This document shows, in pieces, positions 1 through 64,000 of a stretch of 64,000 nucleotides of DNA. Made by a program: the position numbers and the translations under genes. The stretch comes from Octopus sinensis. Lineage: Eukaryota. The first letter of the stretch is position 1. Each line of letters opens with the position of its first letter. The stretch covers positions 3,162,001 to 3,226,000 of the forward strand of contig NC_043009.1 in assembly GCF_006345805.1 (NCBI RefSeq), given 5' to 3'. The notes beneath the pieces are model-generated. The model searched no databases, was not told the origin of the DNA, and saw only the letters and a program-made list of their open reading frames with translations.

Positions 1-383
1 ATTTTCCACTAAGATACAGAGTATAAACGCCATATATTTCTTTTAGTTTTCCAACAGACTTGTCTTCTGCGAATTTGTTAAACTCCGTCGCAATACAATA
101 TGTTTCTCTGAGTTTATGGCGTATATTGTACATCCTTCTAGCTTGCGTTATTTGCAACCTACGTATGTATGTATTTGTATGAGTGAGACTGTGTATATGT
201 GCGATTGTGTATGTGTGAGATTGTGTATGTGTGCGTATTATAGAGCGTGCTTTGATGTTGTTCATCTTTCCGTGTAAATCTTGTAAATGTATAGATTAAT
301 GAAGATTGCGGTATGTGTGTGGGAGTGTTTCTAAGAACATCTATAAGTAATAAGATTTCTACTTACCCACAAATATTTATCTA

Positions 384-440
384 CACACACACACAAGCAC
401 ACACACACACACATACACACACACACACACACACCACACA

Positions 441-538
<98 letters not shown>
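384..538. repeat. Compound (CA)n(TA)n microsatellite, representative of dozens across the window
   Basis: Read directly from sequence; it produces the [12 protein letters not shown] pseudo-ORFs. Confidence 0.98.
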
Positions 539-857
539 GAAGATTACATTGACACTTTGCCACTTATATGGTTTATGGCCGAAACTTCTCTCGCTCATAC
601 AATACAACATATTCAATAATCTATCCATAAGAATATATATATAAGATGGGAGGGCAATATATTTATTTTAGAAAGTTACAAGTAAATAAATTTTACAAGT
701 CATATCTCTGTCTCTAAAAGTTGAATTTAATTCTTCACTGCTAATGTTTTGACTTTTCACCACGAAAGTTTCTTATACGTGTATACCAAATATTACCAAC
801 TGGAATTAACCTGATATTCTATTCTGTTACCAATTAATTTCACTTAGTAGGGTGACT

Positions 858-1231
858 TGGACTATGCCGTCGGGAACTTCGGTTCCTGGTAGGGTCACCC
901 AAGATGGATTGGTCTGGCACCGAGTGTTATTAGGGCCACAACCCGGCAGACGGGGTTCTGGTGAAAATGCTCGGAGTGTTTGTTTTGGCAACCGGCGGCT
1001 CCTCGGTCGTTCTGTCCCTGCGTCTGCGGACAATCTGCGGCAAACAGGTTGTTTCTAGATGCGGGATTGCTGGGGACCGCTTGTGAAATCCATATATTCC
1101 CACGAAACGTCTTCCCTGAATTCTCAATGGCGAATTCAATGGCGCAGCCATGGTTCGAGATGCCACGAGGGTGGTACAAGAAGCCGACTCAACCCGCCCA
1201 GGGTGAATGTCGCCACAAGTACAAGTAAGTA
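858..1231 (+). mobile_element. Short non-autonomous RTE-type LINE derivative with 12-bp TSD
   Basis: AGTAGGG(T/C)GACT at 846-857 and 1232-1243; RTE-like 5' motif CTATGCC..CCTGGTAGGGTCACCC; 3' end encodes MVRDATR and ends ACAAGTAAGTAAGTA. Confidence 0.7.
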
Positions 1232-2253
1232 AGTAGGGCGACTATAATATATTATTGGCTGGCGACACGTCTGCCCTATACTTTCATGTTGAAGTTTAAT
1301 GTTTACCTCTAAATTATTTGATACCACAATGTCAAGTACCGTAACTGTATACGTATTTAAGCTGAGCATATTTTCCGGCGTCCTCATACTTCTAACATGG
1401 TTTCTGGTCTTTCATACAAAATTGTTTCAAGTTGCCGTAAGTATAGAATTATGTCAAATTAGTAACTTTACATTTTTGATCTTAATCAGCTTTTCCACCA
1501 GGTAATATTGAAAATTATGATGAATGGGTCTACACTGTTCTTGCATCATTTCATGACGCACTTTCATCTTCGTATATGTTTATGATGTATTAAGAAACAA
1601 AAAAACCCCTCAAACATCAATAACACAGTACTTTTATTTATTGCATTTAGGAATTGTGTTACTACAAGACGTGCATCTAGATTTTTCGAATTGATTTGAT
1701 ATCAGTGTATGTATCGGATTCCCTAGGTTTCTTTCAGAAGTAGGAAGTGACTAAATAAATAGATATATTCATGTAATATGATACTTGCGATTGATTTGGA
1801 TACCAAATCATTGTGTGCGATAATTAGGATTTATTTTTTAATGACACGTTGTATGAGAGGAATTATAATTGTATAGATCGATCTCAGTTAGAATGCTAGA
1901 TTCTAAAATCACAATCCTTTAAAATATCATAGACCAATTCAGCCTTTCATTCGTAATTTGGATTCAATACATTTAACACTCGATTTCTAAGCAAATCTTA
2001 GTCCTTCTTTCCTGATATTGTTTACACATTCTGTAGCGATGGAGATCGATACATTCGATCTCATTCATATTCATGGATATTCGAAAACGTTAACCACACT
2101 GGAATTTGAATGTAAAACGAAAGAAATAGCAAAGCAATACTAATACTCCTTGTACTTTACTGGCCTCATTAAAAGCCAATATTAATTTAGTCTTAATTAT
2201 AAAATATGAATGCCAGTGGAGCACTCAGGTTTACCAACAATCTTATTGACATA

Positions 2254-2440
2254 GGTGCAGGAGTGGCTGTGTGGTAAGTAGCTCGCTTACAAACCACATG
2301 GTTCCGGGTTCAGTCCCACTGCGTGGCACCTTGGGCAACCCTCTTCTACTGTAGCCCCGGGCCGAGCAGAGCTTTGTAAGTGGATTTGGTAGACGGAAAC
2401 TGAAAGAAGTCCGTCGTATATATGTATATGTATATATATA

Positions 2441-2510
<70 letters not shown>

Positions 2511-2752
2511 AATATATATATATACATATGCGTGTGTTTCTTTGTGTGTCTCTGTGTTTGTCTCCCGAACATCGGTTGACAACCGATGCTGGTGTGTTTA
2601 CGTCTCCGTCACTTAGCCGTTCGGCAAAAGTTACCGATAGAATAAGTACTAGGCTTACAAAGAGTAAGTCCTGGGGTCGATTTGCTCGACTAAAAGCGGT
2701 GCTCCAGTATGGCCGCAGTCAAGTGACTGAAACAAGTAAAAGAATAAAAGAG
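2254..2752 (+). mobile_element. SINE family A (tRNA-like head, internal (TA)n(TG)n, CR1/L2-type tail)
   Basis: A-box TGGCTGTGTGG, B-box GGTTCAGTCCC; near-identical to about 10 other copies in the window. Confidence 0.9.
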
Positions 2753-3355
2753 TAAATATGAGAAGTAATGTTGTATAATTTAAAATAAAAAGAAACTGTT
2801 TAGGTATAAACAAAAACATTTATTGATTCGGTGATCTATGTTCATTTGGACATATGGTAGACGTATAAAATACCTAGTAACAACAAAATTTTACATTTTT
2901 ACTTGTTGCAGAGAAAACGTATTGCTGGCAATGGAATCCTCACCTCAGGTTATAATCCACCAAAATACGTATATAGTGTAAATGTGTGTTCCATAAAAAA
3001 ATTCAGAAGAAAATATATTTAGAAATAGTTATATGTTTTCGAGGCTGTTGGTTCCTTTCGTGTGTAGTCATCGTTTCTCACCGCCTGCGCGGGATCAATC
3101 TACAAGATTATTCAGTTAGTAGTTAGGGGTGAGACATTAGCTCGAAGGTGCTCTCGCGTGTGTGTAATACGTTCATCTCTACATATTGGTTTCTTTTTGA
3201 ATACGCGCTGAAATAGAATTTACAACTGTTATTCATTTAGGAATCAACAAAGTGTTCAGTGAATATAAACATAATGTAGAAACTTGAAACTATAGAACTT
3301 TGAGTATGTGATATCTAAAAAGAAGAAGGGTTGCACGTGGAAATATAATAACACT

Positions 3356-3567
3356 GCTTTCTACTAAAGGCACAAGGCCCGATATTTGTTGGAATGGGAC
3401 TAGTTAATTACATCGACCACAGTGTCTCATGGTACTTAATTTATCGGCCCTGAAAGAATGAAAGGCAACGTGTACCTCGGCGGAATTTGAGCTCAGAACG
3501 TGAGACTGGCGAAATGCCGCTAAGCATTTTGCCCGGTGTGCTAACGATTCTGCCACCTCGCTGCCTT
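3356..3567 (-). mobile_element. SINE family B
   Basis: Matches copies at 8466, 24200, 32000 and 46228; B-box GAGTTCAAATTCC; GCCTTTCATCCTTTCGGGGTCGATAAATTAAGTACC core. Confidence 0.85.
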
Positions 3568-4247
3568 ACATGGAAATATAATGATACATGGAAATATTAG
3601 GTTGAAAACATTGTTCGGATATAAAATTTCGAAGGCAAACATAGGACACGAACCCATGTCACCAGCAGATATGACAGGCATGCTACAATCAGACAAATTC
3701 AATTATGCTAATTTTGATGTCCATTTCTCAAACTTTAATCGTACCAACAAGAAATTTATGTTGTTGTCATCATAAGAATTTAAGACATACACACATACAA
3801 CACACATACACACACACACACATATACACACGCATACACACATTATCAGGTGTGAGTGAAAAAGACAAAAGCATAAATACAAAATGAAAAATAGCATAAG
3901 AAATAATGCATTGAAAGTTACTCATACAGGTACGAAGTTGGCTTAGATTGTACACTTAAGTTTCGATTTCTTCGCGTGTGAGTGGTTCAACCTCCGTATA
4001 TATATTTTTTTTACTACAGAATATGGTCACAAAATATTTTTCCCAAAGCGATAAAAAATGTCTCTGAATTTCACGTCTTCAAAGATTTCCCTGATAATAA
4101 TTGTATATATTTAATGATATTGCATTCCAAAATCCAGTAATTACCAAGCTCATTATTACAACAATTTCACTGTTCTTAAAATCTGACATCCATTAACAAA
4201 ATGACTTCTTAGAAACGTTCACTTTCTATTTTAAATATATCAGCCAA

Positions 4248-4283
<36 letters not shown>

Positions 4284-4656
4284 TTGAATATGGTCAAATT
4301 GAAAACACATTAAACGCATTTACACTTATTCTATATAGAATTTGATGTATTTAATCGTTCATGTTCCCAAATAATTGGATGTAATCTATGACATTTTCTT
4401 TCAGACTGTTGCAAGGAAATATGAAGTACTTGCCTAGTTTTTAACACAACTTCAAACAGCAGCCATCGAAACCGATGCTTCTTGTGAGTTCGCTAATTAC
4501 GGATCAAACAAAAGTGTCATCTTTTCATTTTCCTTCACTTACAGCTCAAATGTTGCGCCTGTGGTATTTGCACATTCCATTCTAAATCATATACATAAGT
4601 GCATAATTACATATACATATATACATACATACATATATGTATACACATATGTGTAT

Positions 4657-4698
<42 letters not shown>

Positions 4699-4881
4699 GG
4701 GAGTAAATCCAAACTTACAGGGAAAAATTAGATTTAGGATTTCACAGTATAAATATGGACGTAAATATATATTTTTCCTAATATTTGAGTGGTGGTAAAA
4801 AAGTTACCAATAGTTTCATGCAAGCCATTTGTACTGACATATATGCATACACACGTAAACACACACACACATACATATACA

Positions 4882-5385
4882 CCGTAAATCCATGAGTGTA
4901 ATCCGCATTTTTTTCCCAAAATTTAAAGGTCAAAATCCATACTTCGTACTATATACGAGGTTAAAAAATGAAAATCGGATTTTCTAAGCAATGTCCAAGT
5001 CTCTATTTACTGTCCGGCAATTTTTACTCAGACGCATCTTATGAAAATACCTTAAGCTAAACCTGGATGCAATGAAATCATAAAAGAATCACCCATAACT
5101 TGCAGTAAGCAACATTCATTAAACGTTATTACTGTTATTTCTTTATTTTCTGCAAACAAAATGCACGAAAAAGCTACACGTTTGCATTATGTTATATATA
5201 CAATAATAATAAAGGACGTTACTGTATACATTTTTACGAACCAAGGACGTTATATAGACCTCCTCGACTCAAGTTAGAGAAGAAGTGCGTATTATACACA
5301 AGGTTTAGGTTTTTCAGAAGTACAGCCCCCCTAAAAATCCCCTGCGTATTATACTCAAGGGCGAATTATACTCGAGGATTTACTG
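4882..5385. mobile_element. MITE, Tc1/mariner/pogo-like
   Basis: 25-bp imperfect TIRs CCGTAAATCCATGAGTGTAATCCGC / GCGAATTATACTCGAGGATTTACTG (5 mismatches); TA on the right flank; internal repeats of TTATAC(T/A)C(G/A)AGG. Confidence 0.75.
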
Positions 5386-5706
5386 TATGTGTCATTATTA
5401 AGTTTTAATTCAAGATTTCTTGCCAAGTGAGGTGTCCGTTTCTAACCTACATTCACGGCTCCTACATTGGAATTTACAAAACATCAACACGGTATTTTCG
5501 AATGTATGTATGTGTATGAGCAGATTTCTAAGTTTTGCATTACGTATGTGTGTATGCATAGCAGACAACTCATATGATCTTTGTCAATGACCGACAAAGA
5601 CAATACAATATCTTAGAATGACCGTTGATCTCTAGCTGGTGATCTGCATGGAGATTTTCAAAGATATCCCCAAAGTATCCCGGACGAGCCCCACTACAAT
5701 TTTTAA

Positions 5707-5909
5707 GGCGCAGGAGTGGCTGTGTGGTAAGTAGCTTGCTTACCAACCACATGGTTCCGTGTTCAGTCCCGCTGCGTGGCACCTTGGGCAAATGTCTTCT
5801 ACTATAGCCTCGGGCCGACATTGTGAGTGGATTTGGTAGGCGGAATCTGAGAGTTCCGTCGTATATATACGGCATTCACTGCAGGTAATATATATATATA
5901 TATATATAT

Positions 5910-5965
<56 letters not shown>

Positions 5966-6170
5966 TGTGTGTTTGCGTGTCTGTGTCTGTCCCCCCCAAC
6001 ATCGCTTGAAAACCAATGCTAGTGTGTTTCCGTCCCCCTAACTTAGCGGTTCGGAAAGAGAAACCAATAGAATAAGTACCAGGCTTACAAAGAATAAGTC
6101 ATGGGGTCAATTTGCTCGACTAAAGGCGGTGCACCAGCATTGCCAATGTAAATTGACTGAAACAAATAAG
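5707..6170 (+). mobile_element. SINE family A
   Basis: Full head, internal microsatellite and tail; homologous to 2254-2752. Confidence 0.9.
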
Positions 6171-6426
6171 TAAGGCATATATACCATACCCAATATGACG
6201 CTTGTTATACCTGATCACATTTAAAATTATAAAAAATTCAAATCATTAAAAAATACGATTGTTTATAGTAAATGTTTGCAGATCAAGCATTATATTTCAC
6301 GACGGCCCACATTCCTCTTAGTTCTTCCGTTTGAGCGGTGTTACAGGAGCTATATTGCCTCAAAATACCAAACGCCATATGTCTACCCATCACACAGTAG
6401 ATTTAAGCTTACTATATAACCGTCGT

Positions 6427-6735
6427 GGAAGCGCAATGGCCCAGTGGTTAGGGCAGCGGACTCTCCGTCGGAGGATCGCGGTTTCAATTCTCAGACCGGG
6501 CGTTGTATGTGTTTATTGAGCAAAAACATTTAGAGCTCCGCGAATCTCCGGCAGTGGGAGGGGGGCACCCCTGTTGTACTCTTTCGCTCAAACTTTCTCT
6601 CATTCTCACTTCCTGTTTCTTGAGCAACGCTGCGATAGACTGGTGTCCCGTCCAGCTCGGGGGAACACATACGCCACAGAAACCGCCTGGCTAGACTTGA
6701 AAAGGGCGCATAAATAATAAAATAAATAAATAAAT
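6427..6735 (+). mobile_element. SINE family C, tail type 1
   Basis: tRNA-like head GGCCCAGTGGTTAGGGCAGCGGACT..GGTTTCAATTC; tail GCGATAGACTGGTGTCCCGTCCAG; (TAAA)n end. Confidence 0.85.
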
Positions 6736-7067
6736 AAATAAATATAACCATCACACTTATTTATAAAACATCTTTGCTGTACAGCTTGATTCTACGACGT
6801 CGCTTTAATTCGACTTTGATCATCTTTGTTTTAATTCTAGCGAATCCTTCCCACAGACTCGTCTCGCCTTGGTTTAACCGTTTACCCGCTGACGCCCTAC
6901 CAAGGTTGTCATTGAAATAGGATACATGTTACATGGGATACATGTGATATGTTATACATGATTATTCATACACATGCAAAGATACAGACATATATGTGTG
7001 TGCGTTTCCATGGATGTATGTAGGTGCTTGTGTATGTAAATCAGTGCGACTGTGAGCGGTTATAAGC

Positions 7068-7123
<56 letters not shown>

Positions 7124-7130
7124 TATTATA

Positions 7131-7413
7131 CCACGTGATCACGTGACCGACCAGACCATCAGATGTTGTTAAACATCGCTGGTCACAATGCGTTCGCATT
7201 GTTTTAGCCTTCGAATGACGCCACCCCGCTGGCTAAGCGAGCAGGCCAACAGAAGAAAGAGTGGGTGAAAGGGTGGTGAAAGAGTACAGCTGGGATCCCC
7301 CCCACTGCCAGAGCCTCGTGTAGCTTTAAGGTGTTTTCGCTCAATAAACACACACAACGCCCGGTCTGGGAATCGAAACCGCGATCCTGCGACCGTGAGT
7401 CCGCTGCCCTAAC
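7131..7413 (-). mobile_element. SINE family C, tail type 2
   Basis: Same head and body as 6427; different tail ending GGTCGGTCACGTGATCACGTG, also seen at 34285-34405. Confidence 0.85.
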
Positions 7414-7690
7414 CTATATATATATATCTATATGTATATATTGTATATATATATATATATAATAGAAATATTTAAATTACTAAGTCTCTCTAAAAGAGAA
7501 CAACGGCAGCGTTTCCGGAAAATAATAGTTATCGCCATACTAATATGGCATTCTTATAAAAATAAGAATAAAGCTGTCCGCTTATTAGCTCCATGAGGCC
7601 ATCGCCTTAAGTTAGCTATTTGATACACAAACTGTATCCATAGAACCTTCGAACAAGGGAGGTCAGTCGCTCCACACTACTTGACCGGCA

Positions 7691-7732
7691 GCTACAGACG
7701 CGTTTCGGGGTATTGCCCCTTTTCAATGCAGC
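7691..7732 (-). ncRNA. Minimal type I hammerhead ribozyme (U3:A8 core)
   Basis: GCUGCA-UUGAAAA-GGGG caaua CCCC-GAAA-CGCG-UC^-UGUAGC: 6-bp stem I, 4-bp stem II, palindromic ACGCGU helix III. Confidence 0.85.
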
Positions 7733-8067
7733 GTAGCCAGACCAGTAGGTGTCGCTTCTGACAATCTCTGTTCGAAGGTTTTATTTACCTAGCTTCGGTG
7801 GAATACATCCACTTGTTTTCAATAATAGAAATATTAAAATTACTAAGTCTCTCTAAAAGAGAACAACGGCAGCGTTTCCGGAAAATAATAGTTATCGCCA
7901 TACTAATATGGCATTCTTATAAAAATAAGAATAAAGCTGTCCGCTTATTAGCCCCATGAGGCCATCGCCTTAATTTAGCTATTTGATACACAAACTGTAT
8001 CCATAGAACCTTCGAACAAGGGAGGTCAGTCGCTCTACACAGAAGCGACACCTACTGGTCTGGCTAC

Positions 8068-8109
8068 GCTGCATTGAAAAGGGGCAATACCCCGAAACGC
8101 GTCTGTAGC
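8068..8109 (+). ncRNA. Minimal type I hammerhead ribozyme, inverted copy
   Basis: Identical to 7691-7732 on the opposite strand; predicted cleavage after C8103. Confidence 0.85.
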
Positions 8110-8279
8110 TGCCGGTCAAGTAGTGTGGAGCGACTGACCTCCCTTGTTCGAAGGTTATATGGATACAGTTTGTGTATCAAATAGCTAACTTAAGGCGATG
8201 GCCTCATGGAGCTAATAAGCGGACAGCTTTATTCTTATTTTTATAAGAATGCCATATTAGTATGGCGATAACTATTATT

Positions 8280-8316
<37 letters not shown>

Positions 8317-8326
8317 GTAGATATTG

Positions 8327-8357
<31 letters not shown>

Positions 8358-8400
8358 GTATGTATGTATGTATGTATATATATATATATATATATGCATG

Positions 8401-8441
<41 letters not shown>

Positions 8442-8465
8442 CTATATCTATGTATCTATGTATGT

Positions 8466-8694
8466 GGCGGCGAATTGGCAGAGACGTTAGCGCGCCGGGC
8501 GAAATGGTTACCAGTATTTCGTCTGCCTTTACGTTCAGTGTTCAAATTCCGCCGTGACCAACTTTGCCTTTTATCCTTTCGGGGTCGATTAAATAATAGC
8601 CAGTTGCGTACTGGGATCTATGTAATCGACTTAATCCCTGTGTCTCTCCTTGTTTGTCCCTTTCTATGTTTAGCCCCCTGTGCGCAATAAAGAA

Positions 8695-8695
<1 letters not shown>
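8466..8695 (+). mobile_element. SINE family B
   Basis: GGCGGCGAATTGGCAGAGACGTTAGC head, GTTCAAATTCC B-box, AATAAAGAAA end. Confidence 0.88.
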
Positions 8696-8741
<46 letters not shown>

Positions 8742-8752
8742 CATATATATAG

Positions 8753-8785
<33 letters not shown>

Positions 8786-9498
8786 ATAGAGGTAGAAACA
8801 ATAGAATTAGATGCTCAGACATGAAAGAACTTCATTAAGAACCTCAGCCATATGTATGTCAACGCTCGGCCACAGAGGTACATATATATATATATATACA
8901 TATACATTTACTCAGTTCAGTCTATTATATGTTAAGCACATATACATACATGCCATATACGTCTCAGGATATGCATTTATATATACATGTGTGAACATGC
9001 GTGTGTGTTCATGTGTGTGTGTGTGTGTGTGTGTGTTCATGTGTGTGCTTATTTGTGCGTTCGCTTGTGTATGTACAAGTACAATCTGAAGGATCAACGC
9101 ATGATCTCACCCAAAGTATACGTTAGTGCCCTACTGCCTGTATTGAAAATCAATCATTTATTATTTGAAGTCAGATCATACTCGGTCTGACATTTTTTCA
9201 GTGGAACAATACAATAAAAAAATGCTTGATAAACATTGAGCTTGATATAGGCAGGTGACAAAAGGTTGTTTTCTGCGATTTCTTGCATACGATACATTTT
9301 ATTTCTGTCAGCAAATTTCACTTGCTTGGAATCAGGGGGATGAGAAACAAACCTGTTAATATTTCCCCCTCTTTAATATTCATATCCACACATTCCATGA
9401 ACTGCATACGTTAATTCAAATCGCATTCTTTCTTTCTGAGTTTTCCTTCTCTCCTTTTGTACTTTTCTTCAGATGTATCCATGCATCTGCGTGGCTGT

Positions 9499-9529
<31 letters not shown>

Positions 9530-9619
9530 AGATAATATATATACTATATATATATATATATCTATATATATATATATATATATATATAATACACACCCAT
9601 ATATATGTGCATATATATA

Positions 9620-9668
<49 letters not shown>

Positions 9669-9942
9669 CTGCTTGTATGTATGTATAGTGTGTGTATATA
9701 TATATGTATATATACGTATGAGTATAATATGCGCGCATATGTACTGAGAGGTTTTCAATGTATGTTCGTGCATGTTCTATACATTATTCCGATTCCTCAG
9801 CCTCGCATGTCTAACTGCATCTTATATTTTTGGATATTACGGTTACAAGATGAATATTTATTGCATACACTGTTCACTGTATCTAATATCATGCGAGTAT
9901 TAGCATGTTTCTTTTGGTTTATCTGTCAATCTGCTAGTGTAT

Positions 9943-9992
<50 letters not shown>

Positions 9993-10651
9993 GTACAACT
10001 AAATACACGCACATCAAGCACCCACGCACAACACACAAACACGTACAGACAGAGGCGCACGCACAATTTCCACACGTCACATAAACACAGAGACACGCAC
10101 ACATACAAACATACACGCGCACACACGCACATTGCTTGCATACAATTAAATCCCATGCACACACTATTTTCATATACATTTAATAAAATTCACAGTAAAA
10201 TAACACCTCCTTACACACTAATAAACATATATACACACTCACATATATATATACATACATACATACACACATATATATGGACATGTTGACATATATATAT
10301 ATATATAATATATATTTACATATTTATATGCATGTACATATATATGCGTGTATAAATATGTTATGTATATATACGCAAGTGTTGATATATAAATCCATGT
10401 ATATGTGCATATTTGCGTATATGTATATATATATATATATTATTTATATATTTATACATATGCATATTTTTGCACATACTGATGTATATGTGCGTATGCA
10501 TCTGTATGTGTGTGTGTGTGTGTGTGTGTATGTGTGTGTGAATGTGCGTGTATGGACATGTTTACACTACCAAACAAACATCATCCCGACATAACAGCAT
10601 TCGAACACACACATACACAAACACATATACGCACATATACACTTACAATTA

Positions 10652-10689
<38 letters not shown>

Positions 10690-11071
10690 CTCACACACAC
10701 ACACAAACATACGAGCACTCATAGAATCACACACAAGCACAGAACATATATAGTATTCTAATGATCTGTACGTTTACTAAAAGCTGATTATTGATCAGAA
10801 ATACGTTAAATTCCTGGCAGATGTCTCCATACTTTGGGGTCATTTATACAGTTATCGTTAAAGTTCCTGTAATATTTCCTTTCAGCAGTAAAGTAGGTGT
10901 GCAGCTGTTTCCATTCCGTTTATATAAACCATATTCCCCTCGATATCCTACAGTTTCTCGTTTAATAATTTTACTTTAATAGGTTTCGTCGCTTTTAAGA
11001 GAGTAGTGGTCCATATATCGAGAACACATGTGTATGCATATACACATATATATATAATATATATGTGTGTG

Positions 11072-11103
<32 letters not shown>

Positions 11104-11126
11104 AGCATATACATATACACACACAC

Positions 11127-11159
<33 letters not shown>

Positions 11160-11534
11160 CATATATATACATATATATACATGCATACAGTTTCACACGT
11201 ATATATGTATATGTGTGTGTATTTATATATACACATAGATAAATAAATATACGTTTATTTGAACGTATATATTTTCGTACATTTATAAAAATGATATAAA
11301 ATCATACGTTTTTAAATCGGTTCATACAGGTATATCCATATGTACGTATATACCTAACTACCCGCTTACATATATACATACTTGCATACATACATAGATA
11401 CATAGTGCGCATACATATGCCTGCATAAGTTATGCGTTGGCCTGTATTATGTAATTACAATATGCTATTGGGCTTATTAATATATATATATATATTATAC
11501 ATATATATATATATTTATCTATTATATATATATA

Positions 11535-11661
<127 letters not shown>

Positions 11662-11694
11662 ATATATATTATATATATATATATATGTATGTAG

Positions 11695-11980
11695 TGGAGG
11701 CACATGGCCTAGTGGTTAGTGCATCGGACTCGCGGTCGAGGGATTGCAGTTTCGAATCTCTGACCGGTCGATGTGTGCGTGTATGAGCGAAACGCCTAAG
11801 CCTCACGCGGCTCCGGAAGAAATTGATGGCAAACTTCTGCTGACTTTCGCCACTACTTTTTCTCACTCTTTCATCCTGCATCTTGCATCTCACCAGCGTC
11901 CCGTCCAGGTGGGGAACCTATACGCCAAAGAAACCGGGAAACCGGCCCTTATGAGTCAGACATGGCTCGAGAAGGAACAA
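11695..11980 (+). mobile_element. SINE family C-related, tail type 1 variant
   Basis: tRNA-like head TGGCCTAGTGGTTAG..GTTTCGAATC; CGTCCCGTCCAGG..GAAACCGGGAAACCGG tail. Confidence 0.8.
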
Positions 11981-13200
11981 ACTATATATATATATATATA
12001 TTGTTTGTTCCTTCTATGAACTAATTTCACATATAGATCAAACAACTTTGTCGATGATCGATTCCTCAACATGTAGGTATCAGTCAATCAAGCTGTAATA
12101 AAAATATTTCCTAATTTTATTAATAACTCTTTGTATCTGTATCAACGTCAAATACCTCCCTTCTTCACCAATTGAAAATAGCGAATATACGCAAGGCATA
12201 CATTTTATCTTACTGAAGCAAGTAGCAGTGGCATACTGATTTGATGATATCTTCATTGCAAAAAAAATTGTGACATTCTGCATATGCTACAGCTCTATGT
12301 AGTGTCATTCATAGTCCTTTTTTTTTTAATTGTATTTATGGCATTTTCTGTTTTATGTTAACATCTCCCTAGACGTCTGATTTCTCTGCTCATACTTTAA
12401 GGCGCAGTAAAATAGACAGAAATAAATAACAATACGTAGTCCTGTGCTCCACTTATAACTTATTCCCTCAAACTGCTTTATGTGTATACAAGACAAATTT
12501 AGAAAAATCCTTGTCCACACGCCATGCGTCTTTTACTCAGGTGGCCAACATTATATTGTGTACCGCTAGACACGCCAGCGTATTCGACTTGATCCAGTTT
12601 TAATAAAATATACACCTTTCAACTCTATGGTTGATTAAATCAACTATCCACTTTATCAAGAATTAAAAACCGTCTGTATTTAAGCATTCGATTTCTCTCG
12701 ATTTGTATATATCTTACATAGTTTGAGGTGTTTTCATGATATCACGGGAATTTGTTTGGTCATACGATTAGAAATATTACAATCGTTCTAGATATTAAAA
12801 TAGGATATGCAGGCTGAATTTTTAGATCGTCAAATCCTGCTGCAGTGTCATAATAGGGCCGATGGTATTGTCTAATCGCCACTTAAATTTTGTGCTAGAG
12901 GACAAATATACATATCACGGGATATTCGTTCTTATAATAAGATAAAGCATAAAGGAAGGCTTCTCGCATAAACATTCTCAGTAGCACTACGTATTTGTGT
13001 ACCTACGTGAGTGTGCTTGTGTGTGTGTAAGTTCTAGTATATTTGATAATTAAGGGACTGTATGTCGCTACACCAAGTTACTGTTGCTTCTGTCGCCTTG
13101 AACGATATTGCTAGAATGATCTCACGAACGAAAAGTTCGAGCGCATCTCTATCGTTTTGAATTTAGTTAGGAATTGTTGTGAATTTAAAAGAATTGATTA

Positions 13201-13268
13201 CGTTTCTGCTACCCTTTCGTATTTCTGCTACTCTTTCGCGTTTCTGCTACCCTTTCGTGTTTCTGCTA
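13201..13268. repeat. 19-bp minisatellite, about 3.5 copies
   Basis: Unit CGTTTCTGCTACCCTTTCG with variants. Confidence 0.9.
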
Positions 13269-14136
13269 GTGTCGTTTCAGTTGCACAATGGTTTTTATTT
13301 CGATGTTGTTATTCAATTTTCTTTGACATTGATGTCGTAGAACCAATAATATTACGACAACAACCAACTTCAATTATATGTAGAAATCTGTTGCAGTGTT
13401 TACAGTTGTAGCATGTTTCTTATCTGGTATTACACGTCGACGACCGCTAAGCTTATGAAATGATAGAGTCTCTGAAAGCACCTAGTTCAGACACGACATA
13501 TTATTATCGATTCGTTTAGGTGTAGGATTTTAGTTTCTAGTGCGGAACTGATCATGGATGCTGTTTTTATTATGTTCTCAATCTACTTGAATGTCGTCAC
13601 CTGAGAACATTGAATAATATAGCGTATATTAATGACTTCAAACAACTCGGTCATACATTTACAAATCGTTTACATCAACGCAACATCTTAGTCTCTCTGC
13701 CGCATATAAAAAAAAGCAAATAATTCAAGAGATAATGAGAAATATTTCCCGAACATTTTATGAGAAATCTTGGACCGAGCACCAACCTCAAGGTTCATTT
13801 CATCTTTCTTCACTTGAAAATAAAAATAAAAGCAGATTGAACATTAATCTGATACCAAATACTGAAATTCCTTCTGATAAAATTAAAAAGGAAAAGGGTT
13901 CGCCGGATTAACGTTTCAATTTTTCAGTCGCTATCCTTTCTTCTCTGCAAGTCACTGGTGTGTGTCAGCAACCAAAGCAACGCGGGTGCATCCTTCCTTT
14001 ATGATTATATAATCAAGCTTAAAACACGCACACATCCATATACTGATGCACAAGGCACACATAAACATACATATATACACAAACACTAACACACACAATA
14101 CATACACACATTTGCACAGACATTCTCTCTCTCTCT

Positions 14137-14167
<31 letters not shown>

Positions 14168-14479
14168 TCATCTCTTCCCGACTGGCTATGCTGGTTAGAA
14201 ATACTTTTATTTATTTATCCATCTCTAAAAGGGAGGACACGTGGGATATTAATTCAGTTATTCATAGAATAATATTTCATTACATTTGTTCTGTAATAAA
14301 TGTTTATCAAATTATGATCAAAATTGTTCTTTATACTTTTATAAAACACAATTGCATAAACGGTTATTTATATCGTAAAATAATATTAGTTCAATTAGGT
14401 CGAAAATACGTCACAATGGTACGTCATGTGTGTATTTGTCGATGAAATCCGACTGGAAGTTTTTTCACAGATAATGATA

Positions 14480-15830
14480 TTTCCTGTTCCCTTCCACAGT
14501 AACGCCCTTGATAAAGACACGAACGACAACAAAGCAAGTTTAACTCTGCATATATATTTCTGGTGTATTGCCAAAATGAAAAGGAAATAGCTTTTGACAC
14601 AAGATGATGAAAGCATATTGTGTGCGTTTTTTCTGCTAGAACTGGAAGAGTGTCTTACATTTGCCAGTCTCTCCACATCCAGTTTAATATTCTTCGGAAT
14701 ATTTCCCTGTGGACTGTTACAAGAACAAAAATGCATGAGGGTGGACAGAATCTGGTGGATGAAGAGGTGAGGTTCTGAAGAGGTGGAGTTTTCGGCGGGA
14801 AAGTGGTGAAGTTTGGAGGGGTGGAGAAAATATGGATAATACAGTGAGCAATGACGAAAGCTCGCAAAGAAACATTTAGCCAGATAACTCTGAAGAAATA
14901 GTAACAGTAGTTAAGATAGAAAATCAGAGGGATAAGATAGCATGTCTATAGATCAAATGCTGGTCTGTTTGTGAAAGACATTCTGCTACTCAAGCCTGTG
15001 GTTATACAATGATGCGGTGTAATATGCCTCTGTGTTTGCAACAAAATTTTGTCCGAAATACGGTTGGACATAGTGTATAACAACTTAGTTTATTAGAGGA
15101 ATAGTAGTTGGTTGAGAATGGCGATTTTATGATTCTGGAAAGGACCGTCGTTGTATGAAGTTACTGTGCGGTTTCCATGTCGGTACAGCGTTTTTGAAAT
15201 ATTAAGGAAGAGAGGTTGAAGAGTTTAAAGAAAGGAGAGACTACTTCAAATACAGTGTTAGTAATGGAATTACATTTTCAAAACCGATGTTCCTTTTGAT
15301 TGGACGTGACATTAGCTATTCTCTGCTTAATGGGCATTTGTATATCGTTGTGAAAGCCTTAAAGATTATAAATAAATAATTTTAAAGTGGAATTTATCTA
15401 GTATGAACAATGTTGATTTCATTGCAAACATGGCAATCAATAAGAAGACAGGAATGGATTGTAGAGTATAGAACTATGCGTCCAAGTTCCTAGAAGGCCT
15501 TTTGGCAAGAACTCAAGGAACTCTGCAGCGGTTTTGGTAGAGTGAAACTATTGATGGTTGTACTATTTTGTCTGAAGACCAGGCCTAAAATATGACTGAC
15601 TGTCACTTCCACTCTTTCCTGAGCCCAACTGATCACGGGTCTGTTGATAGAAAGCGCAGAAACAAAGACGAGAGGTATTGTCTTGCTCTCAATTATAATT
15701 GTTATAATTGGCTCTACAAATTGCAGTAACCATTTTCTCTGTGTATATAGAAGAATCCATTAGTCGACCGACAATTTTGGTTATGAAATATTAGTGTGTC
15801 TCTTCCGCTAATAACCTTGGAATAATTGCT
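14480..15830 (-). pseudogene. Highly decayed Penelope-like element RT / GIY-YIG relic
   Basis: Collinear minus-strand peptide scraps LFILDKF (~15400), GFHND (~15350, cf. GLYRDD), ITNTVFEVVSPFFKLFNL (~15240), PTWKP, FVANTEAYYTASL, CSC and KYIC; many stops and frameshifts. Confidence 0.45.
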
Positions 15831-17253
15831 TAGGATGTGAGTGAAAATCTTTCGAACTCGGAGACGACACTGAGTCCTGATATTCTATGTTTGAAAATTA
15901 TCATTACTGAGCAGCCATTACAGTATTTTCTTTTTACTACCAAATGACAACAGAACAACTTATTCTTCGGAGTCTGCAAGGAAATATATATGCATTTGGT
16001 TGGCCTGTTATAAATAACAATGAAATCTCCCTTAGACAACACCATGTGTTTTTAAAAGAAAAATGCAGATTTTGGATAATGTATATGAAGTATAGATGAG
16101 TTCTAAAAGCAAACGACCCGGTGGTCACGGTTGGAACATCTTCGAACATAGATATGGTTGATCAGAATTATCCTAATTCTAAAACAAAACAGGGAATAAT
16201 AACTACCACTGCTACTTATCTTGGAATAATAAAAAAAAACAAAAAAAACATTAGTATGTTCATAAGACAAAAAAAAGGAGAAGAGCCTCGTAAATAAATG
16301 AGTGGCAAAAGTAGCGAGTAGAGCAGGTGGTTAATTGTATCTAGTTTGGATCCCCCACTGTTATATTTTGAAATCGATTTTGTGTTCTGAACCGTTGCGG
16401 ATCGACGAAATAAATAGCGTTGTTATAATTGGAAAGAATTCAATCGATTTATAACATTGCCTTGTAACAGAACTGATCATTGGTCTTGTGCCTCGTCAAA
16501 TGAAATCAATAACATATAAAACGTCTTAACACAACTACGCTTGCATTATCGATGATTTGATTCACAGCTTCGTAACTTCCAATTACATTGGTCTGCATCC
16601 AACCATCACCGTTTCTAAAGACTAAGTTCTGCCTTCATGTGACGTATTTTGACTAATTAGCAGCACGTGGCTACAGGTGCATATCCACTTCTGTAAAGAT
16701 GAAAAAAAAACAAAAACAAGATAAACAAAGAACAACGTTCATATAAATGCGCACACAAATCCAAAACAATTACGTTTTGTTCTGTGATCTGAGGCTTCAT
16801 CGTGAATACACGCAGAGTCGTGTAAAAACTACGTAGTGGTACAGTGACAAGGACAGGTTTCAAATAATTAGAGCAATGTTCGAATAACAGAAATAACCTA
16901 CACATTTTTAGACACGATTCTTTGGATCTTCCTTCAAAGTAAATATAGTGGATGCTCACTTTTGGTTTAAAAACGAATTCAATGCAACACGTAATGTGGA
17001 CTACAGATCATGAAACGTACAAAAGTACAAAATATTAACAATAGATTTGTCATTATGAAAAGCTATTATTTGACGCTTCAACAATATTAATAATAACTCT
17101 ATGAATTGCGAGAATAAGGTACGACACTACAGAAACGCTTATATATTGGTTTTATCTATTTATTTATTTTTGCTAAATCCCTTATTATTTAGAGTTGTGA
17201 TCAAAATGATGTTTGCATGAAGAATGTCTACCCTCATTGCTTGTAATTTCATA

Positions 17254-17666
17254 GGTAAAGTCGTGTCTGTGTGGTAAGAAGCTTGCTTCTCAACCACATG
17301 GTTCTGGGTTCAGTCCTACTGCATGTCATTTTAGGCGAGTGTCTTCTACTGTAGCCTTGGGCCGACCAGACCTTGTGGGTGGACTTGCTAGACGGAAACT
17401 GAAAGAAGCCCGTGATATACATATATATATGTGTATATCTATGTATTTGTTTTTTTCTGACTGTGTTTGTTCCGCACCACCGCTTGACTACTGGTGTTGG
17501 TATGTTTACGTCCCCGTAGCTTATAGTTTCGGGGAAAGATAACCGTAAAATAAGACCTAGGCCTTAAAAAATAAGTTCTGAAATCGATTTGTTCGACGAA
17601 AACCTTTCAACGCGTTGCATCAGCATGGTCGCGGTCTAATGTGTGAAAAGGGTAAAAGATAAAAGA
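17254..17666 (+). mobile_element. SINE family A (diverged)
   Basis: Homologous to 2254-2752 along its length. Confidence 0.85.
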
Positions 17667-17680
17667 TACTGTATTTATAT

Positions 17681-18319
17681 TAATAGCCAACATGGCAGTC
17701 CAGATAAATAGGACGAATACGGCCGTTGATTAGCTCCAAAAGGCCAGAGGAACAGGGGAGGTCAGCAGCTTCCCCTTGCTGGTCTGGACACAGGTTTGTG
17801 TCTCACATAGCTAGCTAGAGGGGATGGTCTCTTGGAGCTAATGAACGACAGCATTCGTCCTATTTATCTGGACTGCCATGTTAGCTTAGCGATAACTATT
17901 AATATCCAGTACCGCTGCCGTAGTTTCCTTTAGAGAGAATTAGAAATATTAATATTTCTATTTTTGAAAACCAGTAGATGTATTCCACTGAATTTAGGTA
18001 ATTGATCCTTCGAACAGACAGTCAGAAGCGACGCCTACTGGATTCAACTACTCGGCATTGATAAGAGGCAAACACCTCGAAACTAGTCTGTGGATGCCAG
18101 ACCAGCAAGGGAAAGCTGCTGACCTCTCCTGTTCGAAGGTTATAATGGACACAGGTTTGTGTGTCACATAGCGAGCTAGAGGCGATGGCCTCTTGGAGCT
18201 AATGAACGGCAGCATTCGTCCTATTTATCTGGACTGCCGTGTTGGCTTGGAGATACTCCTTAATATCCAGTACCGCTGCCGTAGTCTCCTCTAGAGACAA
18301 TTAGAAATAATGATATTTC
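17681..18319 (+). mobile_element. Hammerhead-bearing retrozyme/Penelope-pLTR-like element 2
   Basis: 361-bp tandem period (17785 vs 18146); 5' inverted segment ~17685-17785; 14-bp TSD TACTGTATTTATAT at 17667-17680 and 18320-18333; homologous to element 1. Confidence 0.85.
18055..18091 (+). ncRNA. Minimal type I hammerhead ribozyme (U3:A8 core), short stem I
   Basis: GCA-UUGAUAA-GAGG caaaca CCUC-GAAA-CUAG-UC^-UGU; palindromic ACUAGU. Confidence 0.75.
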
Positions 18320-18526
18320 TACTGTATTTATATATATGCAGAAATGAATCATGTTCTTCGTTGTCTTAGACGATAACGTGTCATTTGAATGAGATTTTAC
18401 ATGTAAGAAAATTGACCATAGATACACTCAGAGACACACTAAATAGGTTTTGATTTAAATACGGATGTGAAAACAACGGAATGACATAGAATGATGTGTA
18501 TTCCCATAACCATTTGAAATTCAATT

Positions 18527-18732
18527 ACTCTTTAACTCTTAAATTTGTTTCAGTCATTTGTCTGCGGCCATGCTGGAACACCGCCTTTAGTTGAGCAAAT
18601 CGACCTTAGGACTTAGTCTTTGTAAGCCTAGTACTTATTCTATCGGTCTCTTGTGCCGAACCGCTAAGTTACGGGGACGTAAACACATCAGCATCGGTTG
18701 TCAAGCGATGTTGGAGGGACAAACACAAACAT

Positions 18733-18781
<49 letters not shown>

Positions 18782-18943
18782 CGACGGGCTTCTTTCACTT
18801 TCCATCTACCAAATCCACTCACAAGGCTTTGGTCAGCCGGGGCTATAGTAGAAGACACTTGCCCAAGGTGCCACGCAGTGGGACTGAACCCGGAACCATA
18901 TGGTTTGTAAGCAAGCTGCTTACCACACATCCACTCCTGCGCC
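18527..18943 (-). mobile_element. SINE family A
   Basis: Reverse complement of the family A consensus, full length. Confidence 0.9.
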
Positions 18944-19464
18944 TGCGTAATTCATAAAAAAGGATAAGAAAATATTTGGTCAAACGAATATTTTCATGAA
19001 TTTCAAAACGAGGATATCCTGTACAGGCTGAGAGATTTCTGATTACGAATTATTATTTATTACTGGATTAACAAGTTCCAGTGATGCATGAAAGGCAGCA
19101 TGATTACATCTTAGACTAACTAGATATATCTAATCTAGCCAAATTAGACTAGCTGCGTGTTAGCGTTAAAAATAAATTCACTTCTTATACTTTAGAAGTT
19201 GTAGGATCTATTTTTCGATGTTATAGACTCACAAAATATAAATTTTAATACCAAGATTTACGTTATTCTGATGAGTGACAAGCAAACAGGAATTGAACGA
19301 AGAAACCGATTTATGCACACGTATCCGACACACATGATTGTGCACGAATGCACATGCAGACGTTCGCATTTTTATGAATACCTGTGTATGTCTAAGTATG
19401 TTGTGAGTCTGTGCGTTTGTGTGTGCGTGATTATTTACATACTAGTGTGTGTGCGTGTATTTAT

Positions 19465-19526
<62 letters not shown>

Positions 19527-19625
19527 GCTTCCATCTTTCCTGAGCGCCTATTAATAATAATACTGTAATTGTTCCACGTGTTGTTGTTTTTTCTGTTTTC
19601 CCGTTTGGATTAAAATTATATATAT

Positions 19626-19708
<83 letters not shown>

Positions 19709-20056
19709 TATATATATAATATATACCTATGACATCGATCAAGCTATCTATCTATATAAACACACATATATATCTGTGTACATGTATGTGTGTGTGTTAG
19801 TATTTGAGGGTGTGTTTATATGTACGCATCTACACGTGCAGGTGAGTATGCCTGAATTCACGCGGGGAGGTATAACCGTTAAATATACAGCAGCTAAATA
19901 CCTCGTGATTCCCCGACACTCATATCTGTCTCCTTCAGTGTTGGCCTTGTCGATCTCAAATAGTAAGTGGCAAACGAATATTTTTTCATTCTAAAAATAA
20001 ACTTGATATGCATTTAACCCATTTCCTCTGCACAGCACACGCGCCCGTATATACAC

Positions 20057-20125
<69 letters not shown>

Positions 20126-20297
20126 ACATTTGTATATGTATGTGTATGTATGTATGTATTCATGCACATGCATATAGTCTTCATAGTATTTATATACATA
20201 TCGAGGCATATATAAATTTGCATATATCTATACACATACGTTTATATGCATGTGTATAAATAAATGCAATTCCTAAACGTGCACTCGTGTAAGTGAA

Positions 20298-20350
<53 letters not shown>

Positions 20351-21599
20351 AACACACTTACATACACACGCATTTATATATATACATATATATGTATATA
20401 TATACATATACATATACATATACATACAGATATAGATTTGCATGTATATACATATTAATATATTCATACCTACACTTATGATGGTATATGCATTCATGCA
20501 TGCATACACACACACACACGCGCACACACACACGCGCACACACACACTCAATAATATAAATATATGCGCGTGTGTGTGTATACACGTACGTATATGTATA
20601 TATATATATCCCTATATATTCGCACATACACGCAGATAAACAAAAAGCACATATGTGCTCATGACTCTTTGTATTAGTAGGAATTACACACGAATATCTG
20701 CCATTTGATTCCTGCGAGAATGAAATATATTTTGACGTATCGCGAATCACGAATCTGTCAGTTGCTGCGTAAGCGAGTTGCCTTTACGCTACAATGAGTT
20801 CACACCTACTAAGCAGCGACTGTTTCCTCGACACAGTTAACGGTTATTCCATCGATTTTCTGCGAGTTTATGAATTGGAAAACATCAGCCATTTCTAAAA
20901 ATGTCTCACGTATCAAAACATCATATCTGCATCCGTTGAACAGATTTAGAAATAATCCACCGTTATATGAATACATTATAATTATTTAGGGAAAATTCGC
21001 TTTTTATGGTATCAGGTTTGCCATAACTTTCTTCCAATAAATATATGTGCGTGACTCTATGTGTGTGCGCTCGTGCGTGTGTGTGTGCGCGCGTGTGTGA
21101 GTCTGTGTGTGTGCGCTTGTGCGTGTGTGTGCACGCGTATGTGAGTGTGTGTGTTTGTATACAAAGCTTTCCTCATCTCAACACTAACCCTCGCACTATT
21201 TCTCTTTTCAATTTCTCTCTTTCGCTCTCTATCTCCCTCTCTCTCCCTCTTTAGCTGAGAGAAAGCTCCACACTATATTCAAGGTATGTATTTTGGATGC
21301 AGACACACTACAAAATGCTGATAGGCATCAAGAATGGTCTACAGAATATGATTCAGAATAACATTGTTTCCGTTTTTACTGCTTTCAAATCTTGCAGCGT
21401 ATTGCTTGCCTGTTTTACGGTCGTTAGGGGAAACGGGTTTCTGCAGAACTCATGTGGCCTAACTTCGTTCTAAACAATTTCTCTTTGCCATAAAAAAGAG
21501 TGATGGAAAGTAGAGAGTTAATGGATTCGATAAAATGTTTTTTTTTGCTTTAACTTTCTTAGGTCCCTACGCCAGGGGCTCATTTGAAGTCAGAGTAAC

Positions 21600-21780
21600 A
21601 TCGCACAATCGTTAAAACGCGGAGAAAAATGCTTAGCGGTATTTCGCCCGTCGCTATGTTCTGAGTTCAAATTCCGACGAGGTGGACTTTTCCTTTCATC
21701 CTTTCAGGGTCTGTAAATTAAGTACTGGCGAAAAACTGGGGTTGATGCAATTGATTATCTCCCTGCCCTAAATTTCAGCC
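21600..21780 (+). mobile_element. SINE family B (diverged)
   Basis: GAGTTCAAATTCCG..CCTTTCATCCTTTCAGGGTC. Confidence 0.75.
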
Positions 21781-21796
21781 CTTATTTCAGCTATCC

Positions 21797-21828
<32 letters not shown>

Positions 21829-21836
21829 TATTATTA

Positions 21837-21870
<34 letters not shown>

Positions 21871-21871
<1 letters not shown>

Positions 21872-22085
21872 TCAGTAGTTTTATTTTTATAGCGTACTTT
21901 CACTTCACTACCGAGCGCAGCTCTGTGTGCCTTGGGTATGTGCTGTGGTTTCCTGTGATGCTCTGATGGTTATTGTATGGAAAGTGTTCTGCGTAGGATG
22001 TGTGCAGTGGCCAGTAGTGCCATTTTCTGTATATTATTTATATTTGTAAGTCCTGGTGGTTTTGTTATGTATTTGTCTGGTTAAT
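21871..22085 (-). mobile_element. R4/Dong-type LINE 3' end in (TTA)n
   Basis: Reverse complement of 31450-31645; encodes IQKMALLATAHILRRTL; flanked by (TTA)n. Confidence 0.8.
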
Positions 22086-22110
22086 TTTTTGAATATTATT
22101 ATTATTATTA

Positions 22111-22163
<53 letters not shown>

Positions 22164-22399
22164 GTATTAATATTATCATCATCATCATTATTATTACTAT
22201 TAAGGTGATGGGTTTGCAAAATTGTTTGTACGCCGGTTTGAAATGCTTAGTGGCAATTATTCTGGTTATTTACAAGTTCAGAGTTCAAATACCGGAGCGG
22301 TCAATTTTGTGTTCTGTCACTCTAGGCATGAAAAACTAGGATCGATAGAATCGATTAAACCGCAGTATTGCTGATCTTGAGCCTAGATTACAAACAAAA

Positions 22400-22731
22400 C
22401 TAGCAATATGACCCGGCATAGTGCTAGTGCATGTATATACAGCTGCGTGCATGCGCACATACATGCGTCCAATCACATAGAGCTAGCTGGCATTCAATTG
22501 GCGTATCAAGTTTCGGGCATTTTGATTGGGTTTTGGATAGAGAATTCACAAAAAAGTCACTTCTATTGATTTTTTAATGGCTTTGCAGGGTGACTGGGGA
22601 AATGTAAAAATGTGCACGACCATCCTTAGACGGTTTTGAATGACCATAGAAAGTGCGAGGCCTCTAACTAAAAAATTGTGGATTTGTATAAAGGACACAC
22701 ACAGACATTTTGCCGTTTATATATAGAGAGA
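22400..22731 (-). mobile_element. Non-autonomous Helitron-like element
   Basis: Minus strand starts TCTCTCTATATATAAA and ends CTAG, sits between A and T, with a GC-rich subterminal segment. Confidence 0.65.
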
Positions 22732-22777
22732 TTTTTTCTCATTATCTTTGTTATTTAGACATTAATGTAACAGTGAA

Positions 22778-23280
22778 GGCGCATGGCTTAGCAGTCAGAG
22801 CTTCGAGCTTACGATCGTGAGGTTGCGAGTTCGATTCTCGTATCGGGCTGCGTGTTCTGCTCTTCTTGAGCAAGACACATATATATGTATATATACGTTG
22901 AAGCTAAGAACTATTTTAGATATAACAAACGCTAGCCCGGATTACACAGCGAATCTGAGATTCTAGAAAAAACATAGAGACAGAGATCAGAGAAGACTCT
23001 TCGAAATTGCCGGGTTTTAGTTACATGTTTTTGTGCCCTTCTTGAGCAAGGCACTTTATTTCACGTTGCTCCAGTTAACACAGCTGTAGAAATAAGTTGC
23101 GACATCACTAGTGCAAAGCTGTATCGGCATTTCCCTTGGATAACACTGGTGGCGTGGAGAGGGGATGCTGGTATGAATGGGCAACTGCCGACCTTCCATA
23201 AACAACCTTGCCCGGACTTGTGCCTCGGAGGGTAACATTCTAGGTGCAATCCCATGGTCATTCATGACAGAAGTGGGGTC
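22778..23280 (+). mobile_element. SINE family D (CORE-like), interrupted at ~22880-23030
   Basis: Homologous to the intact copy at 32754-33085. Confidence 0.85.
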
Positions 23281-23405
23281 GCAATGTTGCTGTTGTACAC
23301 GCCAAATGATTAGAAAAATACAGAATAACCGTGATACTTTAATTACACAGCTTTTTCAATATTTCAAAACAATAAATCATCATTAGTGCATCAATTGCTG
23401 AACAG

Positions 23406-23407
23406 TA

Positions 23408-23441
<34 letters not shown>

Positions 23442-23449
23442 TACTACTA

Positions 23450-23484
<35 letters not shown>

Positions 23485-24085
23485 TCTGCTACTACTACTA
23501 CTACTACTACTACTACCACTACAGAATAAACACCTGCGGTAAGAACAGGTTGAAAACTATACAAGGATAATTTCTTTATTGCCCACAAGAGGTTAAATAT
23601 AGAGGGGGCAAACAAAGACAGATAAAGAGATTAAGTCCATTACATCGACTCCAGTGCGTTACCGGTACGTAATTAATCGACCCCGCAAGAATGAAAGGTA
23701 AAGTCGACCTCGGCGGAATTTGAAGTCAGAACGTAACGGCAAAAATATTTCTTCATTATAAATAATGAAACTTTGTTAATGATAGCAACAATAACATTAA
23801 TGACAACATAATAAATAAATGATGATGATGATGGTGGTGGTGGTGGTGGTGGTGATGATGATAATGATGGTGATGTGAAATGATGGTGAAGATGAGGAAT
23901 ATGATGATGATGATGATGATGATGATGATTATGATGATATGATGGTGATGATATAATGGTGATGATGATGGTGATGTGATGTGACGGTGATTTTCATGAT
24001 GATGATGATGAAGATGATGATGATGATGAAGATGATGATGATGATATGATGGTGTTGATATGATGGCGATGATGATGATGATGAT
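23406..24085. repeat. (TAC)n/(TGC)n and (GAT)n/(GGT)n tracts around a SINE B fragment (23570-23740, minus)
   Basis: Read directly from sequence. Confidence 0.9.
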
Positions 24086-24199
24086 ATGAAGGAGGAGAAC
24101 GAGGAGGACGTGAAATTGGGTCCAGGAAACGGATGGTGGCGGTGGTCGTTGTGGTAGCGTTGCTGAACCTGACGATAAAGCTGACGACGATTATAATGA

Positions 24200-24432
24200 T
24201 ACCTATTTCTTTACTACCCACAAGGGGCTAAACACAGAGGGGACAAACAAGGACAGACAAATGAATTAAGTCGATCACACCGACCCCAGTGCGTAACTGG
24301 TACTTAATTTATCGACCTCGAATGGATGAAAGGCAAAGTCGAACTCAGCGGAATTTGAACTCAGAACGTAACGGCAGAGGAAATCCTGCTAAGCATTTCG
24401 CCCGGCGTGCTAACGATTCTACCAGCTCGCCG
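24200..24432 (-). mobile_element. SINE family B
   Basis: Near-identical to 32000-32231 and 46283-46513. Confidence 0.9.
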
Positions 24433-24818
24433 GTACCGGCGGTGATACTGATGATGATGCTGATACTGACGACGTTAATGATGAGGGCAACGACCACTGT
24501 AATGCTGAGGGCAACGACAAGGCTCACGTAAAATCTTTGAAAAGGCAACTGTACATACAAGCAAGTTCGACGACATTTAAGTTACGTTTAGTCCCATTTA
24601 AAACATTTATTTCGGTCATTTCAAAAGAGTTTAAAACAAACATATTTAACGACGACAAAAGCAATTTGTTATTGGAATCATGTGACATTCGTTAAAACGA
24701 AGGACGGTATCGTTAGTAGCATGTATAAATACCATCAACGCGTATGCGTATGCCAATAAGATGCATAGCTCTTTTAATATGTGTGATATATCTGGTTATG
24801 TACACATGCATAACACAT

Positions 24819-24859
<41 letters not shown>

Positions 24860-25071
24860 CATATAAGATCATATATATATATATATATCGATAGTTACAT
24901 AGATACATTACTGAATATATATGTTTATGTGTATGTTGGCTGAGAGAAAGGTAGATAGGGAAATAGAAAGAAAGAAATATATATATAGGAAGCTAGATCA
25001 ATAGATAGATAGATGATAGATTATCTAGATAGATAGAAAGATATCTGGATAGATTGACATATAAATGTATT

Positions 25072-25182
<111 letters not shown>

Positions 25183-25673
25183 TTTGTAAATTCCGTAAAT
25201 AGCACTGGAGAAAGAAGTAGTGTAGAATTCAGAAAATTCGAAGCCAAGGCGGAATAATATACGTTGAAGCTAAGAACTATTTTAGATATAACGAACGCTA
25301 GCCTGGATTACACAGTGAATCTGAGATTGTAGAAAAAAACAGAGACAGAGATCAGAAAAGACTCTTGGAATTTGCTGGGTTTTAGTTACATGCATTTTTT
25401 TTTTGTTTTTCTTTCTATATTGGAATTTCAAATATTTCAGGAAACCTCAACTAAATATAGGTGTGGCGTCTTCGTACTTGCCGGAAAATATGCATGACAC
25501 GTTTCAAGCTAAACTTATTGATGTATTCTAAACTTGATTCCTATATTTGATAGTTATATGTATCGGAAAAATTATGGCTACGACTATCTGTACGAGACAT
25601 TATATCACTGCCGTGAATGTCTCCAACTACTAATGCTGCATGCCAGAAAAGAGCATACACACTTCTGAAGGAT

Positions 25674-25744
25674 GAAAATAACTTAAAATTTGGAATATAT
25701 ATGAGCATATATGTGTCTGTGTGTTTGAATACGTCAAGACATAC

Positions 25745-25805
<61 letters not shown>

Positions 25806-25869
25806 TTGACGTATTCAAACACACAGACACATACATGCTCATATATATTCCAAATGTTAAGTTATTTTC
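25674..25869. repeat. Long palindrome centred on (TA)n
   Basis: ~75-bp unique arms GAAAATAACTTAA..CAAGACATACATG and their reverse complement with 2-3 mismatches. Confidence 0.95.
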
Positions 25870-25871
25870 GT

Positions 25872-25913
<42 letters not shown>

Positions 25914-25935
25914 ATATATATCTATATATCTACAT

Positions 25936-26006
<71 letters not shown>

Positions 26007-26191
26007 AAATAACTATATATATTTGTCTATATACGTGTACCCATATCCATTTATAATCTTATATCTAGATATGTGAGGGTGTGTGTGTGTTTACATAGGG
26101 GAGTGTATGTATAGTATATAGAAACATACTTATGTATATTTCTATACAAAATCCATACATTTGTATATCAAATTTATACATACGAGTGTCG

Positions 26192-26223
<32 letters not shown>

Positions 26224-26385
26224 TATTTGTTTTTATAGGCCGTTATAATAAACAATAGTTTACACACACAAGCACACACACATGCACTATCACAGACGCA
26301 CGTACATGAAAACACACACACGCCCTCACACATATACGCCCCCAGACATATGTATATATATATATATATATATTATATATATTAT

Positions 26386-26418
<33 letters not shown>

Positions 26419-26892
26419 TCGTATATATGTATGTGTGCTTATATCGCTGCATGATTCTGTGTATAATTATGAGTTTTGGGATTACATAGATATCGCCGAT
26501 AGAAAATAAGAGGAAACAAAACCGCATGGGGTCTTAGACACTGTTAATTAGTGTTGTGAATGTGTTTCGTTTTCCCAATACTTATCAATAACCGTATCAG
26601 AAAAATGTCAATTTAAAAACCTGTAAACAGGAGAAATGATACTCGGGAAACGCAGGTGTCAACACTATACAATCACTCAGATTATTGACCAAATATATAT
26701 TTTCTGAGGAAATCAGAAGGCTTATATTTTGAAATAATTATTTTCACTCCTGGAAATTTAAGGCAGAAATTCAGGGAAAGAGATAGCGAAGTGGTCAAGA
26801 GAGAATTCACTGATAAATTAATAACAGCGTGTGTTTTTTAGAGTGGTAAAATGGATGGGAATCGGCCAGTCTTAGAAAACGTATAGCATTAC

Positions 26893-27132
26893 CAAATTAT
26901 TGAAGCAGCTAGCTAGCTGATCCACGCATGCTTTTGAACACTTCCCCATTGAGAAACAAGAAAGATTTGTTCGTGTATGACTGGGCACAACACAAACATG
27001 AGAACGTTTTTCGATAGACACACGGCTTGGAGATGCTGCATAAGCATCCATATCCGGTGGTTCATAGCTAATGCCTGCTGTATAATAATCAACGCTGCCT
27101 TGTCGCAGAACAGTGGATTGGAAACGATTCAT
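26893..27132 (-). CDS. Candidate first coding exon of an unidentified host gene (80 aa, MNRFQSTVLRQGSVDYY...LASCFNNL)
   Basis: Non-repetitive ORF with protein-like composition, ATG start and phase-0 donor TTG|GTAATG; no family recognised. Confidence 0.45.
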
Positions 27133-27699
27133 TCCGATGACTTTTCAGAAAGGCAACTGCAACTTTCAGCCGGATTTTCTGACTTCACTAAAGGAACACA
27201 TCTCAGCAGATTAATTAGAGCACTGGATGGGTAGTAAGTCACCGAATCCGGATGGTCTGCTTACAAACGGAACACATTACGTTGCTACTGCCACGACGTG
27301 TCTCTCGTAAACAGGTAGGTTTCTATGAAACCATGAACACAATAAAGAGTATAAATCGAAGAGTGGTGACACCATCGAGAAAAGACAGAGGAGTCAGTGT
27401 ATATTTGAGCTTTTTAGGCCCATAAATTAAATGCCGGATGAGGTAGAGATAATGAATGTGTAATCGAAATAGTGCCGCTTAATCTAAGCAATGAGGTATC
27501 AAAACGGTTTTGTATTGCTCTCGTAGGGTAACAATAAGGTTCGCATTACTGTGTTGTGTGGTTAGTCACTGAAGTCTTAGAAGTGGAATACAAAGTAGGT
27601 GTGTTCTCGAAAGCGGACAAAGCAAACATTTTGTTTTCGGATACAATGGACAGATTCATTCTCCATATACATATATATGCACCAATCACAACCCCCCCC

Positions 27700-27734
<35 letters not shown>

Positions 27735-27736
27735 TA

Positions 27737-27800
<64 letters not shown>

Positions 27801-27926
27801 TTATATATTCATATATATATATATACATTCAATAGTTATCCATCCACCCATCCATCCATCTATCCATCCAGCCATTTATCTATAATATCTATCTATCTAT
27901 CTATCTATCTACGTCTATGTATGTTT

Positions 27927-27966
<40 letters not shown>

Positions 27967-28054
27967 TCATTTGTATGTTTTCTAACAAGGCAAATGCAAC
28001 ATAGTCCTGCTATCTCTCCACAACTATTACTTAATATTGGTTTCAAAGGTCAGC

Positions 28055-28330
28055 ACTGCGCTACATTGATCACATCTACGGCAGTGATCTCCGAAAGGAT
28101 GAAAGGCAAAGACGATCGCGGCACAATATGAACCCACAATGTAAAGACGGCCGAAATGCCGCTAACGTATATGCCTAATATTAATGACAGTATAAGGTGA
28201 CGGTCTGGAAGAAACTTTAGCACGCCGGGAAAAATACTTTGCGTAATTTCGTCCGTTTTTAGGTTTGAGTTCGAATTCCGCAGAGTTTGACTTTACACCC
28301 CACTCTAGGGGTAAATAAAATAAGTACCAT
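28055..28330. mobile_element. Two diverged, divergently oriented SINE B remnants
   Basis: CCGAAAGGATGAAAGGCAAAG (minus copy) and GAGTTCGAATTCCG..TAAGTACC (plus copy). Confidence 0.65.
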
Positions 28331-29492
28331 TTCTCCTAACACTACTGGCTTTAAGTCAGAGTTTGAAACCAATATTAATCGCAGAATATATAAAGCCGGG
28401 TCTTCTCCAACTCCGCTGGTCAACATGACGAGGTGGTCTAATTTTTGATAGGATGAGGCAGCCTAATGCCCCCTTTGGCCTCAGAAACATCACTGGCGAT
28501 GCATCCCAGAGCATCTGGTAGAGATATTTTACAGCTACTAATCCAATTTATTCTACGGTTTGCGGATACCTTTTTTTCTCAAATTTATACATACATTGCT
28601 GTCCACCCAGGCTTTATATCACTATTTAACCTTCGCGAGGCTGCAATCCAGCAGGTGTTTAACCAAAGCAATTTAATCTTTACCTACATTATCTTTTTAG
28701 TTATTGACGCATTATCGAATGTGACCTTTTGTTAAAGATACAATTGCGTGATGTGAAAACTATTTGGGTGATATTTCTAGCAGGCTACGAGTCTCAATAT
28801 AGAAAATTCTTTGTTTGCTTGTGTCTACTCAATTTTCCTTATCTGGATAATAACTGTAGTCCTGACTACAGCTAAGCTGAATTACAACATGCTTCATACA
28901 AAAGCTGAAAAAAAAAAACGATCCTTCGGTGTCAAAGCCGCATGACTAAGCCAAAATATAATGCTATCTCTAAATATTATAAACAGGAATGTCTTTTTTT
29001 TTCTTAAAGAATACTGCTCCATAGTATGTCTTTCTATGCAATATAACTTCACATATATTTGGTTTTATAGAGTAAACATCGCTGAAAAGAAGAGTGCACA
29101 ATTGGAACAGCCTTATATCATTCTTCCATACACTTTTACGAGATGTTCTGAGCAACTGATTTATGTTCCTAACCCTTTGTCTGGGTGTATTGAGCATTTT
29201 TTATTTATTTACTTTTTCACACGAGACCATCAGGTTCTGTGAAAGACACGTAATTTAGAGTAACGTATGCTTTCGTGTTTAACATGGCGAACAGTTTACA
29301 TCGTGTTTCCAGGGGAATTTCCTTTGTGAATGCAAGACGGTTTTATTGTGGAATCATTGTGTAAAAAGACATTCTCAAAGAAGTTATATTATATGAAGAA
29401 CGTAAAATCATAATTAATCGATTAAATTACTAACTACACTTACTGCTCCAGTCTTTACACCCTCATCCAATAATTTATTGTTCCAACATAAT

Positions 29493-29541
<49 letters not shown>

Positions 29542-31299
29542 GCTCACGCTGTCAGTTGTATTTTCTTTCTCTCTGTCGTTCACATACACGACCACCTCTC
29601 CCCCTTTCCTCACACACTTTCTCTGTCAAACACTCGATTTCTACATCCTTCTTTACGCGTTCCATCTACTTTGGATTTTATATCTTGTTTCACAGTTTTC
29701 TTTTCAAACCGTTTCTCCTTTTCTTATTTATCTTCTCAACTTATCCATTGAACACATTCTAACACACTATCTTACATAATATCGCTTCCTTATCTCCCTC
29801 TCATTCTCTGCAAGAATTTTCTTTCGTTGTTCACTTTTAAAAAGTACTCTCTCACTTTTCCAGTTTTTTTCTCCTTTTTCCTCTTGTTCGTTATTCTGTT
29901 TGTGCTACAGCCCCATAACTATATCGTAATTACATTACTCTCTTTCCCTCTCTTTCTCCTCGTTCTTTCACTTTGTTTCGCCATCTTTTTTTCTCTTTAT
30001 CGCTGTTCACTCTTTTCTTGTTGTCTTCCTGTATTACACTCCCATTCAATCGCGTACTCTTTAATTCACCGTCTCTCTTTTTCTCCATCTCTCGTCGCTT
30101 GACGAAATATGCATATGCAAAAGTCGTGCTATTAAGATTTCACTATTTCTCTTGATGTAATTAACACCTTTTTACTTACAAGCAATGGAACATATTTTCG
30201 ACATTAATTATATTTTCGTTGATTATTGGTATGAGGCATTTTTAGATATATTCTTCATCTATATTTACTACATATATAATTCCTTTTATTTGTTTTTGTT
30301 TCTCACCGCTTCTTTTCTCTCCGTTTGCTTTAAATGTTAGCTTTAATACAAACTGAAAACCAAAACAACAAAACAAAAATAATCAAATAAGATTTTTATG
30401 CAACGAAAGATTTAGTTTATTTCGTTTTAATAATTGGTGAGAAAATTGGTGTGAAAATGTTTCTATGATAATATTAAATAGATTGCGGTTAAAAGGATTA
30501 AAAGATGTATTTATATGTGGACAAGTTTATAGCAAAAGTATAGAATAATTTGAGCGATACTTATTAGATTTTCCAACTTCGTGGCATAGAAGTGAGGTGC
30601 GTTTAGATGCACATCATTATGCAGTGAAAGAACAATATGCAATTAAAATGTCTGCTTCTTTCTTTTATTCTACAAGCTAATGAAATACTTATTTATAGTT
30701 TGTTGTCTAACTCCGATGTTTTTATAATAATGTTATAAGCTGCTCTATATGAAACCTGGATAATTTGAAGATGTTTTCAAACTGAATGTAGGTATGAGCA
30801 ATATATGCGAGCATAAATTGAATTGTATATAATTCATAATATTGTTAGTGACCTCATTATAAACATCATTGACTGTGAACGACCCAAATGACTATACTGC
30901 AAGAGACAGTAGGATGCTTTATTTCATATATGTAGTGAGAAGCACCGTGTGTTTGTCCCTATCAGGTTTCTAGAATGCACAGTGAAGTTTTTTGATTTAT
31001 TGTCGTGTATTTCACAGGTAGTCTGTGTTAGTGGTGCTATTTTATCCCGTGGTGTTGTCGTTTAAACCCTAAGAGAGAAAACGTAACTATAGTAAAAAAA
31101 ATATATTTCTCACGCTGATCTTGTCACCTACACTCTGATCTTGTCTACTATTCTTTCTGACTTGTCCTGATGAGACAAAACCAGAGTGAAGAGGAAACAC
31201 GTCGTTGAAGAGGTCACCGAAGCTGTAACGAAAGAAGTCTGGCAAATAAACTAATAATTATTATAATTATAATAATAATAATAATAATGATGATAGTAA

Positions 31300-31645
31300 T
31301 AAAGAAAACAAGAAATAAATGGAGAAACTTTAAAAATACAAAGACATGGAAATAGACGTAACTCGAATGTAAAATCTAAAAACAGAAACAATTCCTATCA
31401 TAGTGGGTGCATTAGGTATGATAAAAAAAATATTCAGTCAAATCCATAACAAAAACACCAGGACTTACAGATATATATAATATACAGAAAATTGCACTAC
31501 TAGGCACTGCACACATCCTATGCAAAACACTTTCAATACAGTAACCATCAGAGCATCACAACAAATCACAGCACATACCCAAGGCACACAGAGCTGCGCT
31601 CGGTAGTGAAGTGAAAGCACGCTATAAAAATAAAACTACTGAATG
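31300..31645 (+). mobile_element. R4/Dong-type LINE 3' fragment with 3' UTR, in (TAA)n
   Basis: KYKDMEIDV..TETIPIIVGALG..IQKIALLGTAHILCKTL; (TAA)n on both sides. Confidence 0.85.
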
Positions 31646-31658
31646 ATAATAATAATGA

Positions 31659-31731
<73 letters not shown>

Positions 31732-31749
31732 ATAATAATAATAATAATA

Positions 31750-31781
<32 letters not shown>

Positions 31782-31999
31782 TTAATCATAATAATGCACC
31801 TATATTGTAGATCAAATAAACAGTGCGTGTGGTTCTTGGCAAAAGATGACCAACCACAAATATAATAGTAGCTGTTACAATACAGGATTTCACATCAAGA
31901 ATATTGCAAAAACGAAGTCATAAGTGTAAACTGAGTCAGTCTCGCGATCCTGTTGTCCGCTAGATGATGGTAGGGATTCGCTCTCCCTGCTAGTAATAT

Positions 32000-32231
32000 A
32001 TACCTATTTCTTTACTACCCACAAGGGGCTAAACATAGAGAGGACAAACAAGGACAGATAAACAGATTAAATCGATTATATCGACCCCAGTGCGTAACTG
32101 GTACTTATTTAAACGACCCCGAAAGGATGAAAGGCAAAGTCGACTTCGGCGGAATTTGAACTCAGAACGTAGCAGCAGACGAAATACTGCTGAGCATTTC
32201 GCCCGGCGTGCTAACGTTTCTGCCAGTTCGC
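32000..32231 (-). mobile_element. SINE family B
   Basis: Near-identical to 24200-24432. Confidence 0.9.
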
Positions 32232-32753
32232 TAGCAATATATACTGTTTTATAGAAGGTACAGCGTCACTCCAATAACCAGACGGCAGAAGATCTGCCTA
32301 GTGTTAAACGAGTAGTAACAGGAAACAATCACTTTGATGTGGCGATTGACTTTACTTGTTAGTAGAGTATCTGCGTTGACCTCTTCTTGAGATTTTGCAA
32401 CCAGCTATCTTGCTTCTTACAAATCAGTGACTGATGGTTACTTCGTTTAAAATATATTCCTGGCTGGAGCAGACCCTGACTATCGCTCTGGTGATCAGGT
32501 AATCGGAATGAAGAGGAGCCAAGCAGCTCGAAACTGGGTTAGTCTTTCTTGATCCTGTTGTCTACTGGAGAATGGTATGGGTTCGCCACGCCTCCTAGAA
32601 ATATATATTGTATAAAAAGGGTGCAGCGTCGCACCGATAACCAGCTGATGGAAATCTGCCCTGGAGTTAAACTAGTAGTATCATGGAACAGCAACGTAAA
32701 TGCGGCAATAGACTTTAATGATGTATATATGTGTATATATGTATATGTATATA

Positions 32754-33085
32754 GGCGCGTAGCTCAGTGGTTAGAGCGTCGAGCTTAAGATCTTGAGGTT
32801 GTGAGCTCGAATCCCGGACCGGGCTGCGTGTTGTGTTCTTGAGCAAGACACTCTATTTCACGTTGCTCCAGTTCACTCAGCTGTAGAAATGAGTTGCGAC
32901 GTCACAGGTGCCAAGCTGTATCGGCCTTTGCCTTTCCCTTGGACAACATCGGTGACGTGGAGAGGGGAGGCCGGTATGCATGGGGGACTGCTGTTCTTCC
33001 ATGAAACAACCTTGCCCAGACTTGTGCCTCAGAGAGTAACTCTCTAGGTGAAAACCCATGGTCAGTGTCTGACCGAAGGGGGTCA
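32754..33085 (+). mobile_element. SINE family D (tRNA head plus CORE-like domain)
   Basis: GGCGCGTAGCTCAGTGGTTAGAGCG..TCGAATCCC; TGTGTTCTTGAGCAAGACAC..CAGCTGTAGAAATGAG. Confidence 0.88.
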
Positions 33086-33299
33086 CTACACTATATATAT
33101 ATATATACTCGCACATAAGATGACACAAACATATCTGATGAACTTTGTTGGGTTACGGCCGTTTCTACAATGATACGGAGTAGATTCATAGTTGAGTGCT
33201 TAAGTAACACGTGAGAACTTCATCATTACCTCGAATACGAAGTGCATTGTATTTCGGAGAAGAATTACACTAATGCATATATATATATATGTATATATA

Positions 33300-33341
<42 letters not shown>

Positions 33342-33479
33342 AAAAGCATCACCAGTGGAAAATCCAATACGTGCGGCGGGAGTGAAAGTCAAGCGCTTCT
33401 CCCATAAATATAGGCATGAATTTAATTTGACATAATTTTTGTTAACACTGTGAGTAACCTCATTATACACATAGTATCC

Positions 33480-33588
<109 letters not shown>

Positions 33589-33667
33589 GTGTATCTATCT
33601 ATCTATCTATCTATCTATCTGTCTGTCTATCTATCTATCTCTCTAGCTATTTATAAATATATATGCT

Positions 33668-33717
<50 letters not shown>

Positions 33718-33756
33718 AATATATACATATATATATAAAGACACACAGACACACGC

Positions 33757-33836
<80 letters not shown>

Positions 33837-34411
33837 CATATATACATACATACATATACATACGTATATAAATATGCACTTGAAAGTCCTGAATTTCACA
33901 CCTCAGTCACAAATAAGGCACCAGGAAATCTTCCAATTGGAAGAGCCACTTGCAGGTCAGACGACGCCCCACACGTGAAAAACTAATTGTATTTGGCTGG
34001 AAAACAGTGGTTGCGTGTCCATGAGAACCAATGTTATTTCAAATGTACTCATCAGCGGAACATGCAATCGGAAAAATGTATCAAGACAACTGTAACTCTG
34101 CTGAAGAAGAATATCATCTCCCAAAAAATTAAAATTAAATAATTATGACAGAAAAATATTAAGATTTTAGAAAAAAACGTTAGTATCAATATGCTTTGAA
34201 CATCACTGCTTATTCGTGTGTGTTTTCATATCTGAGTGCATACGTGTGAGTGCACGTGTCTGTGTGTGTGTATATATATATATTGGACTGCTCGCTTAGC
34301 CAGCGGGGTGGCGTCATTTGAAGGCTAAAACAATGCGAAGTGCATTGTGACCAGCGATGTGTAGCGACATCTGAAAGCCTGGTCGGTCACGGTGATCACA
34401 GTGATATATAT

Positions 34412-35445
34412 TGTTACGAACCTGCCGTCGCTCAACTCGAACCCTAGACCCTACTAAGTCGAGCGACGACGATGACCAGGCTCAGTCAAACGGAATCCGC
34501 CACAGAGAAAAACGGTGGTGGAGATGGCAGCGAACTCAAAACGGCGACCGGAGATAACAACAACAACAACAAGAAATGAGAGAGACACGGTGGAAGGCAA
34601 TTGCTTGCATTTAAGAACAGATTATACAATTATTACAACATCAAATAAAACGTAATACATATCAGATACATTAAAGAAAATAACATGCAACAGAATTAAA
34701 AAGAAAAACAACCAATGCATTTAAACATAACACGACGTTCGAAATCAATCAAAACATTAATGTTTAACGCAATATAGAGTTCGAAACAGTTCAAATTAAA
34801 GTCTTTCTCTTTCCTTCTTTCTCTTTCTTTAACACAACGTTCTTTTCCTTTGATTTCTTCCTCTTTTCCTCAATTCACAGTTCTCTTTTTTTTTTACACA
34901 ATTCTTTTTCTCTTCAACAATTCTTTTTTTCAACACAGTTCACAATTTACGTCATAATCTCGTCTCTTTTACATTTCACATCGAAAACATAAACAAAACA
35001 TACCGCATATTTCCTCGTTCACAAACTCCTACTACAAACATTCTAGCCTTCTCGCCGTAATCTCCCTCATTTCCTTTCTATTGACATGTTCTCAATACTA
35101 TCTGCCTGTCTTTCTCGCCTCTTGCCAACTGTCATCTCTACATCGACCCTCACGCCAGCTACCCTGTAGCCAACTGACTGTCTCAGGCAAAACTGACCAA
35201 CCCAGGCCAACTCTCTCTCGCCAACTGCCCTGATGCCAACTGACCAACAAACTCCCAGCTCCCGCATTTTAAAGGGTAGCAGATTTATTTTTTCTTAAAC
35301 TTTCCCTGACCGGAAAGGGTCAGATGTCTCTTCCAAACTCATTAATTTCTCTAGAAATTGAGAGGACAAAGGCTTTTCCCTGTCTGTCTTGCGCCAAACC
35401 ATAAAACCAGGCCATAGTACTCTTTCTCCGAATGACCCCGTATCA
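34412..35445 (-). mobile_element. Solo LTR, probably Gypsy-type
   Basis: Termini TGTTACG...CGTATCA (TG..CA, 6/7 inverted match); flanks ATAT/CTAT; minus-strand TTTAAAA followed by repeated CAGTT; no ORF. Confidence 0.65.
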
Positions 35446-35476
35446 CTATATATATATAGAACCCCAGCGATGTTGC

Positions 35477-36385
35477 ACACCTGCAACAGCAGTTGGACTC
35501 AAGTACAGATGGGCTGAGGATAACAGTATGCAGTTTAATGCTGAAAATTCCAAGCCCTGCACTACCAGCATCCAAAACTGAATATGAAACTTACAGGGTA
35601 CACCGGTCCACAGGGAATTTCAGTCCCAGAGCCTAAGTCAGTGAGTCACCTGGGTATCGACATGAGTGATGATACCTCTTTACAAGTGCACATGATCAGT
35701 ATGGCAACAAAGTGCAGACGACTGGCTGGATGAATCCTAACAACATTCAGAACCAGAGATAAGGAAACCATGATGGTCCTCAGGCGGACATTCATCCTTA
35801 GCCGCCTGGATTACGGCTCACAGCTATGGTCAAACACCAGTGTGAAATTAACAGCGGACCTTGAAGCAATCCAGAGAAGATTCAGAAAGAAGATCGTCAG
35901 CTCAGCTACTGTGAAAGGTTGAAACTGCTAAGACTCTACTGCTTGGAGAGAAGACGAGAGAGGTATGCAGTAATATATATCTGGAAGATCTTGGAAGGGA
36001 CTGTGCCAAATTTTGGCATTGAAAGCTACACCAATGCCAGAACGGGACGACACTGCATAGTGGCAAAGATCCCAGCAACGCCATCGTGCTTCAGGACCAG
36101 CTACTGCAACAGCCTGGGTTTCAGAGGCCCACAGCTTTTTAATATTCTCCCAAATAGCTTGAGGAACCTGCACAAAGTAGATGTAGGCGTTTTTAAATCA
36201 AAGCTGAACCTCTTCCTGTCGAGAGTCCCAGATTAACCTATCTCACGGCAAGAGGTGAAAATGGGGGTAGCTATATCAAACTCCATTCTTCACCAAGCGT
36301 CATATATAGGAGGAGGCTCTTAGTAATAACAGTGTAGCAATACGGCAGTTCATCAGCATGGCCGCAGCTCTGAGCTGAAAGTAGA
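35477..36385 (+). mobile_element. 5'-truncated CR1/L2-group LINE (RT C-terminus and 3' UTR), frameshifted
   Basis: WAEDNSMQFNAE, HLGIDMSDD, SRLDYGSQLWS, LEAIQRRF, ERLKLLRLYCLERRRER, GPQLFNILP; in-frame stops. Confidence 0.9.
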
Positions 36386-36388
36386 GGG

Positions 36389-36436
<48 letters not shown>

Positions 36437-36888
36437 TGAGAGAGAGAGAGAGAGAGAAACAGACGTGTGTTTGTGAGAGCTTAGTTAGCATTGCATACAC
36501 ACATACACACACACTCACAAAAACACACAAACACACACAGACAGACACACACTCTCACACATATAGATTCACACACGTATACGCACACACGCACATACAA
36601 ACGCGCACTCATAAAGTAAAACAGTTGTCAGTGTTCTTGCTTATTTTCTTGATATTCACCTAAGACATCTTCTAGACACATACTAGCATCTATAGAAGTA
36701 TACATAGTCACATATGAACACAACCCGACATATATACGGAGAGAGAGAGGGAGAGAGGGAGACGCACACTATACACATGCATATATATATATATTATATA
36801 TATATATATATATACACACACAGAAATGGGTGTGTGTGCATGCGCGTACCTTTCGTTGTATTTGTCGTGCATGGTGTTCGTATGCCTG

Positions 36889-36941
<53 letters not shown>

Positions 36942-37639
36942 CTATATATATATATATATATATATATATGTTCCTCTAAGCACAATAGAGAAAGGGACAA
37001 TATTTCATTATACTTTCCTCCTTCGCCTCCGTTCCCAACCTCCTTTCTATTTACTACCTGTTCCAATTACAATGCATGTGGTAATTATTCCTGTCTATGC
37101 CATAAACACCTACTCCAGACATCATTATACGGAATCTGACTTTTGTTTCATATGATACAATAGATCTCAGGTGTGCTTTAATCATTTGCGAAAGGATGGC
37201 CATTCTCAAAACAGACATTGTATTGTTCTTTATATTTATCGGTTGACAACACCAAGTTAATCATAATAATTACTTCGTTATTTGTCACAGGGGCCCTTGC
37301 ATATAATATAAAACAGTTCATGCAAAAGTGTTACAAGCCAGGGAAATATATATATGTTATATATACACAGACACACACACATATGTATACACATTACAGA
37401 CGCACACTCATACACGAACATTCACATACAGACACATATGTATATACACACGTACAGGCATGTATATGAGTAGTTAACAGATGAGGTTCGAAGAAGTTCA
37501 ATATGGAAAACATATAGTAGCGCTGAGATACTTAGGACTTACACTCCCAAATCTTTATCGAAGACTAAGTCTTCATAATGTGTGATTATATGTATACGCT
37601 TATGTATGTATGTATGTATGTATGGATGGATGGATGTGT

Positions 37640-38017
37640 GGAGGCGCAATGACCCAGTGCTTAGGACAGCGGACTCGCGGTCGAAGGATCGCGGTGTCGA
37701 TTCCCAGACCGGGTGCTGTGAACGTTTATTGAGCGAAAACACCTAAAGTTCTAACGAGGCTCCGTCAGGGAACGGTCGCGAACTCTCCTGTACTTTTTCA
37801 CCACAACTTTCATTCTTTCTTCCTGTTTCTGTTGTACCAGTATTTCAAAGGGCCAGCCTTGACACACTCTGTGTCACGCTCGATCTCCCCGAGAACAACG
37901 TTAAGGGTGCACGTGTCTGTGGAGTGCTCAGCCAGTTGCACGTTAATTTCGCGAGCAGGCTGTTCTGTTGATCAGATCAACTGGAACCCTCGTCGTCGTA
38001 TCCGACGGAGTACCAAC
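37640..38017 (+). mobile_element. SINE family C, tail type 3
   Basis: Family C head and body; distinct tail ending CCCTCGTCGTCGTATCCGACGGAGTACCAAC. Confidence 0.85.
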
Positions 38018-38082
38018 ATGCATGTATGTATATATATAAATACATATATGTATGTATATATATATATATAGATATATATATA

Positions 38083-38125
<43 letters not shown>

Positions 38126-38885
38126 ATGTACACACACTCATAAATATTATTTTAAAAACAGTTCTATTTCTATTCCTATACTTCGCTATATTATTATGTT
38201 TACACATTCACATTTATGTATTTATATGTCCACATGTAATTTTAATATTCCTATATTTTTTCTATTTTCAGTATATTAATATATCTTTTATATTTGGGCA
38301 ATATTTCTCTCAATTAAATCCGTACACATATGTGGTCATTGTAGTTTGCCTAACTTTTCCATTTTACTTATTATACCTGCCTAACGTCGCACTTTCGACT
38401 TGAGCACTCCTATGCGGTCTATAAATATAAATATATATATATACATATATATACATATACGTGTGCATATATATAATATATATATATATATATTATATAT
38501 ATATATAATATCTATATATATATATATATATATTATATTGAGGGTACTACTATTCGTAGATACCAACACGCTAAGAGGGACCAATTGTTAATATATATAT
38601 ATATATTATAATATATATATAATATATATATAATATATATATATATATTTATATATATATATATATATATATGTACATATATATATATAATATATATATA
38701 TATACATACATACATATAAGAGGGCTGACCACTAAGAAAGGAATGTTCTCAAGGAAGTTTAGCAAACTTAGTGGTCACCCTCTTATATGTATGTAATATA
38801 ATTTTTCTGAAACTTCAGATTTTTCCATATGCTAGACCGCTGATTTTAAATTTGTATATATATATATATATAATATATATATATA

Positions 38886-39040
38886 TTCTCTCCTTGTTTG
38901 TTTCTGTGTTCCTTTCTGTGGAAGAGCGCAGGCTCGAAACGTAAAATACTTTTTCAATTCCCGAGCGTTGTACTAATACATCTGTTTGTTTTCTCCACCA
39001 CCTGTCTTCGTCTTTTGTTTTTTTTCGTGAATTCTCTCTC
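38886..39040 (+). mobile_element. Short (TA)n-embedded repeat with hammerhead-like core
   Basis: CUGUGGA-A-GAGC gcag GCUC-GAAAC-GUA at ~38916-38943; related fragment at 19520-19615. Confidence 0.45.
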
Positions 39041-39094
39041 TCTATGTGTATATATATATATATATATATAATATATATATATATATCTATATAT

Positions 39095-39144
<50 letters not shown>

Positions 39145-39895
39145 TATGCTTGTATGTATCTATGTGTCTATGTGTGCGTGAGTGTATGTCATGAACTAGT
39201 GAAACAATGTAAATTATTTTCTAAACATTGGGCCAAAATGGAATGGTAACCTATTACATATGGAAGAACAGAACATCCATGTTTTCTGACCGCATTCACT
39301 CCAGTTCTTGAGACTTAGGGCCTAAAATGTTGCCCATAAGAATATTTAGTGTGCTATTGTCTATCGTAGGATGCAACCGTTCTTAATCATTTCAACTTAA
39401 TCTATTAGTACTTTTAACCAACACTAGATCCGTTACTTAACTGATAAAGTAATGTATTAAAACAATATTTCGGGTAATTTTTTGAGCTGATTCCAATATG
39501 ATAAAAGCATTCCTTTACTTTTGCATAACTAGACATCAACTCCCTCTTTAATCATCCAATCCTTGTCGTTTCCTAACCGTTCTATGATACTTACATTCCA
39601 GTTTTATACACATTCTCGCTCCACACCTCGTTTTCAGTAATCATAACAGGAGACCGAATCTCGCTTTCCTTAACTTCGTTGAAACAAGGTAATTTTTTCA
39701 GATTATATTATGATTTCAAAGCATTAAGATCTCCCTTTGCAATACTTTATCTCATAATGATGAGAATAATGAATATAAATAACAACATTCTTTTCCAATT
39801 ATTGAGACAATTCTGTGTGGTGGAGCTCGGCTGAAATGAAACGCAGAACGTAAAGACATACGGAATGCGGCTAAGCATTTTCTCCATCGTAATAG

Positions 39896-39947
<52 letters not shown>

Positions 39948-40089
39948 ACATAACAACAACAACAACAACAATAATCATGATAATAATGATTTAACGTGAC
40001 TTACAATATCAATATCATTAACTGATCAATAACTGAAATATATATTCTTGACAGGAAAATACGAAAATTGTTGACAATGTAAAGAATGC

Positions 40090-40970
40090 ACCACACTAAG
40101 TTAGATATAGAATGACTTACCTGCCAAGAAAAGAAGATGACCGTGGACATTTATGACTGGAATTCACAATGAAGATTGTCACAGTTGGCCTAAACACCTA
40201 CCTGGAAAACTCTGATGTTAAAACCTGTCTTAAAGCATGAAAACAAGAAAGCATCATAATCAGTAACAAAACAGGCAAAGGAATATCTAAGTGAATTCAA
40301 AATACAACCTGTGCAAACACTACTGCCTTAGATATTCTTACTGATAAATGTCAACAAACACCTTCTCAATGGCAAATACGCAAATAGAGCTAATAATGCC
40401 GATATTGACAAAGCCCTGACCCATCAATGGTTAGAGTCTTCTGGTTTAACATCAGAAACAGAAGGGCTTATCATAGCAGCCCAAGATGAAAGCTTACCTA
40501 CAAGGAACTACCAGGCTAACATATTAAAGAACGGCAGTAGTCCAACATGTGTATGTAGATAACAAAATTAAACCATTGAGAATGTTGTCTCCATGTGCAG
40601 TCTTCTTGCGCCATCAGAGTATCTTAACAAGAATGATAGAGCAGCACAAAACACTCACTGGGTAATTTGCAAAAGCCTGGACGTGCCTCATATAAAAACT
40701 GCTGGGAACACAAGCCACCTCCAGTAATTGAAAATGATCATATCCCACTCCTCTGGAACTTCACCGTTCTAACTGACAGAAAGATAAACGCGAATAGACC
40801 TGACATTATATTGGAAAACTTCAGACAAAAATCATGCCTCCTCATTGATATGACTGTCCCAATCGATATAAATGTATGTGTCAAGACCTACCAAAAACTG
40901 AGCAAGTATAAAGATCTTGAAATAGAAATTGGCAAAATGTGGAACATCAAGACTAACACAATATCTGTAG
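40090..40970 (+). mobile_element. R4/Dong-type (restriction-like endonuclease) LINE fragment, decayed
   Basis: HQWL..SETEGLIIAAQD..LPTRNY, zinc-knuckle remnant, LLWNF..TDRKINANRPDII..LIDMTVP..KLSKYKDL. Confidence 0.9.
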
Positions 40971-41119
40971 CACACATATGTTTGTGATGCATGTGCCTGC
41001 TGTACTCTTATCAGACGGGTACTCATGATCGGTATATTGGCTTTCGTATATTTGTACCCTAGTGTCACTTTGATAACACGCACTGGTCTCTCAATCAATA
41101 ATAATAATGATACTAATAA

Positions 41120-41280
41120 TCCTTTCTACTGTAGGCACTAAACTTGAAATTTAGAAGAGGAGATGGTCCTAGTGCGTAAGTGGTACTTAACCGTCCCTGA
41201 AAGTCGACCTGGGCAGAATATGAACTCAGAACGTAGCGGCAGACGAAATACAGCTAAGTATTTGGCCCGGCATGCTAACG
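41120..41280 (-). mobile_element. SINE family B (deleted)
   Basis: AAGTCGACC..GAACTCAGAACGTAGCGGCAGACGAAATAC. Confidence 0.8.
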
Positions 41281-41695
41281 CAACTGTGGCAATTATCTAA
41301 ATATTAATAACGACAATTATAAAAAAATGATGGCATCAGTAATAATATGAATGTGAGCGATAGAATGGGGAATAGTGATAATAATTCTTCGAAAGTAATC
41401 TGGAGAATCAATCGTCATCTCAAAATATGTATACTAAACTCGTTAGACTTGGTTGGTAGTCCGACTAGGAGAAGAAACACTCTGATTTAAAAAGGGCGAT
41501 AGTAGGGAGTCCCTAATCACCTTGGTGACGACCTGTCAGTACCCAACGGCTTCATCGTTGTCATGAAAGCGGATGAAGCGTGACTCGGATCCATCTTCCA
41601 AGTAATGGTCGGATGAGAATAGTTGACCAACCGCCATAACCTATTTCCTCATAAGAAACATGCACATCATATGAATAGCATCTTTCCCTCGTGAA

Positions 41696-41946
41696 GGAGT
41701 GGCTGTGTGGTAAGAAGCTTGCTTACCAACCACATGGTTCCGGGTTCAGTCCCACTGCGTGGCACCTTGGGCAGGTGTCTTCTACTTTAGCCACGGGCCG
41801 ACCAAAACCTTGTAAGTGGATTTGGTAGATGGAAACTGAAAGAAGCCCGACGTATATATGTGTGTGTGTTTTTGTGTCTGTGTTTGTCCCCCCAACATCG
41901 CTTGACAACCGATGCTGGTGTATTTACTTCCCAATAACTTAGCGGT
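41696..41946 (+). mobile_element. SINE family A, 3'-truncated
   Basis: Head and body match family A. Confidence 0.88.
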
Positions 41947-42275
41947 TGGTGAATACCCTTAAAATAAACTTCAAGTATCAGCAGAAAATGCCTACACTCA
42001 AAGTCCAAGTTAGAGAAAATGTTGGTGCAATGAAATAAGCCGAACTGTAAATCGAGTGCTAGATTAGAGAGGAACCCATTGGAAGGGAATTTGGAAAACG
42101 CATGAGAGGAAAATGGGATAAAATAGAACTCTTTGAACTAAGTAAGCAACTGTTGCCTGATCAAGGAAGATCGATTAGGACAAATGGTTGGTTATCAGAC
42201 ATGGAAACTGATGAGTGGGAAGTGTTTCATTTGGGAATTCTCTAATATAACGGCACATCATTCTTGTTTGTTTGT

Positions 42276-42490
42276 TCGTTTCAGTCATTTGACTGCGGCC
42301 ATGCAGGAGCACCACATTTAGTCGGGCAAATCAACCCCAGGACTAATTCTTGGTAAGTCTAGTAGTTATTCTATCGGTCTCTCTTGTTGAACCGCTAAGT
42401 GACGGGGACGTAAACACACCAGCATCGGTTGTGAAGCGATGTTGGGGGACAAACACAGACACACAACACAACACCACACACACATATATA

Positions 42491-42551
<61 letters not shown>

Positions 42552-42629
42552 ATATATACTTGATACTTTGATACTTTGATAGGTTTCGGCCATTATTGGC
42601 CCAGGCCATGTCTAACTTAATAGCACCAC

Positions 42630-42666
<37 letters not shown>

Positions 42667-42861
42667 TATATATATATATATATATATATGTATACGACTG
42701 GCTTCTTTCAGTTTCCGTCTACCAAATCCACTCACACGCAAGGCTTTGGTCGGCCCGAGGCTATAGTAGAAGACACTTGCCCAAGGTGCTACGCAGTGGG
42801 ACTGAACCCAGAACCATGTGGTTGGTAAGGAAGCTACTTGCCACACAGCCACTCCTGCGCC
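42276..42861 (-). mobile_element. SINE family A with a ~70-bp insertion in its (TA)n
   Basis: Full-length reverse complement; insert at ~42559-42630. Confidence 0.9.
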
Positions 42862-43124
42862 TGTCTATGTTTTTTGATCATCATCGTGTTCTTGCAACGG
42901 AAACACTTCTCAGTCTTTCTGCTTCAATTGCCGACAATTTATTTATAAATCACTATCATCATTCATTTCTCTGTACTCAAGAGGCCCGCTATCCATTAGC
43001 GCAACATTGTCACTGTTTTCTATTTTCCTTTTTATTTCTTAAATTTCCATGTCTGATAACCAACAGTACGCACAGATAGAGTAATTAAGGCCAATAAGCA
43101 GAATATAGTTGTTAGAGATCACCA

Positions 43125-43460
43125 AGAAAAAACTTTGCTTTCTAATCGATGCATCAAAGCCGACAGATGACAATGTTTCTTTAAAAGGAAGGGAGAAACT
43201 TTCAAAATACAAAGTATCGTAGTAGGCGCATTAGGTAACATGAACAATCTTCAGCAAATGCGTAACAAAAACATCTGTACTAACAAATATATATAAAATA
43301 CAGAAAATAGTTCTACTTTGTACGACAAACATCCTACGTAAAACACTTTGAATACAGTAAAAATAAGAGCATCAGAACAATCCACAGCACATACCCAAGG
43401 AACACAAAGCTGCGCTCGGTAGTGCAGTGAAAGCACGTGATAAGAATGAAACTACTGAAT
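43125..43460 (+). mobile_element. R4/Dong-type LINE 3' fragment
   Basis: Homologous to 31300-31645, including GCTGCGCTCGGTAGTG..AAACTACTGAAT. Confidence 0.82.
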
Positions 43461-43710
43461 TATACTAATAGAAATGATGATGGTGCCTTAAAAAGAAGGA
43501 AGCCAATAAGTAGATGAAGGATGAAGGAAGGTAAATAAGGATATATATATGTTTATGTGGCCGCGTCGTTGTGTTTCTGACAATGTTTGAACAATACGAT
43601 AAATAATCTTGGAGGCGATGCCCTACCAAATCGTAAGGCCCAACCATATATGTGTGTTTGTCCATGTATGTGCGTGTGTGTACTCATAATATATATGAAA
43701 TATATATATG

Positions 43711-43747
<37 letters not shown>

Positions 43748-44211
43748 TATATACACACATATTCACGTATAATGTATAATATACATTATTTTATCGTACC
43801 TATGTAATGGTTTTATGTGTTTGAATGTATGTAGCTAAGTATGCCTGTATGCGTATACAGGCCCATTAATGATTAAAAGAAAATTATGTATACATACGAT
43901 ATATTGCTAGCACAATAAGGCCATCAATAAGCACCACATTTTTGTACTCTTATTGTATTTCAATTCGCGCCTCTGTTTCATTATTATTTTTTTAAACATT
44001 TTTACATTGTTTCTACAGAAGCGAACGTTCCACTTAGATATAATTACGAATGTATTCTGTGAATTTCGATGTTTCTATGGGTTCTTATATAATTTTACAG
44101 AATAATTTCCTCAATTACATTTTACCACTTATATTGCAAGTATGTCATTCAAAGAGAAAGAATATACATACATGTGTGTGTGTATCTGTGTATGCATTTA
44201 TGTGTGTATGA

Positions 44212-44273
<62 letters not shown>

Positions 44274-44490
44274 TATACATATGTGCATATATAATACTTA
44301 TATTTATATAAGTATATATACATGTATATATAGATGTATATACATACGTATATATATATATGTATATATAAATATGTATATATATATATATGTATATATA
44401 TATGTATTTATATGTATATATATATATATGTATATATTATATGTATATATATATAATATATATATATATATTAATATATATATATATATA

Positions 44491-44545
<55 letters not shown>

Positions 44546-44928
44546 TAGATATAGATAGATAGATTGATAGATAGATAGATACCGAAAACAATGAAAAGAA
44601 TTCAACAAGCTCCATGCGCATATAGGTGATGGTGCGCTACTGTTTGATGAAGATAATGGTGATGATGATGTTGATGATGCGGAAAAAGAAGGGATAAATA
44701 CATAAGGAATACAATGCATTCTTCTGTGTAAAACTAGAAATGAGAAAAGTAAACAAAAGCAAGAAAATTCAGCATTATAGGTATTTCTCCTTTTTCAGTG
44801 ACATGAGAAGAATAAATACACAGTAACACAGTACAATTATATTCAGATAATGAATTTCCAATATTCATACCTTAATGCAAACATCATACGCTTATGAAAC
44901 TTTATATTTATGTACGTATATATGATTG

Positions 44929-45212
44929 TGGAAGGCGCAATGGCTCAGAGGTCGGAGGATTGCGGTTTCGATTCCTAGACCGGGCGTTGTGTTTGCTTAT
45001 TGAGCGAAAACACCTAAATTCACGAGGTTCTGGTAGGGGGTTTTGGTGACCCCTGTTGTACTCTTTCGCCACAACTTTCTCTCACACTCTCTTCCTGTTT
45101 CTTGAGTAACGCTGCGATGTACTGGTGTCCCGTCCAGCTGGGTTGGGGGAATACATACACCACAGAAACGGGGAAACCGGGCCCATGAACCTGGCTAGGC
45201 TTGAAAGTGCGA
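44929..45212 (+). mobile_element. SINE family C, tail type 1
   Basis: Homologous to 6427-6735. Confidence 0.85.
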
Positions 45213-45469
45213 CGTTTATCGTTATTTATGATTGTACACATTATACGCGCTATATATGTCTGTCTGTCTATCAATCTATCTATCTACCTATATATCTATA
45301 TATCTATCTTTATGTACTCATATGCGTCGCTGTATACACAACAAAAATTATCCCTTCTCTTCGAAGAAACTCCCTGAATTACTTTACACTTTTTATCCTT
45401 GATTTCATTCACTCTTATGGCTAGTGCAATAGTAAACACACTTCCGTATTTTAAATATTTGCACATTGA

Positions 45470-45630
45470 ATGTTTGCTCCCCCCCCCCGAAGCTCAAGTC
45501 CGGGGAAGTTTGTTTGTGGAAGACCAGCAATCACCCATAAATGCCAGTCTCCCCTATCCACCCACCGTTGTTATCCAAGGGAAAGGCAAATACCGGTTCA
45601 GCATGGCACCAGTAGCGTCGCAACTCATAT
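45470..45630 (-). mobile_element. SINE family D 3' fragment
   Basis: Reverse complement of 32890-33030. Confidence 0.7.
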
Positions 45631-46077
45631 GTCCGATGGTGGTGTTTCACACTGTAACCCTTCTCCTCCAGATTCCTCATATATCATCCTTTTTCAGTAG
45701 TTACCTATATGCACCTCTTTGTCAATCTAATGAAAATACGTGTCCAAGGTACATATCACACGTATATTGGTATTCCTAAATCGTAAACACAAATTGTATG
45801 AAAAGTTCTGTAGAAAACCTTACGGCTTCTATTTCATGCAACACGAATTCATGCCAGGTCATTGTACGTCCTTCTCATTTAACTGTGACTAGAAACTCAC
45901 ATTACAGTATCTGCTTGTAAGGAGAAAGTTGTAAACTCGAGAAGTCTTAATTTGTCATACAGTATAGACGTTTCTGTGCGCGTTGTGTGTATTTATGTAT
46001 ATGTATGTATATCCACACAGAGACTTATATATATATATATATACACATTAAATATGTGCATATATATATATATTATA

Positions 46078-46137
<60 letters not shown>

Positions 46138-46227
46138 GTGTTGTGCGCGCATTGTGTCCGTGTCAGTGTGTCTCAGCATGTAGTTTCAGCTCACGAGCTG
46201 TGGTCATGCTGGGGCACCGGCATTAGA

Positions 46228-46513
46228 TGAAAGGCAAAGTCGACCTCGGAATTTGAACTCAGAACGTAACGGCAGACGAAATACCTATTTCTTTACTACC
46301 CACAAGGGGCTAAACACAGAGGGGACGAACAAGGACAGACAAACGGATTAAGTCGATTATATCGACCCCATTGAGTAACTGGTACTTAATTTATCGACCC
46401 CGAAAGGATGAAAGGCGAAGTCGACATCGGCGGAAGTTGAACTCAGAACATAAAGACGGACGAAATACCGCTAAGCATTTCGTCTGGTGTGCTCACGTTT
46501 CTACCAGCTCGCC
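46228..46513 (-). mobile_element. SINE family B with partial tandem extension
   Basis: Full copy 46283-46513 plus a repeat of its internal segment at 46228-46283. Confidence 0.88.
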
Positions 46514-46572
46514 TAAGTTAGACATGGCCTGGACCAATCATTGGTCGAAACACATCTAAGTTTATCTAAGTT

Positions 46573-46605
<33 letters not shown>

Positions 46606-47009
46606 TATATATTGCAACACACGTTAAAAATATAAGATTACTTTTCTAGTAAGACTAGTTAGACTATATCTCAGCTGAAGATAGTAAATGAAGGTAGATT
46701 TTCTTATTCCTGTTGAGCAGGAAAAAAAATAAAGGAAAATAATTTGACTTGTTTTACGGTTGATTGCTCACACCTCGGCAGATAAATACTCTTCACACCT
46801 TGTTCCTTTTAAGGAGTAGCCAATCAGCCATAAATCATGTCAAGAAAATCTCTTTGATGCAAAATCTTTGTTTTGTTTCTGCCTTGCTCTCTCCACCTCT
46901 TGGTGTTGTTAATAAATTCTAACTTCTGATGTTAAGCCTTCCTTTCATTCTTAATGAATGTATTATTTTATCCCACTCTAATTCTCAGATGCTTGTGCGT
47001 CCTTAATGT

Positions 47010-47055
<46 letters not shown>

Positions 47056-47068
47056 ATATTATATCTAT

Positions 47069-47107
<39 letters not shown>

Positions 47108-47611
47108 TCTCCTTTTGAACACATACCATATCTGCATGGATTTATCTTCTTACTGCTGTATCTTCAAATCATACATTTTATTTCTGTATGTTTTTTTATG
47201 AACACCTATTTCAGTTTGTTTATAATATTTATGTCAAATACATCATTCTGGTTAGAAAAGCGCTCCTGCTTGGAATATCGTGTTATCTGGCATTTATTTG
47301 CTAGCATCAATGAGTCGAATATTTTTTTCTTATTTTCCGTGATCTCTAACAATTTCATGCAGGTTTTGTGGTCTTTTCTAATATTTATATATTTCTTTGT
47401 ATTTCTTATGTGCATATTACACCCTGCCATTTCTATTTAGCTGATTAAGGATGCGCTGTTTTCCCCCTCTTTTGCTAAACTTATATACTAACTATTTCTT
47501 TCGCTTTTCCTTGGTCGTTTACGGTGAGCAGTGTCAAACTCTATTTGGGGCGAATTCAGTTTTTGTTAATGTTTGGCTTCTCTGCCTTTCAAACATTGTT
47601 TTTTTTCCTTA

Positions 47612-49367
<1,756 letters not shown>

Positions 49368-50342
49368 TATATATATATATATATGTATATGTTTGTATGT
49401 CTGTGTTTGTCCCCCCAACATCACTTGACAACCGATGCTGGTGTGTTTACGTCTCCGTAACTTAGCGGTTCGGTTAGAGAATTCGGTAGAATAAGTACTA
49501 GGCTTACAAAGAATAAGTCCTGGGGTCGATTTGCTCGACTAAAGGCGGTGCTCCAGCATGGCCGCAGTCAAATGACTGAAACAAATAAAAGAGTAAAAGA
49601 GGATATTTGAATGTCCCAGCACTTTATCTTAGGCCTCATATTCCTCTTCGTCTCCTAGGAAAATAAATGTTATGTAATGATATACATACATTTTCTCTGA
49701 TGCTATCGTCTATGCACCTTGGCTATCTTTGATGTTTTACGTACCCATGAACACACCACTAACTAAATATCTAAGTAAAACTCTTTTTTCTACAGTGTAA
49801 GGACGATTAATATCGGAATGGAGTCTATTGTATTCTTCGGTGAGAAAAGCATATTCTCTTATTCCCTAAGTATATTATTAAGGGGAGTAAATTGGATGTG
49901 CTGACGCTATTTTCTCGGCAACTATTTGGTGAGTGAATCTAAGACAAAAGCATTCAAATGAAGAGTTTGTCTTGGAGAATTTTCTCGTTACTTTAACTAC
50001 GACTAGGATCTTTTTCAAAGGCAAATGAAATCAAACAAGCAAGATACATGTACACACATATACGTATATATATATAAATATATATAAATATATATATATT
50101 ATATATATATATATAGTATATGCGTGTATATATATATATACATACATATATATATATAAATGTGTGTGTGTGTGTATGTGTGTGAGTGTGTGTATGTGTG
50201 TGTTTATACAAACAGGCGTAGAAGCAGAGAGGGAGAAAGAATAAAGATAGGAGTAGTTATATGTGTCTATATAATATACTCACATTCATTCAGATACCGT
50301 CATACTTGCTTGCATACTTAAACGTATACACCCTCTCTCTCC

Positions 50343-50374
<32 letters not shown>

Positions 50375-50995
50375 ATCTCTCTCGCTCTTTCTTTCTCTTC
50401 GTTTCCATCTCAATAATACACACACACATACATACAAACATGCACACTGAATGAGAGAAGCTATCATACGTGAAAGACTTCAGTTCGAATTAAAGAAAAC
50501 GCTAATGATATAGAGATATTTGCAAAAGAAATTTACAAGTTGACTTTTCGACGAGCTTTAGTACCATTTGATAAAATTATATATCTAACGAATAGGAGGG
50601 CCCTGTGTTTTGTTTACACGTCGTATTCTTAGGTAGTTTTTCTGATTGCAAAATGAATCACCTTCATTAGCAGCTATTCATGAAGCCAGTGGAAAATGGT
50701 GGTGGATGTCGTAGCAGTCAGCTGTTCGTGCTTGTGGCAGCTACGATGATAAATCTCATTGGTGTAGGACTGCTAATAATGAAACCGATCCTCTTGTCAT
50801 TTTGGAATATTCTGTTGTCTTTCTGCGTCTTTTTCTGGCGAGGAATGGTAATTGGATTTCGTTACAGATTAGTTTGTTCTGGTCAAGAGTGGCTCTGTAT
50901 TTCATCAATTTTGATCAAAGTCATTTGCTTTATTCACTGCATAAAACTCTCGCTTCCCACTTAACTATCTATCTATCTATCTATATATATATCTA

Positions 50996-51049
<54 letters not shown>

Positions 51050-51065
51050 GCTAGCTATATATCTA

Positions 51066-51147
<82 letters not shown>

Positions 51148-51179
51148 GCTAGCTAGCTATATATCTATATCTATCTATA

Positions 51180-51224
<45 letters not shown>

Positions 51225-52111
51225 CTCTGTATATCTATCTATCCATCTATCACACACACACACACTCTCTCTCTATGTATATCTATCTATCATTATATCT
51301 ATCAATCTATCTATCTATCTATCACTCTCTCTCTCTGTATATCTATCTATCATTCTATCTATCATTCTATCTATCTATCTATCCTTCTATCTTTATCTCT
51401 CTACATTTATCTATTTATCTATTCATCTTACTGATATCTCTATCTCTTCTTGCGGTCTTCCAGTTTTTCCTTCCCCGATCCTTCTCACTCTTTCTCCTTT
51501 TCTCCATTTACCTCTCCTCCCACCACTTTATCCTCCCTTCCCCTGTCTTTAACTTCTACTTCTTTCTTCGTGCATTGAGTAACTTTGACTGTAGATAATT
51601 TAATGTTTAACACGAGTGTCGACGGAATTCAGCTTTCACGATAGTCAGTGTGAAAGGCGAGACGAGTATTAGATTTAAATAGCTCTTACTATTAAGTAGG
51701 TATTGAGAAAATCTAGAATCGGAAATATGGCGATGGCTGTTTCTCCTCATACGCTTATTTGGATTGTCCTTATTCTTATTGCCGCCGTTGTACTTGCCTT
51801 TGCCGCTGATGATTTTGATGATGGCGTTCATTGAGATGACCCTGATGGAGATGGTGTTGCTGTAGTTATATTACTGTTGTTGTTTAAAGATATTAGTGTC
51901 CAGCTCCGATTGCTGCAATAAGACTGGGTATTGAAGTAGTAGTAATGAATTAATTGACCGAAATGTATAAATATATATGAGGAAGAATGCATATATATTT
52001 CTATAGCTATGAATATATGAATATACGTGTGTGTATGTAAAAGTACTTCTATGGAGACATCCATATACATATGCGTGTTCGTGTGTATGTATAGATATAT
52101 GTATGTATGTG

Positions 52112-52160
<49 letters not shown>

Positions 52161-52729
52161 AATATGTCTGCTTATATATGTGATATGCATTCATACATAC
52201 ATAGATACATATATGCATACATACATACATATAATAAGGCAGACGACGCATATGTTTATGCATATCTGTAAGTCTGTATACGAATACGGCAAGAAGGAAA
52301 TATAATATTAAGTGAAGAAGCAATGGAGACTAATTAATTAAGAAAAATCAATGATTTGCATATCGCATTTACAGGATTACACCAACCCGCTGGTTGCTAG
52401 TGATATTTTAACGAAACAGTTATGAACAAGTCATATTCAAATTAAATTTAATATTTACTGATTAATAGTCGATGGAGCACAAGGAAGATTGTGTATTGAA
52501 CGAAATAAATGCTTTGTGTTATGTAGTGACTTCACACTATATCATCTGCCCAAATAGACACCGGCGTTGACATCATATGAAACAATCAATCGTGGATGAA
52601 ATGAGCATGAATAATATAGGAGTTCCAATTCCTGGACAATAGCTTGTGGCCATTTCTAAATACACGCATGCATATATTCAAATACACACACACACACACA
52701 TTCGCATATGCATACATACATACGTATAT

Positions 52730-52794
<65 letters not shown>

Positions 52795-52823
52795 ACGTAC
52801 GTATGTATGTATGTATGTATATG

Positions 52824-53290
52824 TCAGGTCACTTTCGAGTGCTACTGGTAACATGTAACCCAGTACAACCTGTTGCATTGTCGGGTCGTCGGTGACTAAA
52901 CCGGCAACCCCACCAAGCTTGCTTGGTGAGGGGGGTGTTTATTGGACACCCTGCGGGATGAAAAATAAAACCCATCAAAGGGCGGAGGAACTCTTGAGAG
53001 TCAACGGCCATCAAATAAATGTCTTAAGGCTGTATCATGCGCGGAGACATAGAAATAATCGGACTGAATACCCGACCGCGCGGTTAAACCATTGGTAGTG
53101 AAGGACTCCTAGCCTTTGTTAGGACATCCTTCTAGGAGAAGGTAACTCAGGTAATTGGGATAACTCCGACATAAAACATGCGGCTCATTGGTTACCGATG
53201 ATGTTGACTTGTTCTTCTTTTCGGATTATGGCTGCTGTTGCTTAGTGAGTGGGATTGACACAGTGCACAGCTTTTCCTCACTTAATAAAA
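52824..53290 (+). mobile_element. Probable RTE-derived non-autonomous element / 5' UTR
   Basis: GGACATCCTTCTAGGAGAAGGTAACTC resembles an RTE 5' UTR motif (similar at 41461-41487); several hairpins. Confidence 0.5.
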
Positions 53291-53378
53291 TATCTTCTTG
53301 TACAGGCATTGCACGATAACACCATTGATTAAGCTTCGTGCAATGGCCATACTCGATAACGAGGGGGCAGCCACCATG

Positions 53379-53432
<54 letters not shown>

Positions 53433-53789
53433 GATTTAGAACAAAGTGTAAAGGTTAGGCATTATAGTACTCGGAGTTACGAATGTCGACGCGAAAAACT
53501 ACGATACAGTCTCGTCCACTACTAATGGCAAGAGGCGCTATAAAAAATCCGTTGAATAAAATGTATATTACTGTAATAGATAGAAAAAGAAAACAGAAAA
53601 TGATATAGAATGCACAAAAACATGTTCTCACAATTCTTAGTCATAAACCTGCTGCATTCACAACGCCCACATAAGTACACACTCACATAAACATGTATGC
53701 GTATGTGCACATACATACACACATAAACACATATGTATGTACGTACTCATACATACACACATATCCACAGACATGCGCACACATGTGTG

Positions 53790-53846
<57 letters not shown>

Positions 53847-54302
53847 ACGCAACTCTATCCTCATAAATACAGGAGCTTTTTCTTTTTAAGTGTGTGAATG
53901 TGTACGTGTGTAGACTCTTTGAACGCAGGAGGTTTATGCCTATGTATTTTGAGAATATTATTGCGTGCATTGTTTATCTTTTTTCTTTTTATATTAGTAA
54001 CTTCTCTTTTATTCAACGGTTTTGTTGACACTAATAGCCGGCAAGAATTTATCGTAGCTCTTCGCTCCGACATTCGAAACTCCGAGTACTATAATGAGAA
54101 ACATTTACTCCTTGTTCTAAAGTATAACATATATAATCCGCTAGTTATCCAATATCGAGGTCTCGTTCTTTTCTTTTTTTATTATATATATACATATATG
54201 TACCGGACTAAGCACATAAATGCGAAACAAGGTTGAAAAAAGAGTACTCTAATACCAGCGGTAGAGTAATATGCTTTATTAAAGAGCAGCAGAAATATCA
54301 CA

Positions 54303-54348
54303 AAAACTGTTACTCAGTGTTTCACGTTGACGTTCATCGGAAAGTTTT
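54303..54348 (-). ncRNA. Hammerhead-like motif, variant core CCGAUGA
   Basis: AAAACUUU-CCGAUGA-ACG ucaa CGU-GAAAC acuga GUA^-ACAGUUUU (7/8 stem I pairs); decayed inverted copy at 54511-54552. Confidence 0.6.
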
Positions 54349-54918
54349 GTTTAGAATGGAATAGTCATCATTTTCAACTATATGGAGTAAAATATCATCA
54401 GGGCTTAATAAGCTAATACTACAAAGGGCAACCTTTGCTTTAAAGGATGCAGACGAATTACTAATAAGTTTAAAAAGTTAGATCGTATATGACCAATTCC
54501 ATTGTAAATAAATCTGTCCGACGAACGGCAACGCGAAGCTCTCAGTAGCATTTTATTCCTTCAGGTGGAGTAGCCCATCCCGTTCAAATAGTCCCTGAAT
54601 AATTGTTGTTGAACGAAACACCTATGTTCCAGAGGTGAATCCTAAACTATTCGTCTAAACACATGGCTATGTTTCTTCCCCACTACTTCTGCTCATACTT
54701 CTGCACATATCATCAGCCACTAAGAGACATGCTAAACTGGTTAAGGATAAGTAAAAGACAATCAAATCTGTGGTATTGAGCAGAATATTTGCTGTAGCCC
54801 ATCTTTTATACCAAGACAAATCACTGTACATGATAACAATTCCAATCAGTTAAGATCAGAAGCCATGAGAGCCACTGACTGGTACTACATCAGGGCATTT
54901 ATTATTATTATCATTATT

Positions 54919-54994
<76 letters not shown>

Positions 54995-55014
54995 TATTAT
55001 TATTATTATTATTT

Positions 55015-55340
55015 AGATTTGTACGTTGTGTGACCATAGCTGGGAGCAGTAATCCAAGCGACTGAGGACGAGTGTACTCCAGAGGACCATCATGGTTTCC
55101 TTCTCTGTGGTTCTGCATGTTCTCAGAATCCATCCAAGCAGCCGTCTGCACTTTGTCGTCATCCTGGTAATGTGCACTTGGAAAGGGGTATCATCATTCA
55201 TGTCGATACTCAGGTCTCTCACTCATTTAGGCTCGGTGATTGTAATCTCCTGTGGACCAGAGTTCCCTGTAAGTTTTGTATTCAGTTCTGGACGCTGGTA
55301 GCGCAGGGCTTGGAATGTTTCAGCATTAAACTGCATCGTG
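55015..55340 (-). mobile_element. CR1/L2-group LINE internal fragment
   Basis: MQFNAE..VRDLSIDMNDD..KCRRLLGWILRT..SRLDYCSQLWS; same family as 35477-36385. Confidence 0.88.
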
Positions 55341-56241
55341 TCATGTCTTCACTATGTTGACAACAAAGTGAAGACATGATACGAAACCGGTTATTTCTCT
55401 AAAAACTATGTTACTGTACGTAAAATGTCATAACATTTTTCTAGCATAACAACTTAAATATATTATTTAACCATATAACACAAGCCTTCTGTAGTTTTTT
55501 CACTCTTTTTTATTATATATATACTTGGAAGTGTATGCGTGGAGTTCGATTATATAATAACAAAATAATATATAAACACATGCATATATACATACTTATA
55601 TGTACATACCTACATCTATATGTATATATATATATACATGCCTATATGGGTACAGGGCACCAAAAAAAAAACGTTGAACACAATGAGAAACGAAAACAAA
55701 AACATAGAAACGGCCTTTTTTTCAAACACGAAATAACAGAGTACAAGACATACAACACAAGGAATATTCCCCTTCTTCAGTTGTCACTGTTGCGGCTACA
55801 CCACGTTCCGAAGGTAAGGACAAGACGCGACTTCGTTGAAACAGTCCTTCCCGCAAAACAAATAAAATGAAATTTGGGATTTTTTGCGGCGGGGTAAAAG
55901 TGGTAAAAAGAACAGGACAGTAGAAACAAAACAAGACAGTAAAACCAAATAAAACAAATAAAAAGAGTAAAAGACAGGACAAGGAGAATAACACAGTAAA
56001 AACAAATGATAAGGGATGTTAAGCCGAGACGATGGAAAAATTATTTTGATCGCATTCAGAAGACGGCTTACGTGTTGAGATGTTGACGGTAGCAGTCGGA
56101 AAGAAAGTATCCCTCTGGTCACGTGTCAGTGACGAAAGGGAGGAGGAGGAGGAGGAGGAGGAGTAAGAGAGAGGGAATGGTGAAAGGGAGAGGATAAGCA
56201 TAGGGAAGGATGGGAGAGAAAACCAGAAGGGATGAAGAACA

Positions 56242-56272
<31 letters not shown>

Positions 56273-56540
56273 GGAGGAAAAGTAAAGTTAAGAGTGCACA
56301 TCATAATTATTAGGATAAAACTTACTTGGAAATATATATATATATATATACATGCGGGATTTTGAGCATATGTGAGTTTGCATGTATATGGGAAGTTGGT
56401 CGTACACAACATGTTGTGGAGGTTATTTGGCGGCGCTGAATGAAAGAGATTTAATTTCAGGAAATACTGTGAAATATGAATTAATAGACCCTTTAAAGTT
56501 GAAAAGAACGGTCTTACTTGTTTTTGATGAACCAGATCTC

Positions 56541-56650
<110 letters not shown>

Positions 56651-56689
56651 CTTGTTAATCCTTCATGGAGGTAGAGGTTTTCTTTGAAT

Positions 56690-57075
56690 CCCCATGTCGA
56701 TTTCGAAGGTTTACCTATACAGAATCATACAGTTGTGAACTTTCATGTTCAAGAGTCATTGACAAAAACTATAAAGAGAAAGTAACACAAAGAGATCAGT
56801 GGCATTATATTTAATGAAACTATCAACAAGTTGTTTACCCAATGATATATATGGAGATTACGTTTTTGTTAAGATTCCTTACGGGTTAGCGGGCATAATC
56901 ACCCTCCTAGCAAAGTTTCGTAGTGAATGTGAATATGGAGTGATATTTATTCAGAAGCAGGCTGGGGCAAGTATGGATATTTATTCTAACTTCATAGGTA
57001 TCATCAGCATAGCATTACTAGTCGTGCGTCCAACGGAAATGATTCTTATACCTAATTTATCGGGGTTAGTTACTA
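56690..57075 (-). pseudogene. Decayed RTE-type reverse transcriptase fragment
   Basis: GIRIISVGRTTSN / YADDT at ~57000-57055, then GILTKT and VDSFIKY in the expected order. Confidence 0.55.
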
Positions 57076-57436
57076 ACTGCGGGCAATATTCGCATGTAAA
57101 CATAAAGTGTTAAAAATCAAGCATGCTTGTCGTTATCAAGTTGATAAATGAAATACATTTTTGTTTTTGAAAAGTTGTAGCAGTTGTTTGAAGGTTAAGA
57201 TAATGAACAATGCATATATACGTATTGCTGGTAGGGAATTAAATTTTCTTTCATCTTCACTGAAACACTAGCATTTCCTAAATGATATTTTTTTTTCCTT
57301 GCAACATATTCTTACTTAGAATTTCAAGATATCTTACCGTTGTCTAATTCAGCATTGAACTGTTTTCTGGAAAATTAGTATCTCTTGTTTGAAGATTAAA
57401 TTAATGAAAAATACCTATATATATATATATATATAT

Positions 57437-57476
<40 letters not shown>

Positions 57477-58113
57477 CTTCTAGGGAATTAAATCCTTTTT
57501 ATTTTGAATTCAAACAGTAACGTTACTTAAATGAATTATATATTTTCGTTTCGCAACATTCTTCTTGCTTAGAATTTTGAGATGTCTTGTAGTTTATGTC
57601 TTAAGGAAGAATCTTTCCTGCTAAGAACAGTGAATTCCTTCACATTTCTAAGATCTATGAGTGGTATCAAACCAATGCGAAAGAAGAAAGACGGCGTTGA
57701 GTGCAAACCGCAATTACAGAGGAAAAGATCTACGTGCAGCATGAAGAGAAATTCAAATTTCTTTGAATATTACAAAGACTGGACAATTCTTCGAGCGAAA
57801 GTGAGAATTGTTGCCGATATTATTATTGTTACTGTTGCAGATGCTTTTGTTGTTGATCTTACTACATTTCTTGGAATTATCTACGTCATATTGCTTCAGA
57901 GTTTAATGTAACAAAGCAAAAGGTAAAATGTCAACTCTGGCGGAATTTAGCGTAGGTTGATAAAGGCCTTGAAATTTAGCGTTTAAAGAAAAATAGCCAT
58001 TATTATATACGTTTGCAGTGAGGATTTACACTTACATACACACATATAAAAGTAGTTATATATCACACACCTATGTGTGTGAACTATCTTTTATATATAT
58101 ATATAATATATAT

Positions 58114-58189
<76 letters not shown>

Positions 58190-58749
58190 TACGTGTATAC
58201 TTATTATATATGAATACCTTATGTGATTACATACATACATAAATAAGTACATTCATAAATGCATACATACACAATATATTTACATCCATATGTGTGTGAG
58301 TGTTCCGTACACACTGAAACCAAAAAGCCCTTCGATCCGTTTGCTGGCAAATAAAATCAATGCCCAGATTAATGTGGCTATATTAAGTACTACGTTTTTT
58401 TAATGATAGATACTGAGGTATCTTCGGGATTTTCGAGCAAGAGTGTAGAACTGGGAACTGCGATCGAATCCTATATTGCCCGCATACAATATATCGATGC
58501 ATTGGGGAATCAAAAGAAGTGTCACAGTATTCAGATGATAACCTGGTGCCATGTATTTTATTTATTTGTTTATATATTTGGTTACATGATTTTGGAACAC
58601 TTCCGTAACATCTATACATACATACATACATACATACATACATACATACATACATACAGCGTCGATATGCATCCCTTGGCGAAGTTTCATACATGAGGCT
58701 GATAATATAATAAAATTTGGAAGACAGCCCCTTGAGCAACATTCCATGT

Positions 58750-59170
58750 GTGATAAAATAGAATTCATGCCAAAAGAAGTCGCACGTTACTACTGCAACG
58801 TATCTTCGGATAAAAAGATGAGCCTAAATGTGCAAAAGACTATACAAGGACATGTTAGTAGAAAGCTCCGACGTAACAGTAACATTGACCATCAAATAAG
58901 TCTATTATGGACCAATAGCCGGATTACTACCTCCCAATTTGAGGGTTATGCGTTTGCAATCCAGGAAGAAGAAATACCACAGGGAAATCAGTATAATGTG
59001 ACAACCAATGCAGATTTTGTGGAGTTAACACCGAAGATATCACCCACATCATAAGCAGTTGTCGAAAATGTAATAACGGCATTGTCTACCGATGAGACAT
59101 GATGTAGCTAGGACACTCTATAATAAAATCTGTTGGAAGGATAATCCCGAGGACAATGTGATAAGAACAC
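58750..59170 (+). mobile_element. Decayed R4/Dong-type LINE fragment (different family)
   Basis: IDHQISLLWTNSRITTSQFEGYAFAIQEEEI, then CRFC..EDITHIISSC and RHDV-like remnants across frameshifts. Confidence 0.7.
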
Positions 59171-59174
59171 ACAG

Positions 59175-59298
59175 TATGGTTCTGTGTTCTGGCCCACTGC
59201 GTAGAAGCTTATGCAGTGTTCTCTGCATTATTCTGGGGCCGAGCAAAAACTTTGAAGCGGATTTATAGACGGAAACTGAGAGAAGCCCGTATTATATA

Positions 59299-59329
<31 letters not shown>

Positions 59330-59590
59330 TATATTATGTGGTGTGTGTGTGTGTGTGTTTTTGTGTGTGTGTGTGTGTGTGGTGTGTGTGTGTGTGTGAG
59401 TGTGTCTCTGGTTGCTACGTGTTTACGTTTGGCCACACCAGGGTTTACGTCCAAGTAACCGACCAGTTTAGAAAAAGGGACGATGCAAATTGTAGCAGGA
59501 TTTAAAAATTAAATACTAGGGTTATTTCTTGGGACTAAATACGATTCAAACTAGTGTACCAGTGTGGTGGCAGTCTAATGAGTGAAACAA
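59175..59590 (+). mobile_element. SINE family A (old, diverged)
   Basis: TAGACGGAAACTGAGAGAAGCCCGT, internal microsatellite, CAGTCTAATGAGTGAAAC tail. Confidence 0.75.
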
Positions 59591-60457
59591 TTGACAGAGG
59601 AAAAGGTACAAGAAGATAGAATGGAGGTGGAGAGAGAATCAATAATGTGATAGCAACAGAGTAATAGCTGGCTGCATCAGAGAGCTCTCGGTTCATTGAA
59701 ATTTGACACACTAACTCGTGCCTTCAAATATCACGCTACATTCCGTAGTTGTACATTTGGAGATGCAATGTTTAAGTGTAATGGCGAGTTCATTTAGAGA
59801 ACGAGTGGGCTTGTCTTTTCCCAAGAGCTGGACGTATTCCAGGTTTGTCGTGTATTTACGTACGTTGACGAAGCAATTGAGGTGAAAGTAAATTCGGAGA
59901 TGATTGGTCAGAATACGACTTACGCACGTTATATAAACAGTCTAGTTAATAATTAAGCCAACATTTATAGGCCTATATCAATAATTATAGTGGACATTTA
60001 GTATACGTATATAGAGACATTCTGTCGAGATAATTTTGCTTCCTATGAATGCATTCATCAACCATATATCTACATTCTCATCAAAGCTCCCTAATCTATG
60101 ATTGGACAAGGCTGTGAATAAACATGTCTCTTAGACTGCATCCCCTCCCAAAGAAGCGTCCTCGATTAATTTCAACGAAGATGTTCAGCAAAACATTCCA
60201 AGCAGTGTTTGCACCCACACCGTAACATTTCTATCTGTAATACGGATGTAGATGTTTTCGTGCTATCTCTACTCAAACACCCGTGGCATTTTCAATTTTT
60301 TCCTGAACAGTTCACATTGCGTAGGACCCTGTCATAAATAACGGCCACAGTTTTACCACAAACCAAGCTTTATTGTATTCTTTTCTTATTAATGAATTTC
60401 CGACAGCTTTTCGTCCCAAGCTGCTTGCCAATCACCGATCTTACAGGGAACAACAGT

Positions 60458-60815
60458 GGAGGAGCAATGGCTAAGGCAGCGGTTCGTGGTCGGAGGATCG
60501 CGGTTTCGATTCCCAGACCGGGCGTTGTGTGTGTTTATTGAGTGAAAACACCTAAAGCTCCACGAGGCTCCGGTAGGGGGTGGTGGCGACCCCTATTGTA
60601 CTCTTTCGCTCCAACTTTCTCTCACTCTTTCTTTCTGTTTCTTGTCCCCGATTTCCTACGCAACCGCTGAGTCTGGATGCGCATTCATCCATCCGTCGAT
60701 GCTTTCGGTGTCGCGGGTTGACCTGCTTTCTCTTCTGCGGGTCGTACGAATAGCAAAGAACCACGTTTCGGACTTCTCCCATCTTGCTTGCTCCGGGACG
60801 AAGACCGTTCGTTCA
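60458..60815 (+). mobile_element. SINE family C, tail type 4
   Basis: Family C head and body; distinct tail with CTGCGGGTCGTACGAATAGCAAAG, ending in (CAA/CAG)n. Confidence 0.85.
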
Positions 60816-61964
60816 ACAGCAACAGCAGCAACAGCAACAACAGCAATAACAAAAAAGCAAGTGAATAATAACAAAGGCAGCAGCAGCAGCTTGCTTTTGC
60901 CTGATTCAATTAAAACCAATGTGTTTAAAGTGTGTATAATAAAACGAACGTGTAAACTATATCTGAACAAATAATAATTGCACAAAAATATTCATCTTAT
61001 TAACTGTTCTATATTTCATATTGATTTTCAGCAATACATATTTATTTACAGCATTTCTGTTCTGTGTTATTATAACGATTCCATGTGGGCGTAAGCAGCT
61101 ATCTGTGAAACATAAACACTGTTTGATAAGTTGTTTAGTTGCTGTATGAAGTTCTACAGATTTCAAGTGTTGAGTTCAAAGAATATATAAGTATTTCACA
61201 ATTGCCAGCAGATTTGCCAAAGGAAAGGAAAAAAATATTAAAACAACGCATATTTTCTTCTATGATTTTAATAATATTCAATTATTAACACTCAAATTTC
61301 ATATGATTTCCTACGCAGCAGAGGAGCGTGCAAAATGTTGTCTCACACCGCAAAGACAAATGTCTATGAATGAAAGCTTATAAGAAGAGTAAAAGGATCC
61401 GTAATAACACTTCATTAATAAATCATGCGAAAGCACGTAAACACTACGACATGGAAATTGTGGCAATGTATAACATAACTTGATATTTTAAGTTAATTCA
61501 ATTGGGTTGAACAGGAGAAAGAGGCTGTGTCTATCACGTTTTCACAATTTTGTTTACTCTGAAACCAGTGAGACAGAAGTAGATGTAGTTTCCCCTACGG
61601 GTAAATACTCACGACCGCACGAAATGAATGCCAATGCTCCAATATTTTCTGCCAGATGAAGTATTAGCTGCTTTAGTTAACGAGGTTATTCTGGAAGGAT
61701 GGCACAGAAAGTAACGCGGAAAGAGCAATGGGACGAGTAAGCTGGGTACAGATGGCCAAAATTCAGCCTTTGCAAATTTTCAAGCACCACTGTTTTAGTG
61801 TTTGGTACATCATGCAGAGGAGAAACAACATCCAGCAAAACACTTAATGGCAATCAAAGTAAAAATATTTACTTCCGTTTTGTTATAAATAATATATATC
61901 TTGGCACATCTATACAATGAAAGATGGTTGCAATCTTTATTCCTTTATTCGTTGATTCTTTTAA

Positions 61965-62180
61965 GTGTTTCAGTCAAATTAGTCGAATGAATCGGCCCCA
62001 GTACTTTTTTCTAATTTTTAATCCAAGTACTTATACTATCGGTCTCAGTTGCCGAACCACGAAGTCATGGTGACGCAGGCCGACAACCCCAGTGGTCAGC
62101 CAGTGGTGGGAGACAAGCATAGACATACACATACAGATGCACATACCACACACACACGCACACACACACACACACACACG

Positions 62181-62235
<55 letters not shown>

Positions 62236-62380
62236 GGATAGCTTCTTTCAGGTTCCCTCTACCAAATCCACTCACAAGGCAATGGTCGGCCCAAGGCTGG
62301 CCCCAGGTGCTACGCAGTAACACTGAACCCGGATCCACATGGTTAGGAATTAACTTTCTTACCTCACAGCCACTCCTGCG
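61965..62380 (-). mobile_element. SINE family A (diverged)
   Basis: Reverse-complement head ACAGCCACTCCTGCG and internal (CA)n(TA)n. Confidence 0.8.
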
Positions 62381-62779
62381 TAAGTTAGTGTAGAGCCACT
62401 GTTTCGTGGTTTTACCAATTATATTTCGCTGTTCGCATTCTAATTTCCAGACACACCTTATTAGAATTTACGGATAATTGCAGAGAATCATTCCTGTGAG
62501 CACAGACCATGAATTACATTCGTCTAAATTTAATGCATCCATGCTTAGAAATTGTATTACTTCAAGTTCGGCGGAAAAAGTTTATTATTTTGAGAGGTAA
62601 GAAGTCGAAAATTCACACACGATTTAATTCACAGGTGCATCCCTCTGGTATATATACCACTCTGGTATATTCGTTCCTATTTGATTAAATATATTTTGTA
62701 AAGATATCTTAGACTAATTATATATTAAGAAATGGAAGTGAGATAATCAAGGTGAACTGAATAGTTTCTTTAGGGACAT

Positions 62780-62855
62780 AGGATTCATACTATTTAGTAT
62801 TCCTACTATTTGGGAATCATACTATTTAGGATTCCAACTATTTAGATTCATACCG
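62780..62855. repeat. 16-bp minisatellite, about 5 copies
   Basis: Unit AGGATTCATACTATTT with variants. Confidence 0.85.
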
Positions 62856-63586
62856 TTTAATTTTAGAAAAAAGAAGAATTCAATTTTAAGTTTGCAGTGA
62901 AGTTTTTTTAGTCATCTATGAATGTTAAATTGAAAGCCAGTATGGTATATTCCTTCTTATTTGGTTATAAAGAATTAAAATTTGAAAAATATAGGAATAT
63001 TCACAAAATTATTATTTAAAGAATTTAAACGTTCGGGTCGTACGATGTATACAAGATACTCCCAGCCCCAGGCGGTTATTCAACAGATTTGTATTACTCT
63101 GATGTTTCAAAATTTCCTAAGTTTCCATAGAAGTTTCCAAAGTCGACAACCATCCCTACTATTTCTATAAGGCTGCGCTCTTCTTATTATATCCCATTTT
63201 AGGTTGAATTCTATATAATTTGTGTTTGGTTCCCAAATTTTGCTAAATAATGTGCAACCTGCGTTATGTTTGAGCCTAAAAGAGGAAAAATGATTGTTTA
63301 GACGTTTTTTTAAAATCTACCGAACAACTGAAATAAAGAAAGTTATTGTTTGAAGTTATTATCATCAAATAGCAGTAATTGGCATTTAGTTGTCACAACT
63401 AACTTGTCATTCTTGTTGCTTATTTTGATTATAATCACCCCACGGATTTTTATGGATAACGCCATACAGAATTCTGGTGCATCTAAATAAAGTACCATAT
63501 TCATATGAATCTAATTTTTGGCTGAGCTTATATGTGTATATATATATACATATATACATATATATATATATTATATATATATTATA

Positions 63587-63647
<61 letters not shown>

Positions 63648-63667
63648 CATATATACATATATGTATG

Positions 63668-63698
<31 letters not shown>

Positions 63699-63950
63699 GA
63701 CACATATATGCATTTATATAGTGCTCCAGCATGGTCGCAGTGAAATAAATAGAAAAGGAAAAAGAATAAAAGTGTGTGCGTGTGTGTATGCTTGTATGTC
63801 TACATGCATGTACATATGTGTAGAGTGTTTAAAGTGGTGTACAGATATTGTATATTGAGAAAAAAGGAGGCAGTCAGAATTTTGATATTGTTTTGACGAG
63901 TTCGGTAAACGGAGGAAATGTTGACTGCCTTTGTTTTTCTCAATATATTC

Positions 63951-63984
<34 letters not shown>

Positions 63985-64000
63985 TTTTGTGGTATCTATC

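Follow-up and report, generated by a model that had tools for sequence, protein, structure and literature searches.

The element at positions 7461-8280 of the window (the whole 64,000-nucleotide stretch of Octopus sinensis DNA analyzed here, C13:3162001-3226000 of a 2.7-Gb genome) was judged, with a probability of about 0.72, to be an insertion of a young non-coding family made by a borrowed Penelope-type reverse transcriptase (RT)-endonuclease that primed one cDNA from each nicked strand. Template switching, which the first-pass annotation had given as the cause of the inversion within the element, was not favored. Independent double priming was preferred because the copies of this family have two fixed outer ends, duplications of about 12 bp and microhomology at their joints, and because fold-back is impossible in 10 of the 50 copies whose ends pair in the usual way. 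The double-priming reading is further supported by the end pairing of a sister family and by the presence of Neptune-type elements in the same genome.

The features of the locus (window 7415-8300) are as follows.
7415..7460, no strand: (TA)n tract flanking the element on the left and presumed to be the target of the insertion.
7461..7823, minus strand: unit A, a full 363-bp monomer; its outer end, 7461, is unit position 1 and the putative cDNA start 1.
7461..7520, minus strand: a "tail" of about 60 bp, present at the left end and lacking at the outer end of the inverted arm.
7691..7732, minus strand: type I hammerhead with a U3-A8 core; predicted cut at 7697/7696.
7824..8040, minus strand: unit B, a partial tandem repeat (unit positions 1-217) that stops short of its own hammerhead (positions 231-272).
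8040..8040, no strand: head-to-head junction of the arms, with a 1-nt overlap, base 8040 fitting both.
8040..8280, plus strand: inverted arm C, covering unit positions 300 to 60 in descending order; its outer end, 8280, lacks the tail and is the putative cDNA start 2.
8068..8109, plus strand: second type I U3-A8 hammerhead, identical to the first; predicted cut at 8103/8104.
7520..8280, no strand: predicted 241-bp hairpin of 7520-7760 with 8040-8280 and a 279-nt loop, as the fold of a read-through RNA.
8281..8300, no strand: first bases of the (TA)n tract flanking the element on the right.

Arm C is the reverse complement of 7520-7760 over 241 nt with a single mismatch (7643 versus 8157; blastn E 6e-123), and unit B differs from unit A at 4 of 219 aligned bases. 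The coordinates given in the first-pass annotation for the monomer at 7461-7823, the partial repeat and the strand switch at 8040 were confirmed, with base 8040 belonging to both arms. The outer ends correspond to unit positions 1 and 60, which is the common type in the family; the target-site duplication was unreadable at this locus, the flanks being pure TA. Unit position 183 is G in units A and B and in no other element, and is the majority T in arm C. No RT-endonuclease frame was found inside or adjoining the element, and the two open frames within it gave no Pfam match. Since no RT plus GIY-YIG frame lies in or beside it, the element is non-autonomous rather than an autonomous Penelope-like element (PLE). 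Two tRNA-like SINE copies lie nearby at window 6431-6540 (plus strand) and 7320-7414 (minus strand) and make up an inverted pair (92%); the second copy has its 5' truncation at the TA tract that hosts the element, from which it points away.

In the plus-strand hammerhead, stem I pairs 8068-8073 with 8104-8109 (6 bp), the core U3 U4 G5 A6 A7 A8 A9 occupies 8074-8080, and C17 is at 8103. The remainder consists of a 4-bp stem II, G12-A14 (GAAA) and a 2-bp stem III with a palindromic, self-complementary loop. The two 42-nt motifs are identical, and their placement in the first-pass annotation was right in register and in both cut sites. An alternative register, in which the core would be C-U-G-C-A-U-U-G-A and contain two inserted bases, was discarded; the 6-bp helix I register gives U3-A8, and this register was preferred because the older and sister families keep it. 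An Rfam scan produced no matches at the gathering score and no hammerhead among 16 matches at E up to 10, a miss that is probably due to the variant U3-A8 core.

The structure was supported by covariation across 31 copies (1 young and 30 of an older subfamily), in which 92.9% of the cells were paired and 21 cells were changed on both sides; none of 500 shuffles reached either value, the shuffle control being inflated by relatedness. The number of pairs with a double change was 6 compared to 3.8 in the shuffles, a value reached by 42 of the 500 in the same inflated control. By helix, the paired share was 94.1% in helix I, where 3 of the 6 pairs had double changes, 93.5% in helix II (2 of 4) and 90.3% in helix III, which showed no double change and whose loop mostly stays palindromic across families. 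The core pair 3:8 was counted by a pattern that fixes all other core positions and leaves decayed cores outside the counts; by this measure it was U:A in 119/119 young-family motifs, in 21/22 motifs of the older subfamily and in 16/16 minimal motifs of one Neptune-type PLE, and C:G in 14/14 motifs of a 352-bp sister family. Judged from their sequence, both motifs at the locus are real type I hammerhead motifs with a covariant U3-A8 core, with self-cleavage predicted after C17. Self-cleavage of the motif is not assured, since 8 of 9 predicted Xenopus dimers were without cleavage (bioRxiv 10.64898/2026.07.22.740005).

The replacement of C3-G8 in the canonical core (C3-U-G-A-N-G8-A, GAAA, NUH) by U3-A8 is a natural covariant reported for the PLEs of the Schistosoma Cercyon group (PMC4209133). 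The likeness to the minimal hammerheads of those elements is that core positions 3 and 8 covary alike, and motif pairs lying 100-700 bp apart on opposite strands are also noted there. Unlike in Cercyon, the variant core occurs here in a canonical-size hammerhead of a non-coding tandem family, for which a C3-G8 sister family exists. A separate hammerhead-like motif with a canonical C3-G8 core was observed at window 31165-31210, outside the 363-bp family; it lies directly after a minus-strand stretch that resembles the 3' terminus of a different retrotransposon.

The family to which the element belongs is numerous. The genome contains at least 1052 exact matches to the ribozyme pattern, with none in the reversed control, and a DNA search returned 1280 candidates, of which the 40 scored ones were at 95-100% identity. 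The median substitution from the majority allele was 1.4% (157 near-full units), and the earlier description of a young insertion thus holds at the level of the family. In composition, 151 of the 363 bases of the monomer are G or C, and the fold of the circular monomer was predicted at −119.7 kcal/mol (z −7.2), with 0 of 100 shuffles as low. Arrays reach 10 units in one arm (L129), and at least two complete consecutive hammerheads on the same strand were present in 36 of 85 family elements, a set that does not include the present locus with its one hammerhead per strand.

These properties fit the metazoan non-LTR retrozymes, and on sequence grounds the 363-bp family appears to belong to them, with the present locus as a truncated member. 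The likeness (PMC7229834; bioRxiv 10.64898/2026.07.22.740005) lies in non-coding tandem units in the range of 170-400 nt with a GC content below 50%, in a single canonical type I hammerhead in each unit, whose helices I and II measure 6 and 4 bp and whose helix III is short and palindromic, and in duplications of more than 4 bp, a highly self-paired predicted circle and PLEs in the same genome. The differences are the U3-A8 core in every one of the 119 young-family motifs counted and the frequent inverted arms with two fixed ends, which the available text of those two sources does not describe for retrozymes. Under the published rule for an "active" retrozyme, at least two consecutive complete hammerheads on the same strand are required (bioRxiv 10.64898/2026.07.22.740005).

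Two relatives of the family were recognized. The older subfamily has 2311 candidates in the genome and one copy in the window, at 17673-18321. That copy has 75-79% identity and the same layout as the element at 7461-8280, with a full unit and a partial tandem on the minus strand and a short inverted arm from near position 60; its U3-A8 hammerhead lies near 18050-18095, and a duplication of 14 nt can be read at its ends (17667-17680 and 18320-18333). The young 352-bp sister family (L086:6935-7270; L166-L180) has 2096 candidates and a C3-G8 hammerhead, helix III being an 8-nt palindrome in most copies, and its tail is 44 nt. Among 13 sister-family loci, 8 were two-armed, and 6 of these 8 join an end at 1-2 with an end at 45-51.

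Some arrays of the 363-bp family have features of their own. In the ten-unit arm of L129:1921-5483 (C1:169359420-169362982), rare alleles recur with a period of 4 units, which could reflect either block duplication after insertion or a tetrameric template. Several insertions (L107, L111, L125, L129, L133 and L152) are broken at unit position 298; three of them (L107, L125 and L133) have a common flank at this position, which suggests a composite element or segmental copies with captured flank.

The data on the two-armed layout came from a parsed set of 82 loci, comprising 22 of 30 loci from the DNA search (8 overlaps or duplicates of the same insertion being dropped), 50 regions containing the position-ordered ribozyme-pattern matches listed, and 10 further places from the DNA search. 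After exclusion of one diverged element with less than 85% identity, 85 elements were available, of which 61 were head-to-head two-armed and 24 single-armed, four entries of the single-armed set being halves of two interrupted insertions (L108 and L156). The outer ends of the 61 two-armed elements paired position 1 with positions 57-65 in 50, and 1 with 1 in 2; 62 with 62 was found in none, and 9 had one irregular end. Restricting the count to the position-ordered loci left 34 two-armed copies, of which 28 had ends at 1 and 57-65. Mixed ends in 50 of 52 copies compares to 50% under a free choice of site (p 6e-13).

Target-site duplications were called informative when they were 8 nt or more and contained a C or G. 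Such duplications bracket both arms in 17 of the 50 mixed-end copies, at lengths of 8-17 nt with a mode of 12, lengths that may be slightly overestimated, given the likeness of the element ends to TA; the mismatched-flank control gave a mean of 1.0 and a maximum of 4. A TA tract was present at one or both ends in 39/50. The 61 junctions comprised 29 that were flush and resolved, 16 with inserted bases and 16 unresolved; an overlap of at least 2 nt was seen at 25 of the 29, compared to 16% for random joins. The positions of the junctions showed no clear enrichment at the ribozyme cut (236/237) on inspection, 7 of 100 falling in 225-241 against about 5 expected. The divergence was 1.03% between opposite arms, 1.06% between units within one arm and 2.40% between different elements, and the arms of one element were therefore attributed to one source lineage. 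Of 119 common minor alleles, 113 were present in all units of both arms. A further 30 rare alleles occurred in two or more units of an element. Of these, 9 were shared by every unit in both arms, 5 were carried by some of the units in both, and 16 were restricted to a single arm, with the present locus among the last cases.

The proposed origin of this layout is as follows. The minus strand of unit A corresponds to the ribozyme-sense RNA, and both outer ends would therefore lie on the RNA 3' side, as expected for starts of cDNA. A Penelope-type RT-endonuclease would nick both strands of a TA tract, with a stagger of perhaps 10-12 bp, and each nick would serve as primer for a cDNA, with one start at site 1 and the other near site 62. 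Both cDNAs would run in the same direction along a circular or multimeric RNA; at the present locus, the cDNA begun at site 1 would have been 580 nt long and the one begun at site 60-62 would have been 241 nt long. Both would end at variable points and be joined through short homologies, the outcome being tandem-plus-inverted DNA with a tail at one end only. The RNA of source copies with at least two same-strand hammerheads would be cut into monomers and circularized. This proposal is in line with what is described for PLEs, where the tandem and inverted layout, the one-ended tail and the TA bias are typical (PMC8557442), and where the tail equals the spacing of two RT start sites and, in vitro, cleavage and extension take place on both strands (PMC11167929). 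Searches of an open-access library gave no description of double priming in Penelope-type insertions or of the 363-bp family itself. Against the proposal, the tail of about 60 nt exceeds the 30-40 bp given for PLEs (PMC8557442), 24 of the 85 elements have a single arm, and fold-back is possible in 40 of the 50 mixed-end copies and could also give rise to the symmetric junctions at 4 of the 50.

A monomeric circle as template would explain the one-of-each end pairing and the 9 rare alleles that every unit of both arms carries. It is not fully supported, because 16 of the 30 are seen in a single arm and 5 in some units of both arms; such one-arm and some-unit alleles need later array turnover or a multimeric template. 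It is possible, and suggested here only tentatively, that a dimer of the Penelope RT-endonuclease acts on a single circular retrozyme RNA with one start site per nick. Both subunits would travel around the circle, the cDNA ahead being displaced by the subunit behind it, and the ends released in this way would anneal. One site per nick would follow because a single circle has only one copy of each start site.

The strongest of the alternatives is the template switch or fold-back, in which the 3' end of the cDNA anneals to itself and is copied back by the RT to give the inverted arm. The geometry permits this at the present locus and in 40 of the 50 mixed-end copies, the subfamily alleles common to both arms are compatible with it, and junction microhomology would be expected from it too. 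The junctions at the same unit position on both arms (4/50) are of the kind it could produce; in L024, L130, L145 and L162 such junctions lie on short self-complementary words and give palindromes without a spacer. Fold-back was nevertheless considered unlikely. It is impossible in 10 of the 50 copies whichever arm comes first, a number that agrees with independent arm lengths (permutation mean 14.4, 95% range 9-20). It also requires a fixed stop near 62, yet single-armed copies (L117, L123, L127, L155 and L158) likewise have outer ends at 59-62, as would be expected of a start site. At the present locus, both tandem units carry the G at position 183 that arm C lacks, although this is one site only. 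The strict pairing of an end at 1 with one near 62 speaks against the notion that two independent insertions into one TA tract, or a later DNA rearrangement, gave the inverted arm. TA tracts are indeed repeated targets, as the 39 copies above show, and arrays do change after insertion, as indicated by blocks of shared alleles in L121 and L129, but a single duplication brackets both arms in 17 copies and opposite arms are as similar as units within one arm and closer to each other than to other elements, so that this origin was given little credence.

Double priming by a Penelope-type enzyme, the preferred reading, leads to the question of its partner element. A Pfam search of the genome gave 5030 candidate GIY-YIG frames, of which 150 were scored, and 50 loci, some overlapping, were fetched. 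These contained several full-length Neptune-type frames of 775-781 aa with RT, CX4CXXC linker and GIY-YIG. One Neptune-type family, abundant and young (L063:1-2462, L102-L105), has 780-781-aa frames and ends in (TA)n, with a tail of about 36 nt in 7 of the 18 3' ends listed (two rows being the same insertion). It carries a minimal U3-A8 hammerhead about 100 nt before its 3' end, and its optional tail matches sequence that immediately precedes the frame. No pLTR homology to the monomer was found in the 50 GIY-YIG loci by blastn, by a profile of 33 monomers or by local alignment, which stayed at shuffle level. Profile matches in L072, L082 and L086 were rejected as the partner's pLTR, being separate inserted repeats; the repeat beside the PLE in L086 has its own TA tracts and belongs to the sister family. 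The mobilization of the 363-bp family by a Penelope-type enzyme is thus inferred, since no autonomous element with the monomer sequence was present among these 50 loci (150 of the 5030 candidates scored). In this respect the family differs from Xenopus, where 21 PLEs matched retrozyme families (bioRxiv 10.64898/2026.07.22.740005).

The likeness to EN+ PLEs of the Neptune clade (PMC8557442, PMC11167929) extends to the partial tandem and inverted layout, the one-ended tail, the AT-rich or (TA)n targets, the hammerhead in the repeat and the two adjacent start sites. The differences are that no RT-endonuclease frame is present here, that the hammerhead is canonical rather than minimal, and that the tail, at about 60 nt here and 44 in the sister family, is longer than the 30-40 bp of PLEs. 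In addition, the rule of one site per arm is quantified here, whereas in vitro the starts are alike on both strands (PMC11167929).

The double priming itself could be right and the enzyme that of another non-LTR retrotransposon. In L1 twin priming, two primers from two target nicks yield a head-to-head inversion with a microhomology joint and one duplication, which resembles the layout of the locus. Microhomology joints and duplications are features of LINEs too, and these points, together with a PLE partner that is not matched by sequence, speak for such an enzyme. The second L1 primer, however, uses a variable internal site upstream on a polyadenylated RNA, whereas here both sites are fixed, about 60 nt apart. 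The unit also lacks a poly(A) or simple-repeat 3' end, the local Neptune-type elements have the same TA target, tail layout and U3-A8 core, and PLEs alone are described as combining a one-ended tail with two fixed start sites (PMC11167929); a different non-LTR enzyme was accordingly regarded as very improbable. Least probable of all is that the inversion at 8040 is a chimeric-read or assembly artifact, for although inverted repeats between microsatellites are hard to assemble and the 8040 junction is absent from the 15 of 60 joints listed for contigs of four public runs, the inversion does not extend beyond the element, its arms are separated by 279 nt, its two flanks are unlike and it ends at the second fixed site of the family, arm C has another base at position 183 than units A and B, and all 15 joints listed (runs X3 and X1, 4 in both) join a forward to an inverted-arm position. 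Forward-to-inverted junctions therefore exist outside this assembly at the level of the family.

The RNA output of this copy was considered from its predicted fold. The first-pass annotation had proposed that a transcript from either strand carries one ribozyme and a duplex of about 240 bp. As a description of the sequence this stood, the duplex being 241 bp if read through, but the hammerhead is predicted to be buried in the duplex. For the 820-nt read-through RNA of either strand, the hammerhead stems had a probability of 0.0 and the pairing to the antisense 0.999; on both strands, the antisense of each hammerhead is transcribed first. Since unit B stops before its own hammerhead, there is only one hammerhead per strand, and since this one is fully paired to its antisense in the predicted fold, no release of a monomer is predicted. 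The RNA of the locus therefore probably neither cleaves nor frees a monomer and is likely a dead end. A long duplex of this kind would, if transcribed, suit ADAR or Dicer. No excess of A>G or T>C was found among the rare substitutions of the genomic copies, which are DNA and not RNA (A>G 29 and T>C 24, compared to C>T 68 and G>A 43). Of 230 non-repetitive open frames, 150 were scanned for a host exon and none matched Pfam, a search that short exons could escape. Pieces of the family were present in contigs of runs X11 and X12, which are guessed to be RNA and whose contigs carry no strand, ends or level, and none of these contigs bridges a unit junction by 31 letters on both sides. Hammerheads lie on both strands in 33 of the 85 elements examined, and if such loci are transcribed, long hairpins could be common.

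The locus alone is probably an ordinary, inert copy, and the significance lies in the family. Which enzyme moves the animal non-LTR retrozymes is called open, with PLEs as strong candidates (PMC7229834; bioRxiv 10.64898/2026.07.22.740005), and how PLEs make tandem and inverted copies with a one-ended tail is likewise called open (PMC8557442). The rule of one site per arm in 50 of 52 copies, with duplications of about 12 bp, is a sharp prediction for the existing in vitro PLE assay. The family is short, young and of high copy number, and its U3-A8 ribozyme and the C3-G8 ribozyme of its sister form a natural pair. If the tentative proposal of an enzyme dimer on a single circle were true, a single step would account for three traits of Penelope-type insertions, namely the inverted arm, the tail and the tandem units, and the copies would be evidence from the genome that Penelope enzymes do use animal ribozyme circles as their templates.
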